Origin: a virus
Taxonomy: Duplodnaviria > Caudoviricetes
Length of the DNA stretch: 64,000 bases
Direction: 5' to 3' (one strand)
Virus record (IMG/VR): IMGVR_UViG_3300021255_001866
Location: 1 to 64,000 of that record
In this document: piece after piece, positions 1 to 64,000 of the stretch
How positions within the stretch are numbered: position 1 is the first letter of the stretch
Layout: every line of letters begins with the position of its first letter
Program-made: the position numbers and the translations under genes
The notes under the pieces: generated by a model
Seen by the model: the letters and a program-made list of their open reading frames with translations, nothing else
Told to the model about the DNA's origin: nothing
Database searches by the model: none

Positions 1-11839: not shown

Positions 11840-12094
11840 TTACTCTTCGTCAGTCCCCTGAACAAAGTTAATACCGGCATCAGTCAGCTGAACATATGTA
11901 AGGGGCTTCTCTTCGCCTTCAACAGCGACCTTCTCACGATATGCAAGCTCATTCTTCACGAGGGAGTTCACACGGCCAGTAATGGACGCAATCTTCTCAC
12001 AACCAAGCGCAACGCGCATCTCTTCAGTGGTGGCACGACCGCCATGGGCCTGCAGATATTCAAGTGCTTCAAAAGTCTTCTCAGTAAGCTTCAT
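11840..12094 (-). CDS. small winged-helix DNA-binding protein
   Basis: ITGRVNSLVKNELA..YVQLTDAG pattern typical of winged HTH; has its own promoter-like sequence at about 12160-12200. Confidence 0.6.
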   Translation of the reverse strand: MKLTEKTFEALEYLQAHGGRATTEEMRVALGCEKIASITGRVNSLVKNELAYREKVAVEGEEKPLTYVQLTDAGINFVQGTDEE

Positions 12095-12203
12095 AATTTT
12101 TGTTTCTCCTTTTAATTAGAAAATATTTATTAGTTTTTTGAAAGATGTCTTTCTCAATCTTTCTGTATATATTATACTATAAAATTCTTCAAGTTTCAAA
12201 TTT

Positions 12204-14543
12204 TTACAGTGAAGAAATTCCTATAACATAATTTGTGGTGAGCTTTATAAGTTTTGTCCCTTGCGCGCCACGTGATAAAGTTGGAATATCAGTATATTTA
12301 ATACGTATTTGTGTCGTATTAGAGTTAATTAAAAGATCGCTTTGTGCGTTGAGTGGCATAAAATCACACATATCATCCGATTTTTGGATCTTTACGCCTT
12401 TAGTATTAGTACCAGTTACGTTAAATTCAGAAATAGACGTAATTTTTCCATATCCATCAGTCGAAATACTGAAGATTTCTTTTGTAGATTGCGGGATGAC
12501 ACGGCCGCCCACTACATAATCACCAGCATTAAGCTTCATACCAATAATACCACGGGTAACACGTCCAATAGGTTTGATTGGTTCTGTCAGTACCATAATG
12601 AATTGTCCGCTCTTAGACATAATACCGATTCTCTCATTTTCAACAAATAGAATTGATACTATTTCATCGTCATTATCTAATTTAAGTGCGAGCGCGCCTG
12701 TATTACGTTTCATATTATATTCAGAAAGTTTGGATTTTTTAATCAATCCATTCTTTGTGATGAATATAATAAATTTCGATACATTTTTAGGATTTAAACT
12801 GACTGCTGCTGTAAGAATTTCGTTGTTATTAGTAGAAAAATAGTTAGATAAATATTGCTTTTCTCCAATGTTAAACTCTCCCATCTTCATGTGATAGTAG
12901 TTTCCTTTATTGGTAAAAAACAAAATGGTTTCTGTGTTTTCACCAACTATATTATCTACCAAAATCTCATCTTTTTCAAGTTTTAACTTTGTTCCAATTC
13001 CATTACGGCGTTGAGAATAAAGGGAAGAAGTTTCTGTTACAAATACTGCGCCTTTGTTAGTGAATGAAAGCGAAAGTTGTTTCTTTTCTGTTGGTTCATC
13101 AGACTCATTTTCAACATTAAGAATTTGAGTACGACGCGCATCTCCAAATTTCTGTGCAATTTCACGCCAACCTTTTATAAGTTCTTGATTAAATAATTCT
13201 TCACTTTCAAGAATTGTTTTAATTCGTTCTGCTTCTTTCTGAAGCGTTTCTCTTTCATCTTCAAGTTTCTTTACTTCGAGATTTGCAAGACGAGACAATT
13301 TCATATCCAAAACTGCTTTTGCTTGCTCTGCATCTAACAAAAATCTTTTCTGTAATTCCGATGACGCGGCCGCAGTTGACGTAGAAGTTTTAATTATTTT
13401 AACTACTTCATCAATATTGGCGATACAAATCAATAGTCCATCGAGTATATGAATACGTTTTTCTATCTTTGCAAGATCAAATTCAAACCCACGTCGATAT
13501 ACTACTTTTTCATGGTTAATATGAGCTTGAAGAGCGGTTTTCCATCCGAATACTTTTGGATAACGACCATCATCAAGCATCGTCATATTAATCCCAAAAT
13601 AGCTTTGAAGTGATGTGTTTTTATAAAGGTACTTCAGCACACGATCTGGATTGGCTCTTTTAGTAAGATAAATCTTAATAAGTGGATCAACACCAGTAAG
13701 ATCATTAAAACGTTCAATACCTGGATTATTTAATTCATCATTGAGGATTTCTTCTAACTCTCCGCATATTGTGTTAGTATAGACGGAGTAAGGAATTTGA
13801 GATACAATAAAACATCTCTCGGTATTGTCCCATTCGACTACAGATCTAAGTTTGCACGCTGCCCCCTGACCGGTTTTAAGAGCTTCTTTGACTTCTCCTT
13901 CATTGAGAAGTAATGCGCCCGTTGCAAAATCAGGCGCACAGTAAATTTCATCGAATGTAGCGTCTGGATTAAGGAGTAAAACTTCTAACGCATGGTTTAC
14001 CTCTTTAATATTAAATTGTGGGATTGAACTGGCAAGACCAACTGCTATTCCCATTGATCCGTTGCAGATATTATAATATCCTTTAGTTGGTAATACTGAT
14101 GGATACTTTTCAGTATCATCGTAATTATCTCGCCATTCTTCAATTGTGTTTTTATCAATACCATCAAACATTTTTGCATTGATATGACTAAGGCGTGCGG
14201 CGGTATAACGTGGGGCAGCATAGTTACCAGAACACATCAAATTACCTTCATTGCCTTCTACTTCGATAAGAGGGTATCTAAGAGAAAATGGTTGCCCCGC
14301 CCTCATAATTACTCCCTCACAAGAACTATCGCCATGTATATACATACGAGCTGCACTACCAATGGCTTTTAATGTCTTTTTAAAAGGTTTATCTGGTAAA
14401 AATTTATCAGTATAAAGACAATAAAATATTTGTCTTGCTGATGGTTTTAATCCATCACGCACATCTATTAAAGCTCTAGATTGAGCAACTGCGGCCGAAT
14501 ACTGAGCAAACGATTCACTAATTATTTGTTTTAAATTACTCAT
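12204..14543 (-). CDS. gyrA: type IIA topoisomerase subunit A (GyrA-like) with C-terminal pinwheel repeats
   Basis: DGLKPSARQ, HGDSS, PRYT catalytic Tyr and repeated KGV/RG blades. Likely start is MSNLKQ at 14543. Confidence 0.92.
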   Translation of the reverse strand: MSNLKQIISESFAQYSAAVAQSRALIDVRDGLKPSARQIFYCLYTDKFLPDKPFKKTLKAIGSAARMYIHGDSSCEGVIMRAGQPFSLRYPLIEVEGNEGNLMCSGNYAAPRYTAARLSHINAKMFDGIDKNTIEEWRDNYDDTEKYPSVLPTKGYYNICNGSMGIAVGLASSIPQFNIKEVNHALEVLLLNPDATFDEIYCAPDFATGALLLNEGEVKEALKTGQGAACKLRSVVEWDNTERCFIVSQIPYSVYTNTICGELEEILNDELNNPGIERFNDLTGVDPLIKIYLTKRANPDRVLKYLYKNTSLQSYFGINMTMLDDGRYPKVFGWKTALQAHINHEKVVYRRGFEFDLAKIEKRIHILDGLLICIANIDEVVKIIKTSTSTAAASSELQKRFLLDAEQAKAVLDMKLSRLANLEVKKLEDERETLQKEAERIKTILESEELFNQELIKGWREIAQKFGDARRTQILNVENESDEPTEKKQLSLSFTNKGAVFVTETSSLYSQRRNGIGTKLKLEKDEILVDNIVGENTETILFFTNKGNYYHMKMGEFNIGEKQYLSNYFSTNNNEILTAAVSLNPKNVSKFIIFITKNGLIKKSKLSEYNMKRNTGALALKLDNDDEIVSILFVENERIGIMSKSGQFIMVLTEPIKPIGRVTRGIIGMKLNAGDYVVGGRVIPQSTKEIFSISTDGYGKITSISEFNVTGTNTKGVKIQKSDDMCDFMPLNAQSDLLINSNTTQIRIKYTDIPTLSRGAQGTKLIKLTTNYVIGISSL

Positions 14544-15240
14544 TAATCCACCTTTTTTCTTGTTTTTTATAAATTGGTACATTAGAATATTTAATTCCAA
14601 TTAATATTTGTTTAAATGATCCTAATGTATATTTATCTTTATAATCTTGCCATATTTGAGTTGCAGTTTCATTTACATATCTTTTTCTTATTTCTAATAC
14701 TTCTGAATCAGTTAATTTCGCAGATGGATGATTTTCTCCAGAACTAAAACGACTTCTATTTTTATGAAAATTTTTATTTTCTTCAGTATATACTTCTGGC
14801 ATTACATCTTTCCATCGAGAACCATCCCAAATATGATAGAAACCATCTTTTGTTATTTTATCAGAATATAATTGATATACTTCATCACGTTTTTCATGAT
14901 TATTATATGCTATACGAATTTGAATCACATCATCAATTGTTAATATTGGACGTCCATTATATTCATTCTATCCTCCTTTAGTCTAGTTATAACCATGATA
15001 GAAAGTATCATAATAATTAATCCAATATTTTTCTCTTTCAGCTAATTGTTCAACTGAGCATTCTTCAATTATTTCAAAAGAAAAATTATCTTTCCCATAT
15101 TCTTGAATAGCTTTATCTATTGATTGACAAATATATTTATTATTATTAAAATGTTCTATTTTTCGTCTTTCAATATTATTTGACTACCCAATATAAGATT
15201 GCTGAGTGAGTAAATTAGTAATTTTATATATTCCAATCAT
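14536..15240 (-). CDS. GIY-YIG homing-type endonuclease with C-terminal DNA-binding repeats (TAG=Gln)
   Basis: MIGIYKITN..YIG[TAG]SNNIERR..REKYWI..GYN[TAG]TKGG[TAG]; one 234-aa frame overlapping the gyrA start. Confidence 0.88.
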
Positions 15241-15341
15241 TATATCATCTCCTACTATTAAGTAGATGAGCGTGCCAAGTTATATAATAAATAGATAATT
15301 TTCATTTTATATGAATATTATATCATAAAAATAGAAAGATG

Positions 15342-15593
15342 TCAAAATTTAATCTGACATCTTTCCTTTCCTTCAAAATCATCTTCTGTGGTTAATTGTT
15401 TATTAAAACTTTGATGATTATATCGAAATTCTTCAAAATCAATTAAACAATTATTACATAGAGTAACTGATTCGCCAAACCACTATCCATTTACTTGAAT
15501 GGTTCCATTATTAGCTCCTTTTGTTGCCGGTATAAGAAAAGCTGGTTTATTATCTGTTTTTCTACCACATCTATCACATAATTTAATATACAT
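15342..15593 (-). CDS. small CxxC protein (one TAG=Gln)
   Basis: MYIKLCDRCG..LCNNC; follows a promoter-like repeat. Confidence 0.6.
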
Positions 15594-15657
15594 TTTATTT
15601 ATCCCTTTCTTCATCTTACATATATATATTATACCACAAAATTAAAGAGAAGTCAAA

Positions 15658-15822
15658 TTAAGACCTCTCTCCATAAGGGCAATGATAATGAAAAGGTTCC
15701 CAAGGTTCAATTTTTATACTTTCATATTCTGGTGTAATTTCTATATCAATTGCAATTTTCTTTTCTGCTACTACTTTAACAGATTCATTAAAAATTTCAC
15801 TTAAATAATTACTTATTTCCAT
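15658..15822 (-). CDS. small hypothetical protein
   Basis: MEISNYLSE..; start lies in the second copy of the 30-nt repeat. Confidence 0.5.
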   Translation of the reverse strand: MEISNYLSEIFNESVKVVAEKKIAIDIEITPEYESIKIEPWEPFHYHCPYGERS

Positions 15823-16058
15823 TATTCTCTAATCTCCGAAAAATCAATTTTAAAATTCTTCAATATAAGTATGAATAGGTATTTTTTCTTTAATATATTT
15901 TTCTACATTTTTTATCTATTTCATACCAATATTTATATGACAATTATCACAATGTAGATGCCAAGGAGTGCATCCCCACTCGTCAATAGTAATATACATT
16001 TTATTATGACAAGTGGGACATATAATTTTTTCCATTATTCTCTAATCTCCGAAAAATC
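15816..16058. repeat. 30-nt direct repeat (15816-15845 and 16029-16058)
   Basis: TTTCCATTATTCTCTAATCTCCGAAAAATC is present twice; it contains the gyrB 3' end, an RBS and an ATG. Confidence 0.9.
15850..16035 (-). CDS. small zinc-ribbon protein (one TAG=Gln)
   Basis: MEKIICPTC..HCDNC; bracketed by 30-nt direct repeats. Confidence 0.6.
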
Positions 16059-17894
16059 TATATGATTAAATATAAAATCACGCCGTGGCTCTACATCATT
16101 TCCCATTAATTCTTCCAACATCATCAAACTATTTGGATCTGGCTCAAGCACATCCATGCGTTGATATTCTGTTGTAAACATGGATTTATGTGCTTGCTCT
16201 ACGGAGAGAGCGCCGAGTCCTTTCGCACGTGTCACTTCACCTTTAAGTTTTCCACGTACTTTATTAAATTCTTCATCTGTGAAGTAGTAGCTTTCATTTT
16301 TTCCATTCTTCACAATATAGAGTGGAGAACGAAGCCAGCAAAGACGTTTTTCATTAAGAAATTCTGGTGCAAGATAGCGTAATGCGGCCATGATGAGCAG
16401 CCCTATGTGATATCCATCTGCATCTGCATCGGTACAGATTCCGATTCTGCCATAGCGCAGACGGGAACTGTTGTATTTCCCCGGCACAATATTCATCGCA
16501 CTTAACAGTAATTTAATCTCTTCATTCTGGAAAATCTTTTCTTCTGGATGCGCCAAGCAATTCAAAATCTTTCCACGGATAGCCAAGATTCCATAGTTTT
16601 TATAGTCGCGCGCCTTCGCAATACCGCCGGCCGCGGAATCACCTTCGACAATTAATAATGTAGCATTTTGTCCAAGAAATTCAGCATCTTTAAGTTTGTC
16701 TGATGCAAAGACTTTTTTCTTTTGATTCTTTTCAATGTCTTTTGTTGCATCAAGAACTTGTTTACGCGCACGTTCTGCGGCAGCTTCTGCTTTGGCAATC
16801 TTTTTCAAAAGTTCAACGATACTTTCAAACTCTTCAGTATATTTAACCTTCATTTGCTTTAGCGCGTTACTAAAACAATTTGATGCCATAGTACGAAGAT
16901 TTGTATTATTGATTTTTGATTTTGTCTGATTCGCAAATGAAGGTTGCGCGACTGAGCAATTAATTACATAGAATAATCCGCCACGAATTGCATCTCCGTC
17001 AAAATTTTGTTTTGAAAGCGAATTAAAAGTGCGAGTAATGGATGTTTTTGCACCAGTGATGGGGCTGCCGCCTTCTGGGCAAAGTAAACCATTTACAAAT
17101 ACATATGATTGTTCTTTTCCGCTTCCCCACTGAAATGCAATTTCAAGTTTGTCACCATTCGTATCAGTAATAGTATCATATATGATATGTTTATGAAGCG
17201 GCCTAGAATTATTATCTTTTACAAAATCAATAATACCATTTTTGGCACAATAAGTCTGTACTTCTTTAGTATCATCATTTGTTACTTGGAATATAATTCC
17301 ACTGTAAAGATAAGAAATATTTTTTATATCATCGCAAATTCTCTTAAATGAATAACCAATTTTACCATTTTTAAATACTTCGACATCAGGTTTAAAACGA
17401 ACATAAGTTCCATTTGGACTATTTGTTTCTCCTTCATGGTAAGAAATAAGCTCACCTTTTTCAAAATAAGCAGCGGCAAATTTCCCGTCACGATTGCTTT
17501 GAACTTCAAACTTTTCAGAAGATAGGCATACACATTTTGCGCCAATACCATTTAACCCTGATGCATTTTTGTACGCGCCTTCTTCAAATTTTCCTCCCGT
17601 ATGAGAGCGAGAATAAATAGATACTAATACGTTTTCACCATTTTCTCTCATTCCAAAAGGCACGCCGCGGCCATAGTCAATTACCGATACATAATTTTCT
17701 TTTTCACTTACGCTTATTTCAATTTTTTTACCGAATCCAGCGATAGCTTCATCAGTTGCATTATTTATGATTTCTTTAAAAGCTTGATATGTGCCTTCGA
17801 GGTCATCTGATCCAAGATACATTTGAATACGTGATCTTACGCCATCTTTAAAAGAAAGAGATTGAATTTCGTTTATTCCGTAATTTTCGTTCAT
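16035..17894 (-). CDS. gyrB: type IIA topoisomerase subunit B (GyrB-like)
   Basis: EIINNATDE, DYGRG, GLNGIG (GHKL); EGDSA and DADADG (TOPRIM); KGLG. Confidence 0.93.
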   Translation of the reverse strand: MNENYGINEIQSLSFKDGVRSRIQMYLGSDDLEGTYQAFKEIINNATDEAIAGFGKKIEISVSEKENYVSVIDYGRGVPFGMRENGENVLVSIYSRSHTGGKFEEGAYKNASGLNGIGAKCVCLSSEKFEVQSNRDGKFAAAYFEKGELISYHEGETNSPNGTYVRFKPDVEVFKNGKIGYSFKRICDDIKNISYLYSGIIFQVTNDDTKEVQTYCAKNGIIDFVKDNNSRPLHKHIIYDTITDTNGDKLEIAFQWGSGKEQSYVFVNGLLCPEGGSPITGAKTSITRTFNSLSKQNFDGDAIRGGLFYVINCSVAQPSFANQTKSKINNTNLRTMASNCFSNALKQMKVKYTEEFESIVELLKKIAKAEAAAERARKQVLDATKDIEKNQKKKVFASDKLKDAEFLGQNATLLIVEGDSAAGGIAKARDYKNYGILAIRGKILNCLAHPEEKIFQNEEIKLLLSAMNIVPGKYNSSRLRYGRIGICTDADADGYHIGLLIMAALRYLAPEFLNEKRLCWLRSPLYIVKNGKNESYYFTDEEFNKVRGKLKGEVTRAKGLGALSVEQAHKSMFTTEYQRMDVLEPDPNSLMMLEELMGNDVEPRRDFIFNHIDFSEIRE

Positions 17895-18136
17895 TTATAA
17901 CCTCTATAATTAAATAATTGTATACTATGCATATTTTGAATAATAAATTGAGTCTGTCTCATTTGAGATAAATTTATTTCTTTTTGTTTTAATATATTTT
18001 GAAGTCTTATTAATTCTTCATCTTCATCTTCATCTATATAATTTATAAGAGTTGTTCCACAATATGGACAAGTTTCAGATGTAATTGGAGCACCGCAATT
18101 AGGACAATTTAATCTATTCTCAATCTACACTTTCAT
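17891..18136 (-). CDS. zinc-ribbon protein (TAG=Gln at codon 4)
   Basis: MKV[TAG]IENRLNCPNCGAPITSETCPYCG; TGA overlaps the gyrB ATG. Confidence 0.7.
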
Positions 18137-18340
18137 ATAATTTCTCCTTTCATTATATATAAATATTATACCATAAAATTATCGAGAAGTCAAATTCAAC
18201 TTCTCGATACCTTATTATAATTATATAAATATTCTTTACGATAGTTTTATCGTATCATAAATTTATTTATATTTCAAATTTTATTCAATTTTAGAAATTT
18301 GAATAATATTTAATTTTATGGTATTATAAAAGAAAAGGAA

Positions 18341-18877
18341 GTGAGAAAAATGTTTAAAGTAAAGAAAATTAGAACTGGAGAAATATGTCAAGTTTTAGGG
18401 ACATACTGCGATGAATATGGAAAAGGCTGGTTTTTATTTTGGGTTGGAGACAAATGGTGTTGGCGGCCGGCCGCTGATTACGTACCACCTAATTATGTGC
18501 CGCAAATTAAGTTGATAGTTGCTGGTAGTCGAGATTTCAATAATTATCAATTACTTTCAAAAGAATTGGATCAATATAAAGGACGGCTTAAGGAAGTTGT
18601 ATCTGGCATGGCAAAAGGTGCAGATACGCTCGGCCGCAACTGGGCAATTACAAATAATATAAAAGTAGCCGAATTTCCGGCTGATTGGACTTTAGGAAAC
18701 TCGGCTGGATTTATTCGTAATCACCAAATGGGTGATTATGCTGACGAATTACTTGCTTTTTGGAATGGTACAAGTACTGGTACTCAAGAAATGATTGATT
18801 ATATGATTTCTTTGAGTAAACCAGTTACTGTAATTAAATATACTTCCGATAACTGTTTTGAACGTTTGATTTATTGA
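18341..18877 (+). CDS. SLOG/YspA-like (DUF2493-type) protein with an N-terminal extension
   Basis: LIVAGSRDF, VVSGMAKGADTLG, AGFIRN. Confidence 0.75.
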   Translation: MRKMFKVKKIRTGEICQVLGTYCDEYGKGWFLFWVGDKWCWRPAADYVPPNYVPQIKLIVAGSRDFNNYQLLSKELDQYKGRLKEVVSGMAKGADTLGRNWAITNNIKVAEFPADWTLGNSAGFIRNHQMGDYADELLAFWNGTSTGTQEMIDYMISLSKPVTVIKYTSDNCFERLIY

Positions 18878-18999
18878 TATATACATATATTATTGTAATG
18901 TTGATATTTCCATTATTTATTTCTATTAACTATTAAATTAAAACGGAAATTAAAATTTGACTTTTTTGGATTTTAGCGATATAATAGATATATAAAATA

Positions 19000-19065
19000 A
19001 AGGCGCAAACAGCAGATATAAAATGGTTATAATGAAGAGTCATTTAATAAAATATAGCGCGTCTT
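19000..19065 (+). ncRNA. stem+ACAGCA(G) RNA family member
   Basis: AAGGCGCA-AACAGCAG ... GCGCGTCTT closing stem directly after a promoter repeat. Confidence 0.5.
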
Positions 19066-19121
19066 GTAAATATAATATGTGGATAGGAACACATAAATAA
19101 ATATAAAAGGAGATATTTATT

Positions 19122-19403
19122 ATGAAGTATTATAGCGAAGTAACAAAGAAACTGTATGATAGTGAAGCCGATCTTAAAAAGGCAGAAGATGCAATTAATA
19201 ACAAAGCGGCCGCCCGCAAGAAAGATGCAGAAGCCGTAGAAGGTGCATACAAAGCATATCTTGATGCTAAGAAAAAGTACGAAGATGTGCTTACCGAGTT
19301 CTGTAAAAAGCATGGTGCATATCATAAGACAGTTTTCAATGCTGATGAACTGAAGGAAACTATGCCTGCAAGTCTTAGTCAGCTTATTGATCTGTTGTTC
19401 TAA
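19122..19403 (+). CDS. small helical hypothetical protein
   Basis: AGGAG RBS; 93 aa; followed by a hairpin terminator at about 19420-19445. Confidence 0.7.
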   Translation: MKYYSEVTKKLYDSEADLKKAEDAINNKAAARKKDAEAVEGAYKAYLDAKKKYEDVLTEFCKKHGAYHKTVFNADELKETMPASLSQLIDLLF

Positions 19404-19451
19404 TATTTAAACAATAGAAAGCCCAGAAGTGTGTACTTCTGGGTTATATTT

Positions 19452-19724
19452 TTAATATGCGATTTCAGTATAGCTCAGCATAATCCAGTTGCCGTTTTTT
19501 AATTTGCCCCAACCATTTGCTTCATCAACAATGTCGTAGTAGCCTTCATCTTGGATATATCCAGCAACTTCGGCTTGAAGATTAGGGGCTTTGCGCATAC
19601 GTAAACTTGGATGTATGACTTTAACACGATATTTCTTTGGTGTTTCTTGGATGGTTTCTGATTTAAGATCTATCGCTTCTGGTTCATCGATCGGCCGCGC
19701 TTTAAATAATTCATTAAAATCCAT
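19452..19724 (-). CDS. SH3b-like domain protein
   Basis: LRMRKAPN..GWGKLKNGNWIMLSY. Confidence 0.65.
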   Translation of the reverse strand: MDFNELFKARPIDEPEAIDLKSETIQETPKKYRVKVIHPSLRMRKAPNLQAEVAGYIQDEGYYDIVDEANGWGKLKNGNWIMLSYTEIAY

Positions 19725-19856
19725 AGAGTTTCCTCCTATATATATTACTCTCACCTTTTATATGTAGAAGTATAGAAGCGTAATTTCTAAAACTTGATTT
19801 CTCGTAGAATATATGGTATAATATAATAAAAGATAAAAATAGATAGGAGGCATATT

Positions 19857-20237
19857 ATGCCAGTAGATACAAATTTGAATACATTTGATTAGATTAATAC
19901 AACTGCTGCGCGATGGCTTGTGTGGAATTCTAAAGAACATAAGCAGCCACTTGGAATTAGAAAGTTTGACAGAAAAGATAAAACACATCTTTGGCTTTTA
20001 CGAATTATGAATGCTTTTAGTATTGCGGCAGGATATGAAGATTTTTATTTAGATTGTTCTTGGATTGACTTTCTTTATGTTAGGTATATAATAAAAATGA
20101 ATCATGTAAAGAAGATGAATGGAAAGGTTGATGTTTTTTTAATTGAACCAAAGCTGTTTGCAAAAGAAGTTTGTGGTTATTTTGTAAAAGAAGAAAAAAT
20201 TGTTGAAGATATTTATGATGAATATTGGAGTAAATAA
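19857..20237 (+). CDS. hypothetical protein (one TAG=Gln)
   Basis: AGGAGG RBS with ATG at 19857, in frame with the 19920 ORF. Confidence 0.6.
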
Positions 20238-20239
20238 AA

Positions 20240-21196
20240 ATGGTTGAAATAGGGATTCCGGTATATCAAGCAAGAGAGACTTTGCCATCTGCACTTGATT
20301 CATTAGTGAGTCAAACATATAAAAGATTTATTGTGTGTTTATCAATTGATGGTGATGATATTGATTATACTGATATAATTAATGAATATAGAAGGCGTGG
20401 ACTTAGAATTAGAATTATAAATGGCAAAACAAATGGTGGAGCTGGTATGGCGCGGCAAAGAATTTTGGACACAACTCAGTGTGATTATATAATGTTTCTT
20501 GATGCGGATGATATATTGATGCCGCGCGCGATAGAAACATTATATACTAATGCTAAGGCTGCTAATTATGATATACTCCAAGGTAGTTTTATTAGAGAAT
20601 CACAAACATCAAAAGATGTTATGATGGCATCTACGGATAATGTCATTACATGGTTTCATGGCAAGATATATAAAACGAAGTTTCTTTCTGAAAAAAATAT
20701 TCGTTTTCTTGAAGGATTGAGAATAGATGAAGATGCTTACTTTAATGCTGTTGCTTGGAATTCGACTGAAAACAAAGGCATCGCTGGTGAAGTAGTTTAT
20801 CTTTGGAGAGATAATAAGTCATCTATAACTCGCCGGCAGAATATGAAGGATTATTTTATTGCAACATATAATAATTATATCTACGGTCAAGTTGAAGCAT
20901 TAAAGAAGTTGTTTGAGATTAATGATTCTGTGAGCCAGCTACTTATTACTAATACATTGATAAATATATATTATTTCTATATGAAAGCCGTGTTTTATAA
21001 ATGTAATATGGCTGGTACGGATGCTGTTGTATCCAGTTTAAAGGAAGAAAAATGGATGCAGTTATGGCTTAACGAAGGCACTAACTGGATGGATATAATA
21101 AATAATATTAAAGCAGGACAAGTATATGATGACGAATATGTCGTGTTTTATGAAGAAACATTTAATTTGTGGGCCGCGCGCCTTTTGAAGGAGTAA
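20240..21196 (+). CDS. glycosyltransferase family 2 (GT-A fold)
   Basis: IGIPVYQ, GAGMARQ, FLDADD, EDAYF. Confidence 0.85.
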   Translation: MVEIGIPVYQARETLPSALDSLVSQTYKRFIVCLSIDGDDIDYTDIINEYRRRGLRIRIINGKTNGGAGMARQRILDTTQCDYIMFLDADDILMPRAIETLYTNAKAANYDILQGSFIRESQTSKDVMMASTDNVITWFHGKIYKTKFLSEKNIRFLEGLRIDEDAYFNAVAWNSTENKGIAGEVVYLWRDNKSSITRRQNMKDYFIATYNNYIYGQVEALKKLFEINDSVSQLLITNTLINIYYFYMKAVFYKCNMAGTDAVVSSLKEEKWMQLWLNEGTNWMDIINNIKAGQVYDDEYVVFYEETFNLWAARLLKE

Positions 21197-21197
21197 T

Positions 21198-21740
21198 ATG
21201 AAGAAAACTTATGGTTTAAGAATCGTGATAGTAAATGGTCGTCCTGGGAGTGGAAAAACGACATTTGAAGATAAATGTAATAAAATACTTGGTGTTGCAT
21301 ACTGCGAACGACGTTCAACTGTTGATAAAGTAAAGGAGATAGCGCGAAAGGCTGGCTGGGATGGTCGAAAGGATGAGAAAAGTCGCAAGATGTTGAGTGA
21401 TTTGAAAGATCTATTTACTGAATATAATGATATGCCTTTTAAAGATGTATGTGAATCTTTACAAGAATGGGAATATGAGATTCAATATTATAATGTTGGA
21501 GATCATCCTCATGTTTTCTTTATTGATGATAGAGAGCCAGAGCATATTGAGCGAATGAAGAAGGAGCTTGGGGCTATTACTGTACTTATACGGCGGCCGG
21601 GTGATGAAGATATAATTACTTCAAATCATGCTGATGAGAAAGTATTCCAATATGAGTATGATTATGAGATTCAGAATGATGGTAGTTTAGATGATTTGGA
21701 GATGCAAGCAAGAGTATTTTTAAATTCGATTTTTAGTTAA
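21198..21740 (+). CDS. P-loop nucleoside/nucleotide kinase (dNMP-kinase-like)
   Basis: NGRPGSGKTT, FIDDRE, NHADE, YDYEIQNDGSL. Confidence 0.75.
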   Translation: MKKTYGLRIVIVNGRPGSGKTTFEDKCNKILGVAYCERRSTVDKVKEIARKAGWDGRKDEKSRKMLSDLKDLFTEYNDMPFKDVCESLQEWEYEIQYYNVGDHPHVFFIDDREPEHIERMKKELGAITVLIRRPGDEDIITSNHADEKVFQYEYDYEIQNDGSLDDLEMQARVFLNSIFS

Positions 21741-21852
21741 TTTTATGATATAATGTATATATAAAATAAGATGAATCTATGAAGCATTAAAAGAATCATT
21801 GAAATATTATATTATTATTCCAAGAAAATTACTTATATATGAAGGTGATAAT

Positions 21853-22470
21853 ATGGGATATATTTATATAATAAAAAATGATATTAATGATAAAGTTTAT
21901 ATTGGCCAAACTTCAAGATCTATTGAAATTCGTTGGAAAGAACATGTTCGCCATCATGGTTAGTTAATAGATGATGTAATTCATAAATATGGAAAAGAAC
22001 ATTTTTATATAGATCAAGTTGAAGAATGCGCTGATGAAGAGTTAGATTTTCGTGAATAGTATTGGATAAATTATTATAATTCATTACAAAATGGATATAA
22101 TTTAACTAGTGGCGGGAAAGAGAATATAACTTATACAAATAATAAAGTATAGGAAGTTTTATCTTTATGGGAAGAAGGTTTAACAGTAAATCGTATTGTG
22201 CAAATTACAAAATTAAATGTTGAGACAGTACGTAATTATTTAAATAAAAATGGAATAGATCATTAGCAGATTAAAGATAGAGCCAATATTTTCATTGGTG
22301 CAGCAAAAGCTAAATAGATTGCATAGTATACGTCAGATGGAGATTTTATTTAGTTTTGGCCTTCTACCGCAGAAGCTGTACGAAATGGTTATACAAAATC
22401 TAGTATATAGCGTAGTTTAAAAGATGGCTTGCCACATAGTGGATATATATGGAAAGGAGTTAATGAATGA
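21853..22470 (+). CDS. GIY-YIG endonuclease with NUMOD1-like C-terminus (TAG=Gln)
   Basis: GYIYII..YIGQT..RE[TAG]YWI..GYNLTSGG..IA[TAG]YTSDGDFI[TAG]FWPS; TGA overlaps the ligase ATG. Confidence 0.85.
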
Positions 22471-23579
22471 AAGGGTTTGTTGGAAATATAGATTGGATTA
22501 ATGCAGAAAGTATGCGTTATTGGAGTTTTACTGCGGCAACTCCAGCAGAAAAGCGTCGGCAAGAAGCTCATAATATGATTTTTTCTGGTGATTACATTGG
22601 AGCCATGAAAGTAGATGGATACTATGAACGTCTTATTAAAGATGAAGATGGTAACTGCTTTATGGTCGCGCGTAGTAAGAACGTAAAAGGTGAAGCCACC
22701 GAAAAGCTTGCATGGGTGCCGCAAATTTATGACTTTATGGAAAGTTTACCGAATGGAACTGTTCTACTTTCTGAATGTTATCTACCTGGTAATGAAGGAA
22801 GCCAGAAGATTACTAGTTTGCTTGGATGTTTGAAAGATAGATGTATTGAGCGGCAAGAGAAAGGCCAGAAACTTCATTTCTACGTTTTTGATGTGATGGC
22901 TTACGATGGTATTGATCTTACGAAGGATAAGTTTACTGATCGAGTTGAAGTTCTTATGCAGATGAAACAGTATTATAAAAGCGAATATATTGAATGGGCA
23001 ACTTACTATGAAGGCGAAGAGCTTTGGAATAAACTTCAAGATTATCTTGCATCTGGTCGTGAAGGCATTGTAATTATGCATAAAGATGCTCCAGTATATT
23101 TTAAACGGACGCCCGCGCGCGTAAGTCTCAAGATTAAGAAAGAGCTAAAAGAGTCAATTGATTGTTTTTTTACTGGCAAGGCTATGGCACCAACTAAGTT
23201 GTATTCTGGTAAAGATATTGAACATTGGACTTATTGGGTTGATGCTTACACAGATAAACGCATTCCAGTTGGCGAGCATTATTATGATGTTGTACATAAT
23301 AATAAACCATATACTGCTGTTACAAAGCCATATTATATGGGATTTGCTGGAAGCCTTGAAATTGGTGTAATGGATGGAGATAAAGAAGTTGGTATTGGTT
23401 ATTTGAGTGGACTAACTGATGAAGTAAAAGCCAATTATAAAGATTATATCCACTATGTAATTGAAGTTGGGGCGATGCAGTTGACACCAGATGGCGCGCT
23501 TCGTCATGGAAAGATGCTTGGATGGCGTCCAGATAAACCTTGGAGAGAATGTAGTATTGAACAACTGAAATCACTCTGA
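22467..23579 (+). CDS. ATP-dependent DNA ligase
   Basis: KVDG (motif I), LLSE, FDV, EGIV, LKIK. Confidence 0.8.
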   Translation: MKGFVGNIDWINAESMRYWSFTAATPAEKRRQEAHNMIFSGDYIGAMKVDGYYERLIKDEDGNCFMVARSKNVKGEATEKLAWVPQIYDFMESLPNGTVLLSECYLPGNEGSQKITSLLGCLKDRCIERQEKGQKLHFYVFDVMAYDGIDLTKDKFTDRVEVLMQMKQYYKSEYIEWATYYEGEELWNKLQDYLASGREGIVIMHKDAPVYFKRTPARVSLKIKKELKESIDCFFTGKAMAPTKLYSGKDIEHWTYWVDAYTDKRIPVGEHYYDVVHNNKPYTAVTKPYYMGFAGSLEIGVMDGDKEVGIGYLSGLTDEVKANYKDYIHYVIEVGAMQLTPDGALRHGKMLGWRPDKPWRECSIEQLKSL

Positions 23580-23615
23580 ATATGGAGAATCATATCTTAA
23601 AATTCACTTTAAACT

Positions 23616-24005
23616 ATGAGTAAGATAGAAGATAGATTTGAACAAATCTTTATATCTGCTGGAGTTAAATATGTTAGAGAAAAGACTTTTCCCAGTTTAA
23701 AGAATGGAATTTTAAGATATGATTTCTTTCTGCCCGATTTAGGTGTCTTAGTTGAAGTTGATTCTATGCTTCATTTTAAACCAATTCCCAAATTTCACAA
23801 GACAAAAACTGATTTCACTCATGCGTAGTAGAATGATAGATTAAAGAATAGTTATGCGCTCTCTCATAATTTGAAATTATTTCGTGTGCCTGAGTGGGAA
23901 TTCTCTAATGTAAATACTTTAGCTGATATATTACAAGAAAAATTTCATGTCACTAATAAGTGGCATAATGATATAATCTATCGGGAGTATTTAAAGGGTC
24001 AATGA
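23616..24005 (+). CDS. DUF559/Vsr-like endonuclease (TAG TAG = Gln Gln)
   Basis: REKTF..RYDFF..LVEVD..H..[QQ]NDRLKN..LFRVPEW. Confidence 0.75.
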
Positions 24006-24030
24006 CCTTATTTTTATGGAGGCCACAGAA

Positions 24031-24603
24031 ATGTTTCAATGGATTAATTTATAGGAGGTCTGTAATATTATAATACTGATTAGTGCAGTTATAATAGCAG
24101 GAAAAAACATTTTTGGTTTTTTCAAAAAACCAGTTGATGACCTCCATAGCCATGCAAAAAAGGCAGAGGAAAAACGGATTGAAGAAGTAATTGAAGCTAA
24201 AGTTCCAGACTTATTGTAGAAGCATGGAAATTCAGTTAAAGAAGAACGAAAGAAAGAAACTGAAGCTATGATGGAATCATTAAAAGCGGCAGTTGTAAAT
24301 GCGTTGGACGATAAGGTAGAAGAGCTAAAAGAAATTACTTTAGATCAAGGGGTTTAGATTACTTCAATAAAAGCTTCAATTGAAAAATTGAGCGATGCAT
24401 AGATGGATATAATGAGATATGATATGAATCGTATTTATTATAAATATCGTCCATACAAAAAGATTTTAGATTGCGACAAGAAAGCATTCTTAAAATTTTA
24501 CTAGGATTATCACGGAATGGGTGGCAATACTTGGATTGATGGATTATATAATGAAGTAAAGGATTGGGAAATTGTAAAAGACGAAAAGGAACTGGAAAGT
24601 TGA
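24031..24603 (+). CDS. membrane-anchored protein, possibly holin- or lysis-associated (5 TAG=Gln)
   Basis: N-terminal hydrophobic helix, coiled coil and a YHGMGGN..LY motif; continuous 190-aa frame. Confidence 0.6.
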
Positions 24604-24652
24604 CTTTTAAGTAAATATATGATATAATATACATAAAGTAGGAGGATACTTT

Positions 24653-25627
24653 ATGTATATTTTTTTAATTTTAGGTTGTATTTTGATGGCGGCCGGTGCA
24701 TGGATGATGTGGAAGGGCCGTAAATTAGAGTAGTAGACTGTTGCAGAGATTTAGATTAAATACAAAGATGAATTAGCAAAAGAGCTAGCAGAATTTACTG
24801 ATGCGTGTAATAAAACTGAAAAGGCGTTAAGAGAAAGGGTTGAAGTTGCTAAATAGAGAGCGGCAGAAGCATAGGAACATACAGATACGCTTGTTGCGGC
24901 TGAACAATAGCGGCTGGCCGCGGAACTTCAACATAAAAAAGAATTGGAAGAAGTTAAGATATAGCAAGAGCATGAGAAGCAGATAGAGTAGTTAAGATTA
25001 CTCTACTAGAGAGAAGATGGAGAATTACATGCACAGTATGTATTAAAATAGGCGAAATATTAGAGAGATATAGATTAGTTGAAAGCTGAATTTGATGAGT
25101 TTGCCGTTATGTAGTAGGCGGTAAATGAAGCTATACTTCGATAGAAAGAATTGAAAGAGAAAGAAGATTTTTATTCTATTATTGTACCAGAGAATGATAG
25201 AGAAGATATAAAAGTTTTATAGTCAATGGACTTAAAATTACATAATAGAGATGTTATTCCAAAATTAATTTGGGAACTATATATACGGCGACCATGTCAA
25301 GAGATGATTAAACGAGTAACTGGTGGCCGAAAAATTAGTGGTATTTATAAAATTACTTATAAAGAAACAGGAGAAGCATATATTGGAAAGACAACCGACT
25401 TTGCCACTCGTTGGCAAAACCATTGTAAAACCGCTATTGGGCTTGAAGGGGCGGCGCGGGCAACTTTACACAATCGCTTGGGTCAAGATGGTCTTTGGAA
25501 TTACACCTTCGAAATCCTCGAAGAAGTGGACAAAGATAATTTATCCTCACGTGAAGCATTTTATATTGATCTTTACGGAACAAAGTCGCAATTAAACATG
25601 AAGAGTGGAGATAAAAATGGAACTTAG
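24653..25627 (+). CDS. TM helix + coiled coil + C-terminal GIY-YIG domain protein (16 TAG=Gln)
   Basis: AGGAGG RBS; continuous 324-aa frame; SGIYKIT..YIGKT..RW..H at the C-terminus. Confidence 0.85.
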
Positions 25628-26651
25628 TAAGATACAGCAAGAAATAGTAAATACGAATAAACCATATGTTGCAGTCGTTGCGGCGGCCGCGGCCGGCAAG
25701 ACGAGAGTATTAACAGAAAGAGTGCGGAAGATGTTAAAGGATGGGATTAATCCAAAGGACATCGCAGTAATTACATTTACTAATCTCGCCGCACAAGAGC
25801 TACAAGAACGACTAGCCGGTGACTATAAGCCAGGAATCTATATTGGCACAATTCATGGCTTGGCCGCCTACTTTTTACGGCTTAATGGTGTGGATGTCGG
25901 AGAGATGGCTGATAAGAAAGAATTTGATGAGTTCTTTGAGATATTGCGGGCGCATCCGAATTATGTAAGGCATATTCCGCACATACTTCTTGATGAAGCT
26001 CAAGACACATCTCCTAATGAATATGAGTTTATTTTTGATATGATTAGTCCAGATACTTTTTTTGTAGTAGGGGATTACAGGCAAGCAATCTATTCTTTTA
26101 AAGGCGCTGATCCAGAATTGTTTGATAAGTTGATTACCGATCCAGGAGTATCGGTATATAGTTTAAATGAGAATTATCGAAATGGCGATAAAATATTAAA
26201 GTTTGCGAAAAAAGTTCTTGGAAAGAAAAACTCAGTAGATGATTCTATTCCAATGCGGCAAGGTGGTATAGTTTGGGAAGGAGACGCAACACTTTCTAAT
26301 CTAAAGAACTGGATCAAAGAAACTGGGGAATATAAAGATTGGGCAGTTCTTTGTACAACGAATAAAATTATTCAAGAAGTGTGCGGTCTACTTGAAGCAA
26401 ATGGAATACCAACTATCACTTTTAAACAAGGTGAAGTAACAAAAGATCAACTTGAGAGTAATATGAATAGTAATAAAGTAAAGGTTTTAACATATCATTC
26501 TGCAAAAGGTTTGGAATTTCCATATGTTGCCGCTTGGAAACCAAAGAATTGGGGCGGAGATGAGACTGATAGAGTCAATTATGTTGGAGCTACACGAGCA
26601 AAAGATGTATTACTTTGGATGAAAGAAAAAAAGAAGAGTAAGTGGTTTTAA
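25617..26651 (+). CDS. UvrD/Rep-family SF1 helicase (compact)
   Basis: AAAGKT, DEAQD, VGDYRQAIY, NYR, TYHSAKGLEF, YVGATRA. Confidence 0.9.
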   Translation: MELSKIQQEIVNTNKPYVAVVAAAAAGKTRVLTERVRKMLKDGINPKDIAVITFTNLAAQELQERLAGDYKPGIYIGTIHGLAAYFLRLNGVDVGEMADKKEFDEFFEILRAHPNYVRHIPHILLDEAQDTSPNEYEFIFDMISPDTFFVVGDYRQAIYSFKGADPELFDKLITDPGVSVYSLNENYRNGDKILKFAKKVLGKKNSVDDSIPMRQGGIVWEGDATLSNLKNWIKETGEYKDWAVLCTTNKIIQEVCGLLEANGIPTITFKQGEVTKDQLESNMNSNKVKVLTYHSAKGLEFPYVAAWKPKNWGGDETDRVNYVGATRAKDVLLWMKEKKKSKWF

Positions 26652-26652
26652 C

Positions 26653-27681
26653 TTACTCTTCTTTTATTGTATCTTTATCTACCCAGCCAAATACATTTGA
26701 TGTACTACCTAATGTTTTTATTAGGTGGTAAGGGTGTTTTGCTGTATTTTTTATGATAGTAATACGTGCTTTACCTGGTGTTGCGTCTGAACCAGCGGCC
26801 GCGTTTGCTGTTGCATAATGCTTGCCGCCGAGAAATTCAATAATTGTACCAGTTTTTAAAGTAGTTTGAGAAGTGCTTGGTTTTGAATAAGGACCAAGCG
26901 CTTTTTGAATTGCGGCGAGTGTATCTGGGCCAGCTTCGCCATCTGCAAGAAGGTTGTGGTCTTGTTGGAATTTGTAGACGGCTTTGTAAGTGTTTTCACC
27001 AAAGTCTCCATCTGCACCATCTGGGCCGCAAGTATATCCAAGATGAATTAGGTCATTTTGGAGTTTTTTCACTTGTGCGCCGGTGTCACCACGACGAAGA
27101 ATTGTTGTGGTGGTTGGGGATGGAGTGATGGGAATAGATGGTAAATCAATATCTGAGATGCTGTCGGCATATTGCCAGCGTGGCCGCCCATATCCTTGGA
27201 TTTGTCCGTTGGATTTGTTGTAAGAATGGCGTGAGACTTGGTCAGATGAATTACCTTCTATTGTAGTAATTTGATTACCGCTGACGGTTTCGACTATGCC
27301 GGTATGGCCGTATGTGAAGAAGATTTGATCGCCGGGTTGTGGAGATCGTGTCCATTGATTTGCTTGCTGGTAGTAGCTTGCGGAATAGATACATCCGGCA
27401 CCCGCGCTATTAAGTGGCTGGCATAGCATTTTCATTGCGGTTTCTTTGCCGAAGCACTTGTAGAAGAGCCAGTCAACAAATACATCACACCAAGCATATC
27501 CATTTTTTAGGCCGTTATAGAAGTTACTAAGCGAGTCAAGGTCGCGCGCATATTTGGTGTAGTTACCACCACCAGGATTTGCGGTTTTACTATCTAATTG
27601 GCTATTACTTGATTTTTCGTGATAGCCAATTTCGTTTCTGGCGAGATTTAATACAGCATTAATTGCTTCTTGCTGAGTCAT
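26653..27681 (-). CDS. endolysin: CHAP catalytic domain + peptidoglycan-binding domain + C-terminal cell-wall-binding region
   Basis: WCDVFV..GHTGIV..TIEGN (CHAP); LRRGDTG..VKKLQ..DGDFG..T..A..FQ (PG-binding). Confidence 0.9.
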   Translation of the reverse strand: MTQQEAINAVLNLARNEIGYHEKSSNSQLDSKTANPGGGNYTKYARDLDSLSNFYNGLKNGYAWCDVFVDWLFYKCFGKETAMKMLCQPLNSAGAGCIYSASYYQQANQWTRSPQPGDQIFFTYGHTGIVETVSGNQITTIEGNSSDQVSRHSYNKSNGQIQGYGRPRWQYADSISDIDLPSIPITPSPTTTTILRRGDTGAQVKKLQNDLIHLGYTCGPDGADGDFGENTYKAVYKFQQDHNLLADGEAGPDTLAAIQKALGPYSKPSTSQTTLKTGTIIEFLGGKHYATANAAAGSDATPGKARITIIKNTAKHPYHLIKTLGSTSNVFGWVDKDTIKEE

Positions 27682-27998
27682 TCGACATTAATTTCTTTGG
27701 AAACGTCGCAGATCTTATCAATCATTTCTCCAACAACATCCCAATCAATTTCGTAATTTAATGTACTGGCCACGGCTTTGAGTTCATTAATAACCCATTC
27801 TTTCTTGTCGGCACCTTTGTCAAACATAGTCTCGGCTTGAGACATAAGATTCATAACGAGTACGAGCATAGAACTCCAATTCTTTTCTTTTGCGTTCTTT
27901 TTGACGTATTCAATTAATTTGACAACAAGTGGGACGAGGATCGCAATGCCGCTGAGTATAGAGATAATTGCTTGAATCCAGAAATTAAAATGTTCCAT
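27678..27998 (-). CDS. holin (LL-H-like)
   Basis: One N-terminal TM segment plus GADKKEWV; overlaps the endolysin start. Confidence 0.75.
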   Translation of the reverse strand: MEHFNFWIQAIISILSGIAILVPLVVKLIEYVKKNAKEKNWSSMLVLVMNLMSQAETMFDKGADKKEWVINELKAVASTLNYEIDWDVVGEMIDKICDVSKEINVE

Positions 27999-28002
27999 TG
28001 AA

Positions 28003-28266
28003 TTATCCTCCGTTGTTCATTTCTTTCATTAATTCTTCTTGGTGCTTTTGGTCTTCGAGTTGCCATTCACGTTCACGATAGCGTTCTTTTGTAGATTTAA
28101 TGAGTCCCATAAAGCCACATTCTCCAGTACAAGCTACGAAGAAGCAAGTACAAAGTGTATCTGGAATGGCACCGGTAATAAGATAGATGTATATCATTAT
28201 TGCGGTGAAGATGAAGACAGAGATACCAATAAGGATTAAGATTGTATCCATTGTTTTTCTTTTCAT
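28003..28266 (-). CDS. two-TM membrane protein in the lysis cassette
   Basis: Two hydrophobic segments, directly upstream of the holin. Confidence 0.65.
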   Translation of the reverse strand: MKRKTMDTILILIGISVFIFTAIMIYIYLITGAIPDTLCTCFFVACTGECGFMGLIKSTKERYREREWQLEDQKHQEELMKEMNNGG

Positions 28267-28420
28267 GGAGTTTCACCTTCAGAAGAAAGTAAAAGAAATG
28301 TGGTTATATTATAGAGAAGTGATTTAAAGCGCTTTTAATCTTATAAATCTTTGTACTTCTCCTATTTTTCTCCACTTTTTATTGAAAACTAATACTCTCT
28401 TTTAGGAGGATTAAATTTTA

Positions 28421-30541
28421 ATGAGTGTTTTAAAAAGATATAACGGCACTACTTGGGAAATAGTCGGTCCAGAAATTACGTCCACTCGTTTCGATTCGAT
28501 CGACGACATGATCGCGCCTGAGTATAGCCCGACTGAAACATATAATGTAGGCGACTACGTTGTACAAAGCGATCATTTATATAGATGTATAAGTACAATT
28601 GAGACTGCGGAAGAATGGACGCCAGAACACTGGACGGCAGCAAAAGTAGCCGATGAAGTTTCTGACTTAAATCGAGCATTAATGAAAGAAATTGTATCAA
28701 CAAACTTTGCTGTTAATGGTGGAATACGTGCATCAACTGGTGAAGTTGTTTCTGGTTCTAATCGGCTGACAAGTGTTACTGCATTTTCTGGACAGGCATA
28801 TTACTTCGTGAGGGCAATAAACGATTATTCGTTTTTCGTTTATGCTTGGGACGGCAACACATATTTAGGTTCATACCGAAATGGAGCATTTTCTCCAACT
28901 ACAGGAGCAGAAAGTTTAACATCATTTCAGTTTATCAGATATCCTTCCTCATATCTATTTAAGTTAGTTGTAAAACGCCCGGGCGCCGAGACGATAGAGC
29001 TTTCCGAATCAAGTAATATTTTGTTTGTTGTTAATGCAATAAATCTTGACACTACATTAACGATATCAGGAGACGCGGCAGACGCAAAAGCTGTAGGAGA
29101 TGCACTAGCATTAAAGGCAACAATTGCGGATGTTTTGAATTTTATGTATGCCGGGCGCGATTCATCGAGGGTAACCCCATTACCATTCGGGCACTACAGG
29201 ACTAACGGGTTATCTGCTGTTGATTTCAGGGAGATGCCGCTGAACACATATATATACTCGACGTTCGCCATGATTAAAACCGGCTTGTCAGATACGGGAA
29301 TGCCAGATAACGACTGGAGCGACAGCGATTATATATGTATGGTTCGCAATGCCGCTGGATTAGCAAATAGTAACGTGTCAATTATAACGCTATATAATTA
29401 CACGAAAACGCGCATGCTGACGATGTTGTATTTTGCGACAGCATCGACGAATAAATTCCGCTGGATTACAACAGGCGTAGTCAACAATAACGAAATTGAA
29501 TATGTTATCAATCAATATGCGAATGAGTATAATGTGGCAGCATCGCCGAGCATAACGACGGATACGAATAATTATTTGCAGCCAAATGGCAGCACAGACA
29601 TGGCCACGGCCATAGTAACAATGCTCACACAGACGGGCGTGTGCAACCTTGCACCCGGTGACTTCTACGTTTCCGGCGTTGAAATGCCGAACGATACCAT
29701 GATTCGTGGTAGCGGCTCAAAGACAAGGATTATTCTGCTCGATTCCGTTTCGGACGGGTATGCCGTCAAAATGGGGTCACGGTGCATTGTTGAAGATTGC
29801 TACATCCTGGGACAGACTTCATCTTATTCACCCACTTCGACAATCGGAACACGGCACGGAATTTTGTGGCAAGGCACGGCAACACCGGAAACGATCACTT
29901 CAGATAAGCCGCTCCGTGGCACGATTTCAAATTGCTATATCAGCAACTTCTCCGGTGGTGGCATCTATTGCCAAGGAACCGGAACGGGTATCAGTAATTG
30001 CCTCAACGTTGTTAATGTTTTCGTGAACAATTGCGCCGTTGGCGTTTACATTCCGCTTCTCAGCGAATTTAACAGATTCACGAACGTTGATTGCCGTGGG
30101 TGCTATTACGGGAGCATCAACAACGGGGGGAACAACGTTTTCACGAACTGCGGATTTTCCAAGAATATCGTTGGGATCATGATTGACAACTCAAACGGTC
30201 AATCAACGAACAGCGCACACGGAACATACAACGGATGTGTTTTCAACCATTCCGGGGCAAGTAATGACGGGGTGGCCTTGAAACTGTTGGGGATTACTGC
30301 CCGTGAGATTTTTACGGGATGCCAAATTTTCTTCGGTACGGTTGAGATTGAAAACAGTAAGGGCATTGTTATCAACGCCTGTAACTTTGGGAGCAATATT
30401 CCGATCAATATTACAGGCGGCAAAACGGTGCTTTTCACCGGGTGCGTTTTCTCCGATGCTCCGACTATCACGGTTGAGAGCAACACGGACACCCATTTCG
30501 TGAACTGCTACACCGGGGACGGGGTAGCAGTTGAACCGTGA
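28421..30541 (+). CDS. tail fibre/spike-like protein with a pectin-lyase-like beta-helix (putative depolymerase)
   Basis: N-terminal YNVGDYV..LYRC repeat, LAPGDFYV..MIRGSG, repeating N/C/G-rich beta-helix rungs. Confidence 0.75.
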   Translation: MSVLKRYNGTTWEIVGPEITSTRFDSIDDMIAPEYSPTETYNVGDYVVQSDHLYRCISTIETAEEWTPEHWTAAKVADEVSDLNRALMKEIVSTNFAVNGGIRASTGEVVSGSNRLTSVTAFSGQAYYFVRAINDYSFFVYAWDGNTYLGSYRNGAFSPTTGAESLTSFQFIRYPSSYLFKLVVKRPGAETIELSESSNILFVVNAINLDTTLTISGDAADAKAVGDALALKATIADVLNFMYAGRDSSRVTPLPFGHYRTNGLSAVDFREMPLNTYIYSTFAMIKTGLSDTGMPDNDWSDSDYICMVRNAAGLANSNVSIITLYNYTKTRMLTMLYFATASTNKFRWITTGVVNNNEIEYVINQYANEYNVAASPSITTDTNNYLQPNGSTDMATAIVTMLTQTGVCNLAPGDFYVSGVEMPNDTMIRGSGSKTRIILLDSVSDGYAVKMGSRCIVEDCYILGQTSSYSPTSTIGTRHGILWQGTATPETITSDKPLRGTISNCYISNFSGGGIYCQGTGTGISNCLNVVNVFVNNCAVGVYIPLLSEFNRFTNVDCRGCYYGSINNGGNNVFTNCGFSKNIVGIMIDNSNGQSTNSAHGTYNGCVFNHSGASNDGVALKLLGITAREIFTGCQIFFGTVEIENSKGIVINACNFGSNIPINITGGKTVLFTGCVFSDAPTITVESNTDTHFVNCYTGDGVAVEP

Positions 30542-30794
30542 TTCTGATGTAAAGGACGTTTTAAAAAATAATCTTACAAAAATTTCTCCCGCAAAATTTC
30601 CAAATTTTTCTCCAATTTTATATAGCTCTTCTCCACTAGTTCTACTTAGTACTGTAAGGAAAAAGAGTTGAAATAAATGGCCCTTACACCCTAAACTGTT
30701 TAGCGGTTCAGTTTCTCGCTTTACACCCGCTTAAAATTATCAAAATTTTAAATAATCTATATCACAACTTTACTTAGTAGTGAAAGGAGTAGTA

Positions 30795-31253
30795 ATGGCT
30801 GGATATAATACACCAAACTTAGGTTCTCTCCAACAACAGATCCAAGGACTTCAACAGCAATATCAAGCACTTACTGGACAAAATCAATTTATTCCTCAAG
30901 TTCCAGTACCTGTACAAGTCCCGGTTCCTATTCCTTCCCGGCAAGTTCAATATGTAGAAGGTATGCAAGGCGCGAAGCTCTACCAAGATAATCTTCCATC
31001 TAATAGTTCTGAAATAATTATGGATAAAGATGAAAACATCTTCTACATGGTTTCTAAAGATGCAAATGGAACACCTTCAAAACATATAACTCGCTGTCGT
31101 TTTGAAATAGACGAAACACCAGAAGAAGAGCCTACATTTTTAACTCGAAAAGACTTGGACGATTTCAAAGAAGAAATTCGTCAATTATTCGCAAGTCAAT
31201 CTCAATCTCAAAAACAAGTAACACTTAGTTCTAATGCCCCAAAGAAGGGCTAA
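30795..31253 (+). CDS. Gln/Pro-rich hypothetical protein (first gene of a four-gene cluster)
   Basis: AAGGAG RBS; followed by three co-oriented small genes. Confidence 0.7.
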   Translation: MAGYNTPNLGSLQQQIQGLQQQYQALTGQNQFIPQVPVPVQVPVPIPSRQVQYVEGMQGAKLYQDNLPSNSSEIIMDKDENIFYMVSKDANGTPSKHITRCRFEIDETPEEEPTFLTRKDLDDFKEEIRQLFASQSQSQKQVTLSSNAPKKG

Positions 31254-31266
31254 AAAGGAGAATATA

Positions 31267-31575
31267 ATGAATAGTTTATTAGGTGGAATTGGAAATGCTT
31301 TTATGAATATGGCGCGCGGGCAATCTGCGATGCCAAAAATGGCGGCTACAGCTCAGCCGCAAATGCCTAATATTCTTATGCAAGCTATGGGCGCAGCACT
31401 TCGTGGAGAAGATCCACATACTTTTATGCAGAACCTTGCGGCTCAGCATCCACAGCTCAAGTAGTATGATCTATCGAATTTACAACAAACCGCGCAGTAG
31501 GTATGTCAACAAAATGGTGTTGATATGCAATCGGCCATTGATTAGATAGATAATATTACTTCTTCAATTACGTAA
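31267..31575 (+). CDS. Met/Gln-rich hypothetical protein (3 TAG=Gln)
   Basis: Continuous 102-aa frame; TAG codons fall among CAA/CAG codons. Confidence 0.75.
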
Positions 31576-31675
31576 TCACCATATAAGTAAAATCATGTAA
31601 GTAATATTATCTGATGAACTTATATGGATTTTACTTATGTGTTGAAATTTATATATATTCGGAGGAATACTTGAA

Positions 31676-32206
31676 ATGAATGGTAATTCTACGAGTTCTT
31701 TCTTTGGATCTGACTGGCTCGGTGCCTTTCTGATCATTGCTGTTCTGTTTGGTGGTTTTGGTGGCTTTGGCTTTGGTGGCCGTGGATATGGCCCTGGCAA
31801 TTATGCCACTCCAGAGTATGTGCAGAGTGTTGTTAATAATCAGTCTACTCAGACCGGTCTTCGTGATATCCTTCTGTCTTCTGCTAATAACAATTATGAG
31901 ACTGCCCAACTCATTAACCAGCAGACCAACACCCTTCAGCAGCAGAATTATGCAAATCAGATTAACGTTGTTCAAGGCTTCAATGCTATCCAGCAAGCCA
32001 TTTCGGCTCTCGGTTATCAGATGGATTCTTGCTGCTGCTCTATCAAGACTCAGATGCTCCAAGACAAGTACGAGCAGCTTGAAAATGCTTATCGTACCGC
32101 TCAAAATGATCTGTCTAATGCAGCACAGAGCCAGTATATTCTCAATGCGCTTGGCCGCTTCGTGGCATATCCACCGGCCGCAGCTACTATTGCTACTCAA
32201 GGCTAA
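31676..32206 (+). CDS. Gly-rich TM + coiled-coil protein with a CCC motif
   Basis: LFGGFGGFGFGG..GYQMDSCCCSIK; GGAGG RBS; followed by a terminator. Confidence 0.8.
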   Translation: MNGNSTSSFFGSDWLGAFLIIAVLFGGFGGFGFGGRGYGPGNYATPEYVQSVVNNQSTQTGLRDILLSSANNNYETAQLINQQTNTLQQQNYANQINVVQGFNAIQQAISALGYQMDSCCCSIKTQMLQDKYEQLENAYRTAQNDLSNAAQSQYILNALGRFVAYPPAAATIATQG

Positions 32207-32268
32207 GGACTTGTGTAGTAGAAAGCGGGTAAGAAATTACCCGCTATTTTTTATAAGGAGAGATAAAG

Positions 32269-32580
32269 ATGAAAATTATTAAATGTTTAGAAGATTTTAT
32301 TCATGAAGAGATTCATGATGGAGAGAAATATATTAAAAAGGCACTGGAGATTAGAGAAGAGTATCCAGAAGTGGCTGAAGTATTAAATATGCTAAGTGCG
32401 GAAGAGATGAAGCATATGCAGATGCTTCATAATGCGGTTGTGAAGATTATTGAGAATTATCGGAGGGAAAAGGGAGAACCGCCTGCTGCGATGATGGCAG
32501 TGTATGAGTATCTGCATGAGAAGTATATTGAAGAAGCAAAAGAAGTTAAAGTTTTACAGTAGATGTATATGGAGAAATAA
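32269..32580 (+). CDS. ferritin-like four-helix protein (one TAG=Gln near the C-terminus)
   Basis: EEIHD..Y..EEMKH ferritin-like ExxH spacing. Confidence 0.65.
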
Positions 32581-32943
32581 GATTTAAAGAAGAATTGTGG
32601 TGCATATCCATGTCAAAAGACAGTGCTAAAGGAGATATGCAAGCGTCAGTTCGTGAGGGGGAGATTGACGCACTTAAAGAAAAATTTAAATTACTTCGAC
32701 ATATAAAAATAATACGTCAGACATATATGTCTGGCGTATTTTTACTACGTACTGGGCGGCCGGTCTATCGCTTGGCCGCATTCAACATATAAAATATAGG
32801 TAGAAAAGATAACTTTTCTACCTATTGAAGTAATTTAAATTTTTCTTTTAATGTGTGACTGTTGTAGACCAAGGACGAGCGCAGGCACTTATCCTATCTA
32901 ACTGAGCCACAGTTTGTTCTGTTTTTCTGACTTAAAGCGTCCT

Positions 32944-35919
32944 TTAACTAAGCATCTCTCTGAACCATCTGTACGTAACGTCGAGCCCTTTTGCAATCGC
33001 GTACGGCGCGCAAGACGATTCATCGTATTCCTGTACCTCCAAAAGTGCAGACGCTTTAGGATCATATGCTTTTCCGAAAAACCATGCATATGATTCTTCT
33101 ACGTTCTCTCGGGCGCAAATTTTTCCATGGAGCGTTGTATGATCGATCGTTGATGTATTGTAATAATCGACCGGATCTCCATTTGTCCACGTAGTGTTTG
33201 CGTACCAAATTTTTGCCAGTTCATCAATCATGACGTTGAATTGGCTGCGCGTAGAAATCTTTTCTGCGGTAAAATATCCGAGAGAATACGAGCAATTATG
33301 CAGGTCAATATAACAGTCTTTTGGATTATTGGCAAATCCATGAACTTGCATATAATCCGTGAGAGCTTTCGCTTCGCTTGCATATGTGGGGATAGTGAGC
33401 GTCGAATACGAGGGGTTGGTATTGTCGGTACATACACATTGCCTATTTGCATCATACAGTGGCAAATCTTCGTCTGGCACTTTCTGAGATCGGTCTGCAT
33501 TATATGCCGCCGCAAGATAACGCCGATAATAGTCATAACTCCAGCGATCAAGGCATGGCACTATGCGATATTTTTTCCCTTTCAAAAATTCTGAATAAAT
33601 TGTACCCGTCATAAATGCGCGTCTGAACATAGCATATAGGTTCCAGCAGGGGGATGCTTCTACGCCGTGGGTGCCCGCTGTTATATAGATAGTCGGGAGG
33701 TTGTCGTAAGTAATATCTACGTTGCTCCCATAAGTCAGCTTGGGGTGTATATAATACGCTTTTACGGGTTTATAGTTTGCGCCGCTCGTATCTATAGAAT
33801 ATCCAATTGTTTCTCCCGCATCAATATATTGTGGATATTTAGCCTGTAATGCGTCCCATAGCGCGTACACAACATCGCTCGATATTGTCCTAAACCCGCC
33901 AGGATGATCACCCCAAGCTGTCGAGTTGCCGATTGTCACGCCGATTTCGCCGAGCGACGCAATCATTTCATCGTTTTCTTCCGATGGGACGTGCAAAAGG
34001 AAATCGCTATTTTGCCACGCATATTGTTGTGCGATCGTCGGAATGTTTGTGATAGTGCGCCATTCGTCAAACCGACCGCTGTCAATCATGATGTGACGTA
34101 ACCAGATTTCGGTATATCCGTTTGTAGCCAATACCTGATATACATGATTTGAGTTGTGTGTATTAAATACAGTCAGCAAACCGGTTGTATCAAATTGTTG
34201 CGGCTTGTTGAGCAAACTACGTCCAATAACAGTTGTTCCGATTCGCCATTGCCCCGGTTGGACATAATCGTTGAGATCGTCGCCAGATTCCACAGCGTCG
34301 TCTGTTATTGGGGACAAATTAAATCTGCTTGCGATCTCCTGTTGCAATGCGGTTATCGTACTTCCTTGTGTTATTTCCTGCCACTCTTTGAAGTAGGTTC
34401 CGTTGTAATAGCGCACATATATCCCAACGCTATTCATCAAGCCTGTAGCATTGGCTATATATATCTGCACACAAGTAGACTTCGACGATGTATTTGATAC
34501 GATAAGTTTGCCGCTACGAGCCAGCGGCATATTAGCAACAGTGTTCGCTATTTCCTGTGTATTCACGGCATACTCACCGGGAGAAGTATAATCGTTAAAA
34601 TCATCGTTGGCTGCGACGCTATCCTTTGGAACAATGGTCTTCAGTGCTGAATCGGCAACTTGTTCCACCAAACGTAGATCAGCCTCTATGTCCTCGTTGC
34701 TTTCAGCGGATAGCATAATTGGATTTACAGTCTCATCAACGGTATGACTGGAATTAACCCTAAGGAGTACGTTTATTGCCGTAGCGTTTTCCGGCAGTGA
34801 GAAAGTTCCGTCATTATAAAAATCATAATTACCGAGTGACGTACTTCCGTTGTATGGCGTAAATCTTAGCCGCACATTTGCGCTGCTGTACTGTACGTTA
34901 TACGTTTTACCGGGGACAAATCCGGTTGGCAGCGGCACGGGGGCACCAACCGCACCAATCATGAAATTGAAGGCCGCTGAACTGGATGTGCTGCCCTGAA
35001 CTCTACATTTTCCATCCGCATCCCACTCCCAAGTAATCCCTGATTGTGTATAATCAACGCCGCGCGGCAAAAGGTTAACTGAATTATATTGGATTAAGAC
35101 GTTCTTTACATCACTTGTTTGGCGATTTAAGTTGCTTACATCATTTGCAAGCGCCACTTGTGTCCAATCATCTGGATCAAACGCCGGTGTAGCCACTCCA
35201 CTATTATCAACTGCTTGAATACATCTATACAGATTATCATTATAAATACAATAATCCCCGACTGCATAAGTAGTTTTCGCCCCAAACAAATCACCAATCA
35301 TATCGGTATCTGCTTCATTATCACGAACTCTTTGTAATTCTACTTCTAAAGTTGTTGCAGTAAAATGTGTCGCGTTCCATGCTGCTGCATTATGTGCAGT
35401 GGTACATCTATAAAGTGTTCTGGTAGTAATTCCATTCGCAGTAGTCGCGTAAAATACTAAATCTCCAACTCTATAGTCTACACTTGCGCTAAAGTCGCCA
35501 GTGATACACCCATGCTCAACTTTGCGACTATCAACCGCATTTAATGCAGTTTTGGTGCCGCCGCTCTGTACAGCATTTGTACTTCCTAAAGTTGGTGCGG
35601 CATCTACATTATAAATTGGACTGTTTTCATCATTATCAATCCATAAATCCCCTACTCGTGGATTGGCTGGAGCGCTCGCTTGACTTGGTGGAATATCGAG
35701 TTTTCTATCTAATTCTGCGCCCATATTTGTTTCTACAAAATGGGATGCATTCCATGCACCAGCCGCATGAGCAACTGTACATCTATATAATTTACCTTGG
35801 TAAGTGCAATAGTCCTTTACTTTGTAGGCGGTCGATGTATTAAACTCGACCGCCGTAAGTGGGACTCTTGCTGTTTCTTGACCTGGTAATGTTAAACTAT
35901 GAAAAGTTTTCTCTGCCAT
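32944..35919 (-). CDS. tail fibre-like protein: three CBM-like repeats, knob-like repeats and a C-terminal M14-type zinc peptidase domain
   Basis: YKVKDYCTYQGKLYRC repeats; AGTHGVEA and IDLHN peptidase motifs. Confidence 0.72.
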   Translation of the reverse strand: MAEKTFHSLTLPGQETARVPLTAVEFNTSTAYKVKDYCTYQGKLYRCTVAHAAGAWNASHFVETNMGAELDRKLDIPPSQASAPANPRVGDLWIDNDENSPIYNVDAAPTLGSTNAVQSGGTKTALNAVDSRKVEHGCITGDFSASVDYRVGDLVFYATTANGITTRTLYRCTTAHNAAAWNATHFTATTLEVELQRVRDNEADTDMIGDLFGAKTTYAVGDYCIYNDNLYRCIQAVDNSGVATPAFDPDDWTQVALANDVSNLNRQTSDVKNVLIQYNSVNLLPRGVDYTQSGITWEWDADGKCRVQGSTSSSAAFNFMIGAVGAPVPLPTGFVPGKTYNVQYSSANVRLRFTPYNGSTSLGNYDFYNDGTFSLPENATAINVLLRVNSSHTVDETVNPIMLSAESNEDIEADLRLVEQVADSALKTIVPKDSVAANDDFNDYTSPGEYAVNTQEIANTVANMPLARSGKLIVSNTSSKSTCVQIYIANATGLMNSVGIYVRYYNGTYFKEWQEITQGSTITALQQEIASRFNLSPITDDAVESGDDLNDYVQPGQWRIGTTVIGRSLLNKPQQFDTTGLLTVFNTHNSNHVYQVLATNGYTEIWLRHIMIDSGRFDEWRTITNIPTIAQQYAWQNSDFLLHVPSEENDEMIASLGEIGVTIGNSTAWGDHPGGFRTISSDVVYALWDALQAKYPQYIDAGETIGYSIDTSGANYKPVKAYYIHPKLTYGSNVDITYDNLPTIYITAGTHGVEASPCWNLYAMFRRAFMTGTIYSEFLKGKKYRIVPCLDRWSYDYYRRYLAAAYNADRSQKVPDEDLPLYDANRQCVCTDNTNPSYSTLTIPTYASEAKALTDYMQVHGFANNPKDCYIDLHNCSYSLGYFTAEKISTRSQFNVMIDELAKIWYANTTWTNGDPVDYYNTSTIDHTTLHGKICARENVEESYAWFFGKAYDPKASALLEVQEYDESSCAPYAIAKGLDVTYRWFREMLS

Positions 35920-35933
35920 TAAATAAGTCCTCC

Positions 35934-37601
35934 TTAAGCAAGACTAATGGTTAAATCACCGTTATCATTTAAAAAATTCAATTTATTTTGTTTTTGAATA
36001 ATAGAATTATTAATTTTTAAACTACTCCAAGTTTTATTGTTCACTGTAGTACTATCATTAATAACTCCAGCATAGTCTGATGGAAATACAAAATCAAAGT
36101 AACATGTATCATCTACAATTCTAAGTGACACATTAAAAGCATTTCCTGAAGTAACATTACCTATAGCAAAGGTAGTGGCTTCAGCAGATACTCCACCAGT
36201 TGGCCCCATAATTGAATAAGTTGGCATCCATACTTCGCCGTTAGAACCATAGAATTTTAAATATCCATCTTGTGTAGTTTCAATATTAACAATATTTATA
36301 CCACTTGGCCCTTGTGGTCCTTGTGGTCCTGTAGCTCCAGTGTCGCCTTTTGCACCAGTGTCACCCTTTGGTCCAGTTTGGCCAATGGCACCAGTAGCAC
36401 CAGTATTTCCTCTTGGGATATCAAATTCAAAAATAAATTGTTTTTCTCTTGGCCTGTCTGCTTCTACTTCAGCATCAGTTGCCGTAATACGGACGGCCGC
36501 GTTTGTTCCAGGTTCAAGAGTGTTAACAGTTCTTACAGTGACATCATTAGAAATGCCAGTATAAATACCTCTAGGTATTCCCAGAGCGAAATCAAAGCTC
36601 TTCTATAAATTACTTACTTCTCCACTTGCCGCTTGTCCTGGTACATCACGGACTTGTACACTTGCTGTTGGATCTTCAGTATATGGAAGTGGAGTTACAC
36701 TAATAGTAGCATGTGGTTTAACGGATGGTAAAGTAAAATCAAAATGATATTTATTATTATCATCATTATAATCAGCCGTTACCTAAGCCGGTTTACCAGG
36801 ATCTGCTGTAATAACTGAACCAACAGACGCATTACCAAGAGCTTCCATATACCATTTTGCATTATTATGCCATGCCGGGTCTGCGAAAGATGCAGTAACT
36901 TGAATTAAGTCACCACGGACTGGTGTACCTGTAATTGTAAAGCCTAACGCGATCATGTCAACAATACGGTTATTGTATCCATATTCCCAGCCATTGGTAG
37001 TATAAGTAAATGTATATACAGTCACTTTATTAATAGTAGATGGATCTATATTATTTTTAAACGTTTCAAAGTTTAACGAAACATTAAGACCACTGGTATG
37101 GTAAATACTATAGGAATCTCCAAGTACATCTTCTGTACTTCTTTTTCCTTCGGCCCATGCTTGCGCGCTCTCGATAATACTACCAGCTTGGCCTACCATG
37201 TCGTAAAGATACCCGAATGCTTCTGACTCAAGCGCACCTTCAACAATATTTGGAGCGGCTTGAACATCAATTATAAAACTAACAGTACCAATACGTGTGG
37301 CGCCCGCCGTAAGAAGTATATCTGCGTAGCAACGACCAGAAGTCGATAAATCACTCGATGTAAAAGTGATTACTACTTTATGTTCGGATGGATATATATC
37401 TGCACTATTCCATCCAGCTTGCCCATTGGGCTTACGAATACGATAAGACGCCGTGGCCGTTTCGGGTATCTGAAAAGGTTCGCCATTCTCTAAAATTGTT
37501 GCTGTTAGAGTACGGCCAATATGATCACCCTACTTTGCACCAACGACAAGATAAGATGTATTCGTATTCAAATCTAGAGTTATGTCTTGATTATAGATCA
37601 T
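35934..37601 (-). CDS. BppU-like baseplate/tail protein with a collagen-like repeat (3 TAG=Gln)
   Basis: AK[TAG]GD..R BppU-type N-terminus; GATGAIGQTGPKGDTGAKGDTGATGPQGPQGP; one 555-aa frame joins three track ORFs. Confidence 0.8.
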
Positions 37602-37794
37602 GGCTTGCCCTTGAAATGAAATAATTAGTTCTTTCGAGATTAAGTTGGGGTAGGGTGAGGAGATTATAAAATTGGGGTAATTTATAGAATTCTTTAATTA
37701 CCAAGTCATTACTCTAAACTTTTTCCAAACTTCTCTTACTTCTAAATATCAGATGACCAAAAGTCTGATAATAATCTAAAGGAGGTATTTTTAT

Positions 37795-38418
37795 ATGGAA
37801 AATACCGATTTTATTTTTGAACTCCCAGAAGATCTCTTCGATACGAAGCTTCCAAATAGCTTCTATTTAAAATATTATAATGACCTCAAAAATCGTATTA
37901 TATGGATCAACGAAGAAATTACTGGTGATTTAACTCATGAGCTTACGCATTATATTATTCAATGGAATCGAGAAGACCGCAATATTTCGGAAATGGATCG
38001 CAAGCCAATAAAACTTCTCTTTGATAGCCCCGGTGGGGAATTAGATGCGCAAGCTGCAATATGTAGTATGATTGAACTTTCAAAAACACCAGTTATTGGT
38101 ATAGCCATCGGTATGGTTGCTTCGGCCGCTTCTTATATATATCTTTCATGTCATGTGCGGCTGGCCCTAAAATCAAGCTACTTCATACTTCACAAAGGTA
38201 GTGCAAACCTTACTGGTGATTTTGACAATATAATGAACTCTATTGATGACTACAAAAAAGAAATTGATAAGTTAGTCAACTTTATAATAGAGAAAAGTAC
38301 CTATACGAAAGAAGAAGTAGAAGAGCATATCAAGAAAGACTGGTATGTTAGAGCGCCGCAAGCTGAAGAAAAAGGTTTAGTTGATGAAATCATCACAGAT
38401 ATTAATGTTTTTCTTTGA
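37795..38418 (+). CDS. ClpP-like protease
   Basis: FDSPGG, ASAASYI, FILH, DWY. Confidence 0.85.
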   Translation: MENTDFIFELPEDLFDTKLPNSFYLKYYNDLKNRIIWINEEITGDLTHELTHYIIQWNREDRNISEMDRKPIKLLFDSPGGELDAQAAICSMIELSKTPVIGIAIGMVASAASYIYLSCHVRLALKSSYFILHKGSANLTGDFDNIMNSIDDYKKEIDKLVNFIIEKSTYTKEEVEEHIKKDWYVRAPQAEEKGLVDEIITDINVFL

Positions 38419-38428
38419 GGTGAACTAA

Positions 38429-39253
38429 GTGTATACTGGCTATAAAGAGTTTGTTTACTCTAACAATGATATGTCAAACTTCTACACAGATCCAAGCTTA
38501 TTGGCTTCTCAATTTAAAGAAAACGAATATCTTCTTATAAGTGATGCTGATGGTAAAGTAGTAGATAAATACTGTTTTCAAAACGGTCAATTTAGACAAG
38601 TTCGTTTTCCTATGATTACCAATAAGTATTCTAAACCCATTAAACCGCGCAATGACCATCAAGTTTTAGCATTAGATTTACTTCAAGATAGAACTTCTAA
38701 AGTGAAAATTTTGCGTGGTGTATACGGAAGTGGTAAAGACTTCCTTATGCTTAATCAAGCACTTGAATTTGTTGAGAGTGGCCTATTCGAGAAAATCGTC
38801 TATATTCGCCCCAACGTAACTGTCGCAAATGTTCCCGAAATTGGCTACTTAAAAGGAAGCGCCGAAGAAAAACTCGAATGGACTCTTGGCCCACTCTACG
38901 ACAAGGTTGGCGGCAGAGATGGTATTCAACTTCTAATGGACAATGGACAATTAGAAATGGTTCCACTTCTCCATATACGCGGCCGCAGCTTTGACAACAG
39001 CATAATGTATGTATGTGAAGCACAAAATATCACAAGCGAAATTGCAAAGCTCATTATAAGCCGTGCTGGAGAGAATACCGAGATCTGGTTAAACTCTGAT
39101 ACACACCAGGTTGATCATAAAACCTATGAGAAAGATAATGGCATTACCAAAATGATTGATAAATTGAGTGGTAATAAATTATTTGGATATGTCTATCTAC
39201 CAAAAACGGAGCGCGGGCCAGTTGCAGAATTGGCTACTCTGTTAGATGACTAA
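38429..39253 (+). CDS. phoH: PhoH-family ATPase
   Basis: GVYGSGKD, IGYLKGS, HIRGRSF, EAQN, SDTHQ. Confidence 0.88.
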   Translation: MYTGYKEFVYSNNDMSNFYTDPSLLASQFKENEYLLISDADGKVVDKYCFQNGQFRQVRFPMITNKYSKPIKPRNDHQVLALDLLQDRTSKVKILRGVYGSGKDFLMLNQALEFVESGLFEKIVYIRPNVTVANVPEIGYLKGSAEEKLEWTLGPLYDKVGGRDGIQLLMDNGQLEMVPLLHIRGRSFDNSIMYVCEAQNITSEIAKLIISRAGENTEIWLNSDTHQVDHKTYEKDNGITKMIDKLSGNKLFGYVYLPKTERGPVAELATLLDD

Positions 39254-39295
39254 GTAGAGGGGCTTCTGCCCCTCTATTTTATAAAGGAGGAAGAA

Positions 39296-41041
39296 ATGGC
39301 ACAAGCAAAAGTGAATATACCATATCCTCACACAAGCATTGAAAACCCTATTGCTTATAACTGGGGTAATGACGATAGTTGGGCTGGGCAGTTTTGGGAA
39401 AGAAGGCGGCAAGCCGTTATTTCAAAACTAACTGGGTCAAGAGTTAATTATGATGATAATCTTTAGGATTTACGCATATTGGGCGAACGCATGAAGGCAT
39501 TGGGTGAAGCCGAAAGATAGAAAGAATTGAATTTATTACGCCGCGCGCTCCCAGATTTTGATTTTTCAAATATAGATGAGAATCAATTGATTCAAAAATT
39601 GAATGAAGTAATACGTGGGAAGGAATAGTTTGAATTTGCTTTATAGAGAATTGAAGCGGCAATGAATCATGGTGGTACAATTGCAAAGACTACAAATGAA
39701 CCATTCAAAGGTTTGGCGCCTTCTATGGCATCTGTTTTTCTTTCGTATTTAACTACAGAAATGGTAGCTGTCTTCAATTAGTTTGCATAGTAGTTAAATA
39801 TTAATGATTCAGTTTCATAGTGGGATGTATATTTAGAATAGCATTTTAATGAAGCTGTAGATATTGCTATGCGAAAAATGTTAGAAGAATCACGTGTTGG
39901 TAAAGAAGTAGATAAGATCTATGGAGATGCCGATCAATGGCGCGCAATTGGTGAAGCATATAGAATGTTAAAACCATTTCAAGATTAGTTTAAATCCATG
40001 TTAAGATCAAAATTAAACTTAGATGAACTAAAAACTGCCTTTACTAATGGTGAAAATAGTGCTATATTAGCAAAAGCACAGCGTGGTAATAAACGAAGCG
40101 GTTTTAGCACATATTTACGAAAAAATTTGAAATGGGATAAGCGTACTGCAAGTATTGGTGGTTCTGTTGCTGAGTATTTAAATACATTGATTGCTAATAT
40201 GGTTCCAAAAGGCGGCACTATAACGGATAAGGCCACTGTTGTAGTTGAAGGTGAAAAAGTACGTACTGATACTGTAGGTGTATATCAATTTACAGTTGAG
40301 GGTGAATTTGATGCCGCTGAATTAGCAAATGATTTAAATAATGTACTTACAAGCGCGGGCGGCCTATCGGATGCCGCAGAAGGATTGCGAAATTTCTATA
40401 ACAGAAATTTGAGAAATTTAAACGATACGTTTATAATATATACCAGTACGAAAAACTACTCTTTAGGTAGTGGTTTTAGTGGTTTTCATAATGGTAGTAA
40501 TCTTCCTCTTAGACGACTTCCAGAATATATTGATGCGGCCGGAATTAGTGCTGATGTAGGTCAAGATTTTGTTTATACTGCATATAATACACTTGAAAGT
40601 GCAGTGTTTGAAGATGAACGTGAAGATATAAGGTAGAATATCGTCAATATTTTAACAAGCGCCGCCGCAAAGTTAATGTTTGATGATTGGCAAACAATCG
40701 GTGTTCCTAATGTAGGTGCGCAATCGATCCATGTATTTGATTTGGATGGTATTTCTATTCCAGCGAGCTTACTATTTATTAGACTTGGAACTGCTATGAT
40801 GACGGCGGTTAATGAAATGAAAACATGGGTATCTGTACGTGTTCACTTACCACATACTGTCTTGTATCACCCTGATGATTGGAAAACTTTTGGATCTACC
40901 AATGAAGACATTAAAAAGGGCATCTATCAAAAATGGGAAGAACAAGCAAAAATGGCGGAAAAGGAATCTGAATTTTCAGTGAAGTTTCTTTATAATTTTA
41001 AATCTTTGATGCGTTCTTTAATTAGCGGCGTTTCTATTTAA
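39296..41041 (+). CDS. large hypothetical protein, possibly virion-associated (multiple TAG=Gln)
   Basis: AAGGAGG RBS; a single 581-aa frame once TAG is read as Gln, joining track ORFs 39998 and 40676. Confidence 0.8.
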
Positions 41042-41260
41042 ATTTGATTCTTTTAAAAAAATATAGTATAATAATTATAGAATAAAGAGTGATTGAATGA
41101 AGAAAATATAAGATGAACTATAAGGGAAGGAACAAGAAATGACAACTATAACGTATTTTAAGGACTGGGATTTCTATAGAGTATGGGAGAATGGAAAAGT
41201 AAGATATTGTACGCTTGAAGAAGTTTTGTATATACTATCTACTAAAGAAGGAACTAAGAT

Positions 41261-42082
41261 ATGAAGTATATGGTTACAGGGGATTGTCATTCTGTTTTCA
41301 CACGTTTTGCCAATCTCCCCAAAGATGAAGAAATAGGTATGATAATTTTAGGAGATGCCGGTTTTAATTTCTACCTTAATAAAACTGATGCACGAAAGAA
41401 AAAAGAAGTTTCTGAAAACTATCCTAATATTACTTTTTATTGCGTACGCGGCAATCATGAAGCGCGGCCGCAAGATATTCCCAATATGAAACTCAAATAT
41501 GATCCAGATGTGGATGGAATGATCTATATGGAAGATGAATATCCCAATATTCGATACTTCAAAGATTATGGCATTTATACAATTAATGGATATGATTGTG
41601 CTGTAATTGGTGGCGCTTATTCTGTTGATAAATACTGGCGTCTTATGCGTGCTGGCATCACTTCTAAACTCGATAAAGACTATTATAACCCAAAAAAGAC
41701 CGGATGGTTTTGGAATGAGCAGTTGACTGCGGAAGAGATGGATCGAGCAGCCGCATTGTTCAAAGGGCAGCACTTTAGTTTTGTCTTTTCGCATACTTGC
41801 CCTTTTGAGTGGGAGCCAAACGATCTTTTTCTTTCACAAGTAGATCAAACCACTGTTGATAAGTCTATGGAATTTTGGATGGATAAAATCAAAAATACTT
41901 TTGAAGGGGAAGTATGGTTGTTCGCACACTTCCATGCTGATCGTATTGAGCGGCCGCACGTTGAAATGTATTATCATGATATGGAAGAACTCAATGAAAT
42001 ATATAATCGCTGGAAAAGATATGATGCTACCGGCGAACTTGAATGGCATTTGGTTAAAAGTCCGAATTTCTATATGACTTAA
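41261..42082 (+). CDS. calcineurin-like metallophosphoesterase
   Basis: TGDCHS, GDAG, RGNHE, SHTCP, HFH. Confidence 0.88.
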   Translation: MKYMVTGDCHSVFTRFANLPKDEEIGMIILGDAGFNFYLNKTDARKKKEVSENYPNITFYCVRGNHEARPQDIPNMKLKYDPDVDGMIYMEDEYPNIRYFKDYGIYTINGYDCAVIGGAYSVDKYWRLMRAGITSKLDKDYYNPKKTGWFWNEQLTAEEMDRAAALFKGQHFSFVFSHTCPFEWEPNDLFLSQVDQTTVDKSMEFWMDKIKNTFEGEVWLFAHFHADRIERPHVEMYYHDMEELNEIYNRWKRYDATGELEWHLVKSPNFYMT

Positions 42083-42084
42083 TT

Positions 42085-42135
42085 TTGACTTTTTAATAAA
42101 TCTATAGTATAATATATATAGAAAATGAGAAAGGG
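42085..42135 (+). promoter_or_regulatory. representative copy of the repeated sigma70-type promoter/RBS cassette
   Basis: TTGACT-N17-TATAAT followed by the conserved ATATATAGAAAATGAGAAAGGG; many near-identical copies in the window. Confidence 0.85.
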
Positions 42136-42144
42136 AGCTAAGAA

Positions 42145-42348
42145 ATGAGAGATCCTAAACGTATTCCACGTATCCTTCATGAAATTCAACGTGTATGGGA
42201 AGCCTTTCCCGATTTGAGACTTGGACAACTTCTACTCGATGCTTATGATGATGCTCTTTATTATATCGAAGACGAAGATCTTGTACATGAACTACTAGAA
42301 TTTGGATATAAATATGCAAAGGAGACCCTTGATGGCGAAAAGAGATAA
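42145..42348 (+). CDS. small phage protein (MRDPKRI family)
   Basis: First ORF after the promoter cassette. Confidence 0.7.
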   Translation: MRDPKRIPRILHEIQRVWEAFPDLRLGQLLLDAYDDALYYIEDEDLVHELLEFGYKYAKETLDGEKR

Positions 42349-42480
42349 AAACCGTTCGTATAATGAATGGGAAGACGATTGGAAAGATCCCGAAGAAGAG
42401 CAGAAGAAGAAACGTGAAAAAGAACGCCATGATCAGAGAACTCGTAAATATATGGCAGCAGATGATTGGGATGATATAGA

Positions 42481-42768
42481 ATGAAGAGAGTCGGACCGGA
42501 AGATATTATCCAGATCAATGAAGCATATCTGGCATGTGGTACTTATAGTGGCGCGGCGGCAGCTACTGGATGGTCAGCTTCAACGGTAAAGAAATATGTT
42601 GATCCAAATTATAAAAGTCAACCAGTAATAACAGAAGATGAAGTTGATATTGAACTTCCACCGCTCTCTCAAGTTGCCGAATGGCTGCCGCCTTGGTATG
42701 ATATTACTTGTTTGACGCCACAAGAAGAGAAAGAAATCAAACAGCTCTGGAAGGAGATGTTGGTGTGA
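42481..42768 (+). CDS. HTH-containing hypothetical protein
   Basis: GTYSGAAAATGWSASTVKKY helix-turn-helix pattern. Confidence 0.6.
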   Translation: MKRVGPEDIIQINEAYLACGTYSGAAAATGWSASTVKKYVDPNYKSQPVITEDEVDIELPPLSQVAEWLPPWYDITCLTPQEEKEIKQLWKEMLV

Positions 42769-43079
42769 AAACCTATTTTGAATTTCGTGAGACAAGTAAT
42801 AATGGTTGGACTATTTGTCCAGTTCATAAAGAGTGGATTGGAGAAGATTTCTCAAAGCCGATAAAAGGTAGTTTTAATTTGTTAGCTTGTAGGGTGTCTG
42901 GACTTAGCTGGCCGCAATGGCTTCGGTATTGTCGTCAAAATGGTGCTTCTTTATATGGGAAGGGACATAAATATGTAGTGGCTGTATGGAGAGAACCGAA
43001 TAAAGCTTTCCTTACAAAACTTAACCAGCGGGCTAATGACCTTGCGAAGATTATTGATTTTAAGGAGTTGAATCTATAA
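42765..43079 (+). CDS. hypothetical protein (GTG start)
   Basis: GTGA overlap with the upstream stop. Confidence 0.6.
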   Translation: MKTYFEFRETSNNGWTICPVHKEWIGEDFSKPIKGSFNLLACRVSGLSWPQWLRYCRQNGASLYGKGHKYVVAVWREPNKAFLTKLNQRANDLAKIIDFKELNL

Positions 43080-43213
43080 TGGATAAGCAGATCTTTAAGA
43101 AGACTGGCGAAGAACTTCAAGAGTTTTTGAATTTTAGGAAGAGAGCCAATAGAGTACCAAGTAAGAAGGGTAAAGGTTCATATAATCGTAAAGATTTTAA
43201 GAAGGGAGAATAG
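43079..43213 (+). CDS. ArfA-like small basic protein (44 aa to TAG; 54 aa to 43243 if TAG=Gln)
   Basis: AAGGAG RBS; MDKQIFKKTGEELQEFLNFRKRANRVPSKKGKGSYNRKDFKKGE contains the KKGKGSYxRK ArfA motif. Confidence 0.6.
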   Translation: MDKQIFKKTGEELQEFLNFRKRANRVPSKKGKGSYNRKDFKKGE

Positions 43214-43214
43214 G

Positions 43215-43427
43215 ATGGATGTAAAGCTATGCCCGAGATGTAATAAGTTGCCAAATATTAAGGTGAAGCATAAACTTAGATATATGTGTGTTATGAGTTG
43301 TGGTACACTTGGGTGCAAGTTGTATTATCCCATTATTACACTTGGTTTTAATAAAGAGAAGACAATGAAGAAGGCGGCCGAGCGATGGAATGCTGCGGTT
43401 GATAGATATGATGATTTAGTTCTATAA
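43215..43427 (+). CDS. Lar-like zinc-finger small protein
   Basis: CPRC..CGTLGC..AAERWN. Confidence 0.6.
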   Translation: MDVKLCPRCNKLPNIKVKHKLRYMCVMSCGTLGCKLYYPIITLGFNKEKTMKKAAERWNAAVDRYDDLVL

Positions 43428-43442
43428 AGGAGAGTGATGTAA

Positions 43443-43930
43443 ATGTCCTTGAAGATTCTCTTCTTGGATGTTTAGCCCGAAAGGGCAAATAAGTAGATGG
43501 AGTATTAAATAATAATCGAACTCGTACTGTAACATTCGATGGATGGCGTTTTGTTGATGATTATCTAGTTGAACGTTTAAAACAAATAATTGATGCCACG
43601 GGCGCCAAGATCGTATTAAGTTCTACATGGCGGGATGGTTGGAATAGAGAAGATGAGTCTAAGAATGAACCATTCTTTAACCAGCTCAGAGATAAACTCA
43701 AAGAGTATGGAATGGAAATTTGGGATGCTCTTCCAATACCTGTGCGGTCAAGTCGTGGCATTGCTATTAATGAATGGTTTAAATTACATAAAGATTTAAG
43801 TATCGAATCTTTTGTAATTTTAGATGATTGGTATGACATGGGTATATATAGAGATTATCTTATTCAAACAAATGGCGGTATTGGCCTCACCGATGAAGAT
43901 GTACAAGAAGCTATTAATATGCTTAATTAA
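43443..43930 (+). CDS. HAD-family phosphatase (RNA-repair 'Swiss army knife' HAD type), interrupted by a 23-nt insert at 43473-43495
   Basis: MSLKILFLDV|DGVLN..IVLSSTWR..FVILDD; removing 23 nt gives an exact 155-codon frame. Confidence 0.85.
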
Positions 43931-43942
43931 CAGGTGGTATAG

Positions 43943-44126
43943 AATGACTATTATTGTTGAAGGCGATTTAAATCGTCTTAAAGAAATTAAACGATTTAAT
44001 TGCCGTAAGTGTGGTTGTATTTTTGATGCTGAAAAAGAAGAGTATAAAGTATCAAGCCAGTATAACGAAGAATATTATTCGTGTATCTGTCCAACTTGCG
44101 GCAATAATGTGTATATTCCGCACTAA
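43943..44126 (+). CDS. small zinc-ribbon protein
   Basis: CRKCGC..CPTCG. Confidence 0.6.
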
Positions 44127-44474
44127 AGTAAAAATTTGATTTTTTCTGAATTTTAGTGTATACTATATATAGAAAATGAGAAAGGGGGATAAATAAAATG
44201 TACGATGATTTTGATACCATGCAGCAAATTGAAGAAATTATTCCCGATGAATATGATGATTGGTGTCGTTGGGTATATGGTGGTGCTTATCGAGAAGAAG
44301 AAGATTAAATGAAAGAATTTTTATTTAAAGTTTCAACTTATCATTATGTTGCTGCTGAAAATCTTGATGAAGCATATGAGAAATTAGAAACAGAAATTAT
44401 AAACGAATATGATCATGTTGTAGATGTTGAAACACTTGATGAATATGAACTATAAGATTTAAAATAAGACATAT

Positions 44475-44545
44475 ATTGGTTTGGTGTAGTGGAGATGCAC
44501 GGCCTTCGCAAAGGGCAGGGATTAGTTCGATTCTAATAACTGATA
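44475..44545 (+). tRNA. degenerate tRNA-like gene (GCA/Cys-like loop, no encoded CCA)
   Basis: Acceptor ATTGGTT/AACTGAT, T arm ATTAG-TTCGATT-CTAAT, non-canonical anticodon arm. Confidence 0.4.
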
Positions 44546-44749
44546 AAAATCCTGAGTCACAAGGAAGTAAAAGATATGTAGACGGTCGCTAGTGTGTAGA
44601 ATTCTAGATGCGGTGTCACAAGCATAAATACCACACAACGAATTGATGGTTGTTTTAAGTAGTTTTTCTTCCTCGATATGAAAAAGGTCAAAGTTTAAGC
44701 GGCCAGCAACTGTCGCTATAAAAATAAGTTAATAAGCCAAAGATGAAGT

Positions 44750-44820
44750 AAGATGTTGGTTCGAATCCAATTCTGCCGAAAAGTGGCAGGTAGTTTAATT
44801 GGTAAAACGGCGAAGAATCT
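44750..44820 (+). ncRNA. circularly permuted tRNA-like module (YrlA-like)
   Basis: Order is T arm (GTTGG-TTCGAAT-CCAAT), loop-closed acceptor stem (TCTGCCG-AAAAG-TGGCAGG), D arm (GTTT-AATTGGTA-AAAC). Confidence 0.7.
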
Positions 44821-45197
44821 CAATTGGTGTCTCACACAATCCTTGTGGCGAGACAAGTGTGATAAGTCCAGTTACGGCGGTAGAGAAAGATACGCCACAT
44901 CTATGCTCTACTTAAAAGGACGTGTAGGGTACCTCCACGTTGGTGCGTCTGGACGGAATTAGGAGCGCAAACTAATAAACCGAGAACTAACACCCGAGAT
45001 AGTAAAAGCATAATATAGCGTAAAAGCTTATTCATTCCTCTTCAAGTATAGAAGGCGGATACATTATCCGATACAACAGTACCTGGACGTGCACATAGAA
45101 TTTCGGCCATAATCGAGATGGAGGGAGCCGTGGAAGCGAATGAAGCTATCGAATTGATGTACTGGGGTGACGGGCAGTATAATCACACCGTCAATAT

Positions 45198-45274
45198 GCT
45201 CGGTTCGAATAATAGGTCTAGTTCACGAGGCCTTCAATCTCGTAATAGAAGTTCGAGTCTCCTACCGAGTACCA
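45198..45274 (+). tRNA. tRNA-Glu(TTC), atypical (C33, T-stem mismatch)
   Basis: GCTCGGT/ACCGAGT-A-CCA; CGAGG-CCTTCAA-TCTCG. Confidence 0.65.
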
Positions 45275-45302
45275 TAAAATGGAAATATAAGGAAATAGAT
45301 AT

Positions 45303-45378
45303 GGCGGGTGGGAGGTTAGTATTTCAACCAGCCTCATAAGCTGGGTAAACCGACTGCAATTGTCGAGACCCGCAACCA
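45303..45378 (+). tRNA. tRNA-Met(CAT), 1:72 mismatch as in initiator tRNAs
   Basis: CCAGC-CTCATAA-GCTGG; ends ACCA; degenerate T loop TGCAATT. Confidence 0.8.
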
Positions 45379-45515
45379 GTTACCATTTATTTCAACTCCT
45401 TTCTTTGATAAGACTCACCTACGGGGAACCATCTCACTATTACTGACCAAAAGGTAATGGCGGCGGAGATGGCTGTGAGAAAATACGCTACCCTTTTTAT
45501 TTAATTGGTAATTTA

Positions 45516-45566
45516 AAAGGCACATGCAGCAATTTTAGTGGGTAATCGCAAACCTTTTCGTGTCTT
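45516..45566 (+). ncRNA. minimal stem+GCAGCAA RNA family member
   Basis: AAGGCACA-TGCAGCAA ... CGTGTCTT. Confidence 0.5.
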
Positions 45567-46339
45567 GTTTTTCTCTATATTCAAACGATGGCTTCTGAAT
45601 TCCGAGGTCCACCACTGCGTATCGAACGGTCAAAAAGCGCGGGAACTCCAGGGAAAGAACTCTGCGGATACGGGTTGTGCCGTGCAAGTTACCTCCTCAA
45701 GAGAAGGAAGACTATTTTCCTTAGTAGTCTTCCTTCTTTCTTTTTATTTTGACTTTTTAGAAAATTTTTGGTATAATATATATAGAAAATAAGAAAGGGA
45801 TAAATAAAATGAAGGTTTATTTGCTCATTCAAGACCAAGCTCTATGCGTACAAGGGTATGAAGTAGGCATAGAAAGCTATGTTTGCGGGGTATACTCCAC
45901 GCGTCAGAAAGCAGCTAAGGCAATGTACGAAAAAGACGATGACCCTTATGTGGATTATCACATTATTGAGAAAGAGGTCGTATAAATGACTCTTGTGGAT
46001 ATTAAAGATTTGAGGCTAAAAACTGGATGTTCTTTGGGGGATGCTCGCGAAGCAATTAAATATGCAGAAGAGCATGAAGAATGTACTCCTTTAGGATATT
46101 TAAAAGCTAAATACTTTGCTGTTAAAATTGAGCCTTTTGAGAGAAAAGTGAGGTTGTTTTCAAAATGAATTATGTTATAAGTGAAGAAAGGCTTAGAGAA
46201 CTTCTTGAGGAAGAGGCTCGTTATATTGCTCTTGAAAATGGTGGAGTAGATAATTGGGAGTGGTATGGTGCATCAATTCAAGAATATCTTAGTTTGTGTG
46301 AAGTAAATTCTATTTTTGAAATAGCAAAAGAAAGGATGA

Positions 46340-46657
46340 ATGAATTTGAAGCTCTGGATTGATGACGTGCGCCGGCCGCCTTCTACGGATTGGATTTGGA
46401 TTAAAACAGTTAAAATGGCTAAATCTGTTATTTGGTACTATGAGCATCAATATCAGGATGATACTATTACGATTGACCTTGATCATGATGCCGGCGACTT
46501 TACCAAGGACGGTGGCGACTATATTGAGATTCTGAATTGGCTTGAACGCGAAGGCATTGTTGATACTGGGTACTTTTTTCATATTCATTCTATGAATGTA
46601 GTTGGAGTTCAAAATATGCGCGCGATTATTCAGCGTAATGGATGGAGAGAGATCTAA
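46340..46657 (+). CDS. cyclic-phosphate-processing receiver-domain protein
   Basis: LWIDDVRRP..IDLDHD..IHSMN..G..NM pattern. Confidence 0.75.
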   Translation: MNLKLWIDDVRRPPSTDWIWIKTVKMAKSVIWYYEHQYQDDTITIDLDHDAGDFTKDGGDYIEILNWLEREGIVDTGYFFHIHSMNVVGVQNMRAIIQRNGWREI

Positions 46658-48274
46658 AGAGAACGCTTAATGTGTTCTCTTTTTATTTTATATTTGATTT
46701 TTTAGAAAATTTATGCTATAATGTATATAGAAAATAAGAAAGGGGATAATAAAATGGCTTGGGAAAAGATGGCACATTTGATTGAAGTAAATTATGGTGG
46801 TCATGTTGATTGGGATGAAGAGTTTTTTGAGTGTCCCGAGTGCGGTGAGCCTATCTATAAATGTGATTGGCAAGAAGAAGACTATTTTATGGGACATCCG
46901 TATTATGGTACATTTTATTGTCCGGTTTGTGAGAGTGTGATTGATTAAATGAAACATTATACAATTGAATTTGGTGAAGGGGCTTAAGTATGGCTGTGTA
47001 CTTTAAAGGCATGGAGATGCCGAAGCGTTGTAGTGAATGCTTTTTCGCAAAGCTAAGCCCGACAGGAGAAAGCCTTATCTGTGACCGTATATTATCAAAA
47101 GTCCCATGGGATGAAAGGCCGTTTGATTGTCCTTTCAGCGAAGTTCAAGAACCACATGGGCGGCTGATTGATGCAGATGCACTACCAATAAGTACGGCTG
47201 TATCACTTGATGGGAAGCCCTATCAATATGTTCACATCGATAATATTAAAGCTGCTCCAACTATTATTTCAGCAAGTAAAGAGGGCGAGTGATGGAGCAG
47301 TTTTGTGGATGCTGGATGACTTATCCTAGATGCAAGGAAGATTGCTATTGGTATGAAGAATGGCAAGACATGGGAGCTCACATTCCATACTGTCGGTGTA
47401 AGAAAAGTGATTTTATTGAGCCAAAAGATTGTGAGAATTGTGAGCAATATCACAGCAAGTACAAACCTACAAACGCCGACCGCATCCGCGCCATGAGCGA
47501 CGAGGAACTGGCTGGGTGGCTTGCAGATCATCCCGTAGTTTCGGAGTATGACGAAAACAATCCGCAACATAAAGCGTGGCTCGACTGGCTGAAAGAGGAG
47601 GCTGAGTAATGACTAATGCCGACAAGATCAAGCAAATGAGCTTCGTTGAACTTACACAATTCCTTGCAGAAAATTTCGATTGCGAATGTTGCCCTGCGAA
47701 AGTCGGGGATGATTGCCAATACTGTCTGCAAGCAGTTGCAGATTGGCTAAAGCAAGAAATAGATTAAATTTTAAGGAGGGCTGCGGCGTGTCTCGTTCAT
47801 ATAAAAAGCATCCATATTGTACTGATGGTCATCGCCGCAGTACGAAGGAAACAAAACAGATTGCTAATCGTTGCGTGCGCCGCCGCAACAAACGGATAAC
47901 TCTTGGATATTTAACAAGAGAATCACGGTATAGAGACATTTTAACTCTTGATGGTATGTCATATAAGAAATTTTGGTGTTCTTGGGATATTCATGATTAT
48001 ATTAGTCGTTGGACTAAAGCAGAAGCAATCCATGAATGGGAGCATCCACATTGGCAATATTGGGAATATAGAGATGAATGGTGGCATACTTGGGAAGAAT
48101 ATAAGACAAAAGAAGAAATGGAACAGTATTGGGCTAAGTGGTATAGGAGAAAGTAATGAAATTTGTATCTGATATAAAATATTGTCCAAAATGTGGTAGG
48201 CCTATGCATTTTACTAATATTGGTACTTTTTATTATTGGATTTGTTTTATATGTATGGTGGAAGAGGATGAAAA

Positions 48275-48835
48275 ATGATTGAAGGGCTTTATAAATGTTT
48301 TGAACATTGGCATAGAGAGGGTACGGTTTGGCTTTACAGTGACACCCATTTTAATGAAGATAGCGATATTCGTGTGGCATTTCCAAATCGCCCTTCTGCC
48401 GAAGAACAAATCAAACTAATTAATTCTAAGGTCGGCCGCAAGGATCATCTAATTCTTCTTGGAGATGTTGGAGACATTGAGTGCGCGCGAAAGCTCAGAG
48501 GACATAAGATTCTTATTAAGGGGAACCATGATAGTGGTCTTTCTAATTATGAAGATGTATTTGAAGAAGTATATGGCGGCCCGCTCATGATTGGAGAACG
48601 TATTATTTTGTCTCATGAGCCGCTGGCCATTAGCTGGGCTTTTAATATTCATGGGCATACTCATATGAGTACCTTTGATCGCCCTGGTCATCTTTGTGTA
48701 TGTAGTGATGTAATTCATTATATGCCTGTAAACTTTAATCAGTTTGTAAAGAGCGGCCGGCTCAAAGAAGTTATGTCACTGCATCGTTCTACGATTGATA
48801 AAGCAACAGAAAGAAAGCAGAAAAGGAGTAAGTAA
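48275..48835 (+). CDS. calcineurin-like metallophosphoesterase
   Basis: SDTHF, LGDVG, KGNHD, LSHEP, IHGHTH. Confidence 0.88.
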   Translation: MIEGLYKCFEHWHREGTVWLYSDTHFNEDSDIRVAFPNRPSAEEQIKLINSKVGRKDHLILLGDVGDIECARKLRGHKILIKGNHDSGLSNYEDVFEEVYGGPLMIGERIILSHEPLAISWAFNIHGHTHMSTFDRPGHLCVCSDVIHYMPVNFNQFVKSGRLKEVMSLHRSTIDKATERKQKRSK

Positions 48836-48836
48836 T

Positions 48837-49607
48837 ATGGAACAAAGAATTGTGCGCCCAAATATGGCAGAACATTATTTTTTTTATAATATGAGTTTTC
48901 CTCCTTATCGGCAATTTATGCTAGTACCCGTCGGTAGTTGGAATTATAATTGTGCAGATGAACATAGTGATGTAGATACTAAAGCAATCTTTGTTCCTTC
49001 TATTTATAATGTGATTGAAGATAAATGTGAATCATATACTCATTTTCTTCAAAATGAAGAACATATTAGTTGCCATGATATTCGCAATTATATGAAAAGT
49101 CTTGTTAAAGGGAATCCACAGTTTTTGGAAACTCTTTTTTCTAAATGGGGAGATTTAAATACTGGGTATTATGGAGAAGAAATTCACAATTTAATGTATA
49201 TACGTGAAGATATTGCACGTTGTAATCCAAATAATACTATGCGTGCACTTCTTGGTATGGCTGACCGCAACTATAAACTTTGTATGTCGCGGAGTGAAGA
49301 AGATCATCTTGGTAAATGGGTTTATCAACTTGTGCGCATTGAAGAGTGTATGAATAAGTATTGCCAAGGTAGAAGTTTTGAAGAATGTCTTCATACGGAT
49401 AAACGTGATTTTTTACTTTCGTTAAAAAATAATGAATATAATAAAGAAGTATTAACTGCTAATGCAGAAGCTTTTATTATGCTTTGTCATAGTCATTATG
49501 ATAGTTTTATCTTTATGAATAATAAAGAAGATAAATGGACTCAATATAAAGTAGAACAAATTGTAATGCAAGTGATGCGGAAATCCATTGAAAAATTTGA
49601 TAAGTAA
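48837..49607 (+). CDS. Pol-beta-type nucleotidyltransferase (RlaP-like)
   Basis: GSWNY..SDVDTK..LVKGNPQFLETLF. Confidence 0.75.
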   Translation: MEQRIVRPNMAEHYFFYNMSFPPYRQFMLVPVGSWNYNCADEHSDVDTKAIFVPSIYNVIEDKCESYTHFLQNEEHISCHDIRNYMKSLVKGNPQFLETLFSKWGDLNTGYYGEEIHNLMYIREDIARCNPNNTMRALLGMADRNYKLCMSRSEEDHLGKWVYQLVRIEECMNKYCQGRSFEECLHTDKRDFLLSLKNNEYNKEVLTANAEAFIMLCHSHYDSFIFMNNKEDKWTQYKVEQIVMQVMRKSIEKFDK

Positions 49608-49862
49608 GTAATTTTATAGTATAATATATATAGAAAATAAGAAAGGGAGTAATAATAATGGAAAGAATGTTTTGCAAAGATGCTAATGCAATTGTTGCAG
49701 TTTATAAATTTGATATGGCATCTGGCATGGCTCTTATTTACAATCCTTGGCTTGCTGAAAAACAGAATGGCAATGGATGGAAACAAGTGAAAATTTCTAA
49801 ACTTATTCCTTTTGATCTTGAAAAAGAAGAGCTTCCTGAAAAATTTAGAAAGGAGTAATTAA

Positions 49863-51077
49863 ATGCTTAATAAGGATAATCAGAGAGAACTTTGTTATGT
49901 AGTGACTATTGATGAAATTCGTCCTATTCCTAATTATGATCGTGTCGAGCATGCTCGTGTTGGTGGTTGGTGGGTGATTGTTCAGAAGGGTCAGTTTAAC
50001 GTTGGCGATCCCGCGATTTATTTTGAGATTGACTCCAAGGTTCCGTCTGATAAGGAATGTTTTGCATTTCTTGAGAAGCGGAACTATAAGGTAAAAACGC
50101 TTCGTATGTGTAAGGTTATAAGCCAAGGGCTTCTTATGCACGCTGAAGATTTCGAATGGACTATTAATGAGTGGGGCGATGCGATTGTTGATGAAAAAGG
50201 CGATCGTCATTATCCCATAGATGAGTCTCGTTTCCTTACCGAAAAACTTGGTGTAACTTATGCTGACGACGAAGATAATAAACGCAAAGCTCCTTCTGTA
50301 GATAAGTATAAAAAGATGGCTCAGCGGCATCCTAATATCTTTAAGAAGAAGTGGGCGCGCTGGCTGATGAAGCGTGAGTGGGGCCGGAAGTTGATGTTTG
50401 TATTCTTCGGTAAGAAGAAAGACAAAAAGAACGGCTGGCCTAGTTATATTGCACAAAAAACTGATGTTGAGAGAATCCAGAATTGTATATTTTTACTAAA
50501 AGATAAACAGCCTTATGTCGCCAGCGAAAAAGTCGACGGATCGAGCTTCTCCGCTATGGCTGAACGTGGAAAATTTAATAAGATTAAATATTATGTCTGT
50601 TCTCGTAATGTAGTCTTTGATACTCCTGATGCTCCTTGCTTCTATGATAGTAATATTTATTTTGAAGCTTGGAATAAGTATAATCTGAAAGAAATTATTA
50701 CCAATATTCTTAATGATTATAATCTTCCTAATGTTGCTATTCAAGCAGAGATTTATGGTGATGGAATTCAGAAGCGCAATTATTCTCTTCATAATGGAGA
50801 GCATCATATGGCAGTATTTCATATTGTTTCTAATGGTGTAAAGTTCCCTATGGATAAAACTGTAGAGATCTGTGAGAAATATGGACTTCCTCATGTTCCT
50901 ATTGTAGATGACAATTATATTCTTCCTGATACTATTGATGAACTTCAGACATATGTTGAAAACGCGCAGTCAATGATTGATGGAAAACCGCGCGAAGGCA
51001 TTGTTTTTTATGATAAGGAAACTGGTCAGCAATACTTTAAGTTTGTGTCTCCAGATTTTCTTCTTAAATTTCATTAA
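49863..51077 (+). CDS. ATP-dependent RNA ligase (Rnl2/DRB0094-like, N-terminal OB domain)
   Basis: EKVDGSS, QAEIYG, F..V, REGIV, FKFV. Confidence 0.88.
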   Translation: MLNKDNQRELCYVVTIDEIRPIPNYDRVEHARVGGWWVIVQKGQFNVGDPAIYFEIDSKVPSDKECFAFLEKRNYKVKTLRMCKVISQGLLMHAEDFEWTINEWGDAIVDEKGDRHYPIDESRFLTEKLGVTYADDEDNKRKAPSVDKYKKMAQRHPNIFKKKWARWLMKREWGRKLMFVFFGKKKDKKNGWPSYIAQKTDVERIQNCIFLLKDKQPYVASEKVDGSSFSAMAERGKFNKIKYYVCSRNVVFDTPDAPCFYDSNIYFEAWNKYNLKEIITNILNDYNLPNVAIQAEIYGDGIQKRNYSLHNGEHHMAVFHIVSNGVKFPMDKTVEICEKYGLPHVPIVDDNYILPDTIDELQTYVENAQSMIDGKPREGIVFYDKETGQQYFKFVSPDFLLKFH

Positions 51078-51151
51078 TTTTCTATACTCTCTTAATCCAA
51101 AGATTACTTTATTTGGAAGATTAAGAGAGTATTTAAAATGGAGAGAAAATT

Positions 51152-51880
51152 ATGGGAAGTTTTATTGATTTAACTGGGAAAAATTTTGGTAGACTAACTG
51201 TAATAGAACGAATATATAAAAAAGGCAATGAATGGTATTGGAAGTGTTAGTGTTAGTGTGGAAATATATGTGAAGTTAGAGGAGTATCATTAAGAGAAGG
51301 TGCAACAAAATCATGTGGATGCCTAAAGAAAGAAAAAGACAGATAGCCGAAAGGAAATGTAAAAGATGAAATTGGTAATAAATATGGACATTTAACTGTT
51401 ATTGCACGCGCTGGAAGTAGTGGTGGACAAGCAATTTGGGAATGCGAATGTGATTGTGATGCAAAAACTCATATATTTGTATTAGGTAATAATTTAAGGC
51501 GTGGTCATACTCAATCATGCGGATGTGATAGACGTTCTCACGGAGAAAAGAAAGTAGAACAGTTATTGAAAGAAAATAATATTTCTTATATCCAAGAGTA
51601 TAAAGCTTTTAAATTCTCATCAGGAATGTGGGCAAGATTTGATTTTTATGTAAATGATCAATATATTATAGAATATGATGGGGAAACACATTATCAAAGT
51701 AATAAACATGGTTGGCATAATGAAGAGCATTTATAGAAAACACAAGAACGTGATATAATTAAAAATCAATGGTGTAAGGATAATAATATTCCATTAATTA
51801 GAATTCCTTACACTCACTTTGATGAATTATGTATAGATGATTTAATATTGGGGACTAGTAAGTTTGTGGTAAATGGGTAA
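51152..51880 (+). CDS. endonuclease with two DLTG..FG.LTV/CxCxC repeats and a DUF559-like domain (TAG=Gln)
   Basis: WKC[TAG]C[TAG]CGN; RFDFY..IEYDG..H..RD.IKN.WC..LIRIPY; exact 243-codon frame. Confidence 0.82.
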
Positions 51881-52219
51881 TTATCAGATATTCTGCGGTT
51901 GTTTCTGGATTGGAATAGTCATAATGGCAATTGTATATAAGGATGGAGAAAAGTAATTTGACTTTTCTCCATTTTTATATTATAATATATATAGAAAGTA
52001 TGAAAGGGGATCTATAAAATGACCGTTTATGAAAAGATTGATCGTGTTCTGAAACAGCATGAAAGCTATAAGTATTGTGAGCGATCATTGGATTCTATTG
52101 CTGACTATATTGACTGGGCATGGAAGTGGCGAAAAATTAGTAGAGAAGAAATGGAGAACGCTGCGGATAGAGTTTGTGAGTTGTATGCGCGAGAATTAAA
52201 GAAGGAAAGGATTTAAGAT

Positions 52220-52729
52220 TTGATGGATAATAAAACTCTTTGGATTATGTGCGGGCCGCCAGCTTCGGGGAAAAGTTTTTATGCCACTCATACGTTACAG
52301 TGCGGCGCTGGCTGGAGTTATGTTTCGCGTGATATAATTCGATTCTCTATTGTGGGAGAAGAAGAAGAATATTTTTCACATGAAAAAGAAGTGTTTGATA
52401 CTTTTGTTGAAAATATTGTAGCCAGGCTTAATACTGAAGGTATTTATAACGTTATTGCTGATGCTACTCATTTGAATTGGGTTTCTCGTAGAAAACTTAT
52501 TAAAGCAGTAGAATATTATCTTGGTTTTGGTTTTCGAGATTTGAATATTATCCCGGTCTTTATGAATACTCCTATTGAAGTAATTGAAGAAAGAAATTCA
52601 AAACGGACTGGCCGCGAACGCGTACCAAGTAAAGTGTTGAGAGACATGAATTTTAATTATGAAGATCCCAAAACTGATCCTTATAATTATAATGGAATAT
52701 TGTATGTAAATTATTATGGAAGTGTATAA
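52220..52729 (+). CDS. polynucleotide kinase-like P-loop kinase (AAA_33)
   Basis: CGPPASGKS, SRD, DATHL, R. Confidence 0.82.
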   Translation: MMDNKTLWIMCGPPASGKSFYATHTLQCGAGWSYVSRDIIRFSIVGEEEEYFSHEKEVFDTFVENIVARLNTEGIYNVIADATHLNWVSRRKLIKAVEYYLGFGFRDLNIIPVFMNTPIEVIEERNSKRTGRERVPSKVLRDMNFNYEDPKTDPYNYNGILYVNYYGSV

Positions 52730-53262
52730 TGATATATCTAACTTCTGATTTTCATTTTGGTCATGACCGCGAGTTTATTTATGGTCCACGTGGATATAGT
52801 AATATATATGAAGAAGCAGAAGATCTAATTCAGAAATTTAATAGTGTTGTAACGTGGGAAGATACAGTCTATATTCTTGGTGATTGTATGCTGAATAATG
52901 ATGAATTTGGACTAAAGTGTCTGCGACGGCTCAATGGATTTAAATATCTTATTGTAGGTAATCATGATACAATTGCACGAGTAATGAAGTACCAAGATAG
53001 TGGTATCTTTACGTCTATCGATTACGGCGGCCGCCTACATTATAATAACTGGACGTATCTACTTTCACATTATCCGCAGATCACAGAAAATTATCAAGAT
53101 CGTCATAAGGTTATAAGTCTTTGCGGCCATTCCCATACAAAAGATCCTTTTCTTCATTGGGATAATGGACTTATTTATCATGTTGAAGTAGATGCACATG
53201 ATGGCTACCCAGTAAGTATAGACCAAATTGAAAGTGATATACGGAAGAAACTTAATATTTGA
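52729..53262 (+). CDS. calcineurin-like metallophosphoesterase coupled to the kinase
   Basis: SDFHF, LGDC, GNHD, SHYP, GHSH. Confidence 0.88.
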   Translation: MIYLTSDFHFGHDREFIYGPRGYSNIYEEAEDLIQKFNSVVTWEDTVYILGDCMLNNDEFGLKCLRRLNGFKYLIVGNHDTIARVMKYQDSGIFTSIDYGGRLHYNNWTYLLSHYPQITENYQDRHKVISLCGHSHTKDPFLHWDNGLIYHVEVDAHDGYPVSIDQIESDIRKKLNI

Positions 53263-53318
53263 TTTTCTTTTAATTTTATAGTATAATATATATAGAAAAT
53301 GAGAAAGGAGAAAATCAA

Positions 53319-53795
53319 ATGTCTTTTAAGTCTGAAGTTGTACAGTGGCTGTGTGATAATGGATTTTCAAATCTTGGCGTTGAATTGAATAGTGATTTTT
53401 GTTATTCAACTGGTGAAGATATTGATTTTAATTATGTTGGTGAATGTGTAATTAAAGTTGGTATAGATCACTTTGATGAAATTGATAAGTGGTTTGAGCA
53501 GTTTCTGTATGAATATGGACTTGAATGGATGGATTTGGGACGAGTTCTTCCTTTTATTCATGAACTTGGACATCATAATACTGTCTATAATTTTAGTCAT
53601 CTTGAACGTCTGATGTTATATTATAGCAAATTTGGGATTTTCTTTAATGAAGGTGTGACTATTGAAGAAATGTTTAAGTATTGGGAAATGCCAGATGAAT
53701 TTGCAGCTAACGTATGGGCAGTAAATTTTATTAATAAGAATATTTCAGAAGTAGAGCGGCTGGTTAATATATTTTTGAAATATCAGATGATGTAA
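53319..53795 (+). CDS. HExxH-containing hypothetical protein
   Basis: FIHELGHH zincin-like motif. Confidence 0.55.
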   Translation: MSFKSEVVQWLCDNGFSNLGVELNSDFCYSTGEDIDFNYVGECVIKVGIDHFDEIDKWFEQFLYEYGLEWMDLGRVLPFIHELGHHNTVYNFSHLERLMLYYSKFGIFFNEGVTIEEMFKYWEMPDEFAANVWAVNFINKNISEVERLVNIFLKYQMM

Positions 53796-53807
53796 GGGGT
53801 GAAAAAG

Positions 53808-54179
53808 ATGTTGCGGGATAAGAGAAGTGTTACTAATCGTAAGAAGTATCAAAGAGAAGTAAATAAAGTTGTAAGGAAATGGAATCAGTCTATTAAGAAT
53901 GATTGGCTTTGGGCTGGCCGGTTTGTACTTCGTTAGCGCGCGGCATATTTTTGGCCCTTTGAAGATAAGAGTGGTGCAGAATTTAGCGTTTGGTTGGAAT
54001 TTACTGATACTAAAACGGGTGCGAAAGAGATTAAGAATTTTCACAATTATAATCTTGAGTGGCATCTTGGTGAATGGCTGAACCGTTGTATTATTGAGTA
54101 TTGGAAGGTATGGGACGAAAAGCCGAATCCGAATGAACAAGCGCGGGCGGCTGGCAGAAAACCAGAGGAGGTGTGGTAA
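53808..54179 (+). CDS. hypothetical protein (one TAG=Gln)
   Basis: ATG at 53808 is in frame with the 53994 ORF. Confidence 0.65.
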
Positions 54180-54569
54180 ATGGGTCTGGATAATGGTGTG
54201 ATTGTACGTGGTGTAAAACGTAAAGATTTACCGCGGTTTATTAAATATCCTTTTGAAAAAGATTATAACGATGGTGTAGAAGTATGTTATTGGCGGAAGT
54301 GCTGGGGACTCCGTAACTGGTTTTTACAATTTGCTTTTCCTAATAGGCCAGCAAATGAGTGGGAATTTAAATGTGGAGTGGAAGAAATTACTTATCTTTG
54401 GCGTATTGTTATCCATTATTTAAAGAATCCCGAAGATTGGGACAATTCAATTTGGGATTTCAACGAGATCAAATCAACCCTTAAAGAGCAGAAGTGGAAT
54501 CTTTTTTGGCTTAGAATCTGGATGAAACGACATCCAGATGTAGAGGTGATATTCTATGACAGCTATTAA
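54180..54569 (+). CDS. conserved phage protein (MGLD..YWRK..FYDSY family)
   Basis: Recognisable motif pattern; function unknown. Confidence 0.7.
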   Translation: MGLDNGVIVRGVKRKDLPRFIKYPFEKDYNDGVEVCYWRKCWGLRNWFLQFAFPNRPANEWEFKCGVEEITYLWRIVIHYLKNPEDWDNSIWDFNEIKSTLKEQKWNLFWLRIWMKRHPDVEVIFYDSY

Positions 54570-55996
54570 AATACCGATGCTGTTTAAGTATACAGTGGAT
54601 TATTTTGATAATGATTTAGACGAACCAGCAACCGAATCTGGTATAGTTGCGGCGCTTTCTTATGGCTCGGCCGCTGATTATGTAGTACATCTATATGGTT
54701 CTGATAATGTTGTTGGAATTGAACTCTATGAAACTATAATCTGTTTGAGTAAAGATGACTTAAAAGAGATATTCAAATAAAAATTTGATTTTCTTTTAAT
54801 TTTATATTATAATATATATAGAAAGTGAGAGAGAAAAGATGCATTAAATGTCTCTTTTTTCTCCGAGTCGAGACACCCAATGGCCCTCGGTATTAAAACA
54901 GGGAGTTGACTTTTCAGATGGTCTGATATACACTTGAGTGGTTTCAACAAGGTAAACCAAATAGATCGTATATCCGCATCGTTTAAGGTAGGTTTAATCT
55001 GCGATAGTGATGGTAAAACCTCCAACTTTGCAAAGCGGTTTCGCTTGACCGCCCTGCGGGGAAATAAGATACAAATTTATAAAAGGCTTGAAAACCTGGC
55101 GGGACACCGCGAAGAGTTCCGTTCTTGTTGTCCGATGACAGACACTTGTCGAATAATAAAAAAAATTTAGAGTCATACAAAGAGGAATGCTGTGAGACGT
55201 GAGGGGATGCCTGAAGTAGACGAAACAGTATGTGTACAGCCTCCGAGAAGTTGGGCACGAGACTTCTAATATGTACAGTATAAACAAGTGAAAGCGACTT
55301 AATAGAAGCAACAACACTCTATTAAGTGTCCACAAAGGAAGGTGGTTTGTTTAACAGTAGGGGAGTTGTCCCTGGCCGATCTCTAAAAGTTCTCACAGGT
55401 CCAAGTTGAAATGAGAAGAGTTTTGATATAGGACATATGGACCTACGGTCGGTATGGAGACGACAAACCCATGCGAATCCGCACAAAACAAAACTTGCGG
55501 GAGGCGAGAGTAGGTTAAGTTGGCGGTTATACACCTACTATTTTTTAATTACGCTATAAAGAAACGCCCCGAGGCCAGAGGAAGTAGCGCCCCTTAGTCG
55601 ATTATAGAAACGGGTGAGGTATCCTGACACGACCAGGCTCTGCATTGTCTTTATAGTCTAATTAATTAAGAAGAATATAAAGATTTAGGTGCTCAAATGC
55701 TGTAATTAGTAGGTAGTTTTGAAATACACGGTTTGGTAGCTACAAGCCTCCTATTAAGAAGAATGAGTTAAATGGAGTTTGAAGAACAGCCTTATAAAAT
55801 GGCGGTAGGCAAGCACAAAAAGCCGTGAAGAAAATAATGCTCAGGAAAAGGACACGAGGAGAGAGAACTCCCGAATGTCTACGATATGAAGCGCGAGTAG
55901 ATGTACAATAACATCTGTGCAACCTTGATGAGATGCGTGTGATTGAGTTGGTGCTGGGTTGAGACCGACTGACGACTGCACACCCGCCATTTATAT

Positions 55997-56073
55997 ACCC
56001 CAGCAGCTCAGTTGGTTTGAGCGTCCGACTTATAATCGGGTGATCGTTGGTTCGAATCCAACTTGGGGTACCA
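55997..56073 (+). tRNA. tRNA-Ile(TAT)
   Basis: ACCCCAG/TTGGGGT-A-CCA; TCCGA-CTTATAA-TCGGG. Confidence 0.9.
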
Positions 56074-56075
56074 TA

Positions 56076-56223
56076 AAGACAGTATTACAGCAAATTTGTT
56101 TTCTGAACAAGTTATTAGAATTGATCTTGTTTTGCTTGAGATCTTTTAAGTGGCTGAGTTTATAGTGGTTCTAATTTTCAAAGCCTACCGGTTCAACGGT
56201 GTTAAAAAGGAACTTACTGTCTT
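56076..56223 (+). ncRNA. stem+ACAGCAA RNA with a multi-hairpin interior
   Basis: AAGACAGTA-TTACAGCAA ... TACTGTCTT. Confidence 0.6.
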
Positions 56224-56229
56224 GTATAT

Positions 56230-56782
56230 GGCTCCGTAGTTCAGCAACGAAGAATACCTGACTGTGTAAGAATATTTTTGAATAGGTTGATAAAATGAAC
56301 ACCTCTCAACTAGGAAACATTGGAGAAGTACGTGTTTTAAGTGAATTTGTAAAATTAGGAATACCTTGTTATTTACCTTATGGTGATGGTAATAAATGCG
56401 ATTTAATTGCAGATTTTAATGGAAAACTTAATAAAATTCAAATTAAAACTACAGAAAAATTAAATATTAATGGAGCGATGGAGTGGAAAGTTACCAGACA
56501 AGAAGGATTTCATGGAAATCGTGTCCAATATAATAAAGAAGATATAGACTATTTCGCTTTTTATTGTATAGAAACTGATATAGTTTGTTTAGTTCCATTT
56601 GATGAAAATTTTCCTAGTACAACTTTATCAATTCGTATGGATAATTATGTTGGTAATAGATTAAAAACCATGCGATTTGTAAAAGATTATCAAATTAGTA
56701 ATTTTATTAATTCATAAGGTCATACCTTATTTCTTACACCACACTCAGGAGGTCGTGGGAGCAAAGCCCACCGGAGTCGCCA
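56230..56782 (+). tRNA. tRNA-Asp(GTC) split by a 476-nt insert (56266-56741)
   Basis: Exon 1 GGCTCCG..CCTGACTGT plus exon 2 CACTCAGG..CGGAGTC-G-CCA gives a 77-nt cloverleaf with G73. Confidence 0.85.
56295..56717 (+). CDS. PD-(D/E)XK endonuclease encoded inside the tRNA-Asp insert
   Basis: GNIGE..PYGD..DLIAD..KIQIK..Y....IDYF. Confidence 0.85.
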   Translation: MNTSQLGNIGEVRVLSEFVKLGIPCYLPYGDGNKCDLIADFNGKLNKIQIKTTEKLNINGAMEWKVTRQEGFHGNRVQYNKEDIDYFAFYCIETDIVCLVPFDENFPSTTLSIRMDNYVGNRLKTMRFVKDYQISNFINS

Positions 56783-56897
56783 ACTGAGGAGAGTAAGCGC
56801 TCGAATTGACGAGCTACTACACACGACAGGGTCAGTTGTGATTCTCCGCATAGGAGTAGTTGCCCTATGTACCTATATAAATAGCAACTGATTTTTT

Positions 56898-56976
56898 GGG
56901 GAATGGGACTGCTTGGAGTGGTCATCCGCCTTGCACGCGGAAAAACAGATGGGGTCGGTGCCCATATTCTCCACCA
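56898..56976 (+). tRNA. tRNA-Ala(TGC)
   Basis: G3:U70 pair; TCCGC-CTTGCAC-GCGGA; ends ACCA. Confidence 0.85.
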
Positions 56977-56978
56977 TA

Positions 56979-57068
56979 GAGATACATACAGCAATTATAA
57001 AATGGTTAAAGAAATGTTCTGCTAAAACGTTATCGAAAAGGTTCAAATCCTTTAAATTTCTGTATCTC
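56979..57068 (+). ncRNA. stem+ACAGCAA RNA enclosing an acceptor-less tRNA body with a GCT anticodon loop
   Basis: GAGATACA..TGTATCTC; inside are ATGTT-CTGCTAA-AACGT and AAAGG-TTCAAAT-CCTTT. Confidence 0.65.
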
Positions 57069-57083
57069 GTATTAAAAATATAT

Positions 57084-57158
57084 TGCTCAGTAGCTCAGAG
57101 GCAGAGCGCACGCCTGTTAAGCGTGATGTCGAGATATCGTAATTCTCCTGGGCAGCCA
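57084..57158 (+). tRNA. tRNA-Asn(GTT)
   Basis: CACGC-CTGTTAA-GCGTG; ends GCCA. Confidence 0.88.
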
Positions 57159-57160
57159 TA

Positions 57161-57287
57161 AAGACGTATACAGCAAAATCTTCTTTAAGAAGGATATGGG
57201 TTCGATTCCCATAATTGGAGTGCTCCAATTTAGCCAAACGGTAAGGCAACAGTCTGATAACTGTGAATAAAATCTTATATACGTCTT
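57161..57287 (+). ncRNA. stem+ACAGCAA RNA enclosing a permuted tRNA mimic
   Basis: AAGACGTA..TACGTCTT; T arm TATGGG-TTCGATT-CCCATA, closed acceptor ATTGGAG-TG-CTCCAAT, D arm GCC-AAACGGTAA-GGC, anticodon-like ACAGT-CTGATA-ACTGT. Confidence 0.75.
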
Positions 57288-57295
57288 GTTAATAT

Positions 57296-57431
57296 GCGGG
57301 CGTGGTGGAATAGGTAGACACCACAGACGCTAGTGTCCAGTGACAATTAGCTGGGGCAGCACCAGTGTCTAGCACCATTAAAATCTGTTGGGTTTTAGCC
57401 CGTGCCGGTTCAAGTCCGGCCGCCCGCACCA
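57296..57431 (+). tRNA. tRNA-Leu(TAA) with a 49-nt insert (57329-57377)
   Basis: GCGGGCG..ACAGAC | TTAAAA TCTGT..CGCCCGC-A-CCA gives an 87-nt class II tRNA after removal. Confidence 0.88.
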
Positions 57432-57626
57432 AAATAAAAGGAGAATAAAATGACAATTCATAGATGCGATTTGTGTGGAAAAGAAGTTGGCGTATGGTTT
57501 AGTATCACTGCTAAAATAGATTCTACTTATCAAGCGACAAATGTTTATGATTTACTAAAATATCAAGGTAATTATGATATTTGTAGTAAATGTTTTAAGA
57601 GTTTGATTGATGAAAGAGTTAAATAA

Positions 57627-57701
57627 GCGCCACTAGTTCAGAAGTAGAACACTTGCCTTTTAAGCAAGGAGTGCGGGGAGCATTACCCCGGTGGCGCACC
57701 A
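57627..57701 (+). tRNA. tRNA-Lys(TTT)
   Basis: CTTGC-CTTTTAA-GCAAG; ends ACCA. Confidence 0.9.
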
Positions 57702-57795
57702 GGTAGGTCGTGCAACTATTGTGTACGTAGGCGAACGATACGGCATAAATGGTAAAATGGAGTTCGAATGACGCACGATAAATCCCCTACCACCA
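57702..57795 (+). ncRNA. non-cloverleaf tRNA-like RNA ending in helix+ACCA
   Basis: GGTAGG/CCTACC-A-CCA; TCGTGC/GCACGA helix; D-loop-like and GTTCGAAT motifs. Confidence 0.55.
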
Positions 57796-57798
57796 TTT

Positions 57799-57886
57799 GC
57801 CGTCGTACCCTAATGGTAAGGGCCTGGCCTTGAAAGCCATGAGTAGGTGAAAGTCTATCGGGGTTCGAATCCTCGCGGCGGCGCCA
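57799..57886 (+). tRNA. tRNA-Ser(TGA)
   Basis: TGGC-CTTGAAA-GCCA; long variable arm; G73. Confidence 0.85.
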
Positions 57887-57895
57887 TTTAAATAA

Positions 57896-58445
57896 GCCGG
57901 AGTCCCATAGTGGTCAATTGGAACGGTTTTGTTTACTGAATTTATTTATTATGGATTTATTAAGTTCTAAGCAAAAAGGGAATTTAACTGAGCTACAATG
58001 TATTACTAGCTTTTATGAATTAGGGTATACTGTGTCAATTCCTTATGGAGAAAATTCCCGTTATGATTTTATTGCGGATATTCATGGAAAATTAATTAAA
58101 GTTCAAGTTAAAACTTCTTCTGAGAAAGATGAAGGAAAAACTTTTGAATTTTCTTGTCGAAGCACTAGAGTAAACGCTCAAGGCAATATTTCTAGGCAAT
58201 ATACAGCAGATGAAATTGATTATTTCTGTACTTATTTTAAAAATTAGTGCTATTTAATACCTATTTCGGAATGTTCTAGATCTAAAAAACTTAGATTAGA
58301 AGCTCCTATTAATAATCAAAAGGTGGGGATTAATATGGCAAAAGATTATGAATTAATAACCCAACTTAATAAATTAAAAGGATAAACATTGGTAAACAAA
58401 GCCGTCGCGCAAGCTTCGTGAGTTCGAATCTCACTTCCGGCTCCA
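57896..58445 (+). tRNA. tRNA split by a 466-nt insert; Ser(TGA) or Thr(TGT) depending on the junction
   Basis: GCCGGAG/TTCCGGC-T-CCA; anticodon stem ACGGT/GCCGT; T arm GTGAG-TTCGAAT-CTCAC. Confidence 0.75.
57951..58385 (+). CDS. PD-(D/E)XK endonuclease inside the tRNA insert (one TAG=Gln)
   Basis: KGNLTE..PYGE..YDFIAD..KVQVK..IDYF; paralogous to 56295-56717; exact 145-codon frame. Confidence 0.85.
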
Positions 58446-58448
58446 TAT

Positions 58449-58524
58449 GCGGACGTGGTGTAATTGGTAACACAACAATCTCCAAAATTGTTAGATTTAG
58501 GTTCGAGTCCTAACGGTCGTGCCA
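58449..58524 (+). tRNA. tRNA-Trp(CCA)
   Basis: ACAAT-CTCCAAA-ATTGT; G73. Confidence 0.85.
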
Positions 58525-58675
58525 TAAGAGTTAGTGTAAATGATATACGAAAAAAGAAGTCGCGAATCTTTACCAGTATATCAGTATTGAGGACTATCGC
58601 GCGAAAGTCTGACTATATGTAAGCACGCCCCATGTGGATTGGGGTAGAGCAGTAGAAATCTGGCACTCTTAACCA
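58525..58675 (+). ncRNA. 151-nt RNA with a 7-bp acceptor-like stem + ACCA and an enlarged interior
   Basis: TAAGAGT/ACTCTTA-A-CCA; internal GATATAC/GTATATC and CCCCA/TGGGG helices. Confidence 0.55.
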
Positions 58676-59137
58676 AGTAAGTGAGGAATAAGTAATTAGC
58701 TATAATTACTACTAGTTAAATTATGCGTAAAAGGATTAGCCTTTCCAGAAAAGTTTGTGCCTGCGCAAATGTAATGGTACTGGTTCCGATGCCACAGATC
58801 ATGGTGCATAAGCCAGCTTTAATATTAGGAGTTATTATGGATAATCAGATTTATTGGTTTATTACTGTATTTAAAGAGTTTGATAAAAATTATGGTATTA
58901 AAGGTGCACGGACTTGGGGCTTTTATTCTAACAAAGAAGATGCTCTTGATACATTAACTAATAATCGTACAGATCTTTGGGAACGTTGTTATGATTATGC
59001 AGTTCTTGAAGCATATTATGAAGGTATTAGTGGTTATGATTTTGAAGAAGAGCATATTTTCTTTCAATATGATTATGTAGAAAATAAATATTATCCAATA
59101 GGATATGAGCCAGAAGAAGTAAAGCATTATGTAGGAT

Positions 59138-59488
59138 TTGCAATTGGATAAAATGAAAAGTCGTAATTGTCCAAACTGCGGCGCGCCGTATGATATAAAT
59201 GAATATAAATGTCCTTATTGCGGTACTTTATATCTTGATCTTTCAATGATTGATTTCGATAATCAAACTCCATTATTTCTTTCAATTAAACAACATGGAG
59301 TAATAATTACTCAAAAGGTTTTACCACAAACCGCAGCGTTTGAAATGAATGAAGATGTGGTTTATGCGACATCTGTTCGTGATGATAAGCTAATGAGTTT
59401 TCCTATTAGTAGAAATTTAGAAACAAATATTCAATTTATTGCCATTCCGATGAAGGATAATAATTTAGCATATATAAAAGGAACTTGA
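59138..59488 (+). CDS. zinc-ribbon protein
   Basis: CPNCGAP..CPYCG. Confidence 0.65.
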   Translation: MQLDKMKSRNCPNCGAPYDINEYKCPYCGTLYLDLSMIDFDNQTPLFLSIKQHGVIITQKVLPQTAAFEMNEDVVYATSVRDDKLMSFPISRNLETNIQFIAIPMKDNNLAYIKGT

Positions 59489-59552
59489 ATTGCTCACCAA
59501 AGAAAATTTGATTTTTCTTTAAATTTATAATATAATATATACAGAAAGTTGA

Positions 59553-59622
59553 GAGACACAAACAGCAAATTATTTAACATCATTCTGAACTTTTAATTCT
59601 GAAAACTATGTTAACGTGTCTC
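59553..59622 (+). ncRNA. stem+ACAGCAA RNA
   Basis: GAGACAC-AAACAGCAA ... GTGTCTC at a promoter start. Confidence 0.6.
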
Positions 59623-59630
59623 GTTTTTAT

Positions 59631-59706
59631 CTGGGTGTACGCCAACTGGTAGACGGCCGCATTTGGGATGCGGAGGATGGGTGTTCAAACCACCCCACTC
59701 AGGCCA
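59631..59706 (+). tRNA. tRNA-Pro(TGG)
   Basis: CCGCA-TTTGGGA-TGCGG; ends GCCA. Confidence 0.85.
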
Positions 59707-59825
59707 TAGGCACAAACAGCAAATTAAAGATTAAATCTTTATGTTACTGGTTCGAGTCCAGTTTTGCAAGCCATTAATTTTGCATATTGATCAAATGGTA
59801 GATCGGAAGAATTATTATGTGCCTA
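59707..59825 (+). ncRNA. stem+ACAGCAA RNA enclosing a permuted T-acceptor-D module
   Basis: TAGGCACA..TGTGCCTA; ACTGG-TTCGAGT-CCAGT, TTTGCAA..TTGCATA, GATC-AAATGGTA-GATC. Confidence 0.72.
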
Positions 59826-59831
59826 GTATAT

Positions 59832-59906
59832 AGCCGAGTCGTATAGCGGCCTGTACGTGCGGCTTTGACCCGCAAAGTGAAGGATCGACACCTTCCTCGG
59901 CTGCCA
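59832..59906 (+). tRNA. tRNA-Gln(TTG)
   Basis: TGCGG-CTTTGAC-CCGCA; ends GCCA. Confidence 0.88.
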
Positions 59907-60471
59907 AAAGGAGAGTAATGATGAAAGATACACATTGTATAGCTGGATGTACTTATCGCATCAACACAAAAGAAGATCTTGATAGAGTTCTTCAAACAGA
60001 TTGTTTCCTCTTGATAAAAACGTATTATGAAATAAAACCTTGGTGGAAGATTGTATTTAAGCACAAAATTCTGTATTATGAAGTAATGTGTATCAATTCA
60101 GTTACTATTTCTCTTGGAAATGGCCGGTGATATTACGAGTTAAGTCTCGGTCTTTCGTGGACAAAGTTAACAAAACCACGACGAAGATTCTCAAAATGCT
60201 AGGATAATGAGAATTGGTTTATTAATTATTAATAACGGTATAATGAAGATAAAATGGTAAGTAGTTATGCCAAAAGAGATTGTTCCACCCAGATGATTGT
60301 GACAGGGGTGTGATTACAGCAGAACTAGAGCTGGAGAATGATAAAAACTATATCAATCTTACTAATGAGTTCTGAGGGTTGGATATAAATCGAGGGAAAT
60401 AGGTCTAAGTAGTGCAAGCGGAGCTTAGAAAGTAAGAACTTGTTAGGACATTTTTTAATAGGAGAGATAAT

Positions 60472-60816
60472 ATGGATAATTATTTAGCTAGTAAGTCTTA
60501 GCTTACAAATAAAATATTAGATTGGGTTAAAGATATATAGAATATCGAATGGCAAATGGATCGTCTTTATAAGATTAATCTCTACTTACTGAGACGATAT
60601 AAAGATGATTTAATAAAAGAATTTAATATTGAAATTCCAGAAGGAGTTTTTAATGATCCGTGGTTTAAATTATTAGAAACCACTTTTAATCAAAAGATAG
60701 ATAAAGAAGATGAAACACTAATTATATCTTTAATAACCTCAAAAATTGAGGAAGAAATGAAAAAGGAAATGCCAGATCCTTGGTATTGCTATGGATTTGG
60801 TGGAAAAGAAAATTAA
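60472..60816 (+). CDS. hypothetical protein (2 TAG=Gln)
   Basis: AGGAG RBS with ATG at 60472, in frame with the 60556 ORF. Confidence 0.65.
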
Positions 60817-60934
60817 CTACAGCTTTACTGAGAATTCCTTATTGGGAACGTGATAATTTAAGTTTAGAATTATTATTTAATAATAAGTATATTATATAAC
60901 TACGGTCTTGACTAAGACTAAGAAGGAGAGTTTT

Positions 60935-64000: not shown

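Follow-up and report, generated by a model that had tools for sequence, protein, structure and literature searches.

The locus under study raises the question of how a gene could yield an intact protein when its catalytic motif is interrupted by 23 nucleotides that begin with a stop codon. The window, as we call the whole stretch of DNA that was analysed (64,000 nt), makes up the opening 64 kb of a contig that has 89 kb, a GC content of 36% and 11 tRNA genes, and its source is an uncultured ruminant-gut phage; public runs sharing small parts of the stretch carry the labels sheep, goat and bovine gut metagenome, and no RNA run was among those listed. The insert, TAGCCCGAAAGGGCAAATAAGTA, occupies positions 43473-43495 (+) and lies inside the DxD motif of a HAD_SAK_2 phosphatase gene, whose neighbours are a metallophosphoesterase gene and a Lar-like zinc-ribbon gene, with tRNA genes downstream.

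The gene is preceded by a leader (43426-43442, +), delimited by alignment with relatives, that holds an AAAGGAG Shine-Dalgarno and the spacer GTGATGTAA. Starting at 43443, its 5' end reads ATG TCC TTG AAG ATT CTC TTC TTG GAT GTT, followed by TAGCCCGAAAGGGCAAATAAGTA; this first frame, ORF1 (43443-43472, +), encodes the ten residues MSLKILFLDV, including the nucleophile Asp of HAD motif I as judged by frames and Pfam, and its last two codons are GAT (43467-69) and GTT (Val; 43470-43472, +), here called the take-off codon. The in-frame TAG right after it (43473-43475, +), which stops the upstream frame and would stand as a stop or slow codon in the A site, is present in all eight HAD gap variants described below. 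The downstream frame is closed by a TAA (43490-92) and open only from GTA (Val; 43493-43495, +), the first codon of that frame after the TAA and the putative landing codon; coding then continues with GAT 43496 GGA GTA TTA AAT as ORF2 (43496-43930, +), which begins DGVLNNN, has 144 codons plus TAA (43928-30) and carries motifs II-IV of HAD_SAK_2. Take-off GUU and landing GUA differ in the wobble base alone, and the gap contains no other GUN triplet before the landing codon. ORF2 (144 aa) matched Pfam PF18143 (HAD_SAK_2) with an E value of 1.2e-21 over profile positions 7-139, the absent positions 1-6 being the piece found in ORF1 (first strand and nucleophile Asp). Membership of the family is also indicated by the motifs LSSTWR and ILDD, invariant in the alignment of relatives, and motif I is whole only when ORF1 and ORF2 are joined exactly across the gap. 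Re-reading of the sequence and translation of its frames agree with the initial annotation, which had described a 23-nt insert splitting ILFLDV-DGVLN, beginning with TAG after a Val codon, containing a GCCC-GAAA-GGGC tetraloop hairpin and ending in GTA, and had stated that its removal gives an exact 155-codon ORF (10 + 144 codons, stop included). To this description we add a stem that reaches the take-off codon, shorter versions of the element in relatives, and its position at the joint of a GIY-YIG cassette.

The insert is supported by Logan contigs of a single sample, perhaps the source sample itself: two of its runs contained the insert, one contig spanning the whole stretch and the other covering 43438-43913 gap-free. 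In sample S2 no contig crossed the insert and one ended 4 nt into it; intact relatives were present in a second sample of the same study. An assembly or sequencing artefact would be compatible with support that comes from contigs only, in both runs of one sample that is possibly the source; nevertheless, the two runs gave the insert independently, a near-identical 23-nt element was present in an unrelated metagenome contig (L105) and the 5- and 7-nt versions occurred in many assemblies, which makes an artefact extremely improbable. The 12-nt hairpin, allowing up to one mismatch, had one copy in the window against 0.06 expected, and a blastn comparison of the locus with GenBank phages gave no match.

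The closest homologues of the gene, 84-91% identical, are intact, have 152-155 aa and share the N-terminus MKILFLDVDGVLNNN. Across the relatives, the gap at the identical codon boundary measured 0, 5, 7 or 23 nt. The 5-nt gap read TAGTT in L005-L010, L015, L093, L103 and L109-L115, TAGTC in L004 and TAGCC in L099; the 7-nt gap read TAGCGTC in L017/L091 and TAGCGTT in L101; and a second 23-nt form, TAG CCC TACG GGGC AAATAA GTT, was found in L105. Every gapped allele had ATT or GTT before the gap (RTT in the take-off position) followed by TAG, with coding resuming at GAY GGN, and the triplet just before the resuming GAY was GTT, GTC or GTA in seven of the eight variants, the exception being GCC in L099. 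For every variant, it took an exact hop to obtain the family motif D-[VI]-D-G. Moreover, the junction ATTTAGTT was invariant within the L005 clade, with adjoining synonymous sites varying. As for chance matches, they made up 8 of the 15 hits of the pattern search in metagenomes, and a pattern scan of genome contigs returned seven of them and no HAD gene. The products that gene callers gave for the gapped genes were of 113-133 aa (e.g. 126, 118, 114) or 175 aa, wrong frame, the practical point being that such genes are shortened or mis-started by these programs.

Gapped alleles correspond to the intact gene plus the gap, a recoded version of codons 1-10 and a leader of ~24 nt that supplies a new Shine-Dalgarno as well as ATG TCC. 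This leader insertion is common to the gapped alleles of the clade, the intact siblings having an ATGA overlap with the upstream gene, and the synonymous sites of ORF1 in the window are unlike those of the intact siblings. When L015 was compared with L014, identity was 91-99% on both flanks and 61-73% within the leader and 5'-end patch. The fullest structure was found in the 124-kb L091/L165 contig, where an orphan HAD 5' end is followed by a nuclease ORF and then by the gapped gene. The orphan end has a normal ribosome-binding site and reads ATG AGG GTA ATC TTT CTT GAT GTC GAT GGA, then TAG TAA TAA; the nuclease ORF (229-1077, 282 aa, nine in-frame TAGs) gave matches to GIY-YIG, NUMOD1 and an I-HmuI NUMOD-like domain, and its stop lies within AAGTGAGGTGATGCGGTCC; the gapped gene begins ATG AAA GTT ATT TTC TTG GAC GTT TAGCGTC GAT GGA GTA. 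L101 has the same gap and leader as L091 without the nuclease, and L019 is intact, also without it. A nuclease ORF beside its target, with alleles that carry it and alleles that do not, is the arrangement of a free-standing GIY-YIG cassette. Because L091 has the full structure, L101 the gap without the nuclease and L019 the intact gene, sequence comparison identifies the gap as the 3' joint where a GIY-YIG homing-endonuclease cassette, inserted in the DxDG-coding site, meets the HAD gene, and the element of the window as a derivative of such a cassette without the nuclease; no nuclease ORF was found at the HAD locus of the window. One relative retained the nuclease gene, and a search for more L091-type endonuclease copies beside HAD genes returned the L091 contig only.

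In L091 the orphan 5' end (L091:146-190) consists of MRVIFLDVDGIIFL and then TAG TAA TAA, with its own ribosome-binding site retained; it may help the nuclease to be translated or may simply be left over. The region 3' of the HAD gene in L005 was considered as a nuclease gene and ruled out on inspection. A target-site duplication was likewise rejected as the origin of the match between the codons on either side of the gap, these pairs being often non-identical (ATT/GTT, GTT/GTA, TCT/TCA).

By analogy with T4 MobA/gene 60, the gap may protect against cleavage by the nuclease. The cassette supplies, along with the gap, a ribosome-binding site of its own and the recoded opening of the gene; the gap would break the presumed nuclease target and a ribosomal hop would preserve the protein. 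The genome has since lost the nuclease gene.

Another outcome of the same origin would be that the cassette joint inactivates a dispensable HAD gene, with ORF2 staying intact through recent recombination and not through translation. Gap state does flip often relative to the divergence of the gene, gapped alleles all have an intact sibling close by, intact relatives occur in the same study and the gene is accessory. On the protein tree, gapped and intact alleles were interleaved (11 changes of gap state versus a shuffled mean of 12.3), and because of this the selection signal could partly reflect recent intact ancestry or recombination. Even so, a second lesion was found in none of the 14 distinct gapped alleles (144-149 codons each; that of L105 is cut by its contig end). 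The dN/dS ratio was 0.07-0.18 among gapped alleles (unsaturated pairs, dS 0.5-1.5), 0.06-0.15 between gapped alleles and intact siblings and 0.05-0.14 among intact alleles; gapped alleles are thus constrained as intact ones are at dS 0.3-1.5. Also against a null allele, all eight gap variants are stop-first and seven of the eight have a near-cognate end triplet, unlike random scars; the hairpin is retained with a different stable loop; and dnaE of the same phage has the same kind of gap. We regard inactivation of the gene as unlikely.

The dnaE gene lies on the minus strand and carries its gap in the PHP motif. It reads from ATG 3255 to CAT AAC, followed by the 11 nt TAGGGTTGAAC (3216-3206) and by CAC AGC GAT TAT, so that ORF1 (3255-3217, -) has 13 codons, ORF2 runs from 3205 to the window start, and the joined product would read MKTKIEYPGSLHN|HSDYS. 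The part 3' of the gap matched the PHP domain from profile position 5, and AAC serves as both putative take-off and landing codon (AAC-TAGGGTTG-AAC). Among dnaE relatives, 18 of 49 loci had gaps of 8-11 nt starting with TAG or TAA, at two sites, and many others were intact: gaps at the first site were TAGGGTTGAAC, TAGGGTGAAC, TAGGGTGAGC or TAGGGAGC, and those at the second, located five codons downstream after TCT, were TAGCGTCA, TAGGTGATCC or TAAACGAACT. Several dnaE gaps are Shine-Dalgarno-like, TAGGTGATCC being one example, and some variants have the non-matching AGC after AAC. In a scan of the 89 kb for TAG-first gaps with a closed downstream frame, the dnaE and HAD sites alone stood out. 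Loss of the replicase would probably not be tolerated by a phage, and since dnaE, which is essential, carries the same kind of gap, it can be expected that TAG-first gaps are decoded. The ORF upstream of the gapped dnaE was evaluated as a possible nuclease and turned out to be a D12 methyltransferase.

How the two HAD ORFs would be joined was approached by comparing the products of the different recoding events. A -1/+2 frameshift cannot join them, because the downstream frame does not open before GTA 43493. Across the variants, -1/+2 or +1 frameshifting gave DILVDG, DIVDG or DVSVDG, none of them DxDG, and in the window TAA 43490-92 stands in its way. A take-off from the Asp codon was also discarded, as the motif would lose "VD" and the tRNA, moved by +5 from GAY, would find no codon to re-pair with. 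If splicing or editing took the 23 nt out of the transcript, the whole protein would result, and re-initiation downstream of the gap would give an N-terminally truncated one; against the former, the 5- and 7-nt gaps at the same site are shorter than any known intron, and a stop as the first triplet fits a translational event and not splicing; against the latter, there is no ATG, GTG or TTG near the 5' end of ORF2 and the shortened product would be without the nucleophile Asp. We hold both to be very unlikely.

The reading that we consider probable, on comparative grounds, is that the 23 nt are a compact programmed translational bypass, whose likeness to the T4 gene 60/MobA cassette is one of analogy and not of homology. 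The ribosome would read ORF1 (MSLKILFLDV) and pause with peptidyl-tRNA-Val on GUU 43470-72 and UAG in the A site; the peptidyl-tRNA would re-pair with GUA 43493-95 and decoding would restart at GAU 43496. The product would be an intact HAD_SAK_2 phosphatase with the motif ...FLDVDGVLN..., the N-terminus MSLKILFLDVDG and, if the hop is exact, the tryptic junction peptide ILFLDVDGVLNNNR. Programmed hopping had already been proposed in the initial annotation, and the proposal gains comparative support from the series of gaps, purifying selection, the retained stem and the gap in dnaE; the hop itself and its efficiency are inferred. Against it, an ORF1 of 10 codons leaves no room for a nascent-peptide signal in the style of T4 gene 60, GUU and GUA are synonymous and not identical, the end triplet of L099 is the non-cognate GCC, and some dnaE variants have AGC after AAC.

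The RNA around the gap is predicted to fold. A 35-nt stretch at the gap gave -9.5 kcal/mol with a z score of -2.9, and none of 200 shuffled sequences folded as well. The take-off stem-loop, UGUUU[A]GCCC-GAAA-GGGCAAAUA (43469-43491, +), has a core stem pairing 43475-78 with 43483-86 and a GNRA loop at 43479-82; the take-off codon lies inside the stem, and the G of TAG starts the core helix. L105 gave the same fold, with a UACG loop replacing GAAA and with the GCCC/GGGC stem and the AAATAA kept. This conservation of the hairpin refers to two sequences with an identical stem, and what is compared is a swap between two stable tetraloop classes, the stem being unchanged, and not true covariation. 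The GGG at 43483-85 (+), 7 nt 5' of the landing codon, may act as a mini Shine-Dalgarno, a suggestion based on the spacing reported for gene 60 homologues (bioRxiv 10.1101/2022.08.31.505936), and it is followed by the AU-rich CAAAUAA before the landing codon. A 5' stem-loop around ORF1 (43443-43471, +) was also predicted, a suggestive feature in which AUGUCC pairs with GGAUGU over an inner stem GAAGA/UCUUC; the 59-nt fold had -18.3 kcal/mol and a z score of -2.6. Pairing of the start region AUGUCC with GGAYRU 5' of the gap had z scores of -2.6 to -4.2 in three of four gapped alleles, and the outer stem was retained in 10 alleles with the five-nt gap, where covariation is weak and confounded by coding.

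The meaning of the TAG in this genome bears directly on the hop. A tRNA with anticodon CTA is encoded at contig positions 65398-65468, outside the window; it has a normal 7-nt anticodon loop and at most 57% identity to any other tRNA of the genome. Many long ORFs hold several in-frame TAGs (reading TAG as Q was used as a reading aid only), and family matches span in-frame TAGs in the endonuclease at 21775 and the D12 methyltransferase. This tRNA(CUA), together with such matches, supports TAG being a sense codon in at least part of the genome, in line with the recoding suggested by the initial annotation. If tRNA(CUA) decodes the UAG of the gap, ribosomes would run on to TAA 43503-05, which could count against the hop. 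One speculative and rather doubtful reading is that the gap is a sensor of code state, with the hop working only while UAG is unread, before tRNA(CUA) accumulates, and later read-in to the gap stopping at TAA/TGA; if true, early genes (dnaE and the HAD phosphatase) would be switched off, the mirror of late genes that need TAG suppression.

The TAG-rich ORFs of the window include two GIY-YIG endonuclease ORFs, 21775-22470 and 24623-25630 (+), with 8 and 17 in-frame TAGs, and the D12 adenine methyltransferase ORF, 3555-4328 (-), with 2; TAG-rich genes here thus comprise selfish nucleases, beyond late structural genes.

Natural bypassing has been described in T4 gene 60 and its topoisomerase-gene homologues, all tied to MobA (bioRxiv 10.1101/2022.08.31.505936), and in the byps of Magnusiomyces mitochondria, with a likely case in a Streptomyces phage (PMC5009743). 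According to the same review, shorter counterparts have been "long presumed" and none found; no natural in-frame stop-hop is known, the short "stop-hops" coming from constructs only (PMC5009743). As in gene 60, the take-off codon of the split HAD gene is immediately followed by UAG and forms part of a stem-loop, which is closed by a stable tetraloop (GAAA or UACG in the HAD alleles, UUCG/UUUG or GNRA in gene 60 and its homologues). In gene 60 a single tRNA can read both the take-off and the landing codon, and the same may hold for GUU/GUA here, with their wobble difference; in both systems a G-rich triplet stands 5-7 nt ahead of the landing site and an AU-rich spacer is present. Both insertions hit invariant catalytic residues, and both are physically linked to homing endonucleases, with "hit and run" alleles that are without the nuclease. 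However, the sequences are not homologous, the gap has 23 nt (5 or 7 in relatives) and not 50, the host gene encodes a HAD phosphatase and not a topoisomerase, and take-off comes after 10 codons. The linked nuclease is of the GIY-YIG/NUMOD type, the phage recodes TAG, and the present case is known from sequence alone. With its 23-nt gap, its HAD_SAK_2 gene and the GIY-YIG + NUMOD nuclease of L091, the element falls outside the homologous gene 60/MobA family. T4 gene 60 requires a nascent-peptide signal located about 14-30 residues before take-off, which is further upstream than the 10 codons of ORF1 reach.

The 5- and 7-nt relatives, RUU UAG UU and GUU UAG C GUC, resemble the stop-hops, in which the peptidyl-tRNA lets go of a codon that adjoins a stop or slow codon and pairs again within a few bases on its 3' side (PMC5009743); the E. 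coli events are engineered or adventitious and of low level, whereas the sites described here are natural, conserved and would be needed for the protein. With the byps of Magnusiomyces capitatus the element shares inserts of tens of nt, an unreadable A-site codon and imperfect take-off/landing matches (PMC5009743), but byps are present as 81 dispersed mobile copies in one mitochondrial genome, whereas here there are two sites in 89 kb, the insert is unrepeated and its hairpin is unique in the window; moreover, the insert belongs to a bacteriophage and goes with a homing-endonuclease cassette. In the likely Streptomyces phage case, too, a phage gene is interrupted by a short coding gap and the A-site codon is slow, this codon being a rare sense codon and not a stop; gene and host are different. 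In the literature searched, we found no description of a compact natural TAG-first gap of this kind.

Natural bypassing being almost unrecorded beyond T4 gene 60 and one yeast mitochondrion, the locus offers a natural series of gaps of 0, 5, 7 and 23 nt at a single codon boundary, in which hairpin and nuclease gene are each present in some alleles and absent from others. Together with the second site, in an essential gene, it would open the minimal requirements of a hop to study with small reporters, and hopping without a nascent-peptide signal and in competition with an amber-suppressor tRNA would become testable. As to immunity, a role that we infer, the idea that homing endonucleases shield their own genome by means of a bypassable insert in the target would be extended to a non-homologous cassette.

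Other features of the region were recorded. The segment 39254-41041 (+) contains a 595-codon frame that is open only with 11 TAGs read as sense, and its comparison with PHROG gave no match. Just upstream of the HAD gene, positions 43079-43213 encode a conserved basic ORF of 44 aa (MDKQIFKKTGEELQEF...), syntenic in L091, L101 and L105, followed at 43215-43427 by the 70-aa Lar-like zinc-ribbon ORF, which matched PF14354 with an E value of 1e-5, just below the curated cutoff.

Follow-up and report, generated by a model that had tools for sequence, protein, structure and literature searches.

Inserts with tRNA acceptor-like ends in three anticodon loops of a phage tRNA cluster: candidate ribozyme-less introns for a protein-dependent splicing route

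Introduction

Introns in bacterial and phage tRNA genes are taught as self-splicing group I introns, and protein-spliced tRNA introns as a trait of archaea and eukaryotes. The smallest group I introns found in nature have a catalytic core (P3-P9) of about 200 nt. In archaeal tRNA introns, the splice sites lie in two 3-nt bulges 4 bp apart, which are cut by a nuclease of the EndA family. To our knowledge, no protein-only tRNA splicing is known in bacteria, and the route proposed below has been shown by nobody.

In Lak megaphages, 'enigmatic' introns have been described in the anticodon region of phage tRNA genes (Devoto et al. 2019, PMC6784885). They include an intron of tRNA-Thr(TGT) that may itself contain a tRNA gene, their sequence is the same from sample to sample, some alleles lack them, and the genomes that hold them use code 15 (PMC6784885). 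The account is descriptive and gives no end architecture, endonuclease cargo or mechanism (PMC6784885). The inserts analysed here lie in a 64,000-nt stretch (the window) of an 89-kb record of a gut or rumen phage, IMGVR_UViG_3300021255_001866. They resemble the Lak introns in that phage tRNAs are split in the anticodon region, intron-less alleles exist and a tRNA-Thr(TGT) is affected. In contrast to the Lak introns, two of them hold a gene for a homing endonuclease, and their likeness to a tRNA is limited to its top half.

The group I intron of Synechocystis tRNA-fMet (I-Ssp6803I, PDB 2OST, PF11645) shares with the window inserts the endonuclease family, the anticodon-loop target and homing. 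It differs in having a ribozyme; the window inserts appear to be ribozyme-less, with 31-53 nt around the ORF as against roughly 130-170 nt in group-I-looking relatives among the fetched loci, which also hold a PF11645 ORF. The insertion sites in the window (32/33, 35/36 and 36/37) likewise differ from that of the group I intron in the tRNA-Leu of a sibling phage, L173 (34/35). Archaeal and eukaryal tRNA introns (EndA/Sen with RtcB/Trl1) are also ribozyme-free, sit in the anticodon loop and are removed by an endonuclease and a ligase, as is proposed here; the window inserts differ from them in lacking a bulge-helix-bulge and an EndA gene. In phage T4 Pnkp/Rnl1 and bacterial Pnkp-Rnl-Hen1, kinase, phosphoesterase and ligase genes like those of this phage are able to reseal an anticodon loop. 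Those systems mend the damage done by host anticodon nucleases, whereas a part in splicing is no more than a proposal. Finally, in model substrates of RNase P and external guide sequences, a helix with a 3' RCCA, optionally with a stacked hairpin, directs a cut 5' of the helix (PMC11143913), which corresponds to the 5' junction of the window inserts. These substrates and the mascRNA-type signals are laboratory substrates or end-forming signals, and none is known to provide both splice sites of an intron.

Results

A sequence-only reading of the window had claimed that three tRNA genes are interrupted in the anticodon loop. All three split genes were found on the plus strand with the break in that loop, and the search for intron-less alleles in related phages, which the reading had suggested, set the junctions. 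In the sibling contigs L224 and L173, syntenic with the window and 85-95% identical to it, base 56265 is joined straight to base 56742. The insert in tRNA-Asp(GTC) is thus exactly 56266-56741 (476 nt) at junction 35/36. It separates a 5' exon of positions 1-35 (56230-56265) from a 3' exon of positions 36-76 with an encoded CCA (56742-56782), and ARAGORN recognises a tRNA-Asp in the spliced sequence. The insert begins with GTAAGAA (56266-56272) and ends with TTCTTAC (56731-56737) and the tail ACCA (56738-56741). A hairpin spanning the stop codon (56715-56729) precedes the 3' strand of this helix by a 1-nt spacer (56730).

In tRNA-Leu(TAA), the insert is an ORF-less element of 49 nt, located exactly at 57329-57377 (junction 32/33) by the intron-less alleles of L155, L190 and L217, which read ...CAGAC and, across the junction, TTAAAATCTGT. 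The 5' exon (positions 1-32, 57296-57328) is further supported by ARAGORN and Rfam tRNA matches, and the 3' exon (57378-57431) by ARAGORN. The ends are GCTAG (57329-57333) and CTAGC (57369-57373), followed by ACCA (57374-57377), and a second, identical copy of the insert is present in L224. For both the Asp and the Leu insert, the borders and end sequences given by the first reading match the intron-less alleles to the base.

The third split gene is tRNA-Thr(TGT), in which 466 nt (57933-58398) lie at junction 36/37 between a 5' exon of positions 1-36 (57896-57932) and a 3' exon (58399-58445); the spliced form is called tRNA-Thr by ARAGORN. This gene is unsplit in L173 and split at 36/37 in L224, and comparison of the three shows a common anticodon, junction, U73 and T arm, with differences in the rest of the tRNA body. 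Paired ends and an ACA tail had been noticed before and are present; the start was corrected from 57932 to 57933, and the helix TTACTGA/TTGGTAA (57933-57939 and 58389-58395, tail 58396-58398) has 7 bp instead of 4 bp.

With the inserts removed, 11/11 genes from the window and related loci were called as tRNAs by ARAGORN at default settings. The intron mode of the program missed the Asp insert, the short introns that it gave for the fetched loci were for the most part spurious, and a half-tRNA finder was used instead. No other genes for the Asp(GTC), Thr(TGT) and Leu(TAA) anticodons are present in the 89-kb record.

The flanks of the endonuclease ORFs had been described as too short for a group I core, and this holds: the non-coding sequence amounts to 29+24 nt (53) in the Asp insert, 49 nt in the Leu insert and 18+13 nt (31) in the Thr insert. 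Rfam searches of either strand gave no match at E<=5 to group I (RF00028), group II or small self-cleaving ribozymes (hammerhead, twister, pistol, hatchet or HDV-like). The same gene, tRNA-Leu, holds a group I intron in the sibling L173, and this intron matched RF00028 weakly (19.3 and 14.5 bits). A group II intron would have a domain V or a reverse transcriptase; the only type of ORF in the inserts is a nuclease (140 aa in the Asp insert). Bulge-helix-bulge motifs are absent at the junctions in the predicted folds, where the Thr precursor is one continuous rod of 17 bp and the 5' site of the Asp insert is at or within a helix. No match to the EndA family (PF01974) was obtained in the phage record (73% complete). 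These data support the view that the inserts are neither group I or group II introns nor any ribozyme known to Rfam.

A further group of endonuclease-bearing inserts among the fetched loci (L003, L024, L037 and others) was considered as a second ribozyme-less type and rejected, as their flanks of 130-170 nt resemble a group I core. By eye, these flanks show a P2-like hairpin, GCTAATTCGG... and AGTCCAGACCAC...; L003 has no RF00028 match at E<=1.

The ORF of the Asp insert (56295-56717, plus strand, 140 aa) encodes a homing endonuclease of the PD-(D/E)XK fold and the I-Ssp6803I family (PF11645, E 1.6e-21; PDB 2ost, E 6e-5). The match covers profile positions 1-135 of 138, and the invariant columns of the endonuclease alignment (E11, D36, Q49 and K51) are present. 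The second endonuclease gene, in the Thr insert (57951-58385, plus strand, 144 aa), has an in-frame TAG at 58245-58247. It matches PF11645 with E 3.4e-31 over positions 2-137, the full profile, if TAG is read as Q. Part of the genome uses TAG as a sense codon, and a tRNA(CTA) is located at 65398-65468 of the record. Both genes appear to be intact. The two proteins are only about 30% identical; the design of the insert ends is nevertheless common to both.

The Asp insert is missing from siblings whose flanks are 93-94% identical to those of the window. The sole differences between the Asp exons of the window and those of the siblings are two compensatory pairs of the anticodon stem, the only place at which the 3' exon differs, and they match the allele of L063. 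Similarity of the window to L063 and L067 is limited to the tRNA and the insert. The allele comparison shows that the Asp insert came in by homing, with the anticodon stem co-converted; selection after insertion was rejected as the source of the compensatory changes. The insert is recent, being absent from these siblings, and its intact exons say little about selection. Most relatives that are 50-82% identical to the endonuclease stand free next to an intact tRNA-Asp gene (for example L070, L074, L077, L079 and L080), and the inserts of L076 and L078 are imprecise or chimeric. Further relatives (L252-L255, <=76% identity) are free-standing as well and added no intron copies. A scan of viral contigs with the single Asp endonuclease protein gave no match, and a profile search was needed.

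The ends of the inserts were then compared among diverged copies. In six copies of the Asp type, a 7-bp helix starts at the first base of the insert and is followed by RCCA, and the exon restarts directly after the CCA. Pairing in this helix is complete (42/42 pair cells), positions 3, 4, 5 and 7 show compensatory changes, and the length of 476 nt is kept (475 in L250). In four diverged copies of the Thr type, the helix is again paired throughout (28/28 cells), compensatory changes occur at positions 2, 3 and 4, and the ACA tail is invariant. When the partner strand was slid as a control, only 18-23/42 (Asp) and 4-15/28 (Thr) cells were paired, about 45%. Shuffled Asp flanks gave a 7-bp helix in the same register in 345/200,000 trials. 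The helix and tail pattern is more than chance.

The first reading had seen a recurring helix with a CCA-type tail. This was upheld for the Asp type (7 bp and RCCA in 6/6 copies) and for the Leu insert (5 bp and ACCA, known only in the two identical copies of the window and L224); in the Thr type (7 bp in 4/4 copies) the tail ACA is an incomplete CCA. This ACA is also complementary to the anticodon UGU, and mimicry of a tRNA end is imperfect here. Pattern scans for further copies of the Leu mini-insert gave only L224 and chance matches. The split tRNA-Leu including the insert differs from that of L224 at 1/136 bases, as compared with 25/332 in the two flanks (Fisher p=0.0016). In a tRNA-Lys insert of a sibling, the helix lies 12-15 nt inside the ends.

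Asp-type inserts also hold a 3' hairpin of 4-5 bp, one base before the 3' strand of the helix, that covaries through the stop codon (TAAGG/CCTTA as against TGAG/CTCA); its loop departs from the T-loop consensus TTCRANY. A possible hairpin of the Leu insert, CTGG-GGCAGCA-CCAG (57351-57365), was read from the letters and competes with other folds. No T-arm-like hairpin was seen in the inserts of the Thr type.

The flank sequences of the Asp, Leu and Thr inserts are unrelated, yet in each the helix begins at base +1 and the tail ends with the last base of the insert. Four of the Asp-type copies have their junction at 35/36 and two (L246 and L248) at 36/37, with helix and RCCA at both edges regardless. 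The edges are therefore set by the acceptor-like end of the insert itself and not by the tRNA. Covariation and conservation support the reading of the insert ends as a mimic of the tRNA acceptor end (7 bp and RCCA), and show that the end structure is, by these measures, under selection. Comparison of alleles further shows inserts with exact borders, a presence that varies among sibling phages, and an end structure that matches the two exon junctions to the base.

Genes for RNA repair had been reported nearby, and profile and structure-family matches bear this out. An RNA ligase, a kinase and two metallophosphoesterases are encoded at 48.3-53.3 kb, 5-8 kb upstream of the inserts. The candidate exon joiner is an ATP-dependent RNA ligase with an N-terminal OB domain (49863-51077, plus strand; PF21189 and PF09414; RNA ligase of Naegleria gruberi, 5cot, E 5e-19). 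The P-loop kinase resembles polynucleotide kinase (52220-52729, plus strand; PF13671; Pnkp1 4xrp and T4 Pnk 1ly1), and one metallophosphoesterase (PF12850) follows at 52729-53262 on the same strand. RNA ligase genes occur in 2/5 records with ribozyme-less inserts and in 1/5 with group-I-looking ones, a small sample in which the former are mostly fragments. The record with L256, which holds a Thr-type insert (158 kb, 92% complete), has no match to PF09414, PF09511 or RtcB.

Discussion

We tentatively propose, at somewhat less than an even chance, that the inserts are mobile, ribozyme-less introns that fold their ends as the top of a tRNA, are excised by the enzymes that trim tRNAs, and leave exons that are ligated. 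The ends would form an acceptor-like helix of 7 bp from the first base, followed by an unpaired tail, which is RCCA or, in the Thr type, ACA. A small hairpin would stack in the place of the T arm in the Asp type, and the endonuclease gene, if present, would stand in for the D and anticodon arms. RNase P may cut 5' of the helix, leaving exon 1 with a 3'-OH. A nuclease acting at the CCA end (a Thermotoga-type RNase Z, RNase BN or RNase E) may cut after the tail, leaving exon 2 with a 5'-phosphate. The two halves would be held together by the tRNA body, and the anticodon loop would be sealed by an ATP-dependent RNA ligase, either the phage enzyme (49863-51077) or that of the host. The freed intron would be an endonuclease mRNA with a tRNA-like closed end.

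Both cuts have precedents. Hairpins that consist solely of an acceptor stem, a T stem and a T loop are cut at the canonical position by the RNase P RNA of E. coli (McClain 1987, reviewed in PMC11143913). RNase Z of T. maritima cuts directly after an encoded CCA, and RNase E is also able to do so (PMC7479834). A staggered cut of the RNase III type was rejected, the stagger being 3-4 nt and not 2 nt.

Cutting by RNase P or RNase Z generates a 3'-OH and a 5'-phosphate. A ligase alone would therefore do, and the kinase and phosphatases, which the sequence-only reading had made part of the route, are not required. Its view of the intron as a pre-tRNA stands in part: the apparent lack of a ribozyme, the acceptor-mimic ends, their match to the junctions and the repair genes agree with it, whereas the kinase and phosphatases can be dispensed with and the Thr tail is ACA instead of CCA. 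With still more reserve, we consider it possible that bacteria and phages have a third, protein-dependent route of tRNA splicing. In such a route RNase P and a CCA-end nuclease would excise a disguised intron, a ligase would close the loop, and homing endonuclease genes would replace the ribozyme.

The main rival, doubtful but a serious contender, is that the insert is selfish and stays unspliced. In this reading the endonuclease gene would have homed into the anticodon loop of a dispensable phage tRNA and inactivated it, and the exons would never be rejoined. The helix and RCCA would then serve the element through RNase P and 3' trimming, which release the endonuclease mRNA from the transcript of the tRNA cluster, and through end protection. 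Close relatives of the Asp endonuclease, which often stand free next to real, intact tRNA-Asp genes, give weight to this reading; an RNase P cut at the start of the adjoining tRNA would probably shape the 3' end of such an mRNA. The imprecise or chimeric inserts of L076 and L078, the recent spread of the Asp insert by homing with co-conversion, and a near-complete relative with no detectable ligase (the record of L256) point the same way. The exactness of the inserts, moreover, can also be inherited through homing. Several features weaken the case for splicing itself: the Thr tail is ACA, the hairpin loop is off the T-loop consensus, the Leu helix has 5 bp, and the helix of the sibling tRNA-Lys insert lies inside the ends. 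The selfish reading leaves unexplained why helix start and tail end are the exon junctions to the base in three unrelated inserts at two loop positions, and why an ORF-less insert of 49 nt is unchanged in two phages despite a flank difference of about 7%. It would also cost the phage its sole Asp, Thr(TGT) and Leu(TAA) tRNAs.

It is unlikely that the cuts are made by a phage protein, be it the PD-(D/E)XK endonuclease with a second function as maturase or RNA splicing nuclease, or a different phage nuclease that reads helix and tail, with the phosphoesterase, kinase and ligase healing and sealing the ends. A relationship to the PD-(D/E)XK fold has been suggested for EndA, the splicing endonuclease of archaea, which counts for such a protein. 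The nearby genes for healing and sealing would be needed only if the cuts left a cyclic phosphate and a 5'-OH. Against it, the identical Leu mini-insert of L224 lies beside an uninterrupted tRNA-Asp with no Asp-type endonuclease gene in the 11 kb read of that 62.5-kb record, the record of the window has no gene of the EndA family, and the end design is shared by inserts whose endonucleases have diverged as far as those of the Asp and Thr types. A new, very small self-cleaving or self-splicing RNA built from insert ends and tRNA body, to which the conserved end structure and the weak sensitivity of Rfam for novel motifs would lend themselves, is very improbable, given 31-53 non-coding nt, types that share only a helix of free sequence with a 3-4-nt tail, and no Rfam ribozyme at E<=5.

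If the inserts are spliced, housekeeping enzymes of tRNA processing would provide a new splicing route. The 'enigmatic' introns of Lak phages would be explained, phage RNA ligases and repair genes would gain a second job, and a homing endonuclease would be seen to survive in an essential RNA without a ribozyme. If they are not spliced, a selfish gene shuts off phage tRNAs and borrows tRNA processing for its own mRNA. The window offers a test bed for both readings, with two ORF-bearing inserts and a minimal 49-nt form, intron-less alleles in siblings and a group I intron in the tRNA-Leu of one sibling.

Units between the tRNA genes, each a stem followed by ACAGCAA, were considered as permuted tRNA genes and set aside, as they are more likely YrlA-like Y RNAs. 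These Y RNA candidates adjoin a DUF2828/Ro-like gene.

Natural alleles of three split tRNA genes

The phage record measures 89,313 bp (estimated completeness 73%), and the window, its first 64 kb, carries a tRNA cluster from 55997 to 59906. The sequence-only reading held three genes of this cluster to be broken in the anticodon loop; the breaks are real, and their junctions are fixed by natural alleles. The intron-less alleles that it proposed to seek in related phages were found for all three genes. The insert in tRNA-Asp(GTC) occupies exactly 56266-56741 (tRNA positions 35/36), since bases 56265 and 56742 are directly joined in both sibling phage contigs, L224 and L173, which are syntenic with the window and 85-95% identical. 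The insert in tRNA-Leu(TAA) is likewise exactly 57329-57377, because alleles without the intron (L155, L190, L217) read CAGAC-TTAAAATCTGT across the junction (hyphen); L224 has an identical copy of this 49-nt insert. The third split gene is tRNA-Thr(TGT), unsplit in L173 and split at 36/37 in L224, where the insert carries a related endonuclease gene. Its paired ends and ACA tail had been recognized correctly, but the window insert is 57933-58398, starting at 57933 and not about 57932, with a 7-bp helix and a junction at 36/37 only. When the inserts were removed, ARAGORN (default settings) called a tRNA for 11/11 window and related genes: six Asp genes with five distinct tRNA bodies, four Thr genes each with its own body, and one Leu gene. 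In its spliced form the window tRNA-Thr (57896-58445), which may be less than fully functional, shows a variable region of 12 nt and an unusual D arm; both are absent from the 75-76-nt Thr genes of L173, L224, L256 and L258.

Acceptor-like helices and tails at the insert edges

The Asp-type set comprises the window insert and five recovered variants, with endonucleases 80-97% identical to that of the window. All six are 476 nt long except that of L250 (475). A 7-bp helix starts with a G-C pair at insert base +1 in 6/6, and behind its 3' strand stands ACCA or GCCA, directly joined to the exon, again in 6/6. Each of the 42 pair cells holds a Watson-Crick or G-U pair, with double compensatory changes at positions 3, 4, 5 and 7; with the partner strand slid by 1-3 bases, 18-23/42 were paired. 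One base upstream of the helix 3' strand, a 4-5 bp hairpin overlaps the stop codon and covaries as well (TAAGG/CCTTA vs TGAG/CTCA, the stop going from TAA to TGA with the matching T-to-C change). In L246 and L248 the junction lies at 36/37 (CTGTC-AC) instead of 35/36 (CTGT-CAC), and both edges are still marked by helix and ACCA.

In the four Thr-type variants (window, L224, L256, L258) a helix of 7 bp likewise starts at +1 and the tail is always ACA; 28/28 cells are paired, and helix positions 2, 3 and 4 show compensatory changes. The tail also complements the anticodon UGU, and for the window precursor a single uninterrupted rod of 17 bp, made up of anticodon stem, loop and helix, is predicted. 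The Leu insert ends in a 5-bp helix (GCTAG/CTAGC) and ACCA, with a possible 4-bp hairpin 3 nt ahead of the helix 3' strand; shuffled sequence folds as well (z = 0.13), and this architecture rests on a single sequence since only two copies, identical, are known. Judged from these sequences, it is an acceptor-like helix with its tail that sets the edges of an insert. The claimed recurrence of such ends holds for the three inserts of the window, with the Thr tail being ACA and not CCA, but not for a further insert in L173. There, on the reverse strand, the tRNA-Lys(TTT) equivalent to window 57627-57701 contains a 470-nt endonuclease insert of different end design, with a perfect 12-bp helix (GAAAGTATTTTC/GAAAATACTTTC) 12-15 nt inside its ends.

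Endonuclease cargo without a ribozyme

Both insert ORFs encode full-length members of PF11645, the I-Ssp6803I family (E 1.6e-21 for Asp; 3.4e-31 for Thr, TAG=Q), and both keep the columns invariant in the alignment of endonuclease relatives. The non-coding remainder is 29+24 nt in the Asp insert and 18+13 nt in the Thr insert, in agreement with the earlier view that the flanks are too short for a group I core. Rfam scans (E<=5) of 54.5-60.6 kb returned tRNAs and noise only and no ribozyme, as did scans of five related loci. Rfam is insensitive here, leaving L003, a group-I-looking relative with an ORF, unmatched, so that insert size argues more strongly against a ribozyme. In L173 the same tRNA-Leu(TAA) has an insert of ~715 nt at 34/35 with weak RF00028 matches (19.3 and 14.5 bits). 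The locus of this group I-like intron, L173 8546-9241 (minus strand), is equivalent to window 57329, and L236 has a similar insert at the same site, judged by eye. The gene occurs also with the 49-nt insert at 32/33 (window, L224) and with none (L155, L190, L217).

Mobility of the inserts

The window tRNA-Asp is identical to those of the siblings except for four bases, which make up two compensatory pairs of the anticodon stem (CCTGA/TCAGG vs CGTGC/GCACG). The window version is that accompanying the 97%-identical endonuclease in L063, and likeness to L063 and L067 stops at the borders of tRNA and insert. This pattern has the signature of recent homing of the Asp insert with short co-conversion, which explains the stem changes and makes them uninformative on selection after insertion. 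Most endonuclease relatives at 50-82% identity stand free, immediately ahead of or behind an intact tRNA-Asp (L070, L074, L075, L077, L079, L080, L252); in L070, L074, L077, L079 and L080 the ORF ends 0-10 nt before the tRNA. Imprecise or chimeric inserts occur in L076 and L078, and in L078/L081 the gene lies between the old 5' tRNA half and an apparent replacement 5' part.

Possible excision and ligation, or an unspliced insert

The reading we favour, as quite possible short of probable, is that tRNA end-processing enzymes excise the inserts and the exons are then ligated. RNase P would cut 5' of the acceptor-like helix, an enzyme cutting directly behind the encoded CCA would make the 3' edge, and ligation would join the exons. 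Both kinds of cut leave a 3'-OH and a 5'-phosphate, which an ATP-dependent ligase joins directly; thus the phage kinase and phosphatases, to which the sequence-only reading had given a part, are not needed on this route. The RNA-repair genes of the window, at 48.3-53.3 kb, encode an RlaP-like nucleotidyltransferase, two metallophosphoesterases and a P-loop kinase with Pnkp1 and T4 Pnk as relatives. They also include the gene of an RNA ligase that has an OB domain at its N terminus and is akin to the Naegleria gruberi ligase. Structures of just this kind are cut by RNase P on their 5' side: hairpins consisting of no more than acceptor stem, T stem and T loop are cleaved by E. coli RNase P RNA at the canonical site, the basis of external guide sequences (PMC11143913), and T. 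maritima RNase Z, or in some cases RNase E, cuts just behind an encoded CCA (PMC7479834).

Excision and ligation are favoured because the edge spacers have zero length on both sides in three unrelated inserts, because the junction shifts by one base together with the helix, and because the split genes are the only Asp(GTC), Thr(TGT) and Leu(TAA) genes in the 89-kb record. Moreover, the ORF-less Leu insert cannot be maintained by its own endonuclease, and the split tRNA-Leu differs from that of L224 at 1/136 bases, against 25/332 in the two flanks (p=0.0016). Counting against this reading, the Thr tail is not CCA, the loop of the Asp-type hairpin is not a T loop, the exactness of the inserts can be inherited through homing, and the L173 tRNA-Lys helix lies inside the insert ends. 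Further, the record of L256 (158 kb, 92% complete), which bears a Thr-type insert, has no match to PF09414, PF09511 or RtcB, so a phage ligase cannot be a general requirement; RtcB is matched in the control genome Bacteroides thetaiotaomicron. The chief rival, possible but on the doubtful side, is a selfish insert that stays unspliced and whose tRNA-like ends would only release and protect the endonuclease mRNA. The earlier interpretation as a whole is partly supported.

'Enigmatic' introns in Lak-phage tRNAs were reported by Devoto et al. 2019 without a mechanism; the tRNA-Thr(TGT) intron, possibly a tRNA in its own right, does not vary between cohorts and is lacking in some alleles (PMC6784885). 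Later literature on the mechanism of such introns was not found. The window inserts are an endonuclease-bearing form, with RCCA or ACA acceptor mimics, of a barely described kind, and they come with natural alleles, with and without insert, that are unusually clean material for tests.

Genetic code and other features of the cluster

Part of the genome uses TAG as a sense codon: reading it through raises ORF cover of 80-89 kb from 0.37 to 0.91, and a tRNA(CTA) lies at 65398-65468 of the genome, beyond the window. An in-frame TAG stands at window 58245-58247, numerous long ORFs at genome 77-87 kb appear only with read-through, and several endonuclease homologues on other contigs are translatable only with TAG=Q.

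Directly upstream of the cluster, ~1.2 kb (54800-55990) is ORF-free with G+C above its surroundings, and patches at 54907-55068, 55268-55429 and 55795-56094 are kept in the sibling phages. The stretch has no Rfam match, GOLLD and ROOL included, and may be a large structured RNA. A free-standing 97-nt unit (57702-57798) begins directly after the CCA of tRNA-Lys; it has paired ends GGTAGG...CCTACC followed by ACCA, contains the T-loop-like motif GTTCGAAT and drew no tRNA call. Terminal-stem units with an ACAGCAA motif and rearranged tRNA-like modules inside occur at 56076-56229, 56979-57068, 57161-57287 and 59738-59810, and are probably Y-RNA-like RNAs. The last matches YrlA weakly and is adjoined by a DUF2828/DUF7788/vWA (Ro-like) gene at 60908-62440.

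Follow-up and report, generated by a model that had tools for sequence, protein, structure and literature searches.

The closest described relatives of the element reported here are the conserved "enigmatic" introns in tRNA genes of Lak megaphages, among them one that is itself a predicted tRNA (Devoto et al. 2019, Nat Microbiol, PMC6784885), and a jumbo-phage survey of 2026 repeated the same observation on tRNA introns. In the literature that we searched, including these two reports, no mechanism is described for tRNA-like introns of phage tRNAs. The Lak introns resemble our insert in that they lie in anticodon loops of phage tRNAs and contain a tRNA-like acceptor/T-arm element. Both they and the family presented here come from gut or rumen phages that use TAG recoding, are highly conserved, are polymorphic for presence and absence in related genomes, and have no hit in Rfam. 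However, the Lak introns of Table S6 are 79 to 114 nt long, end in ...CA or ...CTA as predicted there, and have a 26- to 30-nt 5' segment with its own hairpin in front of the tRNA-like part, whereas our insert lacks this segment, measures 49 nt, ends in ACCA, starts its helix at intron base 1, and has neither an anticodon nor a full D arm. Judged by sequence, this end-to-end design of a minihelix followed by N-CCA is a distinct variant of the published, unexplained phage tRNA introns.

The group I intron of tRNA-Leu(UAA) in cyanobacteria and plastids occupies the same host tRNA and the same loop as our insert, and its relatives can carry homing endonucleases. It has a ribozyme core (P3-P9), measures about 200 nt or more, and lies between U34 and A35. 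In contrast to such introns of more than 200 nt at site 34/35, the present insert of 49 nt sits at 32/33 and has no ribozyme core. The repair system of phage T4, in which PrrC cuts, Pnkp heals, and Rnl1 seals, shares with our phage the combination of a ligase, a kinase, and a phosphatase, encoded here beside a tRNA array. In both systems, the substrate would be a tRNA with a nick in its anticodon loop. However, a host nuclease inflicts the nick in the T4 case, whereas the break here would be programmed by an intron, and the ligase is not an Rnl1 enzyme but Rnl5-like with an N-terminal OB domain, as in the Naegleria type. RNase P and RNase Z free tRNA-like modules in mitochondrial "tRNA punctuation," in the MALAT1 mascRNA, and in the permuted tRNA genes of Cyanidioschyzon; there, as we propose for our insert, general end-processing enzymes find their cleavage points by means of a tRNA-shaped module. 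We know of none among these that is nested in the anticodon loop of another tRNA and whose flanks are religated. To our knowledge, bacteria and their viruses are regarded as lacking protein-dependent introns in tRNAs.

We analyzed a window of 64,000 nt from an 89-kb IMG/VR phage record (73% complete) of an uncultured phage. Positions 57296-57431 (+) are a class II tRNA-Leu(UAA) gene interrupted in its anticodon loop by 49 nt, placed between tRNA nucleotides 32 and 33, and this observation is confirmed (Table 1). ARAGORN did not call the gene with default settings. With introns allowed, it reports tRNA-Leu(taa) at 57296-57431 with a 49-nt intron of identical boundaries; in this mode it also calls the tRNA-Ile(UAU) host of another intron Trp, misses the intron in the neighboring tRNA-Asp, and fuses neighboring genes. 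The Rfam tRNA model covers 57296-57428 with 38.7 bits (cut-off 29) and leaves the insert as a single gap in the anticodon loop. The boundaries are exact because an intron-less ortholog in a related phage (L041:4764-4850), which has identical D and anticodon arms, reads through the junction CAGAC|TTAAAATCTGT without interruption. The letters are those described in an earlier note on this DNA, and its claim that removal of the insert restores a canonical loop agrees with both ARAGORN and the ortholog, which give the 7-nt loop CUUAAAA with U33 in place.

Table 1. Features of the interrupted tRNA-Leu(UAA) gene and of its neighborhood, in window positions
Feature	Start	End	Strand	Description and basis
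ATP-dependent RNA ligase, Rnl5-like, N-terminal OB domain	49863	51077	+	Pfam PHA02142 OB and RNA_ligase
Pnk-like kinase	52220	52729	+	Pfam AAA_33, 63.0 bits (cut-off 27)
Calcineurin-like phosphoesterase	52729	53262	+	Metallophos_2, 23.1 bits, below the curated 27-bit cut-off
Sister intron in tRNA-Asp(GUC)	56266	56741	+	476 nt; same design, ORF-bearing form
tRNA-Leu 5' exon	57296	57328	+	33 nt; acceptor 5' strand, D arm, anticodon-stem 5' strand, C32; ARAGORN with introns, Rfam tRNA, intron-less ortholog
Putative ORF-less intron	57329	57377	+	49 nt; acceptor/T-arm minihelix with terminal ACCA; sequence, ARAGORN, covariance model
Acceptor-like helix, 5' strand GCTAG	57329	57333	+	Pairs with CTAGC 57369-57373; begins at intron base 1
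Small connector hairpin TGTC-CAGT-GACA	57334	57345	+	Relatives retain G[UC]C-CAGU-G[AG]C
T-arm-like hairpin GCTGG-GGCAGCA-CCAGT	57350	57366	+	5 bp, 7-nt loop
Acceptor-like 3' strand GTCTAGC	57367	57373	+	Last 5 nt pair with 57329-57333
ACCA tail	57374	57377	+	Discriminator-like A plus CCA; last four intron bases
tRNA-Leu 3' exon	57378	57431	+	54 nt; U33, anticodon UAA, rest of anticodon arm, long variable arm, T arm, acceptor 3' strand, encoded ACCA

The phage record carries 11 ordinary tRNAs, a CUA suppressor among them. No second tRNA-Leu was found in the 89-kb record (73% complete), so that tRNA-Leu(UAA) is its sole leucine tRNA, and TTA is the second most used leucine codon in the long ORFs of the phage. 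The closest relative (G002), with nucleotide identity of ~70-95% over aligned blocks, carries the identical tRNA-Leu gene and intron; this copy is uninformative, the local identity being 96%.

The insert belongs to a family. We scanned 1.97 Mb of phage DNA from relatives, including 80 related loci fetched via the RNA ligase gene, for anticodon-loop inserts closed by a helix of 5 bp or more with N-CCA behind it, and regarded a candidate as verified when removal of the insert yielded a tRNA called by ARAGORN with the junction within the loop. With the CCA tail, 14 of 6438 candidates were verified, corresponding to 11 distinct introns that have the N-CCA tail in common, compared with 2 of 55598 candidates for ten control tails. 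Three extra matches obtained with a relaxed filter were judged false on account of their unnatural loops. The family comprises mini-introns of 46-49 nt, tRNA-like forms of 71-83 nt, and long forms of 476-844 nt, and its host tRNAs are Leu, Ile, Asp, Glu, Gln, Trp, and the CUA suppressor. From the 3' end inward, every member has N-CCA, a 7-nt acceptor-like 3' strand and, immediately 5' of it, a T-arm-like hairpin with a 5-bp stem and a 7-nt loop, and the partner 5' strand of the acceptor-like helix begins at intron base 1. Members differ in how many loop bases precede the intron (1, 3, 4, or 5). Because the insertion site varies in this way, it is the shape of the intron itself that sets the intron ends, and not the host tRNA.

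When IMG/VR and JGI metagenomes were scanned by pattern for the mini-intron, five additional distinct versions emerged at site 32/33 of tRNA-Leu(UAA) (L118, L124, L129, L130, and L134). Of eight pattern matches in metagenomes, L128 and L135 lie outside tRNAs and were set aside as chance, and the matches to the T-arm pattern in L119, L121-L123, and L125-L127 represent ordinary or long tRNA-like genes and not introns. Trained on five other members and not on the window copy, a covariance model matches the insert end to end (positions 1-49 of 49) with 50.1 bits and an E-value of about 1e-9; MAFFT had moved the 5' strand of the window copy one base off its best pairing, and the model uses five gapless members. 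All 8 full-length matches of this model (six distinct sequences) lie in anticodon loops of tRNAs, and no free-standing copy of the minihelix was found with it in ~2 Mb of related phage DNA. A comparison of the region with 50,697 phage records returned generic tRNA-Ala matches only and no close relative.

Several members bear on the origin and spread of the element. In L112:12172-12297, a homologous 49-mer with the same T-like arm interrupts, at 34/35 and thus inside the anticodon, a tRNA with a UAA anticodon and a short variable loop; because of this different position, we consider that the same element has colonized another tRNA at another site of the loop. Some ordinary tRNAs (L122:271-340, L123, and L126; e.g., tRNA-Cys and tRNA-Met) have the T arm CUGG-G[GU]CAGCA-CCAG. 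Since these ordinary tRNAs share this unusual T arm with the mini-introns, the sequences suggest that the mini-introns derive from phage tRNA genes. In related phages, genes for suppressor tRNA(CUA) and tRNA-Trp contain 75-nt introns (L089:11926-12000, L091:13236-13310, L099:14049-14123, and L098:13561-13635). The first of these has a textbook tRNA-Ala acceptor end, GGGGCUA...UAGCUCC-ACCA, with G3:U70 and A73. The G3:U70 pair is also present in L091, in L099, and in the 47-nt intron of a tRNA-Ile gene (L095:17850-17896, minus strand); L098 has G3-C70 and a G discriminator. Minihelices released from these introns might be chargeable with alanine.

The earlier note regarded the insert as a wider element reduced to its minimum, without an ORF, and the intron in tRNA-Asp(GUC) 1 kb upstream, which has the same frame, bears this out. 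The tRNA-Asp gene spans 56231-56800 and is split between nucleotides 35 and 36 by an insert with the layout GTAAGAA...ATAAG-GTCATAC-CTTAT-TTCTTAC-ACCA, whose connector contains an ORF (56295-56717) for a 140-residue protein of the PD-(D/E)XK_5 family. Among the long forms (476 and 844 nt), an ORF is confirmed only in this one. Its product is similar to PDB 2OST (I-Ssp6803I-like), an entry titled only "Putative endonuclease," which we take to be the homing endonuclease of the group I intron in a cyanobacterial tRNA gene. The boundaries of the tRNA-Asp intron are fixed because the closest relative (G002) precisely lacks the 476 nt. Lacking an ORF, the 49-nt copy cannot home by itself and is the minimal form of these endonuclease-carrying elements.

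The fold given in the earlier note, consisting of a closing stem, a small hairpin, a T-like hairpin, and ACCA, is kept by compensatory changes in the relatives, comparison with which refined the limits of the second hairpin to a 5-bp stem followed by a 7-nt acceptor 3' strand. The homologous terminal helix has 6-7 pairs in the relatives (7 bp in L118), shows compensatory changes at 3 of them, and was recovered independently by RNAalifold. Pairing of all seven acceptor positions next to the 5-bp T-like stem would give a stack of 12 bp; in the window copy, 5 of the 7 acceptor positions pair (GCTAG/CTAGC); G57367 and T57368 are unpaired or mismatched, positions 6:67 and 7:66 being U.U and G.G. 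This is the weakest acceptor-like helix of the family, and the small hairpin of this copy is lengthened to 4 bp. In the relatives, the small hairpin shows one change from U-A to C-G, and RNAalifold gives a competing pairing for this region. The strands of the T-like stem, GCTGG (57350-57354) and CCAGT (57362-57366), are closed by a G.U pair. For the intron interior, RNAalifold prefers an alternative pairing of columns 40-49 with columns 54-64, which shows one-sided changes only and is impossible in L095. The latter member has a wholly rewritten T-like stem (GAGAG/CTCTT) and yet retains the loop GGCAGCA, which favors the T-like arm. From this comparison of sequences, we prefer the T-arm reading as the more probable one.

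The support for the fold of the insert is comparative and not thermodynamic, since the 49-mer alone folds no better than shuffled sequence (z = 0.13). The proposed fold and the lowest-energy fold of the 49-mer are isoenergetic (-13.4 versus -13.5 kcal/mol). In the 136-nt precursor, the lowest-energy fold pairs exon with intron and lies ~13 kcal/mol below the proposed one. We rejected its exon-intron hairpin (AGACGCU/AGUGUCU) as functional because the relatives do not conserve it. Owing to this lower-energy pairing and to the weakest terminal helix, the efficiency with which the window copy would be excised is uncertain.

The earlier note had called for a check of covariation. We ran it on the tRNA-Leu genes, using an alignment (A4) of six distinct intron-bearing precursors and counting pairs on the cloverleaf plus the intron minihelix. 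In these six related sequences, the only source of our covariation evidence, standard pairs make up 99.1% of the pair cells, and two-sided, compensatory changes occur at 12 pairs across cloverleaf and insert. Eight of them are in exon helices (acceptor stem, 4; anticodon stem, 2; T arm, 1; variable arm, 1) and four in intron helices (terminal helix, 3; small hairpin, 1). None of 500 shuffles reached the values of A4, and slid controls gave 0-1 such pairs. Every cloverleaf helix is 100% paired in the six diverged intron-bearing alleles, and RNAalifold independently yields the cloverleaf together with the terminal helix of the intron. The maintenance of both the tRNA and the insert fold despite divergence argues against a dead insertion and for removal of the insert from the RNA. 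From these patterns of sequence change, we consider it highly probable that the 49 nt are a genuine intron that must be removed. The earlier note held that the insert is spliced rather than dead: that it is not dead is backed indirectly by the cloverleaf, kept with eight compensatory pairs, and splicing is what we infer.

How could such an intron be removed? The insert is too small to splice itself, and we therefore considered a protein-dependent route. The intron seems to mimic the acceptor end, or "top half," of a tRNA, with a helix from the first base, a T-arm-like hairpin that may stack on this helix, and a terminal A-CCA. We propose cleavage by RNase P and by an enzyme that cuts after CCA because the intron ends correspond exactly to tRNA ends. 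RNase P would cut between C32 (57328) and G57329, as it does at the 5' end of a tRNA, and a structure-measuring endonuclease would cut directly after the CCA (57377|57378); the latter may be an enzyme of the RNase Z/BN type that cleaves after CCA, or another enzyme. Both cuts would leave a 3'-OH and a 5'-phosphate, the cloverleaf would hold the tRNA halves together, and the phage ATP-dependent ligase would seal the nick in the anticodon loop. The predicted products of the 136-nt precursor are an 87-nt tRNA-Leu(UAA) with the junction CAGAC|TTAAAATC and a free 49-nt minihelix.

Bacterial RNase P accepts acceptor/T minihelices with CCA as substrates. Its cuts, like those of RNase Z, produce 3'-OH/5'-phosphate ends, which ATP-dependent RNA ligases can join. 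Of the phage repair enzymes on which, according to the earlier note, this tRNA could depend, RNase P-type cuts would thus make the ligase necessary, but not Pnk. Two points of enzymology stand against parts of this scheme: CCA blocks RNase Z in many bacteria, which speaks against a cut by RNase Z after the CCA, and the characterized Rnl5 ligases are known to seal nicks in duplexes and not in anticodon loops, which speaks against the role of the ligase. We give even chances to a protein-dependent intron that is excised by RNase P and an after-CCA cut and is resealed by the phage ligase, with splicing, cut sites, and end chemistry predicted from the layout of the intron. Somewhat more tentatively, end-processing enzymes that excise the intron and a phage ligase that reseals the exons may constitute a third way of splicing tRNAs, alongside self-splicing and the route by the splicing endonuclease.

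The candidate for sealing the exons is the ligase encoded 6 kb upstream of tRNA-Leu(UAA), a role that we infer for it. It combines the OB domain with a nucleotidyltransferase domain, its best relative of solved structure is the Naegleria gruberi RNA ligase (E-value, 5e-19), and a contig found independently via the intron pattern (G033) carries the same ligase at 57% identity. The ligase belongs to a cluster of RNA end-processing genes (41261-53262) around the tRNA array, which includes three Metallophos proteins (41261-42082, 48275-48835, and the phosphoesterase of Table 1), an RlaP-like nucleotidyltransferase (48795-49607), and a cREC cyclic-phosphate domain (46340-46657). Searches of the 89-kb record (73% complete) for Lactamase_B_2 (RNase Z-like) and CCA-adding genes, and for PF01974 tRNA-splicing endonuclease and RtcB genes, found none. 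Because the record has no RNase Z-like or CCA-adding gene, the proposed route must assume host enzymes.

The kinase, phosphoesterases, and cREC domain fit equally well with another route, in which a dedicated endoribonuclease of phage or host reads the minihelix, cuts at one junction or at both, and leaves a 2',3'-cyclic phosphate and a 5'-OH, which the phosphoesterase and the Pnk-like kinase would heal before sealing by the ligase, in the manner of T4 (Pnkp/Rnl1) or of fungal and plant splicing. The kinase and the phosphoesterase would be required only for cuts that leave such ends. The dense set of healing genes (kinase, Metallophos, RlaP-like, and cREC) around the tRNA array is consistent with this route, as is the lack of any known enzyme that would cleave after CCA with certainty. 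However, a special nuclease would need neither an exact N-CCA end nor a helix that starts at the first base, and yet this rule is strongly enriched among the verified introns. Moreover, the phage record contains no gene for a tRNA-splicing endonuclease or RtcB, and the healing genes are equally well explained as a defense against anticodon nucleases of the host. We regard this route as rather unlikely compared with excision by RNase P and an after-CCA cut.

The minihelix could instead be primarily a functional small RNA, such as a decoy of tRNA ends or an acceptor for charging, that is released from the tRNA transcript; the tRNA gene would be a mere carrier, and the tRNA would be restored only secondarily or not at all. 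Points in favor are that selection acts on the intron fold, that one intron has the acceptor end of tRNA-Ala (L089) and three more share its G3:U70 pair, and that the phage makes other tRNA mimics (YrlA-like RNAs). However, the window copy lacks G3:U70 and has a helix of only 5 bp, and the exon helices covary as strongly as the intron helices, so that the host tRNA is evidently kept functional. The polymorphism for presence and absence, together with a homing-type endonuclease in some members, is the pattern of a mobile intron. These points make a nested RNA gene improbable as the main explanation, and it is compatible with excision by RNase P and resealing by the ligase.

It is more improbable still that tRNA-Leu(UAA) is a pseudogene, inactivated by what is left of a mobile element. 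No other family member does have so weak a terminal helix as the window copy, the anticodon stem is broken up in the computed fold of the precursor, and the sole other identical copy is in the very close relative. Against inactivation, the cloverleaf helices are fully paired in all six diverged alleles with their eight compensatory exon pairs, the exons score as a normal tRNA, and the gene is the only tRNA-Leu of a record in which TTA is a common codon. Finally, tRNA-Leu(UAA) is the classic bacterial host of group I introns, but a self-splicing group I-like ribozyme or an archaeal-type bulge-helix-bulge intron cut by the splicing endonuclease is barely conceivable, as 49 nt is far under any group I core, the site is 32/33 and not 34/35, Rfam ribozyme and intron families gave no match even at E-values up to 10, the 5' junction coincides with the base of the helix and the 3' junction falls 4 nt beyond it whereas the archaeal motif needs two 3-nt bulges 4 bp apart, and the 89-kb record has no tRNA_int_endo gene.

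Excision by RNase P and an after-CCA cut, followed by ligation, would be a new splicing pathway assembled from housekeeping enzymes. It would give phage RNA ligases a new natural role, make the tRNA supply of the phage conditional on its own ligase, and explain how mobile elements colonize tRNA genes at little cost to the tRNA. The 49-nt copy provides a compact, defined test substrate, with a 136-nt precursor, a predicted 87-nt product, and a 49-nt intron, and such a test system is aided by the ligase gene 6 kb away, the ORF-bearing sister intron 1 kb away, and the intron-less ortholog.

The neighborhood contains a third interrupted class II tRNA (57896-58445), the host of which is Asn according to ARAGORN and Tyr by eye. 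Its insert of ~464 nt has no N-CCA end and contains an ORF (57951-58385) of the PD-(D/E)XK_5 family, which is full length only when one in-frame TAG is read as sense; the score then rises from 87 to 108 bits, and the match covers positions 2-137 of the 138 of the profile. TAG recoding is supported by this need for a sense TAG together with the tRNA(CUA) gene at 65398-65468 of the genome.

Circularly permuted tRNA mimics, each within a closing stem, are present at 57161-57287, 44733-44837, and 59738-59810. They consist of a T arm, an acceptor stem closed by a loop, and a D arm, with or without an anticodon-like hairpin, and show weak matches to the Rfam family YrlA and a fold z score of -2.9. 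Beside them, an ORF at 60908-62440 encodes a 510-residue DUF2828/DUF7788/vWA (Ro60-like) protein, and the mimics and this protein together suggest a Y-RNA-like particle of the phage.
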